Shown here in pieces: positions 1-64,000 of a stretch of 64,000 nucleotides of DNA (positions are counted from its first letter, which is position 1; every line of letters begins with the position of its first letter). Both the position numbers and the translations under genes were made by a program. The stretch is from Protoeuglena noctilucae. Taxonomy: Eukaryota. Location: assembly GCA_958009085.1 (NCBI GenBank), contig OY253670.1:1-64000 (forward strand), written 5' to 3'. The notes beneath the pieces were generated by a model that worked only from the letters and a program-made list of their open reading frames with translations, did no database searches and had not been told where the DNA came from.

Positions 1-246
1 CCCTAACCCTAACCCTAACCCTAACCCTAACCCTAACCCTAACCCTAACCCTAACCCTAACCCTAACCCTAACCCTAACCCTAACCCTAACCCTAACCCT
101 AACCCTAACCCTAACCCTAACCCTAACCCTAACCCTAACCAAAACCCTACCCCTAAAAAACCTAAAAACCTAACCTGACCTAACCCTAACCTGACCTGCC
201 AGACCCTAACTAACCCTACCTGACCTACCTAACCCTAACCCTAACC
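1..246 (+). repeat. Telomeric repeat tract (CCCTAA)n
   Basis: 23 perfect CCCTAA units at 1-138, then degenerate variants (CCCTAC, CCTGA, CCTAAAAA) to ~246. The C-rich strand at the window start is the expected orientation for a left chromosome end. Confidence 0.97.
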
Positions 247-678
247 AGATCATCCACACCATCGAGTTCGTCCTGGGAGCCATCTCCAACACGGGTGAGG
301 GGCGCATGCGGAGGTGCAACGGCGCAGGGCGTGGCGGAGGCGTCCCGCCCACCTGGCGCTCACCTCTTCCCTCCCCCTCTCGTCCCCGCAGCCTCGTACC
401 TGCGTCTGTGGGCGCTGTCGCTGGCGCACTCGCAGCTGTCGGCCGTCTTCTACGAGCGCGTGCTGCTGCTGGGCCTGCAGGGGCGCTCCCCCTTCATCCA
501 GATGATGGGCGCCTTCGCCTGGTGGTGCGCCACGCTCGGCGTCCTCATGGTCATGGAGACCCTCTCGGCCTTCCTCCACGCGCTGCGCCTCCACTGGGTG
601 GAGTTCCAGAACAAGTTCTACCACGGGGACGGGCACCCCTTCGTGCCTTTCCGACTGGAGGACACGGACGCGCTGTGA
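246..678 (+). pseudogene. VHA-a: V-type ATPase V0 subunit a, C-terminal fragment only (5' part absent, abuts telomere)
   Basis: Exon 246-294 [20 protein letters not shown] intron 295-391, exon 392-678 [17 protein letters not shown]...[27 protein letters not shown], stop TGA. These are hallmark subunit-a motifs. No start codon or N-terminal region is present. Confidence 0.93.
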
Positions 679-876
679 TGGACGTGGCCAACACCGAGGG
701 GATGGGTGCCGTAGCGATGCGCTGCGGCTGACAGCGAGGCACGCGCCAAGCAAGCATTAGGCGGGCATCATGGGACGCCGTGACTTGCATCTGAGGTTCA
801 AGCGACCCCAGCATCAGCAAAACAAAGGCGACACCTAGCCACGCTCACGCCACGTCACACCGACGCGCCTGCCGCG

Positions 877-3811
877 TCACTTGCGCCGCCGCGTCCGCCC
901 CGCCCCCTCTCCCGCCGTGGCCTGGACTCCCGGTGCGGTGCTGAAGGGCTCTGAGGGGCCCGCCGCGCCGCCGGGCCAGGGACTCGATGCGCTGCAGAGA
1001 TGGCAGGGGTGGGACGGGGATGGGATGAAAGAAGGGGTACCTTCAACGCTCACCACCTGCCGGTCCTGCCCCGCTGCGCCCCTCGCCTGCCCCCGCCGCT
1101 CTTCCTCCCCCTCCCCACCCTCCTCCTCCCCCCTCTCTTCTCCGACGCACGCCCCTCCGCCCCCGCTGGCTCCATGCCCCGCCCCTCGTGCACGTCCTGC
1201 CCCACCCCCACCTCCCGCCCCTCCTGCTTCACCTCCACCTCCCCATCCCCCTCCTCCGCTCCCCGCCATCCCCCCCCCACGCGCCCCCCCGGCTGCGGCA
1301 CGGACAGGTCCGGGGTGTCCAGGCCCAGGGCCCCGGGGGACGCCAGCGCCGCGCAGATGGGCGTGGCGGCGGGGCGGAGTGCGCCCCCCGCGGAGGGTGG
1401 CAGGCTGAGGGCGTCGGCAGCCCCAGCAGCAGCGGGGGAGGCGAACTCCTCTGAGGGCAGAAGGCGCCAGGGGGAGAAGAGTGCGGGGCCGGCGTGGCGG
1501 GGGGGTAGCGCCAGGGCCAGGGCGCTGGGGGGCGCCGTGCCGGGGCGGGAGGCCTCCTCCGCGGGCGCCCGGCCGTCCCTGCGCGACCGCGTGCGCACCC
1601 CCGCGGCAGGGGTGGCGTGGTTGCGGGGGGAGGCGGGCGCCGCGCCGTCGGTGGCGTGGGACGGGAGGGCCGCTGCGGGGGACGGGGAGGGCGCGGGGGT
1701 TGCACGGAGGGAGCACGGTGTGTAGCAAGCGGGGCGCGGGTGGGGTGCGATGCGGCCCTCACCGGCCACCACACCCGGCAGCGGCGACAATCGCCCCGCC
1801 CCGATGCGCGAGGGCGGCGTGTCCCCCTGCGCCGCACCCCAGAGGCCCAGGGCTGATGGCGTCGACTGCGGGGGGGATGAGGGCAGAGAGCGCGGCATCA
1901 ATGCCCTGGGCTCTACTCTACCCCGACCCCGTCGCGATGCCTGTGCATTCCATGAGCTCTCCCTGATCGCGATGGGTCGCCTGCCCAGCCCCCTTGCACT
2001 CACCGGGGGGAAGCCCCCGACCGCGCGTGTGGGGGACCCCAGCAGTGCCTCGATCAGCCGACCCTCCGCCACCTCCGGGCCCCGCCCGCGCCCCGACGCC
2101 CCGCCGGCGCCCGCCGTCAGCGCCCGCGCGAGGGCCCCCGCCAGGCTGGGGGACACCGAGGGGGGGCCCAGGGCGCCCGACAGCGCGGCCCGTGCCGCCG
2201 CCGCACGCTCGGCCTTGCTGGGCACCGGGCGCGCGCGGTCCAGGCGGTTGGGGCTGAGGGGCTGCGGGAGGAAGGGGCGGCGCGCGTGAGGGCATGCGCC
2301 GGCGCGGCGAGGCTGGGCCAGGCGGGCGAGGTGGGTCGCAGCTCTCACCTGCAGGGGCGGCAGGCGCGCCCACTGCGGGGCGGCGCCCCCCCTCCCCCCT
2401 GCGTACGTGACGGGCACGCCGTCCTTGAGCAGCGCCGCCGCCGCCAACACGGGGTCCTCCTCCACAGCCGCCCCCAGCCCTCGCAGACCCGCGTGCCCCG
2501 CGCCCCCCCGCTCGGCGTCGCTCCCCAGCTCGGCCCCTCCGCCAACGGTGCGCGGGCCCCGGCCCCGCGAGGCCCGGCGCCCGGAAGCCGCGGCCGGGGA
2601 TGCCAGCGCGGCCCCCGCCGACCCCACTCTCCTCCGCTTGGCCCCCCCGTCCGCCCCGGGCCCCGGCGTCGACGCCCCGCTCCCCGGCCCCTCCGGCGCG
2701 TCCCGCGGGCGCCTCACGATCTGCCGCCGGCTCGACCGCGGCAGGTAGTTGCCCAGGCTCTGCGGATGGGGCGGGGAGGCCGGTGTGCCAGGCCAGCGCG
2801 TGCCGGGTCCCCATTCGGTCGCCCTGTCCCCCGTCCTCGTCCTCGCCTCGAATTCCTCGTCGAACTCCGCGTCCTCGTCCTCCACCGCCAGCCTCGGCAC
2901 CCTCCGCGACCCCCCGCTCCTGCCCCCCGACCGCCGCCCCCCCGCCCCTCCCCGCCCCGCCCCCTCCGCTGCGGGGGACTCCACCTCGGGCACCACGCCG
3001 TCCACCGCCCGGATCTGGAAGAAGCGCGCCCGGCACTGCTGCGCCGTGCGCCCCGCCACCAGCTTGCTGATGCGCGACCACTGGGTGCCGTGCTCCGTGA
3101 AGAGGCGCACCAGGAGGGCGTCCTCGTCGGGGCGCCACGTGTCGCTACAAGGAGGGGAGGGGGCGCGACGTCGGGTCGGAGTGCCACCTGCGGCACCCCG
3201 GCTGCAGCTCTGCGCCCGTGCCCCTCACCGGGAGATGTTGGGGTCCAGGTGCCGCGTCCACCGCCCCATGCACTGCTGGTCGGTGCGGCCCTCGATGTGC
3301 CGGGCGATCTCGGCCCACCGGTTGCCGTGCTCCGCCACCAGCTGCGTCAGGAGGGCGTCCTCCTCCACCGACCACTTCTCCTTCTTGATGTTGGGGTTCA
3401 CCTTGTGGCGCCAACGCTGCGCGCACTGCTGCCCGGTCCTGCGGCGAACGGACACGACCCTGTCCGTCACACGGGCACGGAGAGACGCCGCGGGGCGCCT
3501 TTCGCGCGCGGGGGGCGCCCGTCCCATCGCCACCGCACCTCCCCGGGATGTATTGCGCGACCACGGACCACTTGTTCCCGAACTCCCGTTGATACCGGGC
3601 CAGCTTTTCATCTTCGTCGGGGTCCCACGCTCCCGTCTGCGGCGGAAGGTCGCGCGGCCGCGGTGGGTGAGGCTCGAGTCCGAACGAGGGCCGCCCATGA
3701 CGAGCCACAGCTCGCGCGCGGCGCCTTCGCTGGTATCGGCCTGAGCATCCGCACCTTCATCGGAACACCGTTCACCAACGCATTGGCCTCCGCCGCCCCG
3801 GCTCGCCCCAT
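877..3811 (-). CDS. R1R2R3 (three-repeat) MYB transcription factor
   Basis: Spliced repeats TGAWDPDEDEKL...NKWSVVAQYIPGR/TGQQCAQRW, KEKWSVEEDALL...NRWAEIARHIEGRTDQQCMGRW and DTWRPDEDALL...QWSRISKLVAGRTAQQCRARF, followed by a long low-complexity tail. The 3' exon structure is approximate (last intron ~1056-992 inferred). Confidence 0.9.
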
Positions 3812-4781
3812 GCTCGGTGGAGCGGGCGGTGCGGTGCGTCAGGCGCTGCTGGCCGGGCCTGTGCGCGGCCGCCCTCCTGCAGCGGTGGCAACGAACCTCT
3901 CGACAGCGGTCACCCGGATGCTATCTCGCGCCGCGATGCGGCAGCGGACGGAGCACACTTCAAATTTCCCAGCGCCGATAAAGCGAAACTGAGGCCGTCG
4001 CTATCGGGATGGCGAACAGCGCTGACGGAAATGGCGCTGTAGCGCGCGAGCGCGGGGCTCGGCGACTCGGCGGGCGCGTCAGAGGCTTGCGCCACATTCT
4101 GACAACAAAATTCACGCCCCAGAGGCTGTCCCTGCGCAGCATTCGCTCTCCGTGCATTTCTTCCCGCTAAGAAGCAACTGTGGGACGATCTGACTCGCGT
4201 TGAAGCGGTCTCCACAAGCGCGGGCGGGCATTGGCATCCTGCGGAGGGCGGTAAGAGCCTTTCTTGGGAAGTCAGGATGCGAATGCGCTGGAAGCTGCAT
4301 TTGTTCCGGCACCAACCAGGCACCCTTCCTGGACCGCCTGCCTGCTCTCGGGACCCCTGCAAATCCTTTGCATGTCGCGCACGTACAGTCGGGTCTGCCG
4401 AGGCGGAAAAATCGTTTCCTTTTCTTGCAGTATAATCCTCACCGGGGATCCTTACCCCGATATCTTTCGGCGACTGCGCGCAGCCGGCCTCCGCGCCTCA
4501 AGGCCCGACCGGTCTGGCCCGCAAGTCGCGCGGACGGGCGGAGTCTGGTCGCGGGCGTCTGCGGTCACCCTCGAGGTGTGCGCTGGCGCGACGTATGGCT
4601 TGAGCGATGCGGTCTGTGACAGGCATTGCGGCGCGGGCACCTCGTCCCTGCATGGACGGAGGCGACAGTTCCCAACGTGGCCCTGCCCCCCTGACATGCA
4701 GGCCCCGCCTCCCGCCGCGCGTCGCACGGCCGTCTGTACCGCAGCGCCTGAGGAGGGCGGCCGTGGCGCCGCAGGGTGGCC

Positions 4782-7774
4782 ATGCCGCCCAAGAAGGGGG
4801 ATGCGGGGGCAGGGCTGACGGAGGAGGAGCTCGAGCAGCGGGAGGTGGAGATGCTGCGGGCGGAGGGGCAGCACCAGGAGGTGGAACTGAAGGTGAGAGG
4901 TGGCGGGCGGGGTGGCGGCGCGCGGGCGCGTTGTGGTCGGCGTTCGGCACCCCGGGAGCCCACTCCCTGACCCGCGCAGTTCTTGGACGACGCTATGGGC
5001 AAGCTGCGCACGGACAACGACGACCTGATCGTGGAGTCGAACCGTCTCAAGATCCGCCTGGCCGCGGCCATCTCGGACGCCGAGTACATTTTGCACCACA
5101 AGGAGTCGGAGATTGACCGGAAGCAGATGATGATTGAGCTCAACCAGGAGAAGCACCGCAAGCTGACGGAGGAGCTGGAGGCGCACGAGGAGCTCATCCA
5201 GGAGCTCAAGACGGAGATCCTCCAGAGCCAGAAGGCCCTGCAGGAGGCGGACAACATGATTGAGGAGAAGGCGCAGCTGGACCGGAAGATGCGGGAGTTC
5301 CAGGCCGTGCTGGACAGGCAAGAGGGGTTGCAGTCACACATGAAAGGGCGTCTGTCGTGTGGCTGCCTCGCCATCGGGGGACGGGCGGCGCCCCAGGACT
5401 CACCGCCGCCCCTCCCTCCTCGCCCCCAGGCAGCAGGCCAAGATGGAGGAGAAGCAGAAGCTCATCGAAGACCGCAAGCGCAAGCTGGAGCGCGCCAAGG
5501 TCATCACGGAGGCCCTAGAGGTGCGGGCGGCGTCCCGCGCCGAGACCAAGATTCTGTTCGGGGAGCAGTGGCTCGTGGCCTGCCGGAGGTATCGGGCCGT
5601 GGGGTCGGGCGCCCAGACTTTGGTAAGCGGGAGGGGCGCGTGGCACGCGGGGTGCGGCGGGGAGGGTGCCGGCGGTCTTGTTGCGTGACTGCTCCGTCGG
5701 TCGTCCCCGCAGCCGAGCGACCGGCCGGGGAACGTGTGCGCGGTGATTGGGGGCCGGTACATGCTCCTGCTGGGCGGCAAGCCCGAGCAGCCTGGCAAGG
5801 ACATGCAGGTGGTCAACTGGACGTCCGATCCCCCCCAGTGGGAGAACCCCGAGGCGGGGCCCCTGGCGCCGGCCATGCGGTATGCCATATGGCGGTGCGG
5901 GACGGTCGCGTGCCCCATCAAGGGGTCCTCGCAGATGTTCGTCTTCGGGTGAGGGGCGGTCGGGCATAGCCTGCATATGTGGAAAGCCAGCCCGCACGCG
6001 CGAAGGGACGCGCCCCCGCTTGTCGCCCGCAGAGGCATGGGTCACTCGGACCCGACTGCGGAGGGCAGCGACGAGCAGCCGGGCACCCTGGGGTACACCA
6101 AGCTGGGGGTGCTGCACAACGACATCTGGATGTTCAACCTGCGCTCCTCCAAGCCGTGGGCCAAGCAGACGGCCGTCAAGGGCGACGCCCCCTCCAAGCG
6201 CATGTTCCACTGCGGGGCCGTGGACCGCGACGGCACGCAGGCGAGGGCGCAGCTGGGCGCGGCATGGGCTTCGCCTGGGCGGTCAATGTCTATCTGCACG
6301 CCTAAATGGGGCCAAATGCCTAACCAACTGGGTCACGGTTCCCCGCTCCGCAGATGTTCATCTTCGGTGGCCAGGACTCCAAGTCCCTCCTCAACGACGT
6401 GTGGATCTTCAGCCGCAACACCAACCAGTGGTCGCAGATCCAGGCAGAGACCAGCACGCAGCCATCTCCGCGCGTGGGCGCCAGCATCTGCGTCATGGTA
6501 CGTGGCGGGCGCCGCCCTCGCTGCCATGCCCCCCTGCCCTGTCTGCCCCCCACCGGCTTCCCTCGATGCGCGCAGGAGGACGGACGCCGCCTGCTGCTGT
6601 TCGGGGGCTTCGACGGCACCTCCAGCCTCGACGACGTGTACGTGCTGGAGGTAGACCGCAAGGCCTGGAACCGCGTCAAGATCGTGGGCAGCAAGACGCC
6701 CCGCTCGCGGTACTGCCACTCGGCCACGCTCGTGTCCGGGCGGTATATCTTCGTCGTGGGGGGCACGCACGTCGACGGCGTCGGGGAGGCGCGCACCAAG
6801 GTCCCCCTCCTCGACACGTGGGTGCTGGACATGAACTCGTACTCGTGGGAGCAGCTGCACGACGCCGTGGTGCCGGCGGCACTCAAGCCCGAGTCCACCT
6901 ACGCCGCGCTCGTCATCGCCGAGGGGCAGCACAAGATCGTGACGGGTGCGAGGCGGGCCCGAGGGCGGGGCACGAGCGCTGCGGGGCCGCCTCCCTTGAC
7001 CCGCGCACCCCACCCCCCCCTCCGCAGTCAAGCCCAACGCGGACGAGGTGCTCAACGAGGTGGAAATCGTGGACATCTCGCTGCCCGAGGACATCGAGCG
7101 GCAGAAGCTGCAGGCGCGCAAAGAGAGCGACATCATCGCCACCCTGGAGATCCTCTCGGAGTCGGAGGTGGGGGGTTGCTGGGGGCTTGACTGCGGCAGA
7201 GGGCTGCCCTGCTCTCGCTCTAGACGCCGCTCCTCGTCACTCACCCGCAGCCCGCCTCCTTCTGGGCGTACGACGAGGCGGAGGTGAAGCGGGCCGAGGC
7301 GCGGGGAGCGCAGCCGCAGCCCTTCCTGGCAGGCGCGGTGCTGCTCAAGTGGACGGTGCCGACCAAGAACAACGACCACGTGGTGGGGTACAAGATCATG
7401 ATGACCAACCACCACGGGGTCACCGCGGAGGCCGGCTACGGGCCCGCCGCGGACTTCTACGTCAGCCCCCGCATGGCGCAGGCGAGGGGGGGCGAGGGAG
7501 TGGGTGGGGGTTGAAGCGGGCGACGGGGCCACGCGGGGCTCTCCTCACAGCTGCAGCATCTCCTGGGCATCTCACAGCACGGTTCCCCCGTCTCCGCCCG
7601 CAGCACCTGGTGACGGACCTGGGCACGGGGCAGATGGTGACGCTGGCCGTCAAAGCCATCTACGACGATGGCTCCTTCCTCTGGTCCAACCCACGGGCCT
7701 TCCTCATCCCCTCCAAGGCCAACAAGCGCATCGAGAACGGCGAGCTCAAGGAGCTGGTCGCGTTCGAGGCATGA
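4782..7774 (+). CDS. Coiled-coil plus kelch-repeat protein with C-terminal FN3-like region
   Basis: ATG 4782 (MPPKKG...). Heptad-rich exon 4980-5317, kelch repeats (MFVFGG, MFIFGGQD..LLNDVW, LLLFGGFDG..LDDVY, IFVVGG...LLDTW), and C-terminal LKWTVP...VVGYKI...VTLAVKA. Nine introns reconstruct in frame. Confidence 0.85.
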
Positions 7775-8829
7775 CATGACCTGTGGTGCAGGGCAGTTCC
7801 GTGCCGCATTCTTGAACGGCTTCCTGCATCAACGGGCTCAAAGCTGGCCAAATTGACCGGCAAGCAGGGGATGCCCGCGCCAGCGAAACGTTTCTCCCGC
7901 GATCGTCATCCCCGGCGCGATCCCCCGCGACCGCCAAGAACCTTTGATCGCTGCGCACGCGAGCGATCTTAGGGCCGGGCATTCCTCGCTCGTCGTGAAC
8001 GCACGGGTCTCGTGGAGACCAGGTGATGCGGATGGGGGACTTGCCACCCGCATGCGATGGGTTTCGAGGCGACGTGCTGAGGGCACGCGGGGATCCGCTC
8101 GCTGGCGGGGACTTTCCCTAACGAACCCGCCCATCCCCGCCCCGTCGTTGCGCCCCGCGTCCGCCCCCGCTGCCGTGCGCACGTTCTGGTCCCGCGTTGG
8201 CCGCCTGCGCCCGCCGCGGCGTCGGGGTCCCCGGGAATTGGGCGGGGGCCCTACCGGACACTCCTTGCCCTCGCTTTCCGTCCCCGGCCGCCCCGCGGGC
8301 GCCCGATCCCGCTCCGAGACATCGCTCGCTGCTTACGCTCCCTCTCTGCCGCCCTGGGGGCCGCGGAAGGCGCCAGGCGCCCGGTGCGGCCGTCCCGCGC
8401 AGGGCGCTCCCTGCCCCCGCCCGCGTCGCCTCCCCGCCGGCGCCCGCGCGTTCGTGGGTTCCGCAGCGTTGCACATTCGATCTCCGCTCGCCTCGCCGCC
8501 CCGAGGCGCAGCGCAGGGGGCTGCTTTTTGGTCCCCCTTTCCGGGACGGTGCCGCGCGCAGCTCCCGCGGCATCGCGACCTGCCGGGCCTCCACGCGCTT
8601 CCTCTCGCGCTCATCTCCGCGGCAATCGTGGCCGGGACGGCCGGGATCTCCAGGCGGGCCGTTTCTCGCGCCCGTCCGGGGATCCCGCCCGCGATTGGTG
8701 CCGCTCTCGTTTCCTCCTGGCCGGTGGGCGCATCAGGGCGCCAGCGGAGGCTCAGAGCGCGGCGTGGTCGCCCCCGCAGGGAACCGAGGGCGGGGCTGCG
8801 AGCCAGCGTTCAACGGAGCGGGCGGCACC

Positions 8830-11829
8830 ATGGCGGACGCGGGTCTCCAGATCGTCGGGTGAGTGCCGGCGCGCCTGGGCGCTTCGCCCGGCCCCCGGGC
8901 TCGGCGGTGGGCGTGCGAGGGGGAGGGGAACCCGCAGGACCCAGCGCTGCGCGGTCCGTGCGCCCGCCGCGACGCCGGTGGTCTCCCTGTGCGCGTGCAG
9001 GGCGCCGACGTTCTCGGCGGTGGCGGTGACCTTATTCATCCCCTTCTCGGCGCTGCTGTCCATGGCGTTTGCCGCCTTCCTCTGGTGGCGCGTCTCCCAC
9101 GTGAAGGTCGCCGCGGAGGCGCCCATGACTGGCGAGACGCGTGCGTTGCTCCTTGAGGTGCGTGGCGCGAGGGTCGGCCCGCCGCCGCGGGCGCCGGAGG
9201 CGGGCGCGTCCGGGCAACTGTAACCGTGCCGTCCTTTTTCGCTGCTGACCGCCGCCCGCCCCTCCCCGCGCCCGCAGGAGGCGCAGCGGGACGACCAGGA
9301 GGTCGTCAAGAAGGCCCGGGAGATCCAGGTGGCGATTGAGGAGGGCGCCACGTCCTTCCTGCAGACCGAGTACCGCTACATGGGCATCTTCATGGCCTGC
9401 TTCGCCATCTTCATCTTCCTCTTACTCTCCTCCGAGGACGGGTTCCAGACGAAGGCGAGGGGCGCGCGCGGGCGGGGCGCAGGGGGCCAGGCGCAGGGCG
9501 CAGGGCGCACCCGTCAGCGCCGCTCACGCTGCCCTCCTTCCTCGCCCCCGCAGTGGCACGTGGACCCCGACACGGGCGTCACCACCCCCCCCGCGCTGAT
9601 GAACGGCACCTTCTCGGCCATCGCCTTCCTCCTGGGCGCGGGCACGTCCATCCTGTCCGGCTACATGGGCATGAAGATCGCCACGTACGCCAACGCCCGC
9701 GTGGCCCTCGAGGCCCGCCACGGCGTCGCCGAGGCCTTCATGACCGCCTTCCGCGCCGGCGCCGTCATGGGCTTCGTCCTGGCCGGGGCCGGCATCCTCA
9801 TGCTCTTCGTCGGCATCCTGGTCTTCCACGAGGTCTTCGGCCACAACTACTACGGCGTCTACGAGGCCATCACCGGCTTCGGCCTCGGTGGCTCCTCCAT
9901 CGCCCTCTTCGGCCGCGTGGGCGGCGGCATCTACACCAAGGCCGCCGACGTGGGCGCCGACCTCGTGGGCAAGGTCGAGAACAACATCCCGGAGGACGAC
10001 CCGCGCAACCCGGCCGTCATCGCCGACAACGTGGGCGACAACGTGGGAGACGTCGCCGGCATGGGATCCGACCTCTTCGGCTCCTTCGCCGAGTCGTCCT
10101 GCGCTGCCCTGGTCGTCGCCTCGGGTGCGCATGCGCCTGCTGCGGCGGGGGCTGGCAGGGGCGCGGCGCCTCTCTCGCTCCTCTCGCTCGACACCCCGCC
10201 TCTCCCCTGCCTCCCGCAGTGTCGGCCCTGGGCACCAACAAGGTCTGGGTGGCCATGCAGTACCCGCTGCTGATCTCTGCCGCCGGCGTCTGCGGGTGCA
10301 TCCTCACCACCTTCTTCGCCACCGACATCAAGGTGCGTTGCGCGGGAGAGGCGGCGGCGGCGGGGCCAGCGATTGGGCAGCTGCAGCGGCAGAGGCACAG
10401 GCAGCGGCAGCAGCAGTGGCCCCCGCCCCCGCCCTCCGCAGCCCGCGCGCACCGTGCAGCAGATCGAGCCGACGCTCAAGATGCAGCTGCTCATCTCTAC
10501 GGCCATCCTGACGCCCGTCGTGTACTGGATCTCCGTTGGCGCCCTCCCCGAATCCTTCGAGATCAGCCAGATGGTCAACGGCGTGGCGCAGGCCATGGTG
10601 GTCAAGAACTGGTACATGTTCGTGTGCGTCGCCGCGGGTCTCTGGGGCGGCCTCATCATCGGCGTGCAGACCGAGTACTTCACCTCCAACGCCTACCGCC
10701 CGGTCCAGGCGAGGCGCGGGGGGCTGCAGTGCCGGCTGCCTCCGCTGCCATCCGCCCAGGCTCGCTGACGAGACGACCCCCGCGCCTCTTCCCACCTCCG
10801 CAGGTGGTGGCCGACGCGTGCCGCACGGGCGCCGCCACCAACGTCATCTTCGGCCTGGCGCTGGGGTACAAGTCGGCGGTGCTGCCGTCGGTGGTGCTGG
10901 CGGCCACCATCTACGTGGCCTTCTCCCTGGCGGCCATGTTCGGCATCGCCTGCGCTGCCATCGGCATGCTCACCACGCTGGCCACGGGCCTGGCCATCGA
11001 CGCCTACGGCCCCATCTCCGACAACGCCGGCGGCATTGCCGAGATGGCCGAGATGGGCGCCGACATCCGCGAGCGCACCGACGCGCTGGACGCGGCCGGC
11101 AACACCACGGCCGCCATCGGCAAGGGCTTCGCCATCGGGTCCGCCTCCCTGGTGTCGCTGGCCCTGTTCGGCGCCTTCGTCACGCGCGCCGGCATCAGCT
11201 TCAAGGACGCGTCCATCCTTGACCCGAAGATCTTCCCCGGCCTGCTCGTGGGGGCCATGCTCCCATTCTGGTTCTCGGCCCAGACCATGAAGAGCGTCGG
11301 CAAGGCGGCGCTGGCCATGGTGGAGGAGGTCCGCCACCAGTTCCACACCATCCCGGGCATCATGGAGGGCACGGGGCGGCCCAACTACAGCCACTGCGTC
11401 GAGATCTCCACGCAGGCCTCCCTCCGCGAGATGGTCGGCCCCGGCATCCTCGTCATGGGCACCCCCATCATCGTCGGCACCCTCTTCGGCGTCAAGGCGC
11501 TCGCCGGGCTGCTGGCGGGCTCGCTCGTGTCGGGCGTGCAGCTGGCCGTGAGCATGTCCAACACGGGCGGCGCGTGGGACAACGCGAAGAAGTACATCGA
11601 GGCGGGGGCCACGGAGGCGGCGCGCGCCCTGGGGCCCAAGGGGTCCGAGGCGCACAAGGCGGCCGTCATCGGGGACACGATCGGGGACCCGCTCAAGGAC
11701 ACGTCCGGGCCCTCCCTCAACATCCTCATGAAGCTCATGGCGGTCGAGTCGCTCGTCTTCGCGCCCTTCTTCTCCGCCAACACCCGCGACGGCCTCCTCT
11801 TCACCCTCCTCCACGCCGCGCGCACCTGA
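8830..11829 (+). CDS. AVP1: Vacuolar H+-translocating inorganic pyrophosphatase, K+-dependent type (AVP1-like)
   Basis: [68 protein letters not shown] (Ala at the K+-determinant position), [12 protein letters not shown] and [19 protein letters not shown]. Six introns. Confidence 0.98.
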
Positions 11830-11909
11830 CCTGACCTGCCTGCCTGCCCGCACGTCCAGTCCCCCCTTTGAATCGAGAGCCGCGCCGCTACGATCGCTGC
11901 TATTCGCCG

Positions 11910-13109
11910 CTACGCCGCCGGCACCAGCCCCGGGTGGCGCTCGAAGTAGGCCACGACCTGGTCCGACACGGCCCAGACGATGGCCTGCCCCGGGGGGATG
12001 CGCAGCAGGCGGGGGGAGAGGCCCCGCCACATGGCCCGGAGCCCCTCCTCGCGTGGGATGGTGACGAGGGCGTGCAGGAAGCCCCGGTACTTGGGGGCCG
12101 CCTGCCCCGCCGCGCGCTCCTGGGCCATGAGCCGCGTCTTGACGACGTCGAAGGGGCCGGTGGCCACGGGGCCCACGCAGGCGGCGGAGAAGCCGGACGC
12201 CATGGACTGCCACCACTGCAGCGAGGTGCCGTCGCCCTCGTGCTTGCCCCACAGCACGCGGTCCATCAGGTTCTGCGATCGGCATGGGGGGCGAGTGTGG
12301 GGGTTCTGCGCCGGCGCTCTGCCACCCCTCAACCCCCCCTCCCCCCCCCCCCCGCCGTCGCGGCCCCTCGCCTTGGTGTAGAAGAGGCACATCTGGTTGG
12401 TCCCGTTGCGCATCACGGTGGGCCCGGCCCCCGCCCACAGCCGCAGGACCCCCTCCTCGCGCACGATGGTGGTGGCGCAGTGGACGGGCCCCCGGTACCG
12501 CAGGTTCTCGAGCCCCTTTTGCTGCTGGAGCCGGATCTTGACCACCTCGAACGGCGTCACGATGCACAGGGCCTCGGTCACGCCCGCCGCGAACCCGGCG
12601 GCCAGGCGGCGCGCGTCGGTGAGCCGCCCCTCGGCGTCGCGCAGGGCGTTCTGGTAGATGGCGTTGGTGCCCATGCGCAGGTAGTATTTGAGCGTCAGGT
12701 GCGCGGCGAAGGGCGTGAGGCCCTTCCACAGGGCGCGCGTCCCCTCCTCGGCGGCGATCGTCCTCCCGCAGTGCACGATGCCCCGGTACTTCTGGCCCCC
12801 CTTGTCCAGCTGTAAGCGCGTCTTGATCGTGTCCATGGGCTGCAGGAAGCACGCCTCCATCACGCCGCCGGCCGAGCCTGGAAGGGGGACGGACGGACGG
12901 GGAAGTGCTGAGCGGCAATGGTCCGCCGGGGGGTGCCCGGAGGCGCTGCGTGCGCGGTGCGCGTCTCCGGCATCCTCGCCTCCGATCGCCTTGATCGTCG
13001 GGCTGACGGAAGCGGAGGGCGCGGGCGTGGACTGGGGGGATTCGCGTGGCCGCTCGCCGTCCCGGGTCCCGGGGGGATCGGCGGCGGGAGGGCGCGCGTC
13101 GCCCGCCAT
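11910..13109 (-). CDS. SFC1: Mitochondrial carrier, succinate/fumarate transporter-like
   Basis: Three Px[DE]xx[KR]xRLQ/M signatures (PMDTIKTRLQ, PFEVVKIRLQ, PFDVVKTRLM). WKGLTPFAAHLTLKYYLRMGTNA resembles plant SFC1. Two GC-AG introns. Confidence 0.93.
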   Translation of the reverse strand: MAGDARPPAADPPGTRDGERPRESPQSTPAPSASVSPTIKAIGGEDAGDAHRARSASGHPPADHCRSALPRPSVPLPGSAGGVMEACFLQPMDTIKTRLQLDKGGQKYRGIVHCGRTIAAEEGTRALWKGLTPFAAHLTLKYYLRMGTNAIYQNALRDAEGRLTDARRLAAGFAAGVTEALCIVTPFEVVKIRLQQQKGLENLRYRGPVHCATTIVREEGVLRLWAGAGPTVMRNGTNQMCLFYTKARGRDGGGGGEGGLRGGRAPAQNPHTRPPCRSQNLMDRVLWGKHEGDGTSLQWWQSMASGFSAACVGPVATGPFDVVKTRLMAQERAAGQAAPKYRGFLHALVTIPREEGLRAMWRGLSPRLLRIPPGQAIVWAVSDQVVAYFERHPGLVPAA

Positions 13110-13422
13110 GTCGTCGCGGGTCGGCTCGCGCGTGGACCGGGGTCGCGCGCGGGCGAGTTAGGGCCGAACGTCACAAAAGCCACCCCCCAGCGTTCCGCTG
13201 CGGCAAACGAGCCTTCGCTGCGCGGTCTCGCGTCAAGAGGCGCGGTCGCGGGTCGCGGGTGAACTTCTGGGCGTGCCGCAGCACCCGGGCGGGGCCGTGC
13301 TGGGCCAGGATCGGTGCAGGAAACACTGCAGGAAATGGAGATTCCCAAAGTAGGAGAGTTGCCGGTAAATAAAGTCAAGATTCCTTTGCCGAGGTTAAGG
13401 TGGCGTATGGACCACTTCTGGC

Positions 13423-13511
13423 ATCGCATGGCGGAAGCCTCGTAGGTTCGAATCCTACCGACGTCGATGCCCTGACGTCGTGGCCGAGCGGTCTAAGGCG
13501 TGCGACTAGAA
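13423..13511 (+). tRNA. trnS-AGA: Circularly permuted tRNA-Ser(AGA): 3' half 13423-13466, 7-nt spacer, 5' half 13474-13511
   Basis: The 5' half GACGTCG TG GCCG AGCGGTCTA AGGC G TGCGA CT AGA A lies downstream of the 3' half A TCGCA TGGCGGAAGCCTC GTAGG TTCGAAT CCTAC CGACGTC G. All stems pair after rejoining at 37/38, with a long variable arm and G73 typical of Ser. Confidence 0.93.
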
Positions 13512-13515
13512 AGAC

Positions 13516-13528
13516 TTTTGCTCGTTTT
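13516..13528 (+). terminator. Pol III terminator (T-runs) for the permuted tRNA
   Basis: TTTT at 13516-13519 and a second T-run at ~13525-13528, just after the 5' half. Confidence 0.7.
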
Positions 13529-13609
13529 GCGGGATGCGGGACGGACGGGGGACGCGCGCGGGACCGGTTTCACGGTGGATTGGGCGCGCGGCGGCAGCGA
13601 CCCACATCA

Positions 13610-14478
13610 CGGGGTCGCGTCGTGGGTCTCTGGGCACACGGCCGAGTGGGTCGTGCCGGCGCACGCACCCGGAGCGGGGCGGTCTGGGGCGGTCCACATG
13701 AGAGGCAGCCGGCCCTCGGGGGCGCAGCGTGGGCGAGCGGGGCGCCCAGGGGCAACGCTGCGCCCCCCAACGAACGCCGTCTGCGTTCGGACCGCCCCCA
13801 CCGCCCTCGCGTCCGGGCCAGCGTGGCCGGGTGGGCGAGCCAGCCGGGCCGCCTGAGGAGGATGGGAGGAGGGTAGGGAGCGGGGGATGTCATGATTGGC
13901 CGCACATAAGCTACACAGATCGTCATTAGCCTCGGCCTCACCTTTTGTAATAGACGCCCGGGGGTCTCCACGGAGGGCCCCCGCGGCTGCATCGTCCCAC
14001 TCTGGGACGGCGATTCTGCCTTCGGGCGCAGCGAGGGGGCTAGGGGTGCAAGAACCCGGGGTGGGCGACCCCTTTGCCTTAGGGTGGGGCGACCTAGCGG
14101 GGGCGGGCCACGTGCCATATGCACTGCAACGATGGAAACCCCGGGGTGTCAGCTGCCCCGGGGGACGGCACTTCTGCCGCAAGGCGTGGCTCTGAGAGTC
14201 ATAGCACCCCTCGACTGTTGAATCGCTCATCATCATCGCGGCGGCAGCGAGGCCGGAGCAGCCGATTGGGCGTGCGTTTGCCTTAGGGTGGGGCGACCTA
14301 GCGGGGGCGGGCCACGTGCCATATGCACTGCAACGATGGAAACCCCGGGGTGTCAGCTGCCCCGGGGGACGGCACTTCTGCCGCAAGGCGTGGCTCTGAG
14401 AGTCATAGCACCCCTCGACTGTTGAATCGCTCATCATCATCGCGCGAGCGCGGGCCGGCATTTTGGCCGCGGCGGGGC
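13610..14478 (+). repeat. Left arm of long inverted repeat, with an internal 204-bp duplication
   Basis: Reverse complement of 17697-18361. Segment 14073-14240 is repeated at 14277-14444 with a 36-bp spacer. Confidence 0.95.
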
Positions 14479-14676
14479 ACCCCACTGGCGCGCCGCTGTA
14501 GGTGCGGGGCGCGGCCCGAGGAGAGGGCTGGGTTGCGCGGCTGGGGCTGATTGTTGAGGAGGCTGCTCAGAAAGTGTGCATGCGCGTGCGGAGGCCCGCC
14601 GCTGGGGCTGCGCGGCACCCAAGGCAGTTGTTTTTGCACAGTGGGCAGCCGCACCCGACGACGACCGCGCGCAGAG

Positions 14677-15488
14677 ATGGCGAGCGCCGGGGGGGCCGCG
14701 GAGGGCCAGAAGGCGCGGAAGGCGAGCGCGCGGGTCCGCGGGCGTGCGCCGGGGCCCCCCCGCAGTGCGCCGGCCTACAGCAAGGCAAGGCGCTCCGCCC
14801 CAGCTACGCCCGCTTGCAGGTGGCGGAGCGGGCGAGCTGGCGGTGGAGGTGGGCGCGCGAGCGCCTGCACGTGTCGCTGCGGGACGCGGTGGCCGAGGTG
14901 GAGGAGGCCGAGGGGCCCAGCCCGCTCCTCGCGGCGTCCGAGGCGCGCGCGGCCGAGGCGCAGGCGGGACTCGCTGAAGGAGCCCTGGAGGGCCTCGTCC
15001 TGGGGCCCAGGCAGACGTGCCGGCGGGCGGGAGTGGCGGAGGCGGCGACGGGCGCGGGGGACGCCCGCGTTGGCATGAACGTGTGGTGGCCCGACTGGGC
15101 GCTGCCCGGCGCGTACCTGCCGGCCCAGCTGGGGTCGGGCGCGCCGCCGGCGCCGTGCCCGGTCGTGATGTGGGCGGACGCCGCCGGCGCCGGCGCAGAG
15201 CCGGCCCCAAGGCGACGGCCCCTGGACCCCCACCTGCAGTGCGCGGTGGCTGGCCCTGGCGGCCCTGGGGGACAGCGGCCACGTCCTGGACCCCCTTGGC
15301 GGCGGGTGGGCGGCGACGGGCCCGGTGACGTCGACGGGGTAGATGGCTGCGCCGACGAGGCGGAAGAGCTCGTTGACGAAGCTGGCGACCACCCGCTCGA
15401 CGCCCGCCTCGGCCCCGGTGCCCTGGCACGCCTCGAGCAGCGCCGGGGAGATGCCGTGCGCGCCACCGCAGCTGTCGCCTTTTTATGA
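14677..15488 (+). CDS. Hypothetical protein inside the inverted repeats (reads inward from IR-L)
   Basis: MASAGGAAEGQKARK, a putative GC-AG intron 14722-14819, then VAERASWRWRWARERLHVSLRDAVAEVEEAEG... in GC3-rich codons. No recognisable domain, and its 3' part overlaps a minus-strand coding-like segment. Confidence 0.35.
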
Positions 15489-17650
15489 CCCTGCATACGC
15501 CCTCTTGCTCAGCCACTGGACCTCCTGCTGCTCCAGCACCGTCAGCTGGCGCTGCAGGTCCAGCATCGGTCCCAGTCCTGCCCTGTGCCCTGTACTCTGA
15601 GGAACGCCTAATGACTTCAAAGACCGTCCGTTCAAACCTCGCAGGCAGGTGCGCGCAACCCGCATATCTGGACCTGCCAAGCTGGCCTGGCCCGCACAGC
15701 CTATGCACTGCAGCGCCCACATGCATGCTCCCTCCCGCTCCCGTCGCCAGCAGATGGCCCCAAGCCACCCCCATCGCTCGTCGCCGCCCCTCAAGTCGCC
15801 CCACCCGGCGCCCCGCCCCCTCCCCCGCCCCCCCAGCCACCCTTCGCCGCCTTTGCATGCGCCTCCGCCTTCTTCTCCGCCCGGTCCATGCGCGACCGCT
15901 CTGCCTTCTTCGCCTTGCGCTCCGGTTTCTGCTCGTACTCCCGCCGCCTCTTCTCGGTCTCCTCGTCCTTCGCCACCACACGCTCCGCAGCCGCCTGCTC
16001 CGCGGCGTCCATCCCGCCCCTCGCCAGGTCAGCCCTGGCCTCCTGCAGCAGCTGCTGCCCCCTCTCGCGCGCCCGTGCCTTCCACTACTTCTCCTTCTCG
16101 GGGTCCCGGACCCGGGCCTTGGGGAGCTTGGCCGGAGACGACTGCGACAGCGTCGTTGCCTTGCCCGCCGTGCGGCCCCCGCACCCGCACAGCACGGGGG
16201 AGGGGCAGGGTCCGTCCGAGTGGAACGGGGCGGAAACGTGCAGATCCAGGCCACCCGTCCGCGGGAGCTTCTTCATGACGTACGTGCCGTCCATCTTCAT
16301 CCGGGACAAGGACCTCTCCATGGCGGCCCGCAGCACGTCCCCGGGCAGCCCTGCGCTGTCCACAGCGTCGGAGAGGATCTGGATCACCCTGGAGTACCGG
16401 ATGCCCCTGGCTCCGCTCGGGTCCCCCGCCGACGCCCCTCCGCCTCCCCGCCCGTAGCCCTTAGCGCCCTCCGCCCTCACGCCCAAAAACTCCCCCGCAT
16501 CCAGCGCCTCCGACCTCGCCATGTCCTGCACGGCGCTGCTCATTACCGGATCCCGCATCCGCGGGCCGGCGACCAGGCAGGGCCAGAACACGACAGCAAT
16601 CGACCGCGCATTGACGGCACCACGGCCCACGGACCTCGGCCCGAGCTCCCACGCCCCCAGGTCTGCCGCCGTCGCGACGCTGCCGCTCCCCGCCCCGCTC
16701 CCGCTCCTCGCCAGGCCCAGCGCCTGCCACGCCGTCACGCTGTCCGCCGGCAGGTCATGCCCCAGCACCTCCCCCGGGAACGGAGCGGCCTCAGGCGGGA
16801 CGGGCACGCCGCGCGCGAACAGCGTCACCACGTTGACGCCCGCGGACTCGGCCCAGTCCTGCAAGTCCTCCAGGGGGGTGATGCCCCGGCACGGGCGGTC
16901 CAGGCTCATGGCGACCACCGCGGTGGGCACGCCCCCGCCCTCCTTGAAGGCCTTGTCGAGAGCCTCGACGACATCTGCCCCGGTGCCTGGCTTGTGCGTA
17001 AGCCTGACGACCTCGGATGGGGCTTCAGGCGGGGCCACGAGGCGTGCCAACGACTCTTGCTTCTCGCACGACGAGGAGGTGGCGACGCGCCGCTTGGACT
17101 TGGAGCCGGGGGAGACGTGGGAGAAGAGGATGAACCTGTTCCCCATGCGGCGGAGGACGTCCTGCAGCCCCAACAGGTACTCGTCGGGGGCACCGTCGGT
17201 GTCGGACGCCGCGGCACCAAGCACCCGCTCCGCAGTCCTATGGCAGCCAGTGTACATGGACTGCGCCACCTGCGGGGGTATAGTGCCGGGCCCCAGTGTT
17301 GCCCATGCACCCCTGGGGTGGGCGGCGAGCGGACGATTCCCGACAGGGCGTGCAAGCCGGTGAGGTCGTATTGTCTGCCTGACTCGCCTGGTGACGGGTG
17401 GCCGTGGCGAGCGACGCCCCCACCTCCCCCCACGTGGTGGGCTCCCACTCCAGGGCGCCGACCCCGGCAGATTGCCGCCCCTCCGCCGCGAGCACCCGCA
17501 AGGGACCGGGCAGACGCGCGCCCGACTCGTCCAGCAGCGCGTCCAAGTCGCTGTCGGCGTCGCTGTCGGCGTCACTGTCGTCCTCGCTGTCGCACTCGTC
17601 GTCGCTGCAGTCCTCGAGGTCCTCGAGCGGGGTTGCCTGCACGCGCAAGG
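15240..17650 (-). pseudogene. Degenerate intron-containing gene with a serine recombinase/resolvase-like catalytic domain (~16818-17134)
   Basis: FILFSHVS...SSCEKQ...GT...AVVAMSLDRPCR...LQDWAESAGVNVVTL matches the resolvase pattern Y.RVS...S...Q...VV..LDRL.R...L...GV.VV.L. It follows an acidic exon and a GC-AG intron (~17387-17271). In-frame stops occur at 16085-16087 (TAG) and 15791-15793 (TGA). Confidence 0.6.
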
Positions 17651-17696
17651 GGCGAGCTGTGCGTCTCGGCTGCGACAGGCGCCCCCATGTGGCCGG

Positions 17697-18361
17697 GCCC
17701 CGCCGCGGCCAAAATGCCGGCCCGCGCTCGCGCGATGATGATGAGCGATTCAACAGTCGAGGGGTGCTATGACTCTCAGAGCCACGCCTTGCGGCAGAAG
17801 TGCCGTCCCCCGGGGCAGCTGACACCCCGGGGTTTCCATCGTTGCAGTGCATATGGCACGTGGCCCGCCCCCGCTAGGTCGCCCCACCCTAAGGCAAAGG
17901 GGTCGCCCACCCCGGGTTCTTGCACCCCTAGCCCCCTCGCTGCGCCCGAAGGCAGAATCGCCGTCCCAGAGTGGGACGATGCAGCCGCGGGGGCCCTCCG
18001 TGGAGACCCCCGGGCGTCTATTACAAAAGGTGAGGCCGAGGCTAATGACGATCTGTGTAGCTTATGTGCGGCCAATCATGACATCCCCCGCTCCCTACCC
18101 TCCTCCCATCCTCCTCAGGCGGCCCGGCTGGCTCGCCCACCCGGCCACGCTGGCCCGGACGCGAGGGCGGTGGGGGCGGTCCGAACGCAGACGGCGTTCG
18201 TTGGGGGGCGCAGCGTTGCCCCTGGGCGCCCCACTCGCCCACGCTGCGCCCCTGAGGGCCGGCTGCCTCTCATGTGGACCGCCCCAGACCGCCCCGCTCC
18301 GGGTGCGTGCACCGGCACGACCCACTCGGCCGTGTGCCCAGAGACCCACGACGCGACCCCG
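17697..18361 (-). repeat. Right arm of long inverted repeat (665 bp)
   Basis: Reverse complement of IR-L. Only three mismatches were noticed, all CpG transitions. Confidence 0.95.
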
Positions 18362-18460
18362 CTCCTCGCTCCCGCACGTCAACCTTGGCCCTTGGCCCGT
18401 CCTCTCCCACGCCCGTCGGCCTTGTCCCGTCCCTCATCTCCTCGCCCCCACACGCCCAGA

Positions 18461-18650
18461 TGACCTTGGCCCGTCACGCTGACGACCTTGGCCCATCACG
18501 CTGACGACCTTGGCCCATCACGCTGACGACCTTGGCCCATCACGCTGACGACCTTGGAGTATCGTTTTGACGACCTTGGCCAAATGCGCTGACGACCTTC
18601 AACCGACGCTGTGGCGACCCTGGCCCTTTAACGCTGACGACCTTGGCCCA
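18461..18650 (+). repeat. Tandem array of ~9 units with 22-bp period, core (T)GACGACCTTGG
   Basis: Units start at 18481, 18503, 18525, 18547, 18569, 18591, 18613 and 18636, plus a partial unit at 18461. The first three full units are identical: GACGACCTTGGCCCATCACGCT. Confidence 0.95.
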
Positions 18651-18653
18651 CCT

Positions 18654-18738
18654 CCCGCTCCGCGCACCCGCGCGCCTGATAACCGAGGCCTGCCCCCCGC
18701 TCACGCGCACCCGCGCGCCCTGATAACCGTGGCCTGCC
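18654..18738 (+). repeat. Two near-identical ~42-bp direct repeats
   Basis: CCCGCTC(A)CGCGCACCCGCGCGCC(C)TGATAACCG(A/T)GGCCTGCC occurs twice. Confidence 0.85.
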
Positions 18739-19282
18739 TCGCGCCCCCGTCGCCCCCAAAAACACCCGACACCCCTGTGTCGCCCAGCCCATGCCCGCCC
18801 ACACCATTCGATGCCCCTTGTGTTACTCTCGCCGCCGCCGCTCGCTCTTGCCGCGCTGCCATCGCGCCCGCCCCCAAAAGCCCGCTGCCCTGCTGTTTGT
18901 CGTGCGAGGGGTCGCCCCCGCCAGCGCCACCATGCCGGGCGCCAGCACCCCACGCCGTCTGTTGCTCTCCTGCAGGGCCTCCTCAGCAGACTCCCAAAGA
19001 CAGGCCCTCCGGCCCCGCTTGCGCTCCCACTCTCCCCGCCTCGTCGCAGCCACGCCGCTCTCTGATCCTGTGGCGCCTGGTCCGTTCTGCGCCACTGCCG
19101 CGTGTTCCCACGACATCCCCGGCGTTCCACCCCACGGGCGCCACGTCTCTCGCCACTGTCTGAGCCCATCAACCCGTTGCTGCCAGCTCTGCCCCGACGT
19201 TTGTCCCCCGTCGCACCCTTTGCCAGCCCCCCCCAGCGGGGCTGGTCTCTCACGTTGGCTGGAGCACAGGCGACGCGTTGGC

Positions 19283-19413
19283 GACCCCCACGCGGACCCA
19301 CCCGACCAGCGCCAGAGCCCCTGAAGGACCACGGGCGGGGAGGCCACGCGGCACGCGCAGTACCGTGGGTGTGCGGGGCGCGCCGCAACGGCGACGGAGC
19401 AGACGCCCCACGG
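19283..19413 (+). repeat. Dispersed repeat whose second copy is split (21084-21162 plus 21953-22003)
   Basis: 19283-19361 matches 21084-21162 and 19363-19413 matches 21953-22003, each with few substitutions. Confidence 0.9.
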
Positions 19414-21162
19414 GTGAGCGCTGGCGGCTGTGGGACACCAAGGGCCTGCGAGGCATGGCTGCAAAGGGCTAGGGGTGAGGCAAGGGTGCGTGTGCGCGTC
19501 CGTCCAGGTCTGCGGTCGGGGAGAGGTGACGGTGTGCGTGACGGAGGATGAGTGTCGGTGTGGGTCCTGACCTGCGGCTGGCAAAGAGGGTGGTCGTGGG
19601 AGGATGCGAGGAGGTCTGTGCGTGATTGAGGGAGGTCAGGAGGTGCAAATGCTGTGCTGGATCGGTGTGTGGTGCTTGGTGCGTGGGGAGTGATGCGCTG
19701 AGGGGTGCGAGTGCTCACGTGGGCATTAGCTGTGAGGAGAGGGTGCTGAGCCTTACCTGTGCAGCCAGGGGGGGGGGGGGGGGGGGGGGGGGTGCGTGGG
19801 GCAGGAGGGCTTGCGAAAAGGGCGAGTCTGGTTGGGCGTGTGAGGTGAGGTGTGTGCGGGGGCGTGGTCCGTGAGAAGGGTGTGGCGTGGGGCTGGCAGG
19901 AGGAGGGGTGGGAGATGATGCGTGCTGAGCAGGAAGGTGGTTTATGTGGGGGTCCATGTGGAAGAGGAGAGGGGGTTGAGAGGTGAACGTGTGTATGTCA
20001 GTGGTGATGCGCGGTGAGTGGGCAAGACTGGTGCTGAGCGGCGAGATCGTGAGATGAGTGACGAGGGTGCGTGCAGAGAGTTAGACGGTGTGTGTGGTCT
20101 GGTTGGAAGAGGCATCTACCTGTTAGCTGCGGGCATGGACGGGGAGGCGTGGCAAGCGGGTGAGTGCTGCTGGGGCAGGTTGCGTGTGCAGTGAGATGTG
20201 GGGGTTGGAAAGTGTGCGTCATAGGAAGGCAGTGGGCTGGCTTAGGGACCTGGTGGGAGCAATGCGGTCGGGTGGATGTGGGAGTAATGCGGATTGGGGT
20301 GGGGAGGCATGGCCGGCTGCGGGGCAGGTGTGGAGCAGGCGTGTGGGTAAAGCTGTCGAGTGTGCGTCCGAGAACCTGCGAGGCATGCGAGAGATGGAGC
20401 GTGGGTGCGCAGAAGCCCTTGGTGTCCCGAGCGCCGGCACCCTCCCCGTGAGGCGCCCGCCCTTGCCGCCACAGCGCGCCCCACGCCCCTGCGGCTGCGC
20501 GCGCATCGCGTGGACCCCCCGCCCGCGGCCCCTCTCAGGCTCCGGCTCCGGCCAGGCAGCCCAGGGGGTCGCCGGTGGCGCCGCCGTACGGTACTCCAGC
20601 CCATATCATCCTGGGTGCAGGGGAGCTTGTTTTAGCCGGCAGACGGGCTCTTCCGTAGATGCTCAGTGTGGCCGTGGATGCCCCAGTTGGCCGGGGCGCC
20701 GACGCCGGAACGAGCAGCCCGAAGGCCACCCGTCCGGCGCCGGCGCCCCGGCCCGAATGTCGTGGGGTGATGGCGTGCTGCGAATGAAGAGGCCCCTCAG
20801 GGGAGTAGCGGCTCGACGGCTGCCCATGTGGGCGCAGTGTAGGTGAAGGTGGACCTCGCCGGGTCCCTTGGGTGTAAGAGGGCGTCGTCAGGGTGCGTGC
20901 AGCGCGCGAGGGCCCGCCCGCCCCGGTACACCGCCAGAGCGACGAGCTCCTCGGCCATGATGCGCGTCATCTGCGCGAACAGCTGTGCCGGGGACGCGTC
21001 CGCCCCCGCGTCCTTCGTCAGCTGCTGCCGCCTGCGCCAGATGACCTGCACGGTCGCCCCCGCCACGACCGCCCACGTGAGCGGACCCCCGCGCGGACCC
21101 GCCCGACCAGCGCCAGAGCCCCTGAAGGGCCGCGGGCGGGGAGGCCACGCGGTACGCGCAGT

Positions 21163-21460
21163 GATGATGATGTGCAGTTCAATAGCTGAGGGTGCTGAGG
21201 TCCATCAGGATCCTCGCCGCACGAGCTAGGCCCGCGCGACAGGGGCGCCTTCCCCCGGGGCTGCCGCACCCCGGGGGTTCCATGATCGCAGTGCATATGG
21301 CACTTGGCCCGCCCCCGCTAGGTCCCCCCACCCTAAGGCTATGGGGCCGCCGCCCCGGGCTCCAGCGCCCCTAGCCCCTTCGCCGAACCGCCGCCCCTGC
21401 CGGGACGAGCAACCGCAGGATGCCACGCAAGCGGGCCCCTGGGTACAAATACAACAGCGA
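21163..21460 (+). repeat. Diverged third copy of part of the inverted-repeat arm (same orientation as IR-R)
   Basis: GATGATGATG..TTCAA.AG..GAGGGTGCT and GCAGTGCATATGGCAC.TGGCCCGCCCCCGCTAGGTC.CCCCACCCTAAGGC align to 17734-18030. Confidence 0.85.
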
Positions 21461-22078
21461 AGCAACGAAGCAGAGACAAGCCCCCATGCCGCGGCGCAGA
21501 GCACTTTCGCCCCATGCTAACAACGGACCCCACCCTGGTCCCACCGGCGCGGTCCCCGCGTCCCGCCGGTCGCTCTGCGTCCCCGTCACGAAAGCCTGCC
21601 GTCCCTCTGCACGCACACAGCGCGCAGCGCCCCGAAAGCCCCCCTAGACTCGGGGGCGCGGCTTGTCCCGACCAGCAGAACTCGAGCGCGTCGTGCTGCC
21701 GCCTGGCGCCTGCCAGGGGATATGCGACCGCATCAGCCGTCGCGAATGCACGCAAAGCACCCAACCGCACCCCCTCGCCAACTAGCCAGCCTCCGCCTTG
21801 GCCAAACCACCGCCGAACCACCGCACTGCGCGCCACCGCGCCATTTTTTGTGAACCGGCTCTTCGTCACCGGCCATAAAGGCGCGGTGTCCAGAGGGCGC
21901 CACGAGGAGGCGGCCGGCGGATCACGCCATCGCGCGTCCAAGTCCCCCCACCCCGTGGGTGTGCGGGGCGCGCCGCGACGGCGACGGAGCAGACGCCCCA
22001 CGGTCATTGGGCCATCCAACCCATCCCGCGCCCGCCCGTCGCGCCATTCCGGGCTCCCGGGCAGGCGGCAAAAGAGAC

Positions 22079-22152
22079 CACCCCAGGTGGGGGTCGAACC
22101 CACGACCTAACCCTTAGGAAGGGTTCGCGCTAATCCACTGCGCTACTGGGGC
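22079..22152 (-). tRNA. trnR-CCT: tRNA-Arg(CCT), intronless
   Basis: GCCCCAG TA GCGC AGTGGATTA GCGC G AACCC TT CCT AA GGGTT AGGTC GTGGG TTCGACC CCCAC CTGGGGT G, followed by a TTTT terminator. Confidence 0.97.
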
Positions 22153-22546
22153 AGATGTACCCCAAGTACGACATACCTAGCTGGCGAAATTTTGATTACA
22201 TATACTCCCTTTCGCTCAGGCCCTCCTCCCGTTGTCCGATTTTCGCGCTCCGTGGTTCATTGCTCCCGAAACTCGCCACAGCTCTTACCCTGAGTATACT
22301 TCACTGTTTCCCAGGCGCGGCCGTCCAGAAGAGCGCGGGTCAGCGCGGAACGGGCCCGCTGGGTCTGGCGAATGCTGCGGCACATTCCCGCCCTCCCATC
22401 CATCCCGGCATCTAGCACGGCCACCGGCGCGATTCTTTCCCCCGCTACCTTGCTCCAGGTCCCTGCAGCGAGGCTCGGGGTCAGGGGCCCGCCCTCCACG
22501 CCGTGCCGCCGCCGGTGCCCCTTCCCGCGCCGCGCGGCCTGGCACG

Positions 22547-26164
<3,618 letters not shown>

Positions 26165-26432
26165 GAGAGGGTGCACGTGAGAGAGGGAGCCATGGGGTGC
26201 AGCAACGCCTGTCTGCCTGTCTTACAACGACACGGTTGCGCCTGCCATATGCACCGCTGGTTGAATGGTTGGTGCCGCCAATGGCGCTCATTTAATTTAG
26301 TGCTCGTGGGTCGACCGCGCCCCTCTGCGATTGTCAGCAGCATGGCAGACATATACCCGGCACCGGCGCTACCCGTACTGGCTGCGCGATGCGTGGAGAC
26401 ACGTGGATCGGCCAACGGACCACGCTATCAGC

Positions 26433-29400
26433 TCATGCCAGCTCTGTCTGGGGATATTCGCCATCCAGGATTTGGAGGATCTGCGGGGACGAGGAGACGA
26501 GGAGAGGTGTTGTCATGTGTGACGCACGCGCATTGCTGAGGCTGACCAAACGTGGATAGCTGGCAGGTGGGTGAAGTTGCATTCGTGTCTTGCACCTCGT
26601 AAGCGGTGATGGCGATGGCGTCTGCGGCCCGGGTGTCCCCATCCTCGGTGAGCTGCGGGGGAGGGAGTAAGGGAGACATCGAGTCCCTGACATGGGGCAT
26701 GCTCTGTGCAAGAGCACGGGTGCTATGCCTGGGTAGAATGCGCGCGTGACCGTGTGTGCTAGCACGCCGCCAGCCATTGCATCCCTCCCCACCTCGCTGG
26801 CTGCCTCTTGCGCCACCTCGACCAGCAAATCTCTGGCACTCCTGCCCTGCCCCCCTTCCCCACCCGCGGTGGGCGCGTCCCTGGCGCCCGCATGCACGAG
26901 AGCCCGGCACATCGCGGGACCCACGGCCAGGCACCCGGTGGGGAAGGACGCAAACCGCTCGGCCAGGACGTGCAGGGGGGAGTAGCCGCGGGCGTCGAAG
27001 GCGTTGGGGTCGGCGCGGAGGTTGAGAAGGGCGATGGCTGGGAAGGGAGGGATGAGAGAGTGGGGTGAGGAGGGTGCAGGTGGGAGAGGAGCACGAGGTA
27101 GTGTGAGGACGTGCCAAGAGTGGGGCAAGCAACACAGGCCATGAAACAGCAGGGTTAGGGTAACCCTGACCCTCACCGGTGGCCAGGTGTCCCATGTACA
27201 CGGCCAGGTGCAGTGCTGACTCCCCTCGTGCCCTGCGGCCATTGACGTCCGCGCCCTTCTCCACCGCCACCCTGGCCAGCTGCGCCCCCACGGGTTGCCG
27301 GGAGCAGAGGGCCGCGACGTAGACCCACGAGTCGCCGGAGGGGGACAGCAGCCCGGAGAGGTCGGGGAACTGAGGGCGACGAGTGGGGCGAGAGGGATAG
27401 GTTGGGAGGTGAAAGAGAGCAGCATGGGGCGTGGCTCTGCATCTGAGGGCGACGAGTGGGATGCGTTGGCAGGTAGGAGAGAGCAGCATGGGGCCATCGT
27501 TGACATTGAATGCGCCATCACCTGCCGCATCACCGGCAGCACGACCCTCTGCACCATCCCACTCACGTCTCCGTGCAGCAGGGCCATGAAGTCAGGGAAC
27601 AGCGACTCCACCACGCGCTGCTGGTCGCGAGGCACCCCCTGGCCCCTCACCACCACCGGACCTGCCACCGCATGCGAGGGCTCCCCCACCCCCACCCCCA
27701 CCATGCCCGTCAGCACGGCATGGGGCACCGGCGCAGTCGCCTCCTGCTCCGCCTCGCCCCTCTCTTCATGCTCCAGCCCCGCCTCCATGAGCTTCTCCAA
27801 CAGAATTCTCATCTCCACTGGCAGCACCGCCACCGCCTGGGCTGGCGACATCGACAGAGCCTCCGCCAGCTCCCCAGCCGTCTCAATGCTTCCCTGTGCC
27901 ATCTGCGCGCCGCTGTTGGCCTGACTGTGCGGCGCTGGTGGTGCCTTTGCGGCTGACTCGGGAGCCGTGGCTGCCTCGGAGCTGCGATCGCCATCCGTCC
28001 CTGCGGCGTGAGAGCGGCCCTGCTGGTCCTGCGCCCCGCGATCCACCACTTCCCATAACGTCCCAGATGCAGTTCCTGAGCCGAACGCAGCATGTGAGCT
28101 GACGGTGGTCTGTGAGCCCTGGGTTGCAGCAGTGTGCACGCCACTGCCACTGCCACCCCCAGGCGAGGTGTCGCTGCTAGGCTGTCCATTAGGGTCGGGG
28201 ACTCTGATGCTTTCATCGTCGGTGTCCGGGAGCAATCCCTCGTGCTTGGAATGCGTGGGGGTGTCCGCATCTGGAGACCCCAATGGGTCGTGGCCATGCG
28301 ACGCTGCAGGACCTCTCTGCGAACCAGGGCGACCTGCGCCAGGGGTGGGGAGTGTAACAATTACTGTCATGAATGTAACCAGAGATGGCAGGCTGGGTAG
28401 CAAACAGTCCCTGTCATGGCCGTAGTCAGTGGGACAGTCGCCACAGTCGCCGTCTTTGCTAGAGATCAGAGAATCGCAGCCTGCCATGCATGGACGCGCC
28501 GTCACCAGGTCTGGCTTGGCCTCGCCTCCTGGGTGCCTCCGTGACGGTGGGGGAGACGCAGGCGGGGAACCACAGCGTGGCGAGGAAGGACACCAGCAGC
28601 GCCAGAAGGGCGCTGAGAGAGGAGGGGATGGAGCGCGACGGGGGCGGCGCATGAGCCACGTCCACTTGCATCACCGCTGGGGAGGCGAGAGGGCCTGGAA
28701 TGTGACGAGGGTTGGCAAGGGCCAAGGGTTGTTGACGAGGGTCGACAAGGGTCGTTGTGATTGAGACAACCAGCCATCTTGGCGCAGCACCCGTCGGGCA
28801 CTCACGTGGCGCTGTGGACTCGCCATGGGTCGCGATGCTTGCATCCCACGAGCGGGTCAACTCCGCCGCGAGCCTCGCAGCCGTGTCCCTGGCAGCCACT
28901 TGTGCCTGCGTGCGACACACCGAGTGAGATGTCCACCTGAGTTGTCGTCCCATAAGAGCCACAGGCGCAGGCACTTAGGTAAAAACCCACCTGCGTCAAA
29001 GTATCTGCGTCGTCGAGCACCTCGGCTGGCTTGCGGCCCCTCTCGTCTTCCATCAGCAGCGGGTGCGGGCCGAGCGACATGTGCCCCCCCGCAGCGCTGA
29101 GGGCAGGGTGAGGCGGACACGGTGACAGAGCCTCAGCTTGAATCCCACGTGCGCTACGTATGGTTACGTGTCATCTCGCGCGTCACCCGCTCCGCCCTCG
29201 GCTCTCCCAGTGCCGCATCAGCGAGGCCACGACCTTCACACCACGCGCCCACCCCACCTCCACCGCCACGTGCGCGGCGTTGCGGCCGGCCGCGTCCCTC
29301 ATCCGCAGCGCCTCCACCGCATGCATCGCGGCCCCGCCGCCGCCGGCCAGCGTCAGCAGAAGGGCTGCGCACGGGCGAGCCAGGCGGTGGGCGGGGGTGA

Positions 29401-29720
29401 CAAGACCAGCGGCAGGACTCACAGCTGCGCCCGCTGGTTTCAATGCCTACCTTCCAACGTGTGGTCCTCTCCCAGCCCCCTCTTCGCGACTTCCCACGCC
29501 CCGTGGGTGCGAATGAGGCCGTGGAGCCACGGCGTGTCGTGCGCATCGACGGAGCGGACGATGCCGCAAAGAAGCGCCGCATCGGCAGTCGCCAGCGCCT
29601 TGTACGGGGGCCTGCCTGGGCACCAGTGGAGAACGGTCGCCATGCCTGCGCGAAACGAGCAGCGAGTCTGCGATCTACGGAGGAAGAGGCAATTGCTCAC
29701 TGATTTTCGTCGTATATTCA
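26433..29720 (-). CDS. Ankyrin-repeat protein (one or two genes; structure uncertain)
   Basis: Ankyrin-like segments: EKGADVNGRRARGESALHLAVYMGHL, LLNLRADPNAFDARGYSPLHVLA, RDAAGRNAAHVAVEVGWARGVKVV and EDERGRKPAEV. Confidence 0.65.
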
Positions 29721-30099
29721 TGGCAGGCGTCTCGATGCGGTCTCGTGGAATCAAGGACCACGTCGTGGCTGACTGCGGGCCGATTCGGACGCAACGCCGG
29801 GAGCTGCAGCACCTCTAGGCCCACGCACCGTCTGTCGCAGTGCGAGGCGCCGGTGGATGGGGATGGCCATCCATCCACCGCGCTCAAGTGTCAGAGATGT
29901 CAGATGTAGAGCAAGTGGAATACGAGTGCGACGCTTGTTCCCCGATGCGCCGGAACTTCTCGCAACTTGCAGGCGCGGCACGCAAAGGACAAAGCGCTAA
30001 CGCGCTTAGGAGGTCAGAAAGTCTACCAGTGTTCAATCGAACGTGTTAATCAGCACCTCAGTGCCTTCCTGCAGTGCCCTCCGCGCCCGCCTCCGTCTC

Positions 30100-30811
30100 A
30101 TGGCATTCCTCGCGGGCGTTTTGGCTTCCCGCGCCCCGCTCCTCCTCGCGCGGAATCCCTTTGCGCTCGCCAGGCGCCCCGTGCGAGTATCGACTGCTGC
30201 GATGGGCTCCGAGGCCCCGCACCTCTCCGAGCGGCGCTGCCAGGCCTGCGAGGGCGGCCTGCCAGTGATCCCGGAGGACCAGGCCCGGGTGAGCGCGGTT
30301 GCTTCGATCGTTTGCTTGTCAGGAAAGAGAACCGTTTGTTTTAGAGCATGAGACTCTCCGCGCCCGACGCAGAAGCTTGTGGAGGCGATCCCCGCCTGGA
30401 CGCTGCACTGCCCGGCAGGCGGGCCCTGGCAGCTCAGCCGGCGGTGGAGGGCGCGGAATTTCGCCAGCGCCCTGGCCATGTGCAACAAAATTGGAGGTGA
30501 GAGAGTCCACGCTCGGGTCTCTAGGGTCTCTCTAGGGTCCCCCGGGTGCCGTGGGTCGCCTGCACAACGCTGGTCGCCTGCACAACGTCTTGCCATCCAC
30601 CCTGCCCCCCTCGACGCTCACAGAGGTGGCCGAGTCGGAGGGTCACCACCCCGATCTACACCTGACCGGCTACAACATGCTGCGTGTCGATTTGTCCACG
30701 CACGCGGTGGGGGGACTGTCGGAGAACGACTTCATTCTGGCGGCCAAGATCGACTGCCTGAGCTTCGAGGGGCTGCTCAGCAAGAAGCCCCAGCCACAGG
30801 GCATCGAGTGA
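30100..30811 (+). CDS. PCD: Pterin-4-alpha-carbinolamine dehydratase with organellar transit peptide
   Basis: LSERRCQACEGG, RNFASALAMCNKIG/EVAESEGHHPDLHL and STHAVGGLSENDFILAAKID. Three exons, with an Ala/Arg/Leu-rich N-terminus. Confidence 0.95.
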
Positions 30812-30989
30812 GGGTGGGTGCTATGCCACCGCATGAACAAGGAAACACGAATCATGGTTGTGTGTATGTGCACACGTGTGCGAGCCTGAGCAAGGCCTGT
30901 GAGGATGCAGGACCTGCAGCCCCGCCTGCCGTCGCTAGAGCCCAGCTCCGTCCGTCCCATCCCCACTTTGCCTGGGTGCGGGCTTCGAA

Positions 30990-33900
30990 TCCTGCGAAGA
31001 TGCAATGGGAACAAACCCTGAGCCACGCGCTGCAACACCGAGCCAGGGAGATTGTCCCGCACCCGCTGCCCATCGCTCGCCTGGTCAGCCTCCGCGCAGG
31101 GCCCCTCGTCCTTCCCTCTCCGATCCAGGGGCACCAGCTGCAGGCCGTCCGAGCAGGGGATGTCCACCCTGGCACTGCGCTGCTCCAGGCCCTGCGCGGC
31201 GAGGCGGGGGGTGCAGCCGCCCTCGCTGCCCTTCCGGCTCAGCCCCTCCAGGTCCGCCCACGGCTCGCTGCCCGCCTCCAGGTCTGCCTCGGACCAGGCG
31301 TCCATGCGAGGGTCGCCCTGGCCCTCAGAGGACCCCCGCGTGTTGGGCATGCCGTAGATGCCCCGGGCGGGCTCCACGTCGATGCGCGCCCCGCCCGAGG
31401 CGCCGCCCACGAGGGCGAAGAAGTTGCCGATCGTGTCGAGGTCCAGCGCCAGCCGCGGGCGCAGCGCCGCCTCCGCGTCCGCCCGCGCCCTCCGCACCCC
31501 CGCCAGCACCCCCCGGCAGGCGGCCAGCACGTCCCAGGCGTCCTCGGGGCGCGGCTGCCGTCGCGCCACGTGGGCGAGGGAGAGGAGGGCGCGGCGGACG
31601 GGGGCGCAGTCGGGGTCGTCGGTCACCAGCCTCGCGAGGGCGTCGGCGTCACGCAGCAGCGACTGGGGCACGTCCAGGGGAGGGGGGGTAGGCGGCGCGG
31701 TGGGGGCCGAGGGCAGCGCGGGTCTCGCGGACCGCTCCCGGGCGGCCGACTTCTCCCGGCCCTGCCCATGTGCAGGGTTGGCAGTGCGTGTCAGCCACCG
31801 AGGGCCCAGGCCGTTGAGGAGGACGAGGCCCAGGGGCGCAGTCTGAGGGCAAGGGAGAGTGCGGTGGTCAGCGACAGCGTCGCTTGCATGTTGCAGGGCC
31901 GTGTTGCGCAGATGTGACCTTACCAGGATGATGGAGAGCACAGCCGTGGCCAGGACGTCCCTTGCGTACTTGACGTACGCGTCGTGGTGGGGGTGACCCT
32001 CGGGGAAGGCGCGCATGACCATGTCGAGGGGGGTGCTGGCCAGAGCAGCCTGCACTGTGGCCTTGGGTATCCACGAGAGGGCGATGAAGCCGCGCTCTTT
32101 GAGTGAGAGGCCCCCGTTGGGGCCGCCCTGGGGAGGGGCCACGCCAGCAAGTCAGTTTGTTGATGCTTGTGCTGGGCGATGGGGTGGCTGCTAGTGCGGG
32201 GATAGGGCGAGCAGCAGCAGCGTCGCTCACCCACAGGACCGAGAAGGCCACGGTCAGCCGCACGAGCAGCCCCACGGCCAGGGTGCCGATGGCGCGGGGG
32301 ACGACGTCGGCCGACAGCGCACGGAAGTCGACCTCAGCCCCAATGGCGCTGAAGAGCAGCGGCTGCGGGCACAGCGAAAGTGGCACACTCCTCCTTGCAA
32401 GCCCCGTCATGCAGTGCTTGAGGGTTAGCTTCGCCCGGGCCGGTTCCTTTCTTGCCTGCGCCAGGACCTTCCAGACTTGCGCCATGTCGTGCTCCGTCTC
32501 GTGGGCGAAGTCGTGGCTGGGGCCGAGGCTCAGGAAGCGGGGGAAGCCCGCCTGCCACGCGACCATGGCCAGCAGGCCACCGCTCAGGGCCCCGAGCGCC
32601 CCCGCAGCCGTTAGGTGCAGGGTGCTCATCAGGTACATCTGTGCGGCGGTGAGAGCCAGGGTGGCCAGGGAGCGCTTGAGGCGGGAGTTCCAAAGAGCGG
32701 TGGCGCTCAACATGAGGGCCAGGGTGATGCCGGACAACAGGCCGACGCCCACGGCCTGGGAGGGGAGAGAGAGGCGGCGGGTGGGTGTTTGCTCAGCAAG
32801 CATAAAACTCGGGCGTGTTTGTGTGGCGCAGCTGTCCGGTGGCTCGCCATGGGTCCGTGGAGCACGTTCTTCCACAGGGCGCCCCCCGAAGGGACGGCGA
32901 GCCCCGAGCAGAGGCTGAATCCCATAATGGCGGTGACGTCATCCAGAGACGAGGCGGCCACCACCAGGGAGGGAATGCCCTTGTCGATGCTGCAAGACAG
33001 CGGTGGATTGCCGGGGGATGGGGTTATTAGCACGCGGCAGGTCGTGGGTGTGGTGTGGAGTCGCACATTGGGTGACTCTCGCTCACCCGTATCCCGCCTT
33101 CTGCAGCGCAAACATGCCCGACACGACGACGGCGGGCGACACGGCCCCGAGGATGAAACCGAGCGAGAGCCCCATGAAGACGGGGAGGCCCAGCGTGGCG
33201 ACTGGGGGGGCGGGACGGGGCAAGGTGGGTACTGCACTGCTGCTGTCGGGCACGAGGCTGCCAGCCTTGCGATGTTCTGTGACCTCACCCGAGAGAGCCC
33301 CGGCGACGAGCGCCTCCGAGGTGCCGGGGCAGACGGTCAGGCGCATGGCGATGCCCCCGGCTCTCTTGACCGCGCGCCAGTCGAGCTCCCTGCGTGGATG
33401 CAGGTGCAAGCGGTTCCTTTGCCGGTGCTGCCGTGGCATGCGCTTGGGCTTCGCCGTGTGTCCACTCACAGTCCCGATCGGAGGAGGATGAGTGCCAGCC
33501 CGCCAGAGCGGATGGCCTCGGACCACGAGTAGGCGAATCCTTTGACGGGGTCGAAGGGAAGATTGCGCAGGAGCAAGCCTGCTAGGAGCATCCCCAGGAG
33601 GGGCGGCACACGCAGGCGCTCGCACAGGTACGCCAGGGCGTGGGCGGTGGCCCAGAGGAGGAAGGTGGCGAAGCCCGTGTGGCCCGGGCGCATGAGGTCG
33701 CCAAAGAGGAAGAAGAGGGCCAGGTAGACCAGGCCGGCCAGGGCCACCCAGAACGCCACGTCGCGCACCGCGGCGCCGTCGGAACGCGGGGTCCGGGGCC
33801 ACGGCCCGCAGGCCTGCGTGGAGGGCGCAGGTTGGGCGGCATGGGGAGCGGCCAGGGGTCCGCATGACAAGGCTGTGAGGTGGGTGTATGGTTGCGTATG

Positions 33901-33990
33901 GCTGCGTGTATTGCATGCATGGTGGCAGGCAGGTACGGGGATTACGGGCGCCGAGGGCCAAGATAGAGGTTTTCTGTTCCACGTGCATCA
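30990..33990 (-). CDS. Na+/H+ antiporter, NHA/SLC9B (CPA2) family
   Basis: PPLLGMLLAGLLLRN, LALILLRSGL/ELD, LGAVSPAVVV..M..LQKAGYG/IDKGIPSLVVAASSLDD, QPLLFSAIGAEVDF, KERGFIALSWIPKATVQAAL and AVLSIIL/TAPLG. Start and stop are approximate. Confidence 0.9.
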
Positions 33991-34421
33991 ATGTTACTGT
34001 TTTGCGACGGAAAGGGGCCCCTGTATGGCGCCATAGATGGCCGGCGCGGCGGGGCGGGCACGATTGACCTTGCGACACATGAGCTGTCCACGCGCCCGGC
34101 GCAGCCTCTTGCCCCGACTTAGCGCACCTTGCACTTCGACTTTGACATGTTGAAGCTTGCTTGATGCTCGTTTTGCCCAAATTCGCACTGCAGAGCACTG
34201 CAGGCGGGCCTTGCTAGGTCAGCGAGTGTTCCAGCCCCTTGCTCAGCTACGGCTGCGCGCCGACGCTCTTTAAGCACTGCGGGTTGTTAAAGTATACACG
34301 CAAACCGCTTTAAGCGCGATTTAGTCCTCTAAGCAGAAAAGACAGGTGTTCGTCTGACACGGGGGAGACCTGGGGCAAAGCGCGCCCACTCGCGCGCATC
34401 GCTGCCGCTCTCTCGCAGCTC

Positions 34422-37400
34422 CTACGGCGCCCCCGCGTCCCTCGCGAGGCTCGGCAATGCCCCCGCCCACACGTCCTCGCGCACCGCCAAGACGAGCATG
34501 GCCCCCAGTCCCAGCAGCACGGGGCCGGCGAGCATCCACTTGAAGAGACGGTAGAAGTGGATGTGGAAGGAGAGGGTGAACTCGTCCGTGAAGACATTCG
34601 AGTGGCGGTCCTCGAGAGTGACGATGACGCCGCCCGACACGCGGGACTGCGAGTGAAGATCAAGGGAAGGGCGGTGGGGCCTGGGGGAGTGGGGGGATGG
34701 CAGCGGTAGGGCGGCAAGGGTGGCGAGGCAGGCCATCAGCAGCTGCGGCGCGGCGCTGCTTGTGCCCCCCACACCCCTTGCCTTGGGTGCGGGTATCTCG
34801 ACCGTGTAGGTCCCCGGCTTGTCGCACGTGCGCACCATGCCGATCTTTGGCTCGTCGCCGTCGTTCATGGCCTCGATGTTGATGCCATCCAGCATCACCT
34901 GCGTAAGTGGAGGTGGAACCGCCTCACTCGCTCACCACCACCGCACGCAGGTCGCCATAGATCGCACCGTCGCTAACTCCACTCACGCATCAGCACCGCA
35001 TTCGGGGAGTGGATGCCACATCCATTCATGGTCACCTGGAGGTTGTAGTCCCCCGGCATCCCGGGCCTCCACGCCGCGTCCACCACGTCGATCTGCAGCG
35101 TGACCGTCTGCCCCCGCACGTCCCGATAGGCACGCGAGGCGGGGGTGGCCGCAGCCCCTCTCCAGCCGGGCATGATTGCGGGGCCGTTGGGAAGGGAGGG
35201 CGCCCGCACGGCCAGGATGGGGTGCGCCTGGACGTTGGTCTCAAAGGCAAAGACGTTGCCATTCATGGTGGCCAGTACCACCTCCATGGCTCCGTCACCA
35301 TCTGTGGAGATGGGGAACGAGATGGGGGGTTGGGCAGGGAGAGAGGTGTTGGTATGTACCGGGACAAACAAAGTTGATGAGCAACCGAACGCAGCGGGCG
35401 ATGGGCGAGGCGGAGAGCAGAGTGAAGCACACGCATGACTTGCACCATCGATGGCGTACGACTCCCATGCTGCCTGCCTCTCCCGCCCCCCGTCATCTCT
35501 GCTCACCCAGGTCCTCCACCAGTGGCATGGCATACGACACCTCCCCCACGTCCGCCCGGTCCGCGCACGCCTCGGCAGAGTCGATGAGGTACAGGTGGCC
35601 GTCGAAGGAGGCAGCGGCGATGAGGGAGCGCTTCCACACTGATGGGGGAGAAAGGGTGGAGCAGGAGACGTGAGACACCGAGCGTCGATAGGCAGAGAAA
35701 TGTGGTGGAGCATGAGATACGAGACACCGAGCGTCGCATGGCAGGCACGCGCCTCCATTAACAGTGCGTTTGCCACTCATATCCTCTACCAACAGGCCGT
35801 CGCCACGTGCCGTATCGCCCACTTCCCCGGCGCACTCACCCGGCGCGCGCACCAGCGACAGGGGCGCCATGATCTGCCCCGCCGTCTGGAAGGGGAACCC
35901 CGGCGCCTCCTCCCCCGTGGCCCCCCTCAGGACGTGCACCCTCCCGTCACTCCCCGCCAGCAGCACCTCGAGGGCGCCGTCCCCGTCCACGTCGCCGGCC
36001 ACGGGGGACGTGGCGATCTGCGGAGAGAGGGGTGGCGTGATGTGCGATGCGAGTGTGAGGCGAGGGGCACTACCCGGCACATCTCCACATGCAGAGCCGT
36101 GCGTGCATCTCCGCACAGTGTCAGTCGCGGTTGCATCTGTGCACAGTGACAGCCAATCGTGTGTCCTCATTGGCCCACGCCTGTGCTGCCCTTGCCTTGG
36201 TCGCCAGGTGCCGCTTCCACACCACGCCCCCGCCCATGTCGAACACGACCAGGTTGCCATTCATGTCCGCCACCAGCACCTGAGGCGACCCCTTCCCAGC
36301 CACGTCCGCCACTAGAGGCTGTGCCTGCACCTCACCCATCTGCACCGGCCAGCCGGGCATGGGGCGGCCTGGGTAGAGCGGGGTGGGAGGGGGGTAAGAA
36401 TTGCGTCTGTTAACACTAATGCAAGAAAAATGTCACCTTTCACAGACACCCTCACACTCCCACGCCCCTCCCTCACCTGCCGCATCCAGCACGTACACCC
36501 TCCCCTCCCTCACCTGACGCACTTCATACATCACCACGCCCCCTCCCTCACCTGCCGCATCCAGCACGTACACCCTCCCCGTCCCCGTGGCTGCGATGAT
36601 CTCCGGGCGCCCGTCCGCGTCCATGTCCACGACAGAGGGAGTGGAGAACATGCGGGCCTGGGGGGACAGAGAGGAGACGGGATGAAGGACGGCTGTCTGT
36701 AAAGTGGCATGGCGCATCGGAAACGCCTGCAGCCATTCCACCCCCCCTCTACCTCATCTGCCACTGCGACTGCGTCCCCACATAGCACCCCATGCACCCA
36801 CCCACCCCTCACCTGGTACCGCGTCCCCTTGCTGGACAGGTCCAGCACCCTCACCTCACCCCCACCCACCCCTCACCTGGTACCGCGTCCCCTTGCTGGA
36901 CAGGTCCAGCACCCGCGACCACCGCACGCGCCGGGTGCGCGCCTCCACGGCCACCAGCCCCGCCGCCACGAAGCTCGACACGCGGTGCGCCTCCCCCACG
37001 GGCAGGTCCGCCTCGTGCGCCCCCTTGTCCCAGTACGCCCGCCCCTCGTCGAACTGCCACGACACGGGCACCACCAGCACCTGGGCACCCGGGTCGCTGT
37101 CGGAGGATGGCTGCTGGTAGAAGGTGAACTGGGCGGGGGCGGCCAGGACCTTGGGGGGCAGGTACGCGCTCTCCTCGTGGGGGTAGGGGGCGGGGCGGGC
37201 GTGGGGGGGGGAGGGGAGGGAGGGGCCACAGAGGTCCGTGTCCCGTATCAGCTCTTGGATGGAGGCTGGGGGAGAGAGAGGGGAGGGGATGGGGTTAGTG
37301 GTGTATGGGTAGTAGTGGCAGTGCGCGTGCAAGCACCGCCGCAGCAGACGGTCCCATGCCTCTCTTCCCCACCCCATCGCTACTCTCACACAACCCCCAC

Positions 37401-39003
37401 CGGATCTCTCACCGATGACCTCTTTGTTCGCGGCCGGCAGCTCCTCCCCGTCACTGAAGAGTCCCCCCCAGTAACCCCAGAAGTTCTCGTCGTCCGCCCC
37501 GGGCACCACGTCCGGCTCATCCGCATACGAGCCGGCATCCGACACGACAGGCGTGGAGACATCCACTGCGGGGCACGGGCAGAGCGACTGTGGCATGAGT
37601 GCTGGGCAGCGAGCGTGGCAGGAGTGCTGGGCAGCGAGCGTGGCATGAATGCTGGGGCAAGCAGAGCGGCATGCCGTTCCAGGCAGCCCCTCGCCTGGTG
37701 CTTGAGTCAGCTGCCGGGTCGCCTCGCCATCCCCAGCCCCTCGCGTGTTCCCTGTCCCGCCATCTGCGACGCCCTCGCCCCTCTGCACTCCCACCCCCAC
37801 TGCCCCATCCATGTCGGCCGACTGCAGTCGCCTCAAGTGGTCGGCGGGGGGTGGGGTCGGGGGCGATGCGGAGGGCCCTCGCGCCTGGGATGCTGCGGGC
37901 AAGCAAAGCACGAGGGGTGAGCGGGGCATAAGGGGTGAGGTGGGCATGGCGGTGACGGGGGCATGCGGGGTGAGCCAGCAGGCACCCTCCGCCTGTCATA
38001 TCCGTGACGAAAGCGCACATCCACTTGATCCCTCTCGCATCCCCTCCCTCTCTCACCGACCAGCCCCTCGAGGTAGCTGAGCTCCACGCGCAGAGGCGCG
38101 ATGTATGTGGTGCTGAAGGGCCTGGGCTCGCCAAACTCCGTGAAGTAGTGGATGACGCCGTCGTAGGAGATCACAGCCACTTCCCTCGTGCCATCTGAGG
38201 GGTTGCGGGAGGGCGGTTGCGTGAGGGCATGGGTGGGTGTGACGGGCGGTGTGCGTGCGTGCATGCGTGTGTGTGTGTGCGCCCACTCGCCCACTTCCAC
38301 ATCCAGCATGAAGGGGGAGCTGTAGGTGGTGCCGCGGAACGTGGCGGGGAAGCCGGGGGGGCGCGCCCCAGTTGGGCCCTCTGCGAAGGTGGGCGGAAGG
38401 GGGGGTTAGCTGAGCGGGCCACAACACACACGGGGTGGTCTGAGGAGTGGGAAGATGGGAAGGGCCAGCACGACGCCAACTGCACCCCACTTCGATATAT
38501 ACGCAGCATCGCCGTCTCACCCAGCGCCTCGAGGTTCTCCACAAAGGTGGGGACGACGATGTCCAGGACGCCGTCGTGGCGCAGGTCGGTGATGAGGGGC
38601 GTGGCGTACACGGACGCGGCCGTCTCGGTCATCCATCTGTGGATGAAAGGAGACGAAACACTCGCGCATCGGAGCCATGGCGCCGCGGCTTGAGGGCCCC
38701 GCGCGACCGGGAAACGCACTTGAGGTTCAGCCCCCGGTCGCAGCGCTTGAGCGTGGCGCCGTGGGTGTGCGGGTCGTGGTCGGGGTCGGAATCCGGCCTG
38801 GCGCGCGTGAATTCGTTGCCGGGGACCTCGACGTCCGCATCGGAGAGCACGGGGCGCGACAAGACCTCAAGGCACGCGGACGGGTGCGAGAGGAGGGCTA
38901 GCGCGGCCACGACGGCGGCGATGCACGCGCGCACGGTACAGAGCGAGCCGCAGATACGGTGCGCGCCTCGAGGCGACGCAATGGTGGGCCCCGGACACGC
39001 CAT
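34422..39003 (-). CDS. DEX1: DEFECTIVE IN EXINE FORMATION 1-like FG-GAP-repeat membrane protein
   Basis: Signal-like N-terminus, [34 protein letters not shown] repeats ([48 protein letters not shown]), [12 protein letters not shown] and C-terminal [21 protein letters not shown] plus a TM helix. Confidence 0.92.
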
Positions 39004-39591
39004 GGCCGCGCGGGCGCCCCGTCACAGGGGCTCTGCGTGGCGGGATCCCCCCGCGCCGCGCCGAGGAGAAAGGAGGCGCAGGATGCGCTCTGATGCGAAA
39101 TAAAAGTAGTCAGGAAACGCCAGCCAATGTTCCTGTGTTAAAAGTCTCGCGCAGAGATTCGCCAAAGAAGGGGGACTAGCAATGGCACGTGTCGACAGCC
39201 AAGACAGGGCCGCGAGAGGCGCGCAATGCCCCCGGATCCCACCGCAACGCAACGACAGGGTCGGTGCAGCTTTTCGCCCATCCCTTGACACCCAGATGAC
39301 ACATCTGGCATCATTTCGACAGAGTTTGGGCTCGTCAGAGGTCAGCCGTCCCAGCCAAATCGCGCCTGCGGTATTTGTGACTTCCTACTCATGATGGAAG
39401 CACGCCATGTGTCATAAGCGTCTATAAACTCCCAGTCATCCCGCATTCCCAACCCCTTGCGCTATGAGTCGAAGTTGGCAAGCGCCGTAAAGCTGTGAGA
39501 CGACCTGCATCGGCGAGGGCTGTCGCACGGAGCCCGGGCGCAGAGCCCCGGCCACTCTTGCCGCACGGAGCAGAACACCTTGCACAGCGCC

Positions 39592-42500
39592 ATGGCGAGC
39601 GCGGGCGGCGAGGCGGTGAAGGACGCGAGCCTCGAGGTGGACATGGTGCTCGGGGAAGCGGTCGCTTCCGTCGCCGAGGCGCAGGTGGGTGCAAAGCAGG
39701 TGGCATCGCAAGCGTCCACATGGCCGCGGCTCTGCGCCACCCTGGGGGCGTCGCCTGCCCGCCGCACCACGCCCTCTTCTTTATTTCCCTGACGACGCGT
39801 GACGTGTTGCGACGTCGGGGCGAAGCGTCTCAATTAGCTCGTGTAATGGGTTTTAGCGAACCCGCCACCCGCCCTTCAAGCCTTTGGCTCCATACTCTTC
39901 GCGAGCGTAGTGAGGGACACTTCCTGCGCAGGCGGACGCGGTGGTGGTGCAATGGCCTCAGCTGGGGGAGGAGGAAGTTGCGCCTGCTGTCCAAGTGGAG
40001 AAGGCCACCGCAGTCCGGAAGAAGCCGCCAGTGCGGATGGAGCAGGTGCGTGGTTGTCACTGTCGAGACGTGCCGATGCCTTCCTGTCTTGGCCTGGACA
40101 ACGAGAGACATCGTGCTCACTGCAGTCGACGGATGCCACCCCTCCGCGCGAGTGAGACGGGAGCTTCTACCGAGGAAACGGCGTCGAGCAGGATGCGGAG
40201 GTGCTGGCCAAGGCACGCGTGGTGAAGGAGCGAGCCCAGCACTACGCAGAGGCGCAGGTGACGATGACGACGGCGGGCAGGGTTGGTCCCTGTCAGTGGG
40301 GCGGGCATGGATGGCGTCGCCATGTGTTAATCTAACTGTATCTCTCTCCTGTCCCTTGGCCTCAGAGGGAGCGTGCGAAGCGTGTGCAGCTCAAGCGTCG
40401 GAACGTGCAGGTCCTGGCGGACTACCGGGCCAGGCACGCCTCGGATGACGGGGACGCAGGGGTGGGAGAGGATGAAGCGAGGGCGGCAGTGTCAGAGGGG
40501 GCGCACATGGAAGCGGAAGGCGGTGCGGGGGCCCTGCCATCCGAGTGAGTGGGAGCGGGAGTGGGGTGCATGTGTGGGGTACAGGTCCCCTCTACAACTC
40601 CCGGGTTCTGGATGGCATCTTTCGACATTAACCCTTCCAAACCTCCCCAGGTTGCCCGCGTATGGTGGCCCGGCGCTTGACTGGGGTGTGGCTGAGGTCG
40701 AGGCGCCCAGGAGCGGCCCGGCGGCGGTGGGGCCGGCGACCCGCAGCCCAGAGAGACACGCGGCGGAGTCGCGGGTGCAGCGTTGGGACCTGGAGCATGC
40801 CGTGGGCGGGGCGAGCGATGGGTCCCAAGGCGATGCGGGGATGCGCGCGGCGTCGCTGGATTGGGACGAGGCGGGGGCGGCAGCAGGGAGGGGGAGCAAA
40901 GGGTGGCAGGGGAACAGGGAGGGGGCGGTGGGGGCGGGGGCAGGCGTGCCGCCACCCCTGGACTGGGGCGTGGCTCTGGGAGGCGACCCTGACACCCCCG
41001 GGGGGGTAGGCGCCTCCCCAGAGAGGGACGGTGAGGAAGGGAGTGGCCATGCGGGCGTGCATTCCAGTGTGACTCTCCCCACGCCCTCTTGTTGCAATAT
41101 TGCTCATGCCACCCTCTCCTGCTCGTCTGCAGTGGCGCGTGCCAAGTCTGACGGCCGCCAGAACAGCGCGTCCACCACGGAGCCTGTCTCCCACGCCGCT
41201 CCCCGCGGGGTGCCACCGCGCCGATCAGGCCTGGGCAGGGAGCCGCGGGGGCAGAGGGACGTCGCACCCGCGATGCCTCCGCCGCAGCAGGGCCAGGGGC
41301 TGCCGGCCACGCTGGACTGGGGCGTGGCAACCGAGTCGTCCCGAGCGCCCAAGGCCAGGGGCAGGGGCAGTGCGCGGCGGGAGGGGGCGGGGGGCGCGGG
41401 GAACCTCAGCATGGGTGGCATGGGGTCCTTCCCAAGTGGCATGGGCTCACTTCCGACCGGCATGGGGCCATTCAATGGCATGGGCAGCATGGGCAACGGA
41501 CCCAGCTCCCTGCCCGTAATGGCGGGTCCGATGCCCGGCCACCCCGCGTCGGTGCTCCTGCCGCCCCCGGCGCTGTCGCCCCCGCGCAGGCGCGTGCCCG
41601 GGACGGACCGCCTTCGCAGCGCCAGGCACGCGGCACCCGGGGGCACCAACGCAGAGGGGGCGTCGTACCTGCCCAAGAGCGTGCTGGGCCAGGCCATGGC
41701 GGAGGGGGTGGGCGAGGGCGGGGCGCGCGGGGGGGTAGCAGGGCCTCTGCCGCCGGTGGGTGCGGGGCCGCAGGTGGCGGACCGTGGGCGCCCCAGCCGG
41801 GACGGGCGCATCCAGGTGGGGCGCATCGACATGCTCGTGGGAGATGGCAAGGGGCGCCGCGGCGGGGGCGGGGGGCGGTCGGCGCGCGGGCGGGGCGCGG
41901 CGGTGGAGCGCGCGGAGGAGGTGGGCCCTCCCCCGGGGGCATCGAGGAGTCCAAGGCGGGGGCGCCTGCCGCCGCTGGGGCCGGAGCGGGACGCGGACCG
42001 GACGCCGGCGCGGGGTGTGGGCGGCGGGGCGCGCATGGTGCAGTCGGACTCGAAGGTGGAGGTGCGCGGGGGCAAGGCGCGCCGCCTGGCGCCTCTGCCG
42101 GGGGCGGCGGGGGGGCGCGGGGGCGGCCGCAAGGAGTCTGCGCGGCGTGCGCGGGAGGCGGGGGCGGCGGATGCGCAGGCGGCCGAGTGGGCGGCGGCGC
42201 AGCAGGCCCTGGCGCTGCAGCAGCAGCTGGCAGCACAGCAGCAGCAGATGGCAGTGCTGGGAGATCTGCGGGCGCAGCAGGCTCACGTGGTGGCGGCGCT
42301 GGGGTTTCCCGTCAAGGTGAGGCGGCGGCGTGGAGCGGAGAGCCCTGGTGCAGAGTGCTTGGCGGCTGCGAAGACGGCCGCTCCTGTCCGCCCGCAGCAG
42401 CCGCGTGCGACGCGCGTGCCGAGTGCCCGCCGGGGCTCCTGGACCACGGAGGGGGGCGGGGGCGGCACGCGCGGGGACTTCGCGGGTCTGAACATGCAGG

Positions 42501-42978
42501 CATCCCAGGTCGGGCAGTTCCTGGCAGCCATGGCGCAGACGCCCGGGTTCCAGCAGATGGTCGCACAGCTGGCGGCACAGGTGCGGGGCGGTATGGGCCA
42601 TGCCATGTGCCCCACCTGCCCATGCGCGGAGCGGGCGCGTGTATTGTGAAAATGCCAGCGCTCGTTCTCATGCCGGTGCCTCTCCACCCGCAGCGTGCGG
42701 CCGCGGCCCAGCAGCAGGCGCTGGTGCGGGCGCAGGCGCAGCAGCTGGAGCAGATGCGGCGGATGCAGGCGGACCTGCGCTTCCAGCACGCGGCTGCCCA
42801 CGGCCCCGTCATGCTGGCGGACCCCAGGGACCACGCCGCGGTGGCACAGGCGCTCTTCCTGCAGCAGCAGCAGCAGGCGATGGCCGCGGGGGGAGGTGCG
42901 GCGCGCGGCGGAGGGGCGGGCGCGGGACCGCGGCAGGGGGGCAAGTCGGCCAGGGTGGCAGCACCAAGGCTGGTGTAG
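39592..42978 (+). CDS. Low-complexity hypothetical protein with repeated LDW(G/D) motifs and Q-rich tail; one in-frame TGA
   Basis: Consistent GT-AG exon chain from ATG 39592 to TAG 42978. Four LDW motifs, and TGA at 40153-40155 inside exon 3. Confidence 0.55.
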
Positions 42979-43126
42979 CGCCAGAGCGCCATCATGACCC
43001 TCAGTGGGCGCGTGTCGGGGTATGCCCGCGTCAGTGTTTCTTCTTGCGTGTCCGCGTTGCGACTTATTTGCAAGCCTTCGCTCCGGCCCCGGCCCCTTCT
43101 TTGAAGAAATAGAAGGGGATGCGGCC

Positions 43127-44065
43127 ATGCGGACCAACTACGACACCGTAATACGCGGGCGAGGAGTGACGCTGTGAGCCCTGCTTGGGGCCCGTCGGTT
43201 GCAATGCATGCGAACATGTCGTGGCACGACGTCGCACGCGGCGGCGGGACCCGGCCGCGCCTTCCCCACGCAGCGTGCCGTACCGGCCCGAGCATGTCGA
43301 CGTGTATCACGGCTGGATGCAGTCGCCGGAGCTGCAGGAGCTGACGGAGTCCGAGTAACTGACGATCGAGGAAGAGAGGCAGATGCAGCAATCGTGGGCG
43401 GAAGACGACGACAAAATGACGTTTATCGTTTTGGACAGAGAGGCACCGCCGACCGCGGGAGTCACCGAGCGCTTCGAGGCGGGAATGTGCGGTGACGTGA
43501 ATCTGGTGAGATGCCGGGAGCGAGATGGCCAAGCGATGCCAGCGCACGCGGGTGGCCCAGCACTGCGCGCGGCTGCACACTCGTTCGCGGCCTGCGAGTG
43601 CCTCGCGCCCTCGCAGGCCCTTTCCAAAGGCTCTTGCGCCCCCAACCGCAGTTCTTGAACGATTCTGAAGACCGGACGATTGCGGAGATAGAGGTTATGA
43701 TCGCCTCGCCGTCCTCACGGTACGCCGCTCTGCGACGCTCGGGCTGTCCCCCATGTCGCACCCCTGGGAAGTGCCTGGCACTTTCTGCGACCCATCGACG
43801 CAGGGGACGGGGCAAGGGATCGGAGGCGGCGCGGCTGATGATGGGCTATGCAGCATCCACGCTGGGCGTGCGGCGGTTCGTGGCCAAAATCCTCGAGCAC
43901 AACGCCCCTTCGCTTAAGCTTTTCGAGCGCCTCGGGTTCAAAGAGTTCGCGCGCGTCCCTGTCTTCCGGGAGGTGCACATGGAGCGAATACTGGACGAGG
44001 CGGGGCTGGCTGAGGCAGCAGGATGGCTGGGAGCCGCGCAGATTGGGTCGTATGACGTGGGTTAG
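43127..44065 (+). CDS. NAT9: N-acetyltransferase 9-like GNAT (in-frame TAA at 43356-43358; possible pseudogene)
   Basis: MRTNYDTVIRGRGVTL/VPYRPEHVDVYHGWMQSPELQELTESE*LTIEEERQMQQSWAEDDDKMTFIVL...MCGDVNL/FL...AEIEVMIA...RGRGKG.EA...FVAKI...NAPSLKLFERLGF...VFREVH. Confidence 0.9.
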
Positions 44066-44242
44066 CAGGGTTGCTCGGACGCTGGGGCTCTCTGGCCGCG
44101 CAGCGAGTCAGCTGGTCAGTGCTTGTTCACAGCAAGTTCAAAGCAACCATTTGTGTCTCATCACAAATCACTTGCTAGCGAGGAACGTGGCGTGGGAGTG
44201 AAAGGAGCGGGTGCAAGGCCGAGGCCACTCCACACCTCGCCC

Positions 44243-45188
44243 TCAGCCCCTCCCCCCCAGCCGGTACTTGGCGCAGGTGACGGCGCATGCGGACTCGGTG
44301 CTGGCCAGGCACTTGACGTAGTGTTCCTGGTGCTCTGAGGTGGGGTAGGCGCGGTCGCAGGCGGCCCCGAACGACAGCTGGCACGCCTCCATGCAGGCGT
44401 GGGACTTGTCACTCTCGCGGGACACGCACCGCGTCTCACAGTCCTGGGGACCAGGGCAACGGGCGATGGGGAATGGGCGCTGGTGTGTCTCAGTGAGAGG
44501 CCAGAGTGAGAGGGGCCGGGAGTCGCGCAACGTGACGCTGCCCTGCGTCCATAAATCGTGCAGTGTAGCTGCCCTCGCCTGGATGCCGTTGAGCTCGGAG
44601 CAGACGTCGATGCAGAAGCGCTGGCCGCTGTCGAGGACCAGAGGGTCCATGTCAGAGGGCTGGGGGAGGCCGTGCTGGCGGGCAAAGGCCGATCGTGAGA
44701 TGTAGTCCATGGTGCCGACTGCGGAAGGGCGGGCATGCAGGGGTTCACTTTGCAAGAGCGACCGCGGGTGCTTGGTGGGTCGACGGCAACACGCGTGGCT
44801 GAGCAAAACGGGCGTCTGCGGACAGGCGTGCCGCACACATTCTGTCCTCACCCTTGTGATCCCTGAGACTGTTCTTCGCCTGCCACCGCTGCACCGCCAT
44901 CTGCGTGGCCTCCCCGTAGTACCCGGTGGGGTCCGACTTGAGCAGCCCCACGCGCTGCAGGTACCGCTGCAGGCAGTACACATCACCACCGTACGATCCC
45001 TTCTGCGGCGAGGCACGGGGGACGGGGATCGGACGCGCAAGCGGCGGCCCTTGGGAGGCATGCGCGAGACGCGCCCCGGCGCCTCGCTCGCCGCCGCGCA
45101 CCCGGATATCTCGCGGCAGATAGCACGATATGCTCCCTCCATTGCTGCTGGAAACCCCCGAGTCCTGTTTCGAGCCACCGTTTCCCAT
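44243..45188 (-). CDS. Peptidoglycan-binding-like (PG_binding_1) domain protein with Cys-rich C-terminus
   Basis: KGSYGGDVYCLQRYLQRVGLLKSDPTGYYGEATQMAVQRWQAKNSL fits the PG-binding three-helix consensus. It is followed by CxxxC-repeat exons, and the N-terminus is MGNGGS. Confidence 0.8.
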
Positions 45189-46247
45189 CGCGGGCCCCCT
45201 GCAGGGACGGATTCTGCCGCGTCCGGCAGCGCCGAGACGCCGCGCCTGCGATGGGCGCGACCTCCACCGGGCCACGGTGGCCACGTGGAGCTGCGTTCGA
45301 CTGCCGCTCGCGATTGGGCCGAGACGGCGCCGCACCGCGCCCAGGTCAGCGCGCGTCGCCACGAGGAGGCATGGCGCAGCCCGCGGGCCTCCGATGGCGG
45401 CCCCGCGTTCCGCACTCACCTCCTACCCACCCGAAGAGCCTGTACACCAAGCGTCCTCCTCGGGTACGCTCTGTGGAGAGCCGCTCGGAGAAACAAGCTA
45501 ATGTCGAAATCCGACGACCCGCTGCGGTGTTGGTGGTCTGCTAGTCCAAGCGACGTTCAATTGAAGCCGGGACGAACCAGCCTAAGGGGAAGATAGCAAG
45601 AGGCGGGAGCGAACAGGCCCGGCGCGAATTTGGTGACGGTCTGAAGGCGATCCCCGATACCAGCGCATCCAGGCGATCAACTTCAGGATGTAGCCACCTG
45701 GAGACCGCGCGTGGGCTAGCCCCCGGGGCCAAAAACCGCTGCCAGAGTTGGAAACAATGCGTGCATCGAGAATTAACGTGTGGGCGGAGATGTTGTGATG
45801 CCCACATACCCTCCTCACCTGCGCCTTGCATCCTCACAGCCCCTGCGCCCGCCGCGTCACCACATTCCAGGCACGAACGCGTCTCTCCTTTCGAGCGTGC
45901 CACTAAAACCTCAGGCAAGCGATTTCAGCTTGGCGATGGCTGGTTGAATGGTTGTACTCCCTTCACCTTTACTCTCGTTCCCCCTTGGGCGCTCGCTCGC
46001 CGCGTGCTGACCACCGAGTGCACGTGCACCTGCATTCTTCAACCCCGCCGCCGATTCCGATCCCGCGCGCACGCCGCTGTCTGACAACGCCCGTATGGAA
46101 ACGCAGTCTGCTGGACGGAATCTCCGGCTGCTCACGCAGGCAGCTTGCGTGGGATCTCTGTTGTGAAGGACTTGCGGGGGGTTTCCCGGCCGCGGAGCGC
46201 AGCGTCGGCTCCATCGGCTATTGTCACGGAGAGGAGACGGGGCTAGG

Positions 46248-46760
46248 ATGGCGGCGATATCGCAGGGACCGCAAGGACTGCACCGGCTGCTCGACAGTGA
46301 GTGCACGACGCACGCTGCCCGGCGTCCGTGCCCGCCGCGGACGGCCGCCCCGACCCCGCTCCCTTCCCTTCGCGCAGGCAAAGTCACGGTTTTGCTCATC
46401 GACGGTCGCCATGTGGTGGGGCATCTGAAGGGCTACGAGCAAAACTTCACGCTGGTGCTGGAGCAGTGCAAGGAGATGGTCTACGGGGGCAAGGGGGGTG
46501 TGCAGGCGAGGGGCTGGCAGGACAGGAGATGGCCGTGCGAGCTCTCTTCCCGGTGCTGGAGGACGCGACGGCTGGGCATGCCCAAACATGTGCATCCTGT
46601 GCGTGCGTGTGTGCAGGAGATCGACCTGGGGACGTACGTGGTGCGCGGGGACGCGGTGGCGGTGGTGGGGGAGCTGGACGAGGCGGCATTCGCGGGGGTG
46701 GAGTGGAGCAAGGTGCGAGGAGAGACCCTGGGGGAGATGTTCAAGGGGGGGCAGACGTGA
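46248..46760 (+). CDS. LSM8: Sm-like protein LSM8
   Basis: VTVLLIDGRHVVGHLKGYEQNFTLVL...KEMVY..GVQ/EIDLGTYVVRGDAVAVVGELDE.....VEWSKVRGETL. Three exons. Confidence 0.88.
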   Translation: MAAISQGPQGLHRLLDSECTTHAARRPCPPRTAAPTPLPSLRAGKVTVLLIDGRHVVGHLKGYEQNFTLVLEQCKEMVYGGKGGVQARGWQDRRWPCELSSRCWRTRRLGMPKHVHPVRACVQEIDLGTYVVRGDAVAVVGELDEAAFAGVEWSKVRGETLGEMFKGGQT

Positions 46761-46896
46761 CGACAGCGAGGGGTGGGGCAGGGGGTGGCGGGCGCAGGGT
46801 GTTTGAAAAACAAGAGGTTGACAGATGCCGCCGTGCCGCGGCAAGACAGCAGACCCTCTCACTTCACATGGCACACCCACAAGCACGCGTGCCACC

Positions 46897-49349
46897 CTAC
46901 ACTTCCATCCCCTCCAGCCCATCTCCCTCGGACACCGTGCTCGCCGCCGAGCTCTCGAAGCTCTCGGGGTCTCCGCCCCCCGGCCCACCCCCCGCGTCCA
47001 GCACCATTCCCCCCGCCTCGTCCCCCGCACCCTCGGGCGTCATGGCATCCAGGTACAGAGACGCGTCCCCCACCGACAGACCCAGGGCCAGGGGGGGCGT
47101 CAGGCCCAGACCAACGCTGAGAGAACAGGAGTGGCGGGGCAGGGTGGCAGGCGGAGAGGTGGCATGAGCGCTAATGGCCAGGCGCGCCCACCCCCAACTC
47201 ACCCGTACACGGAGGACAGGTGCACTGCACTCCCTCACCCGTACACAGAGGACAGGTGCACTGCACTCCCTCACCCGTACACAGACGACAGGTGCACCCC
47301 CGCCGGATGCGTGCCTGGTCCCCCGGCGGGCACCTCCCCCGGCGCCACCCCCTGCGTAGCAGAGTACTCCCCCGCGCACAGCCCCGGCCAGCTGTCCACG
47401 CGGGGAGGGGTCGTGGCACCAAGGCCAGCCACGTCGTTAGCGAGGGCGGGGGAGCCGTGGGGCCGCGTGAAGTGGTGCGGCAGGGTGGCCCGGTGCGGCC
47501 ACAGGCGAGGGAGGAGGGGCGTCTCGGATCCCAACTGAGAGCAGGAGCAGGGGCGAGGGTGGGAGGCACCATGCATGGGACGCGGGGTCCCACCTCCCCC
47601 TTTCACTAGCCTGCTGTGTCGCTCACCAGTCCGGATGCGCTCCCTACCACCCTCCCCCCCGTCTCTGCCCTCCTGGCCGGGCCCTGTCCCCCCGCGTGGT
47701 CAACGCGCCCCGACAGCACCACCTGCGAGGGGGCAAGAGACGCAAAGGTTGCATGGGATAAGCACGGCCACGCGTGCATGCCTCTAACACCTTCCCGCAT
47801 GCCATGGACCCACCAGCCCGTCCTCGAGGGCGTGGAAGGCCGCCTTGGTGCTCGACACGGCAGACGAGTCGCTCAGATACACAATCGAACCCTGGGGTTG
47901 GCGGGAGCAAGAGCGTGGCATCTTGACGTCCCCTGTCGCTACCCAAGGCAATCACAGGTTGCCACTTCAGGTCTACCCATCACCCCTCGCATCCCCACGC
48001 TTCACTCATCACCCCTCGCATCCCCATGCACCACCACGCCCGCCCTTGCCTTGGACCTCGACCGCACCCCCGTGGAGTTCTCCCTCAGCAGCAAGTGCCT
48101 GCCCCGGATGACCGCCGCGTTGATGGCCGCCAGCCCCGCGTGCTTGTTCCAGCAGCACACCGTGTCCGTCACCACCGCCAGGCACCCCCGGCCGTGGGAC
48201 TCCACCGCGTTGTACCCGTTGCGCTCCACCACGGCACCGTCCACGCGGATCTCAGCGCCGTTGTCGCAGCCCACGCCACTGCCGCCGTTGTGGGCCACGC
48301 AGCCGCCCTGCAAGTGACCCACGGCGCCCTGGGAAAGAGAGAGGGAGGTCTGATGAGAGGGAAAGCACCAGGCGATAGTCCCACCGATGGTGTCTGTCAG
48401 CTGCGCTCGCCCGCCCTCACCTCCCCCCGCACCATGACCCCGCACCATCCGTTGAGGTCCACGCGGCACTCCCTCAGCACGCACCCTCGGGCGCGGTACA
48501 CCAGCACCGAGTCCCCCATCACTGTGTTGTCGCCCAAGCAACCCGTGACCCGCACGCGCTCCAGGCGGCAGCCGTCCGCGCACAGCAGCACCGAGCAGGT
48601 GCGGTGCGTCGTTTTGCCGTCCGCCAGCACCGACCGCACCCGGCTGCCCTTGTTGCGGACCACCCCGTTGCTGCGACGCATGGGGAGGGTAGTCGTGGGC
48701 TTGTCCCTGCGCAGCTCGCAGCCGCGCCCCTCCGCTGCGTGCGTCCGCCCGCCTCACCGCAGCACCACCCCCGGGCGCCGCAGCTTCAGCGCCCTCGCCC
48801 CCTGCACCACCTGCCACCCCAGGTCCACCACCGTGACCCCCTCCTGGTCCAGCATCGCCTGGAGCTGCCTGGGGGAGGAGAGGCACTCGGCGCGTCAAGG
48901 GAAGGGAAGAAGCGGATGACAGAAGGGGTGACGGTGCGCTCTGCAGGGCCGACGGGGCTCGTGCATGCACTTGCCCTAAGCATACGCGGGGAGCCGCACG
49001 CACCGCAGGGACACGCCGGGGGGGGCGTGCAGCACACCCGGGGTCGTGAGGGCGCGAGAGATGCGAGGGGAATGATCGCTCGCGGGGGCGGAAGACTCGG
49101 CCGGGGTGTTGCGTTGCGATGCGGAAGGAGCGGGGGCCTTGGAGGCTGTGGCGCCCTGGCGCTGGGCGGAGGCCGTCCGCAGAGCTTGCGCTGTAGACGG
49201 AGGGAGATTCCAGTCACTATACGTGTCAAGTAGCGCCGGCAGAGCGACGCGATTGTGGCTAACAGCTCACCAACTGTAACTAGGACTTCAGTCAGCGCCG
49301 TTGCGTCCAGAAGCGCCCCGTGCGCCCCACAGTCGGTGCCATCCGACAT
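46897..49349 (-). CDS. Right-handed parallel beta-helix (pectin-lyase-fold) protein
   Basis: Repeats such as CRLERVRVTGC, CVLRECRVDLNGWCGVMV, CVAHNGGSGVGC, VVERNGYNAVES, CCWNKHAGLAA and LLRENSTGV. Exon chain reconstructed manually. Confidence 0.7.
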
Positions 49350-49892
49350 CGCGTAGTGACAGCGTCTGACCGGGCCGCTGCAGAGCAGGAGCCGCGGGAG
49401 CCGCAAGCTGCAGCCAAGCGCAGCTCGTCAGCCTAGCGCAGCTAAGCAAAACTGTGAGCTGCCATGCGCCTGTTCGTGCTACTGGGACGGTAACCCACAC
49501 AGGCCTGTCTGAAGACGGAACCGCCGAGGGCGAGACTGGCGCAGGGCTTCCCCATGACCTCCCGTCCCGGGCGCTCGTCCTCGCTAGGTCCACGGGCCAT
49601 TAACGAGATAGCAGAAGCGCTGCTGAACGCTTGTCGCGCGGCCTGGGTTCTCCTGTCGACGCCCTGTCATGCGAAATTAACAACAAGCTGGACGCTCGAA
49701 GGGTGAGCCGCGGACCGGCTTTATGTGGCCCTTTTGTGTTTTTCCTCTGTAACCATCGCAGCGAGGAAGTCCTGCCGCGCCCCGCACATCACAGCGCGAC
49801 GGGGGCCCCGGACTGCAAACAGCCATCGTTTCCGGCCCCCCTCCGCAGCTCCCCGGCATAGCAATCTCTTCCTCGCCTTCCGGCCCCGCCAT

Positions 49893-52800
49893 ATGGACCC
49901 AGTCGCAACGGCTGGGCCCCTGGGTGGCGCGGCAAGGCACTTCTCGCTCACGGACCAGCGTCCCCGCCAGCCGCTCGAGCCGGGGGACGGCCGCCGGCCC
50001 GCCATTCCCCCGGGCCCGCCCCCGCCCTCCGCGGACCGATTCGTGGAGCAGCGACCCCCCGGCGCCAACTACTCCCTCCAAGGCATCGCACCCGCCAACC
50101 GCGCCGGCCTCCCCACCGCACCCGCCCCCGGGCCCCATCCCCACCCGGGCCCTCCCCCTCCCCCCGGCCAGCACCGCACCCTCGTCGGAGGGCGCCCCTC
50201 TCCGCCGCGCCGGCACTCCTCCCCCTTCGGCGCCCGACCCTACCCCGGGCAGCGCCCCGTGTTCACGCGCGCCCCCACCCCCGGCCACCCCGGTCCCGGC
50301 CCCCACCGGCACCCTTCCCCCAGCCGCGTGCCGCCCCATTTTGCGTACGGTAGAGGGGGCTTTCCCCCTGGTCGTGGACACCCTCGCCCGCCTTTCCCAG
50401 GCAGAGGTGAGCGTCTGGCAGCTGTCACTGTGTCCAGTTGCCTCAGCTCTTGGCTGCCCCAGCCCTTTCTCGTCATAACCCATCGCTGGACCTGTTTCTA
50501 TGCTCTCATCTCATCCGCATCGCCCCTCTCCTCTGCCCGCAGGCTTCGTCCCCCCTGACCACGCATTCGCGACCCCCCGCACCAGCACGGGCACGAGCGT
50601 AGGAGGCAATCCCGTGCCCTTCTCCCCGCCGCTGCAAGCGAGGCCCGCCAGCCTGCACCCCGGCCGCCACTCCCCGCCCAACCTCGCCCCCGCCGCGCCC
50701 CCCTCGCACCAGCGCTCCGCCAGCGTGGGCCGCCCAGTGCGATCCTCCCACCTGGACGCATTCGACCTGCTGCTCCAGAGCGCCACCAAGACAGCGCCCG
50801 CCGCATCCGACGCCCTGGCTGCAGCATCGCCCCACGACACAGCCGGCAGTGACGCACGCTTCCTCCCGTCCCCTCCGCCTGCGCGCCCGTCCCCGGCCTT
50901 CACGGACGCTCCCGGTCTGAGCCCCGGCGTCCGCGCGGCCCTCCCCGCCCGCGACACCCGCGTCTCCGCCTCCACCAGCGCGGCCGCACCGGCCCTGGAC
51001 CTGTCGCCCGAGCGGCCGGAGAGACCAGACCCGCGTGTCGCATCGCAGGCGGACTCACAGCACCGCACCCGCCTCGCAGAGCTCCTCGACGAAATCGACG
51101 CAGAGGCACCCGCCCCCGCCGCCCCCGCCCTGGGTGCCGACAGCGTGCCCCTGGCGCCCGGCCGCGCCGTGGCGGACCCCGCGCCCCGCGTGGCAGCCTC
51201 GCGACCCTCCTGGGACAGCGCAACGCCCGTGGTGGGCGGCGAGCGCTCCCTCCCCCGCCCCGCGCCCCCCGGCACCCCTCCCCGGGAGGACCTGGGCGGC
51301 CGCGTGGCCCAGGGCATCGCGTCCCTCAGTCAGCGCATCGGAGCCATGGAGGCGAGGGGCGCAGGGTCCCTGTCCCCGGTGTCCCCGGGGGGCATCCCGG
51401 GAGGACAGCCGGCCAGGCCCATTGGGTCCCCCATGCCCGGCTCCCTCACCCTCGGATCCCCACTCCGGCACACCGTCAGGTGTGATGGCCCAGCGCTGCA
51501 GTCTCACAGTCGCAGTCGAGCTGCACAGGCCGCACTGTGACATGCCGGGAGCTTTGCAAGTCGATTAGCTTCCTTTTGCTGCCGCTGGCTGTGACTGTGA
51601 CGCATCGCACAACTGACGCGCTCCCCACCCCCGCCCCCCCCGCAGCCCCCCCGGCGCCCTGTCTCGCCCGGGCGTCCCCCCGGAGTCCTTCTTCGCCGAC
51701 GCCCCTCCCCCGCCGCTCCCCAGGGACGTGGCCATCACGGCAGGGTACGCCCCCAGCCACCCCCACCCCTCGGGGGGCCACGCCGCTCGCAACGTGTCCC
51801 GGCCCAGGTGAGCGAGGATGCGCATGGCTGCTTGCATTGCATAGTATGGTTGCTGTGGTGTTGTTCTGCATAGGAGCCATGCAGTTGCCCATCCCTGCGT
51901 GCTGCATAGACCAGCACGCATCGCCTGCTGGTCACGACACCTCTCACTGCCGACCATCGCTGACACAGCTCCCCCCCCTCGTCCCCAGGCCCAACGGCGA
52001 GATCGTCTCCACTTTGGGCACCGAGACGCTCCCCGGCACCATCGGTGCGGACCTGATGGCCATGCTGGAGCGCAAGCTGCTCTGCGACGTGGTACTCGTG
52101 GTGGTGGACCGGTGAGGGGGTGGAGTGGGGGTGACCTCGCACGGTGCGCGTGTGATGCAGCGATGCGACTGGTGAACACGCAGTTAGGGCAGGGCGGGTC
52201 ATGATGTCGCTCGCCCCGCCACTGCTGCTCACTCCGACTGTGCAAGCCAGCCACTGCCCCTTCCCCATCACTCTGCCACTCTCGGTCCCAGCTCTGTGCC
52301 CATGTCGTGCAGTCCGTCAGCCCCCCCACCTCTCCCCCGCAGCCGCACCCGCGAGGAGCGTGAGTTCCGCGCCCACAAGATCCTCCTGGCGGCCCGCTCC
52401 GACTACTTCCGCATGCTGTTCCTGGAGAACCAGGGGCGGGGCACCTTCGGCAGCCTCATCAAGACGTCCGTGGACCAGCTGGTGAGAGAGGGACAGGGAG
52501 AGGGAGAGGGAGAGGGAGAGGATGCCCATGCACACTCACTCGTCGTACCCCTGCGCTCTCCACTCTCTCCACCCCTCGCACTCCCTCCCCTCTCCTGCCC
52601 ACCCCAGCTGAGCGGCGGCATGACCCGCGTGCGCATGGAGCACGACCACGAGGCCATCGCCGAGGTCATCAGCTTCATCTACTCCGACACGTGCAAGCTC
52701 ACGTCGTCCAACGTCTGGAACCTCATGGAGGTGAGGAGTTGGGGACGCAGAGAGGCGATGATGGGCAGTGATGGAGTGTTTGATAGAGCATTGCTTATGG

Positions 52801-54687
52801 GTGTGTTCGATGGTGCTTGTGGGTGTGTTTGACGGTGCTTATGGGTGTGTTTGACAGTGCAAATGGGTGTGTTTGATGGTGACCATGGGTGCGTTTGACA
52901 GGGCCTAGTATGGGTATCTCCGACACCCTCCGCAAGTCTCGTCCATCTGACATTATCGGTGCTTCACCCCACGCCATGCCCTCCCTTCCCATCCCAGGCG
53001 GCGGAGGAGTTCTCCCTGCTGCACCTGCGCCGCGAGTGCTACCTCTTCATCCAGCAGAGCATCAACGAGTCCACGGCGTGCGAGTACCTGGGACACGCGG
53101 AGAAGGTCCGCAACACCACTTTGGCCGACTACTGCCGCGCCGTCATACGCGAGAGGTGAGAGGATGGATCACCACAAGGGGGGTTGTTTGAAAGGCACCC
53201 GTCGCACGTTCTCGCTGCCGGCACCGTCTGCGGCTGAGACAGCATAGCATAGTGTAGCACAGCTACTCGGTGTCTTGCCTCTCGCTCGCACCCACCGCCC
53301 TGCATCTCTCTCACCCACCCACCCCACCCCCCACCCCCAGGTTCCGCGCAGCGGCGCAGAGCCCCGGCTGGCTCCGCCTGGACGAGTCGACGATCGCCTC
53401 GCTCCTCTCCGACCGCAACCTCTGCGCCCCCGAGATCGTCGTCTTCCGTGGGGCGGTGCGGTGGTGCCGGGCCGACGCCTCCCGCGCCCCCTCAGGCCCC
53501 CGCGTGCTCTCCCTGGTGCGGTACCCCCTCATGTCCGAGCAGCAGCTGACCGGGGAGGTGGACGTGCAGGCGGAGGTGAAGGCGTCCCACGACCTCACCC
53601 GCCGCGTGCTGGACGCATTAAAGCAGAAGATTACCGCCACGGCGGAGGACATACGGCAGCTCAGGAGGCAGGCGAGGATCGGGGGGTGCAATCTATCTGT
53701 ATTGTGGTGGAAGAGGGTTGGGTATGGGGACAGACGCTGCATGGCCCCTTGCTACCAGGTGTCACGTGTCGCCTTCCGCCGTTGCGCTCCCCAGATGTGC
53801 ATGTCATCCCTGTGTGTCACCACCACCCTTCTCCCCTCTCTTCTCCCCAGGTCCTCTTTCCCGGTGTCATCTTCGACGTCCCCACCTCGGAGCTGCGGGA
53901 GGAGGGGTGGCGAGACCTGCACGCCCAGGCGTACGCGGACCCCATCGACAGCAACGTGCTGCAGACGGCAGCCACCTTCGAATTCGTGCTGCTGGGGGCC
54001 AGGAGGAGGGGGGCGGACCGACTGCAGGTGAAATGGAAAGGGTGGTGTGGCATGGCTGTTCCCCTGCCACCACTCTGGATCCAAAGCTGTGTGCATGTGA
54101 CCTCGCCCCGCACCGTCATGTGTGTCCCTCGCTCTGTCACCCACCTTACCCCATTCCCTCTCTCCTCTTTCCCCGTCCAGGTGTGCGCCATGGGCCGCTC
54201 GTCTGAGGCGTTCCGAGTGGCGGAAGTGATGCCGGGGCAAGTCGTGTCGGGGGTAGTGGGTGAGTGGTGCAAGGGGTGCTAGTGCTTGGCATGCCGAGGA
54301 GAGCCTGTTGCACTGCGTCTCTCCCTCTCAGCCACTGTGCCAGTCGTGATAGACTCTCCATGGTTACAAGTGACGACCGCATCGCTTCCCTCCCTTGCTC
54401 AGGAAATGGCGTGCACTTCCACTGCGTGTATCATCAGTCACTGTCCCCTCCCTTACACTCATGCAGAGAACGGCGTGCACTTCTACTACGTCCCCGGCCG
54501 CGTGCTGGGGTTCGCGGACGGCTCCGATGCGGTGCGTCTGACGGCGGACGTGGACGACGAGGTGGGGGAACACCGCCTGTGCTGGTCGCTGGTGCCGGGG
54601 AGGGGGGGGTGGAGGGCGGGGGAGGACCGCAACCTGGGGCAGAGCCGGGAGTACGAGAAGGTCATCATGGTGTGGCAGCAGCCGTGA
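49893..54687 (+). CDS. BTB/POZ-BACK protein with Pro-rich N-terminus and uncharacterised C-terminal domain
   Basis: BTB: LCDVVLVV...FRAHKILLAARSDYFRMLF...VISFIYSD...LME/AAEEFSLLHLRREC. BACK: WLRLDESTIASLLSDRNLCAPEIVVFRGAVRW...LSLVRYPLMS. Confidence 0.9.
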
Positions 54688-54907
54688 GCAGGAGAAGGTC
54701 ATTATGGTGCGGCAGCATTTGTGAATGGGAGATAGGTGCTCATAGCGTGGCGACAGCCGCGAGGGTCGCTTGGAGATATGCGATCGTGACTGCTCCCTCA
54801 GGCCATGCCATGAGTGAATCAGCCTCGGTGTCTTGATTGCCGCCCAGCCGCTTTGAACGGCAGCGCGCCATGCGAGTCTACTCCCGCCTGCGCCCATCCA
54901 TTAATCC

Positions 54908-56084
54908 CTACCCAAACGTGGGCCGTCCCCTCAGCGCCTCCGTGACTGCCACCAGCGCAAACGCCAGCATCGCCAGACGCCCATTGGCCGTCTCTGCGGC
55001 GGCTGAGAACGTACCCCCGCACCGTCGCCTCACGCGCCACGCCCCCGGAAGGCACGAGGCGGCCGCTACGCCCCACGTCACCCACGCGGCAGCCACAGGA
55101 CGGTCCATCAGGAGCTGCGGTGCGGTGCGGTGCTCGAGAAGCTCAGAGACCAGCAGGGCCGCCCACCCGGCCATGGCCACGCGGCCCACCACCACCTCTG
55201 GGACCTGAATTGGCAGAGGGCAGAGTTGCATACGTGCAGCAGGGACAGGCATGGGTGCGACGCTGGTGTGCTTGACATGGATCGTCATCGTCATGCATGC
55301 ACCATTGCCTCACCTCCATGGCGCGCATCCACCCGGGCACTGCCTCGGTTTCTGTCGATGCCTCCGTGGAGCTCAGCGACGATCCCTCTGCAGCAGCCAT
55401 GGCATCCGCGACACATGCGGCACGCTCCACCAACGCCTCTCCGACCTCATCCTCGGGAGCTACAGCACGCCCCTCCTGCCCCGGCTCCTCATGGCCCACA
55501 GTCCGCTCCTTCTGCTTCCCTGGCTCCTCCTGCCCCGGCCCCTGTGCTTTGGGTGGTTCCCTGGTTGGGTCCGACTCATCTGGGCCGTCCACCTCACCTG
55601 CCCCTGCCCCTGCCGTGAGACCCTGGGCGATGCGACGGTACTGCTCGGCCAGGGGAGGTACTGCGGGCATCTCCTCGCGCACGTGAGGCGGGGAGATGGG
55701 GGGCGCTGTGGGAGGGGGCTCGGGGACGCCTGGGACGGCCGGGGGAGGGTCGGGGACGCCCGGGTCCGGTGGGGCCACGTCGGGCGGGGTGGGAACGCCG
55801 GGTGGAGTGTCGGGGACGGTGCGCGGCGGAGGCTTTGGCGTTCCGGGCGGGAAATCCGGCACGCTGGGCGGGGGACGAGGGATGCCTGGGCCTGGCATGG
55901 GGCCCTGGCCTCTGCGAGGAGGATTCAATGGCCTCGTCAGCCTTGGGTGGATTCCAGTTGTCTGATTGCGGGTGATGGCCGCCGCGCTCGCCTTTCCTCG
56001 GCGCGCAAGGGCCGGCATCGCCCGCGCGAGGCGAAGCCCAGCGGGCTCCGCTGACAAAGCTGCGGCCAAGGACGCCAGGGTCAT
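54908..56084 (-). CDS. ELIP/LIL-like chlorophyll-binding protein with Pro-rich N-terminal extension
   Basis: Two LHC-type helices, PEVVVGRVAMAGW...SE and AETANGRLAMLAF...TE, with a hydrophobic segment between. Transit-peptide-like start and one intron (~55313-55206). Confidence 0.8.
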
Positions 56085-56536
56085 TGTGTGCTTCCCAAAG
56101 TTGCTCGGGATGACTAAGGCTCCACAGGAAAGGGTCCAGCGCGAGCCTCGGCTGCCCCTCGCCTGCGGACGCATCAGCATCGAGCCAACGACGTGGTGAG
56201 TTTTAGCAGACGACCTGTCGATAGAAAGGGTACAGATAGTGCCGCAAGGAAGCCGGATGGTTGAGCCCGACGCCAATCGCCGCTGGTTTTCGTCAGAAGA
56301 ATTGTTGCAGCACATAGGTCAGGCCTTCCAAAGCCGACTCAAAGAAGCTGTGGAAATGTGGAAATTACGCCACCTGGGATCCACCCATCGCGGCGCAAGG
56401 ACGCCGCGTCGGAGCGTGCTGGGGGAGAGCCTTCGCACCGAGTTGCCGCTGCGTGCAGACTGCTGCTCCCGTCTGGCGCTGGCGCTGCGCCATGTCGGGT
56501 GCGCCCGGCGGTCCGATCGCGCAGTCGGGGAGCGGG

Positions 56537-59500
56537 ATGCTGGCGGTGCGCGCGCGCCACGCCCTCCTGCGCTCGTCCGCTGCGTCCGCTGTGGGCAGGC
56601 GCCTCATCGCGGCCAGCGCGGCTCCAGGCGGCGATGAGGTCGCGGGCGGCGACGATCGGACCGATGATACTGTCCTGAGCGGGAGAATGGAATTGGGCCG
56701 GGCCTCGAGGCCCGCCAAGCCCGCCTTGCTTGCCTCGGAGTCCTCTCGCCGCGCGTCCGGGGCCGATGCGGCCCCGCGCAGGCTCTTCGCGAGGTCGATG
56801 AGCGCCAGTGCGCCGAGGAGTCTCGGCCCCATCCCGTCGCCGAGGACTCTGGGGCCCATTCCAGCGCCGACCCGAGTGCCCAGGGAAGCGCCCCCGCCGG
56901 CCGAGCCCGCCGAGCCCTCTGAGGCCCCGGCCGCTGCGGAAGAGGCGTCCGGAGCGAACTGGTTTGCGAATGGGTCTACCTACGAGATCCAGAATGCGGA
57001 TTTCCTGCAGAAGCTGAGGTGCGCTTTCACGCCATGGGTGCTGGCCCGTCCCCCGACGTCGCAGGCCCGCATCCGACTTTACAAACACCTTTTCTTCGCA
57101 GCGACGAGCAGATCAAGCCGGTGACGGCACCCATCGGCGCCATCATGGTGGAGGCTGGCCCAGGGTCGGGCAAGACGCGCGTCCTCACCACGCGCATCGC
57201 CTACCTGGTCCGCGAGCTGCACGTGCCGCCCATGGTGGGAGCAGAGCAGACACAGACGGTGGACAGAGCTGCCGCCTTTGCGTCTCGCCACGCACACCTC
57301 GCCATGCCCGGCAGCCCTGCCCAGCCAAGCCGCACTTCAGCAGCCCCTATCAGTGCCGCTTCCCTGGCCCCTGCAGATTATATTGGCGGTCAGCTTCACG
57401 AAGCGCGCCTCCCAGGAGCTCAAGACCCGCCTGGACTCTGTCCTGGGGTTCGTGGACAGCGGCGTGACACTGGGCACGTTCCATTCCGTGGCGCTGTACT
57501 TGCTGAGGATGCATGCGGCGTCATTCGCAGAACTCACGCCCCAAGACACGAACCCCGATGCTGCGGGGCGGTTCGTGGTGCTAGATGAGGACGACTCGCG
57601 GGTGAGCGGCGTGGGAGGGTGGCAGGGTGCCACGAAGGCTGTGTCGATGGCTTAGCTGAGCTGCGGGTTGCAGAGGCGCGCTCTCGCATGTGTGTACCTG
57701 CGCATGTGTGTACCTGCGCATGTGCGTACCTGTGCATGTGTGTGTGCCTGCGCATGTGTGCGCTTGTGCATGGTACGTGTATGTGCTTGAAAGTACCTTT
57801 GCTGGCATCCCCCAGGTTTTGATGCGCAAGGTGGTGATGGAGGAGCTGTCGGACATCCTCGATCGGAACGAGGCGGGGGAGCCCATGAAGCAAGTGAAGG
57901 GTGTGAAGTTGGCTGATTACGTCAAGACTTTGCAGGTGGGGCGACCATGGTTGTTGCTTCGAGGATTGATCGAGGATTGCGGTGTTGCCAGGCGTGGCCC
58001 ACGGCATCAGCGACAGCTTCGTCTTTTCGCAGAAACTCGTTTCTCGCACCAAGCAGTACGTGGGGGTGGTGTCACCGGGCCAGACATTCCGGGAGTCATA
58101 CGAGAGAGCACGCGAGGCGTCGATGGGTTCCAAGGTGAGGGCTTCTCTGCTGCCGATATGGCACAATGCTTCTGACTGCCACTTTGCGTCGTCATCGCAC
58201 AGCCCCGTCTCGACCCCATCCCAGTTGCGATTGCCAGATTACTGGGCAAACCTGATCGACAGTGAATACGAGCGCATATGGGAGGGATACCACCGCAGGA
58301 TGCGGGAGTCGAGGGTGAGCGCATAGGAGAAGGTACCATGACAACTGCGCATGGCCGCCCGTGGTGGATGCCATCCTCTACCCATGTGCTATGCAGATGG
58401 TCGACTTCGATGACATCATTGGTCTGACTGTGGAGATGCTGCGAAGGTACCCAACGCTGCGGGACAGGCTGCGGTTGAGGTACCCGCACGTGCTGGTGAG
58501 CCACGTGGCACGTGTGCGCCGACGGGGATGGGTTGCGTGCGATGGTGTAATATCACACACAGAGGTGAGATGACACGGCGTCTCCGTCGCCTGCCTTTCA
58601 GGTGGATGAGTTCCAGGACACCAACAGCCTCCAATACGCGCTCCTCAAGTGCCTGTGCCCCGTGGATGGCGCGTCGCTCTTTGTGGTGGGTGACGTGAAC
58701 CAGTCCATCTATGGCTGGCGTGGGGCAGACGTCAGCAACATGGAGACGCGCTTTATGGCGGATTTCAAGGGGGCCGAGGTATTCACCTTGCAGGACAACT
58801 ACCGGTGAGGTTGACGAGGGCAAGGGGTGCGACGAGGGCATGGGGGCGCTGCAGCATGTACGTGGCTGACACATTGACACGTCGCCCTCTGCACTCGCAT
58901 CGTACTGTGGGCTTTCATGGTGGCATGTGGCAACACTCTGTGCTGCCGATGGTGATTCGCTGGTTTATGTCGATGGTTGCGGACGAGCCTTCGTTGGGCA
59001 CTTCGACGCATGGCGTTTCCTGCACCTCTCTCCACGCAGTTCGTCCAACCCCGTGGTCCAAGTGGCCATGCACGTCATCAACAGCAAGCCGGAGGGGCTC
59101 AAAGAGGCAGAGGGGCGGCGGGAGGAGGAGCGGCGCACCGTGCTTCGCGCCGTCAACCAAGAGGTGCGTTTGTAGGGGTGGCGACCATGGGTACCTGCAA
59201 CAACGCCACTTGCCGCAGTGGAAGATCGCGCGCGTCTGCGTTGGCATGGCCACTCTCCAGAGGCGCATGCTGTGCCCACCCTCATCGCAATACCAACCCT
59301 TCCAACCTTTTGCCCGTCCACTGCAGGAGTCGGTTCCGGTGCATGTGCTGGGCCATACGAACAGGTGGCGGGAAATGGAATGGATCGCAAGGGCCGCAGG
59401 GGCCATGAGCCAAGCTCTGCAGCATCGAGGCAAGCATGCGGCTGGCACGTTGTTGTCTGTGGGTGGGACCCCGGTGGCCCTCCCGCCTTCGCTGGATGAC

Positions 59501-61556
59501 GTGGCGGTGCTGGCGCGCACCAATCGCACTCTGATGCACGTGGAGAGGGAGCTGTTGAGTTTGTCTGTGCCTTACGAGGTGGTTGGGGCTCTGCCGTTCT
59601 GGATGCGTGCGGAGGTGAAGGATGTGATGGCGTACCTGCGGGTGGCGGTGAATCCAAGGGACGAGGTGGCGCTGGAGAGGATCATCAACAAGCCCAGGAG
59701 GGGCCTGGGGAACAAGTCTCTGGAAAAGATGCAAGCGTGGGCCAAGGCGAGCGTGGCATGGGACGGAGTAGTAGATGGGGCATGGCAGGACTGCACGGTG
59801 TGGGATTGGTTGCTACTTTAACTGGTGAAAGCGCAGAGCATGTCGTTATTGCAGGAGACGCACGGGGCGGGGTCATTGTGCGCGGCATTGCTGCATGGGT
59901 GGGAGGAGGTGTTGGTAGATGAGGGCGTACAAGACGAGGTCAGGAGACACGTGCGGGAGGCGGCAGATTGTGACTCCAAGTGGTATGTGGCGCTGAGGGG
60001 GCTGTATGTGGAGTTGCGGGGGCAGGGGCGGCTGGGACCAACAGCCAAGGGCGGCGCCGTGGGGGGCGCGGCGAAGGTGCTGTCCAAGGCGAGTGCGGGT
60101 GTGGGGTGGCAGTGCACATGGCTGGGAACGGCAGGGTGCAGGGCGGGGGGCAGGCGTGGCGTTGGTTGCCGCCACTGGCTGCCTGTTGCTGCACATTGCT
60201 GCCCATCTGTCGCTGCCTTTCGCGAAGCCCAGCGCCCCGTGCCATTCTTGCAGAAGCAGCAGGAGGCGGTTGAGGGTCTGCGCGCGCGCCTGTTCGCGTG
60301 GATGGCGTATCTGCGGACCTTGCGTGTGCGGTTGCCCGCGGGTGGGGATGGATCGGACGACGAGGGTCCGGTGCCGGCCAAGTCTGCCGCGGGTGCCGTG
60401 GGGTGAGGGCGGGAAGGCGGTGGGCGTGATGGGCGGTTGGCCCCGTTGATGAGGCGTTGCGTCACTGACGATCTGCTGAGTCGCATGCAAAGTGATGCCA
60501 TAGATACAAGTTGCTATGGTGTGCTACAGGGACTTCGTGCGTGCGGTGATTGACGACGCGGATTACCTCGATGCGCTGGACGAGGGTTTGCTTGACGGGG
60601 AAGACGACGATAACGATTCATGGGAGCAAGCGAGGCGGGGTGCGGGGAAGGGCAGGGAGCAGTCATCGAGAGAAAAGGTGGAAAGGCGCCAGGAGAACGT
60701 GATCATGCTCGGGGGCTTCCTGGGGGCGAGCGCCCGGGTGAGGTGGCGGTTGGCGGGTCCCACAGCGGCGCCAAGATGCTTGGAGGGGCGAGGTTAGGGC
60801 TTGGGTGGTCGATTGGCTGGATGTTGTGCATCTTAACTCCATCTGCAGGAGGTGATTCAGCAGAGGGAGGGTTCGGAGATGGCCCTGGTGGACCTCCTGT
60901 CGGGGGTGATGCAGGTGGCGCTGGTGGAAGTGGACGCGACGGACAAGCTGGCGGAGGTGCAGGGAGAGGGCAGGTGCGTGGGGTGGCATGGCACATGTGC
61001 TCAGAGCCGATTTGCGTGAGGGTGGCACAGACACATGCACTGCATCCACCCCATTCCTTCTCCCAGGGTGAAGCTGATGACCATCCACACGGCCAAGGGC
61101 ACCGAGTTCCACACCGTCATGATGGTCCGGTGCGAGGACGGGGTGTACCCCCGCGGCGAGGGCTTTTTCGTGAAGGACCCAACAAGCACAGCTGACCCGG
61201 GGAACTCGCCGGAAGAAGACAAGCGGGTGCTGTATGTGGGAGCTACCAGGCGAGGGCAGGGGGAGTGGGCAGGGTGGGAATGAGGGTGCCACCATTGGTG
61301 GCGATGGTGGCATGGATGGCGAGGGTTGCGCGGGTCATGGTCTGCCAGCATGACCCCTCATCGCACCCATCCCCGTCCGCCCTCCTCTTCCAGGGCCAAG
61401 AGTCAGCTGTTCGTGCTCTACAACTACGAGGCCGCCAGATTTCTGCCGCCCGACGGTGCAAAAAAAAACACGACTGGCATCCACTTGGGGCTGTCGCCGT
61501 TCTTGATGGATGCCATTCGGGACAAGGCCCATGTCCGCCACTACAACTGCGCCTAG
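56537..61556 (+). CDS. UvrD/Rep/PcrA (Srs2-like) SF1 DNA helicase
   Basis: VEAGPGSGKTRVL, AVSFTKRASQELK, GTFHS, VDFDDII, VL/VDEFQDTN, VVGDVNQSIYGWRGA, LQDNYR/S, AVLARTN, LMTIHTAKGTEF and RVLYVGATR/AK. About 16 exons; start inferred. Confidence 0.96.
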
Positions 61557-61771
61557 GATGCGCCATTCAGCAAAATCGACGCCTTTTTCATACCGCGCAT
61601 GCATGCATTGAGCATTGTTTCATTTTGATGGCGGCGCCATTGTGCTTCACAACGCTTCACAAGACCTAACCCTACTTCCTACTCCTAGGAATCGTAACCG
61701 AGAGAATGAAGAGCGAACGAGAATGCATATGCCGATAAAGAAAAGACAATACATTTTGCTTAATGTGCCAG

Positions 61772-63207
61772 TCACCCCGCCCCTGTCCTGGCACGCTTGG
61801 CTGGCCTCTGCTCATGGCCCTCATCCTCATCAGAATCCGCCGTCAGATCCACGACCCAACCGGACCCCGACGCCCCAGCCTCGCGGACGCCAGGGCCATT
61901 CCCAGCCGCTGGCCCTCCCACACCGCCTCCCACACCACCCCCGGCACTCGCACCCGCACCCGCACTCACACCCGCACCCGCACTCACACCCGCACCCCTT
62001 GGCACCCCCACGACCTCCGCCTCATCGTCTGCGCCTATGGCCTCCAGGTCCCCCGGCCCCAGCTGCTTCCCTTGCACCTCTGCACGCCCCGACGGACACC
62101 ACCGGTCGTCCTGGGCCCTCCGCTGCGGGCAGGGAAGGCTGGCAATCACTGACCCTTACTTGTGGCACGACAACAGGGACCGAGTCTCACCACCATTACA
62201 CAAGTGTCGTCAAAGACCACTCTCTCTGGCATGCCCGCTCCCACCACCACCGCCACCCCAGCCCCTCACCTCCGCAGCCCTCCCCGCCGCCTGCGTGGGC
62301 GTCAACCCTCGCCGGCCCCCCACGTCGCCCCCCAGCTTGCGCGCACCCCCCCACGCCACCACAGCGCGCCTCTCAGCAGCGGCCAGCATCGCCTGACGCT
62401 TCAGATTCTCAGGAACGTGCTGTGGAGGGAGAACGGGCACTGTGTGGCACCGAGATGCCGCACATACACAGCATCGCACGTTCACCAACACCCTCCATCA
62501 TCTGCCACCCGCGCACCTTCCCACCCAGCCGCCCGGCGCTGGCGCCACCCCCGAAGCCATCCTCGGATTTCTTGAGGATTTCCCTTGCGATGTCCTGCTC
62601 GCACTCCGCGGTGTACTCGTCCAGCAGCCGGTAGAAGGCCGAGTCGTGAGGGCCATGCGTGTTGTGCACCAGCTCATGCAGCTGGGGGGAGGGTGACAAA
62701 GCGGGTGAGCACGGCAGCACTGCGCTCGTGCAGCGAAGGGTCAGGATGCGACACGGTACCATGCCAGCGGTGTGCGACTCAAGCAGCTGCGCAGGACACT
62801 GCAATTCCCATCGCCATGCTGCCAGTGCGCTGCCCCACCAGGGTGCCGATGATGGACTCCTGGGAGAGGAAATCCAGGAACCGCCCGGCGCGGCGGAGGC
62901 GCACGCGGATCTCCGCCCCTCCGTCCACGTTCAGGCCCAGCAGGTTTGGCTCGTGGGGATAGAACTCCTTCAGTACAGCTGCAGTGAGATGTCTCCGGCG
63001 CATCAAGGGCTGCGGGCGGGGCGAACTATGCTGCATCCGTGGCATCGGGGATTTGTGGCCATCGCCGCGCCGAATCGGCCCGTCGCGCACCTCAACGACG
63101 CGTGCAGCTGTCTTGAGAAGCATCTGAGCTGTCTCATCGTTGGCCTTTCCGAGCGTCTGGATCTCGCGGATGGGCGGGAGGTCGCGCAGCGTGTGGGTCC
63201 TCGCCAT
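61772..63207 (-). CDS. WSS1: WLM-domain (Wss1-like) DNA-dependent metalloprotease
   Basis: PLMRRR...LKEFYP...LLGLNVDGG.EIRVRLR...SIIGTL/LHELVHNTHGPHDSAFY.L (HExxH), AAAERR, RR.QDD.WC and a C-terminal SIM-like VVDLT.DSDED. Confidence 0.93.
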
Positions 63208-63623
63208 TCCCGAGGGTCCCTTATCCGACGACGGCGATGCAGGTAAGACAGGCGTATTCGTAAAACGAACTACGGGCAAGGCGCGCCGGCGATTGGACAA
63301 AGCAGGGCGTGGGCGAGCCAGAGTTCTAGTCTGGCGTGGCGCTTTGCAAGCCACGCTCTGTTTTCGACCCAATCCTCTGTCTTCAGGCACTACAGCATTT
63401 AGTTGTCGCCATCTGTAGCCAGGGGTGCACCAGGCGACCGCGCTGGAGGCGGAGAGCTACCTTGCGCGGAAGGAAGACGAATCGGTTTCAGGGAGCCCCT
63501 CGTGAGCTTGCGACGCTAAGACCATATTCAGAGGACGTCATTATCCTAATCCATGTAAAATCCATGCGCCAGCGTGGAAACGCTTGCTTAGAAACTCCCA
63601 ATCGTCGGCATCTCAAAATTCGC

Positions 63624-64000
63624 ATGTCGGCCATCCGCAGCGTGCTAGGAAGCCTTACTCCCGGAATGCATCCCTTTTCCGCCATGAATCGGCGCATCGA
63701 AGAGCAGGAGGCCACGGCGGCAACCCCGGTAAGCCCCGATTGGGACAAATTCACCGTAACAGCAGTGCCTCGGAGCGCGCCCCACACACTGCATGGACAC
63801 ATTCAGGCGCCTCCGCTCCCACCCCACCATCACACGAAACACCATCTCGTCCTGTCCGCAGAGCGCGCCCCACGCCATGGTGCCCCCCGTGTGGGCTGCG
63901 GCACAGTTTCGCCCGACCCCCTTCACAATCCCTCCTTACTCCAATTACCCGGGCTTCCTGTACGGTCCCAGCCTCGCGAGCTTTCCCCAACTCGCGGCAG
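63624..64000 (+). CDS. Possible 5' end of an unknown gene running off the window
   Basis: Open frame MSAIRSVLGSLTPG...GHIQ followed by a putative GC-AG intron (~63807-63861). No domain recognised. Confidence 0.25.
   Translation, partial: MSAIRSVLGSLTPGMHPFSAMNRRIEEQEATAATPVSPDWDKFTVTAVPRSAPHTLHGHIQAPPLPPHHHTKHHLVLSAERAPRHGAPRVGCGTVSPDPLHNPSLLQLPGLPVRSQPRELSPTRG

Follow-up and report, generated by a model that had tools for sequence, protein, structure and literature searches.

Circularly permuted tRNA genes form a small catalogue. Table 1 of a 2014 review lists 34 of them, including tRNA-Ser(AGA) genes from Micromonas pusilla and from the nucleomorph of Bigelowiella natans, and the intervening sequences of permuted genes are given there as ranging from 1 to 74 bp (PMC3978253). 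Seven permuted tRNA genes are known from Bathycoccus, and others from a Bathycoccus virus (a prasinovirus) (PMC3673656); the nucleomorph of Amorphochlora amoebiformis carries permuted trnS(AGA) and trnS(CGA) (PMC4494063), and permuted tRNA genes are reported in Auxenochlorella (PMC12633428). A 2026 review gives a matching range of lineages (PMC13578239). A preliminary description of the locus considered here had named Cyanidioschyzon, prasinophytes, one chlorarachniophyte nucleomorph and Thermofilum; that list is incomplete, as it leaves out Bathycoccus and its prasinovirus, the second nucleomorph and Auxenochlorella.

The gene described here lies in a 64,000-nucleotide stretch of DNA, hereafter the window. 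Among its closest counterparts is the tRNA-Ser(AGA) gene of M. pusilla, which is the same isoacceptor, has the same type II organization with a 37/38 junction and no intron, and likewise sits in the nuclear genome of a marine green alga (PMC3978253). The two differ in their intervening sequences (64 bp in M. pusilla versus 7 bp here, the latter inside the published range), and the host of the present gene appears not to be closely related to any named genome. The B. natans gene is also a type II tRNA-Ser(AGA) gene with a very short spacer (5 bp), and an hBH motif is described for it (PMC3978253); the A. amoebiformis nucleomorph shares the isoacceptor (PMC4494063). These two genes belong to tiny nucleomorph genomes, whereas the present one is found in a stretch of 63–73% GC together with ordinary nuclear genes. 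The permuted genes of Ostreococcus, Bathycoccus, the Bathycoccus virus and Auxenochlorella are other green-lineage cases, mostly class II tRNAs with 37/38 junctions and, for some of them, AT-rich upstream sequences (PMC3978253; PMC3673656; PMC12633428); Ser(AGA) is absent from the entries for Ostreococcus and RCC299 in Table 1 of PMC3978253. Further cases are the red-algal genes from Cyanidioschyzon merolae, whose junctions are scattered (20/21, 37/38, 50/51 and 59/60) and which include both strict and relaxed BHB motifs, and those of Thermofilum pendens, which share short spacers (1 and 7 bp) but come from an archaeon and have their junction in the T-loop (59/60) (PMC3978253). The architecture, a type II tRNA-Ser gene with a 37/38 junction, is thus already known from Ostreococcus, Micromonas, Bathycoccus, chlorarachniophyte nucleomorphs and Auxenochlorella. 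With its 7-bp spacer the gene matches no entry in Table 1 of PMC3978253, and it is one more example of a kind already established.

Organization of the locus

The order and the fold of its two halves identify the locus as a genuine circularly permuted tRNA-Ser(AGA) gene of type II with a 37/38 junction (see the table below). As the preliminary description had it, the 3' half stands ahead of the 5' half, with ATGCCCT between them and TTTT after them, at the same coordinates. The two halves end exactly at the 37/38 junction that it had proposed, to within one base: since 13512 is likewise an A, the cut may shift by one base on either side with an identical product. The long variable arm, G73 and the serine anticodon AGA are those of a class II tRNA-Ser. 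The gene matches the tRNA consensus and the class II tRNA-Ser marks at T8, A14, the GG of the D loop, T33, the GTTCGAATC T-loop, the long variable arm and G73. No CCA is encoded after G73. As the second half of the tRNA is encoded before the first, its RNA must be cut, circularised and re-opened in order to work.

Coordinates of the permuted tRNA-Ser(AGA) gene, its flanking elements and the neighbouring protein genes
Feature	Position	Strand	Basis or remark
H+-translocating pyrophosphatase gene, at least two exons	9224–11829	+	
Mitochondrial succinate/fumarate-type carrier, single exon	11913–13109	−	Start roughly 300–560 nt from the tRNA gene
AT-rich TATA-like element (TAAATAAAG...)	13366–13383	+	57 to 40 nt before the 3' half; likely Pol III promoter
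Leader	13396–13422	+	Left limit is a guess; 13416–13421 (TTCTGG) pairs with anticodon-loop bases 32–37
3' half of tRNA-Ser(AGA), positions 38–73	13423–13466	+	44 nt; sequence
A38, then TCGCA (39–43), anticodon stem 3' strand	within 13423–13466	+	Sequence
Variable region, 13 nt with a 3-bp stem (long variable arm)	within 13423–13466	+	Sequence, fold
T arm, GTAGG/TTCGAAT/CCTAC	within 13423–13466	+	Sequence
Acceptor 3' strand CGACGTC, then discriminator G73	G73 at 13466	+	Sequence
Intervening sequence ATGCCCT, 7 nt	13467–13473	+	Loop closing the acceptor stem in the linear and circular folds
5' half of tRNA-Ser(AGA), positions 1–37	13474–13511	+	38 nt; sequence
Acceptor 5' strand GACGTCG (1–7), then T8	within 13474–13511	+	Sequence
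D arm: 3-bp D stem, D loop with GG	within 13474–13511	+	Sequence
Anticodon stem 5' strand TGCGA (27–31), loop CTAGAA	within 13474–13511	+	Sequence
Anticodon AGA	13508–13510	+	Sequence, ARAGORN circular call
Trailer AGAC and T4 run	13512–13519 (T4 13516–13519)	+	T4 run a likely Pol III terminator
Second T4 run	13525–13528	+	Sequence

Detection by tRNA finders and chance calls

When 13423–13511 is given to ARAGORN as a circle, a tRNA-Ser(aga) is returned; as a linear molecule, the same segment yields 0 genes. In the linear window, the sole tRNA found by ARAGORN and Rfam is a tRNA-Arg(CCT) at 22079–22152 on the minus strand, in agreement with the earlier expectation that standard scanners would miss the permuted gene. 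The Rfam tRNA model does match a T arm and acceptor at 13399–13466, with a score (16.3 bits) that falls below threshold, since this segment carries a tRNA half. All of the 23 pairs in the cloverleaf stems are Watson-Crick pairs. The minimum free energy (MFE) fold of 13423–13511 computed as a circle with ViennaRNA is the cloverleaf itself; its acceptor stem is capped by the spacer, and its anticodon loop (7 nt) runs across the origin of the circle. Folding energies are no better than those of shuffled sequences (linear precursor, z = −1.0; circle, z = −0.86), as is usual for tRNAs.

As a control for chance, 21,304 pieces of 89 nt from the window were treated as circles. They produced 30 tRNA calls, of which 13 lay at 13393–13429, 14 fell on the tRNA-Arg gene and 3 were isolated. 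Among the 13 calls at the permuted locus, Ser(aga) was read in two only, from the pieces cut at 13423 and 13426. With 271,486 pieces of 74–170 nt, wrap-around calls numbered 43 here, 92 at tRNA-Arg and 5 near 15135–15270, in addition to 2 singletons. The 'tRNA-Cys(gca)' that ARAGORN reads from the circle at 15135–15270 on the minus strand was rejected as a candidate second permuted tRNA and is taken as a false positive, because of its 82–85% GC, the absence of a T-loop consensus, the G.G mismatches in its anticodon stem and its inconsistent ends; it exemplifies the chance calls that occur in this DNA.

Splice substrate at the 37/38 junction

The MFE fold of 13396–13519 contains the T and D arms, the acceptor hairpin and the anticodon stem. 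The leader bases 13417–13421 (UCUGG) pair with C32–A36 over 5 bp, and C(−1) and A38 make up a 2-nt bulge; the trailer forms no outer helix in this fold. The computed energy is −30.9 kcal/mol for the cloverleaf alone, −35.6 kcal/mol with the 5-bp leader helix and −36.5 kcal/mol when a sixth pair (A37-U) is added, so that the contribution of the leader-loop helix over the cloverleaf amounts to −4.7 (5 bp) to −5.6 kcal/mol (6 bp). A matching 5-bp complementarity, in either register, is encountered at 350 of 127,980 positions of the window (0.27%).

The preliminary description had proposed both that the leader pairs with the anticodon loop and that the third-last G of the leader pairs with C32 as the anticodon-intron pair, giving a BHB-like substrate. 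These two pairings use different registers. The first one is recovered, as TTCTGG can pair with CTAGAA over 6 bp, and C32 then faces the second-last G. Pairing C32 with the third-last G instead would require a bulged U33, and this register, with its 3-nt bulge, reaches only −31.3 kcal/mol, a gain of just 0.4 kcal/mol that is almost neutral. In the best fold, the bulge is of 2 nt and not of the canonical 3 nt, and the leader-loop helix exceeds 4 bp. Given the energies of the two registers, the predicted motif is probably a relaxed hBH with a 2-nt bulge; a BHB-like substrate at 37/38 is retained in this form, and the strict 3-4-3 motif is not. The relaxed hBH is the form assigned to the permuted tRNAs of green algae and nucleomorphs (PMC3978253).

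Flanking transcription signals

The flanks of the gene look like those of a Pol III unit. The TAAATAAAG motif itself (13366–13374, 57–49 nt ahead of the 3' half) lies in a local GC trough (0.43–0.47 at 13320–13409 versus 0.70–0.85 around it) and would belong to the promoter; on the other side, a CTTTTG that begins 4 nt after position 37 would provide the terminator. The spacer, upon inspection, contains no promoter-like, AT-rich or T-run element, and the locus displays, from sequence only, the layout of a single unit, with an AT-rich element upstream of the 3' half and a T-run after the 5' half. The tRNA-Arg(CCT), an ordinary gene (62.7 bits) located 8.6 kb from the permuted one, can serve as a reference: its AT-rich element spans −52 to −35, a CTTTTG stands 6 nt past its 3' end, and the permuted gene shares this layout with it. 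A comparable arrangement of promoter and terminator is described for permuted C. merolae genes and, with less clarity, for those of green algae (PMC3978253).

Functional gene, relic or artefact

An ordinary intron-containing tRNA gene is ruled out, as nothing resembling a 5' half occurs in the 200 nt upstream and nothing resembling a 3' half in the 200 nt downstream. No other halves were found within 200 nt on either side: three of the comparisons were matched or beaten by 616–999 of 1000 shuffles, and in the fourth (5' half against the downstream 200 nt) 399 of 1000 shuffles scored at least equally. Furthermore, no 14-mer of either half occurs a second time in the 64-kb window. The absence of look-alikes in the flanks and of shared 14-mers indicates that the locus is not part of an intron-containing gene whose other part lies further off, and that it is not surrounded by debris of a decayed tandem pair.

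The locus is probably a functional permuted nuclear tRNA-Ser(AGA) gene, of type II with a 37/38 junction, from a marine green-lineage host. The core of the earlier reading as a functional permuted gene stands, being supported by the circular ARAGORN call, the intact stems, the flanking signals, the leader helix and the absence of other halves around the gene; its functional part, judged from the DNA alone, is probable. Since permuted genes are thought to originate in tandem pairs, the locus might instead be the silent, unprocessed relic of a tandem tRNA-Ser pair that has lost its outer halves, with an active linear gene elsewhere. This is unlikely: both breakpoints fall exactly at 37/38, the 23 stem pairs out of 23 are intact, the leader can pair with the anticodon loop (0.27% chance), the unit lies between a promoter-like element and a likely terminator in the manner of tRNA-Arg, and no debris of the lost halves is found nearby.

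The stretch 12400–14600 is present in runs of one organism, coded A, and in marine metagenomes and metatranscriptomes. Contigs of four runs (X1, X7, X9 and X21) were compared over 13000–14000, and X21 gave no match; the contig gap at 13476–13577 in these runs, for which no joints are listed, weighs neither way. A 1,117-nt contig of X1 covers 13000–13458 with 0 differences and spans the boundary between the leader and the 3' half. A collapsed or mis-joined tRNA-Ser repeat in the assembly could be suspected, as tRNA-Ser paralogues share sequence, a loose end occurs at 13433, depth is raised over 13408–13475 and the public contigs break within the gene. Such an artefact is very improbable, given that the X1 contig, which may come from the assembly's own source, crosses the leader/3'-half boundary without any difference, and that a collapse is not expected to yield precise 37/38 cuts, a complementary leader and a terminator. 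Least probable of all would be a split tRNA, of which two separately expressed halves are joined in trans as in Nanoarchaeum: the halves are cut at 37/38 like those of some split tRNAs, but they are just 7 nt apart with neither promoter nor T-run between them, and there is a single AT-rich element before the first half and a T-run after the second.

In four confident exons of the window, serine is most often encoded by TCC (32 of 66 codons, with TCG at 24), which in eukaryotes is normally decoded by the inosine form of tRNA-Ser(AGA). As standard finders miss the permuted gene, an annotation of the genome would seem to be without a tRNA for TCC.

Proposed maturation pathway

What is observed is the order of the two halves, their fold, the leader complementarity and the signals in the flanks; the path of expression and processing set out below is inferred after the published model for such genes. 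RNA polymerase III would start downstream of the TATA-like element and stop at the T-run, producing a precursor in the order leader, 3' half, 7-nt spacer, 5' half and trailer. The adjacent acceptor strands would then pair around the spacer, with the T, D, variable and anticodon stems also taking shape, and the UUCUGG of the leader would pair with anticodon-loop bases 32–37, creating the relaxed hBH motif. The tRNA splicing endonuclease would cleave at the leader/A38 and A37/trailer boundaries, after which a tRNA ligase would close an 89-nt circle by joining A37 with A38. The spacer would be excised by RNase P and tRNase Z, as in the model put forward for such genes (PMC3978253). CCA addition would finally lead to a tRNA of 82 nt plus CCA, whose A34 would presumably be deaminated to inosine, allowing UCC and UCU to be read. 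The gene reveals no new mechanism.

A paralogous 3' half and related tRNA sequences

The loose end of X1 at 13433 corresponds to a paralogous tRNA-Ser-like 3' half that does not occur in the window; its anticodon-stem strand carries an A for a G. The 19 nt that precede this paralogous half resemble the leader of the permuted gene (GACCAC...TC...GGC). Where the latter has the T that pairs with A34, the sequence before the paralogue has a G, together with one extra G; this difference would fit an anticodon beginning with C or U. The paralogue could equally be a second permuted gene or an intron-containing gene, and is a lead only. The similarity of its leader hints at an old 37/38 intron as the source of both leader and trailer.

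A search of metagenome contigs for the exact permuted pattern, allowing a spacer of 0–30 nt, gave 0 loci, and no relative of the gene emerged from these contigs. A 21-nt word from the D arm had at least 118 matches at at least 115 loci in the same contigs. Among the matches listed, 94 lie in linear tRNAs (56 Leu, 17 Ser and 21 others), and none of these 17 tRNA-Ser has an AGA anticodon. The other 24 listed are truncated or degenerate tRNA-like sequences in which no T arm and acceptor was seen, by eye, just upstream.

Host lineage and neighbouring sequences

The window has a GC content of 0.63–0.73 and carries genes for an H+-pyrophosphatase, a mitochondrial carrier, a fragment of V-ATPase subunit a, a Kelch protein and an LSM protein. 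The best relatives of the pyrophosphatase exon are 81–84% identical to it; the best named ones are green algae (Helicosporidium 81%, Coccomyxa 80%), and land plants reach 77–79%. For the carrier, the next match after its own protein is 74% identical, and the best named one is from Trebouxia (65%). No name from the Mamiellophyceae appears among the best 120 matches of either search. A one-gene tree was built from 54 of 120 listed matches (25 named and 29 other, chosen by hand) and rooted at its midpoint. The sequence of the window groups with three others (SH-aLRT 94) and falls outside the named groups of Trebouxiophyceae, Chlorophyceae and Streptophyta, on a weak backbone. In a protein atlas, the only clusters matched carry the label 'Eukaryota'. 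Taken together, the host is a marine green-lineage eukaryote, probably of prasinophyte grade. The preliminary description had suggested a lineage where no permuted gene might yet be reported; the broad group of the host is one where permuted tRNA-Ser genes are well documented.

It may tentatively be proposed that this prasinophyte-grade host stands outside both the Mamiellophyceae and the Trebouxiophyceae, the classes with reported permuted tRNAs, in which case permuted trnS(AGA) would occur in at least four separate green lineages, the donors of the nucleomorphs being counted; this is possible but short of likely. Among the matches listed in a search of the literature, no report associates permuted tRNAs with Prasinoderma, Chloropicon, Pycnococcus or Mantoniella, a search that was not exhaustive, as PMC3673656 on Bathycoccus escaped it. 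Were the host indeed outside the known classes, this would suggest that an early chlorophyte already had a permuted serine tRNA gene, retained from then on, and would help to choose between ancient inheritance and repeated origin of permuted tRNA-Ser genes in green algae. The gene adds one case to the small catalogue of permuted tRNAs, which has grown from the 34 of the 2014 review.

Several repeats lie downstream of the gene. A perfect inverted repeat of 631 nt (13610–14240 and 17731–18361), without any Pfam family in any frame, starts 90 nt after the T-run of the tRNA gene, and its arms are 3,490 nt apart. Further perfect repeats link 14277–14478 with 17697–17898, and 14073–14240 and 14277–14444 are direct copies of each other. 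The depth of the X1 contigs rises from 49 to 1,771–7,231 at 13610, where contigs run into the other arm of the inverted repeat. Immediately beyond the right arm, about eight tandem copies of a 22-nt unit occupy 18415–18648.
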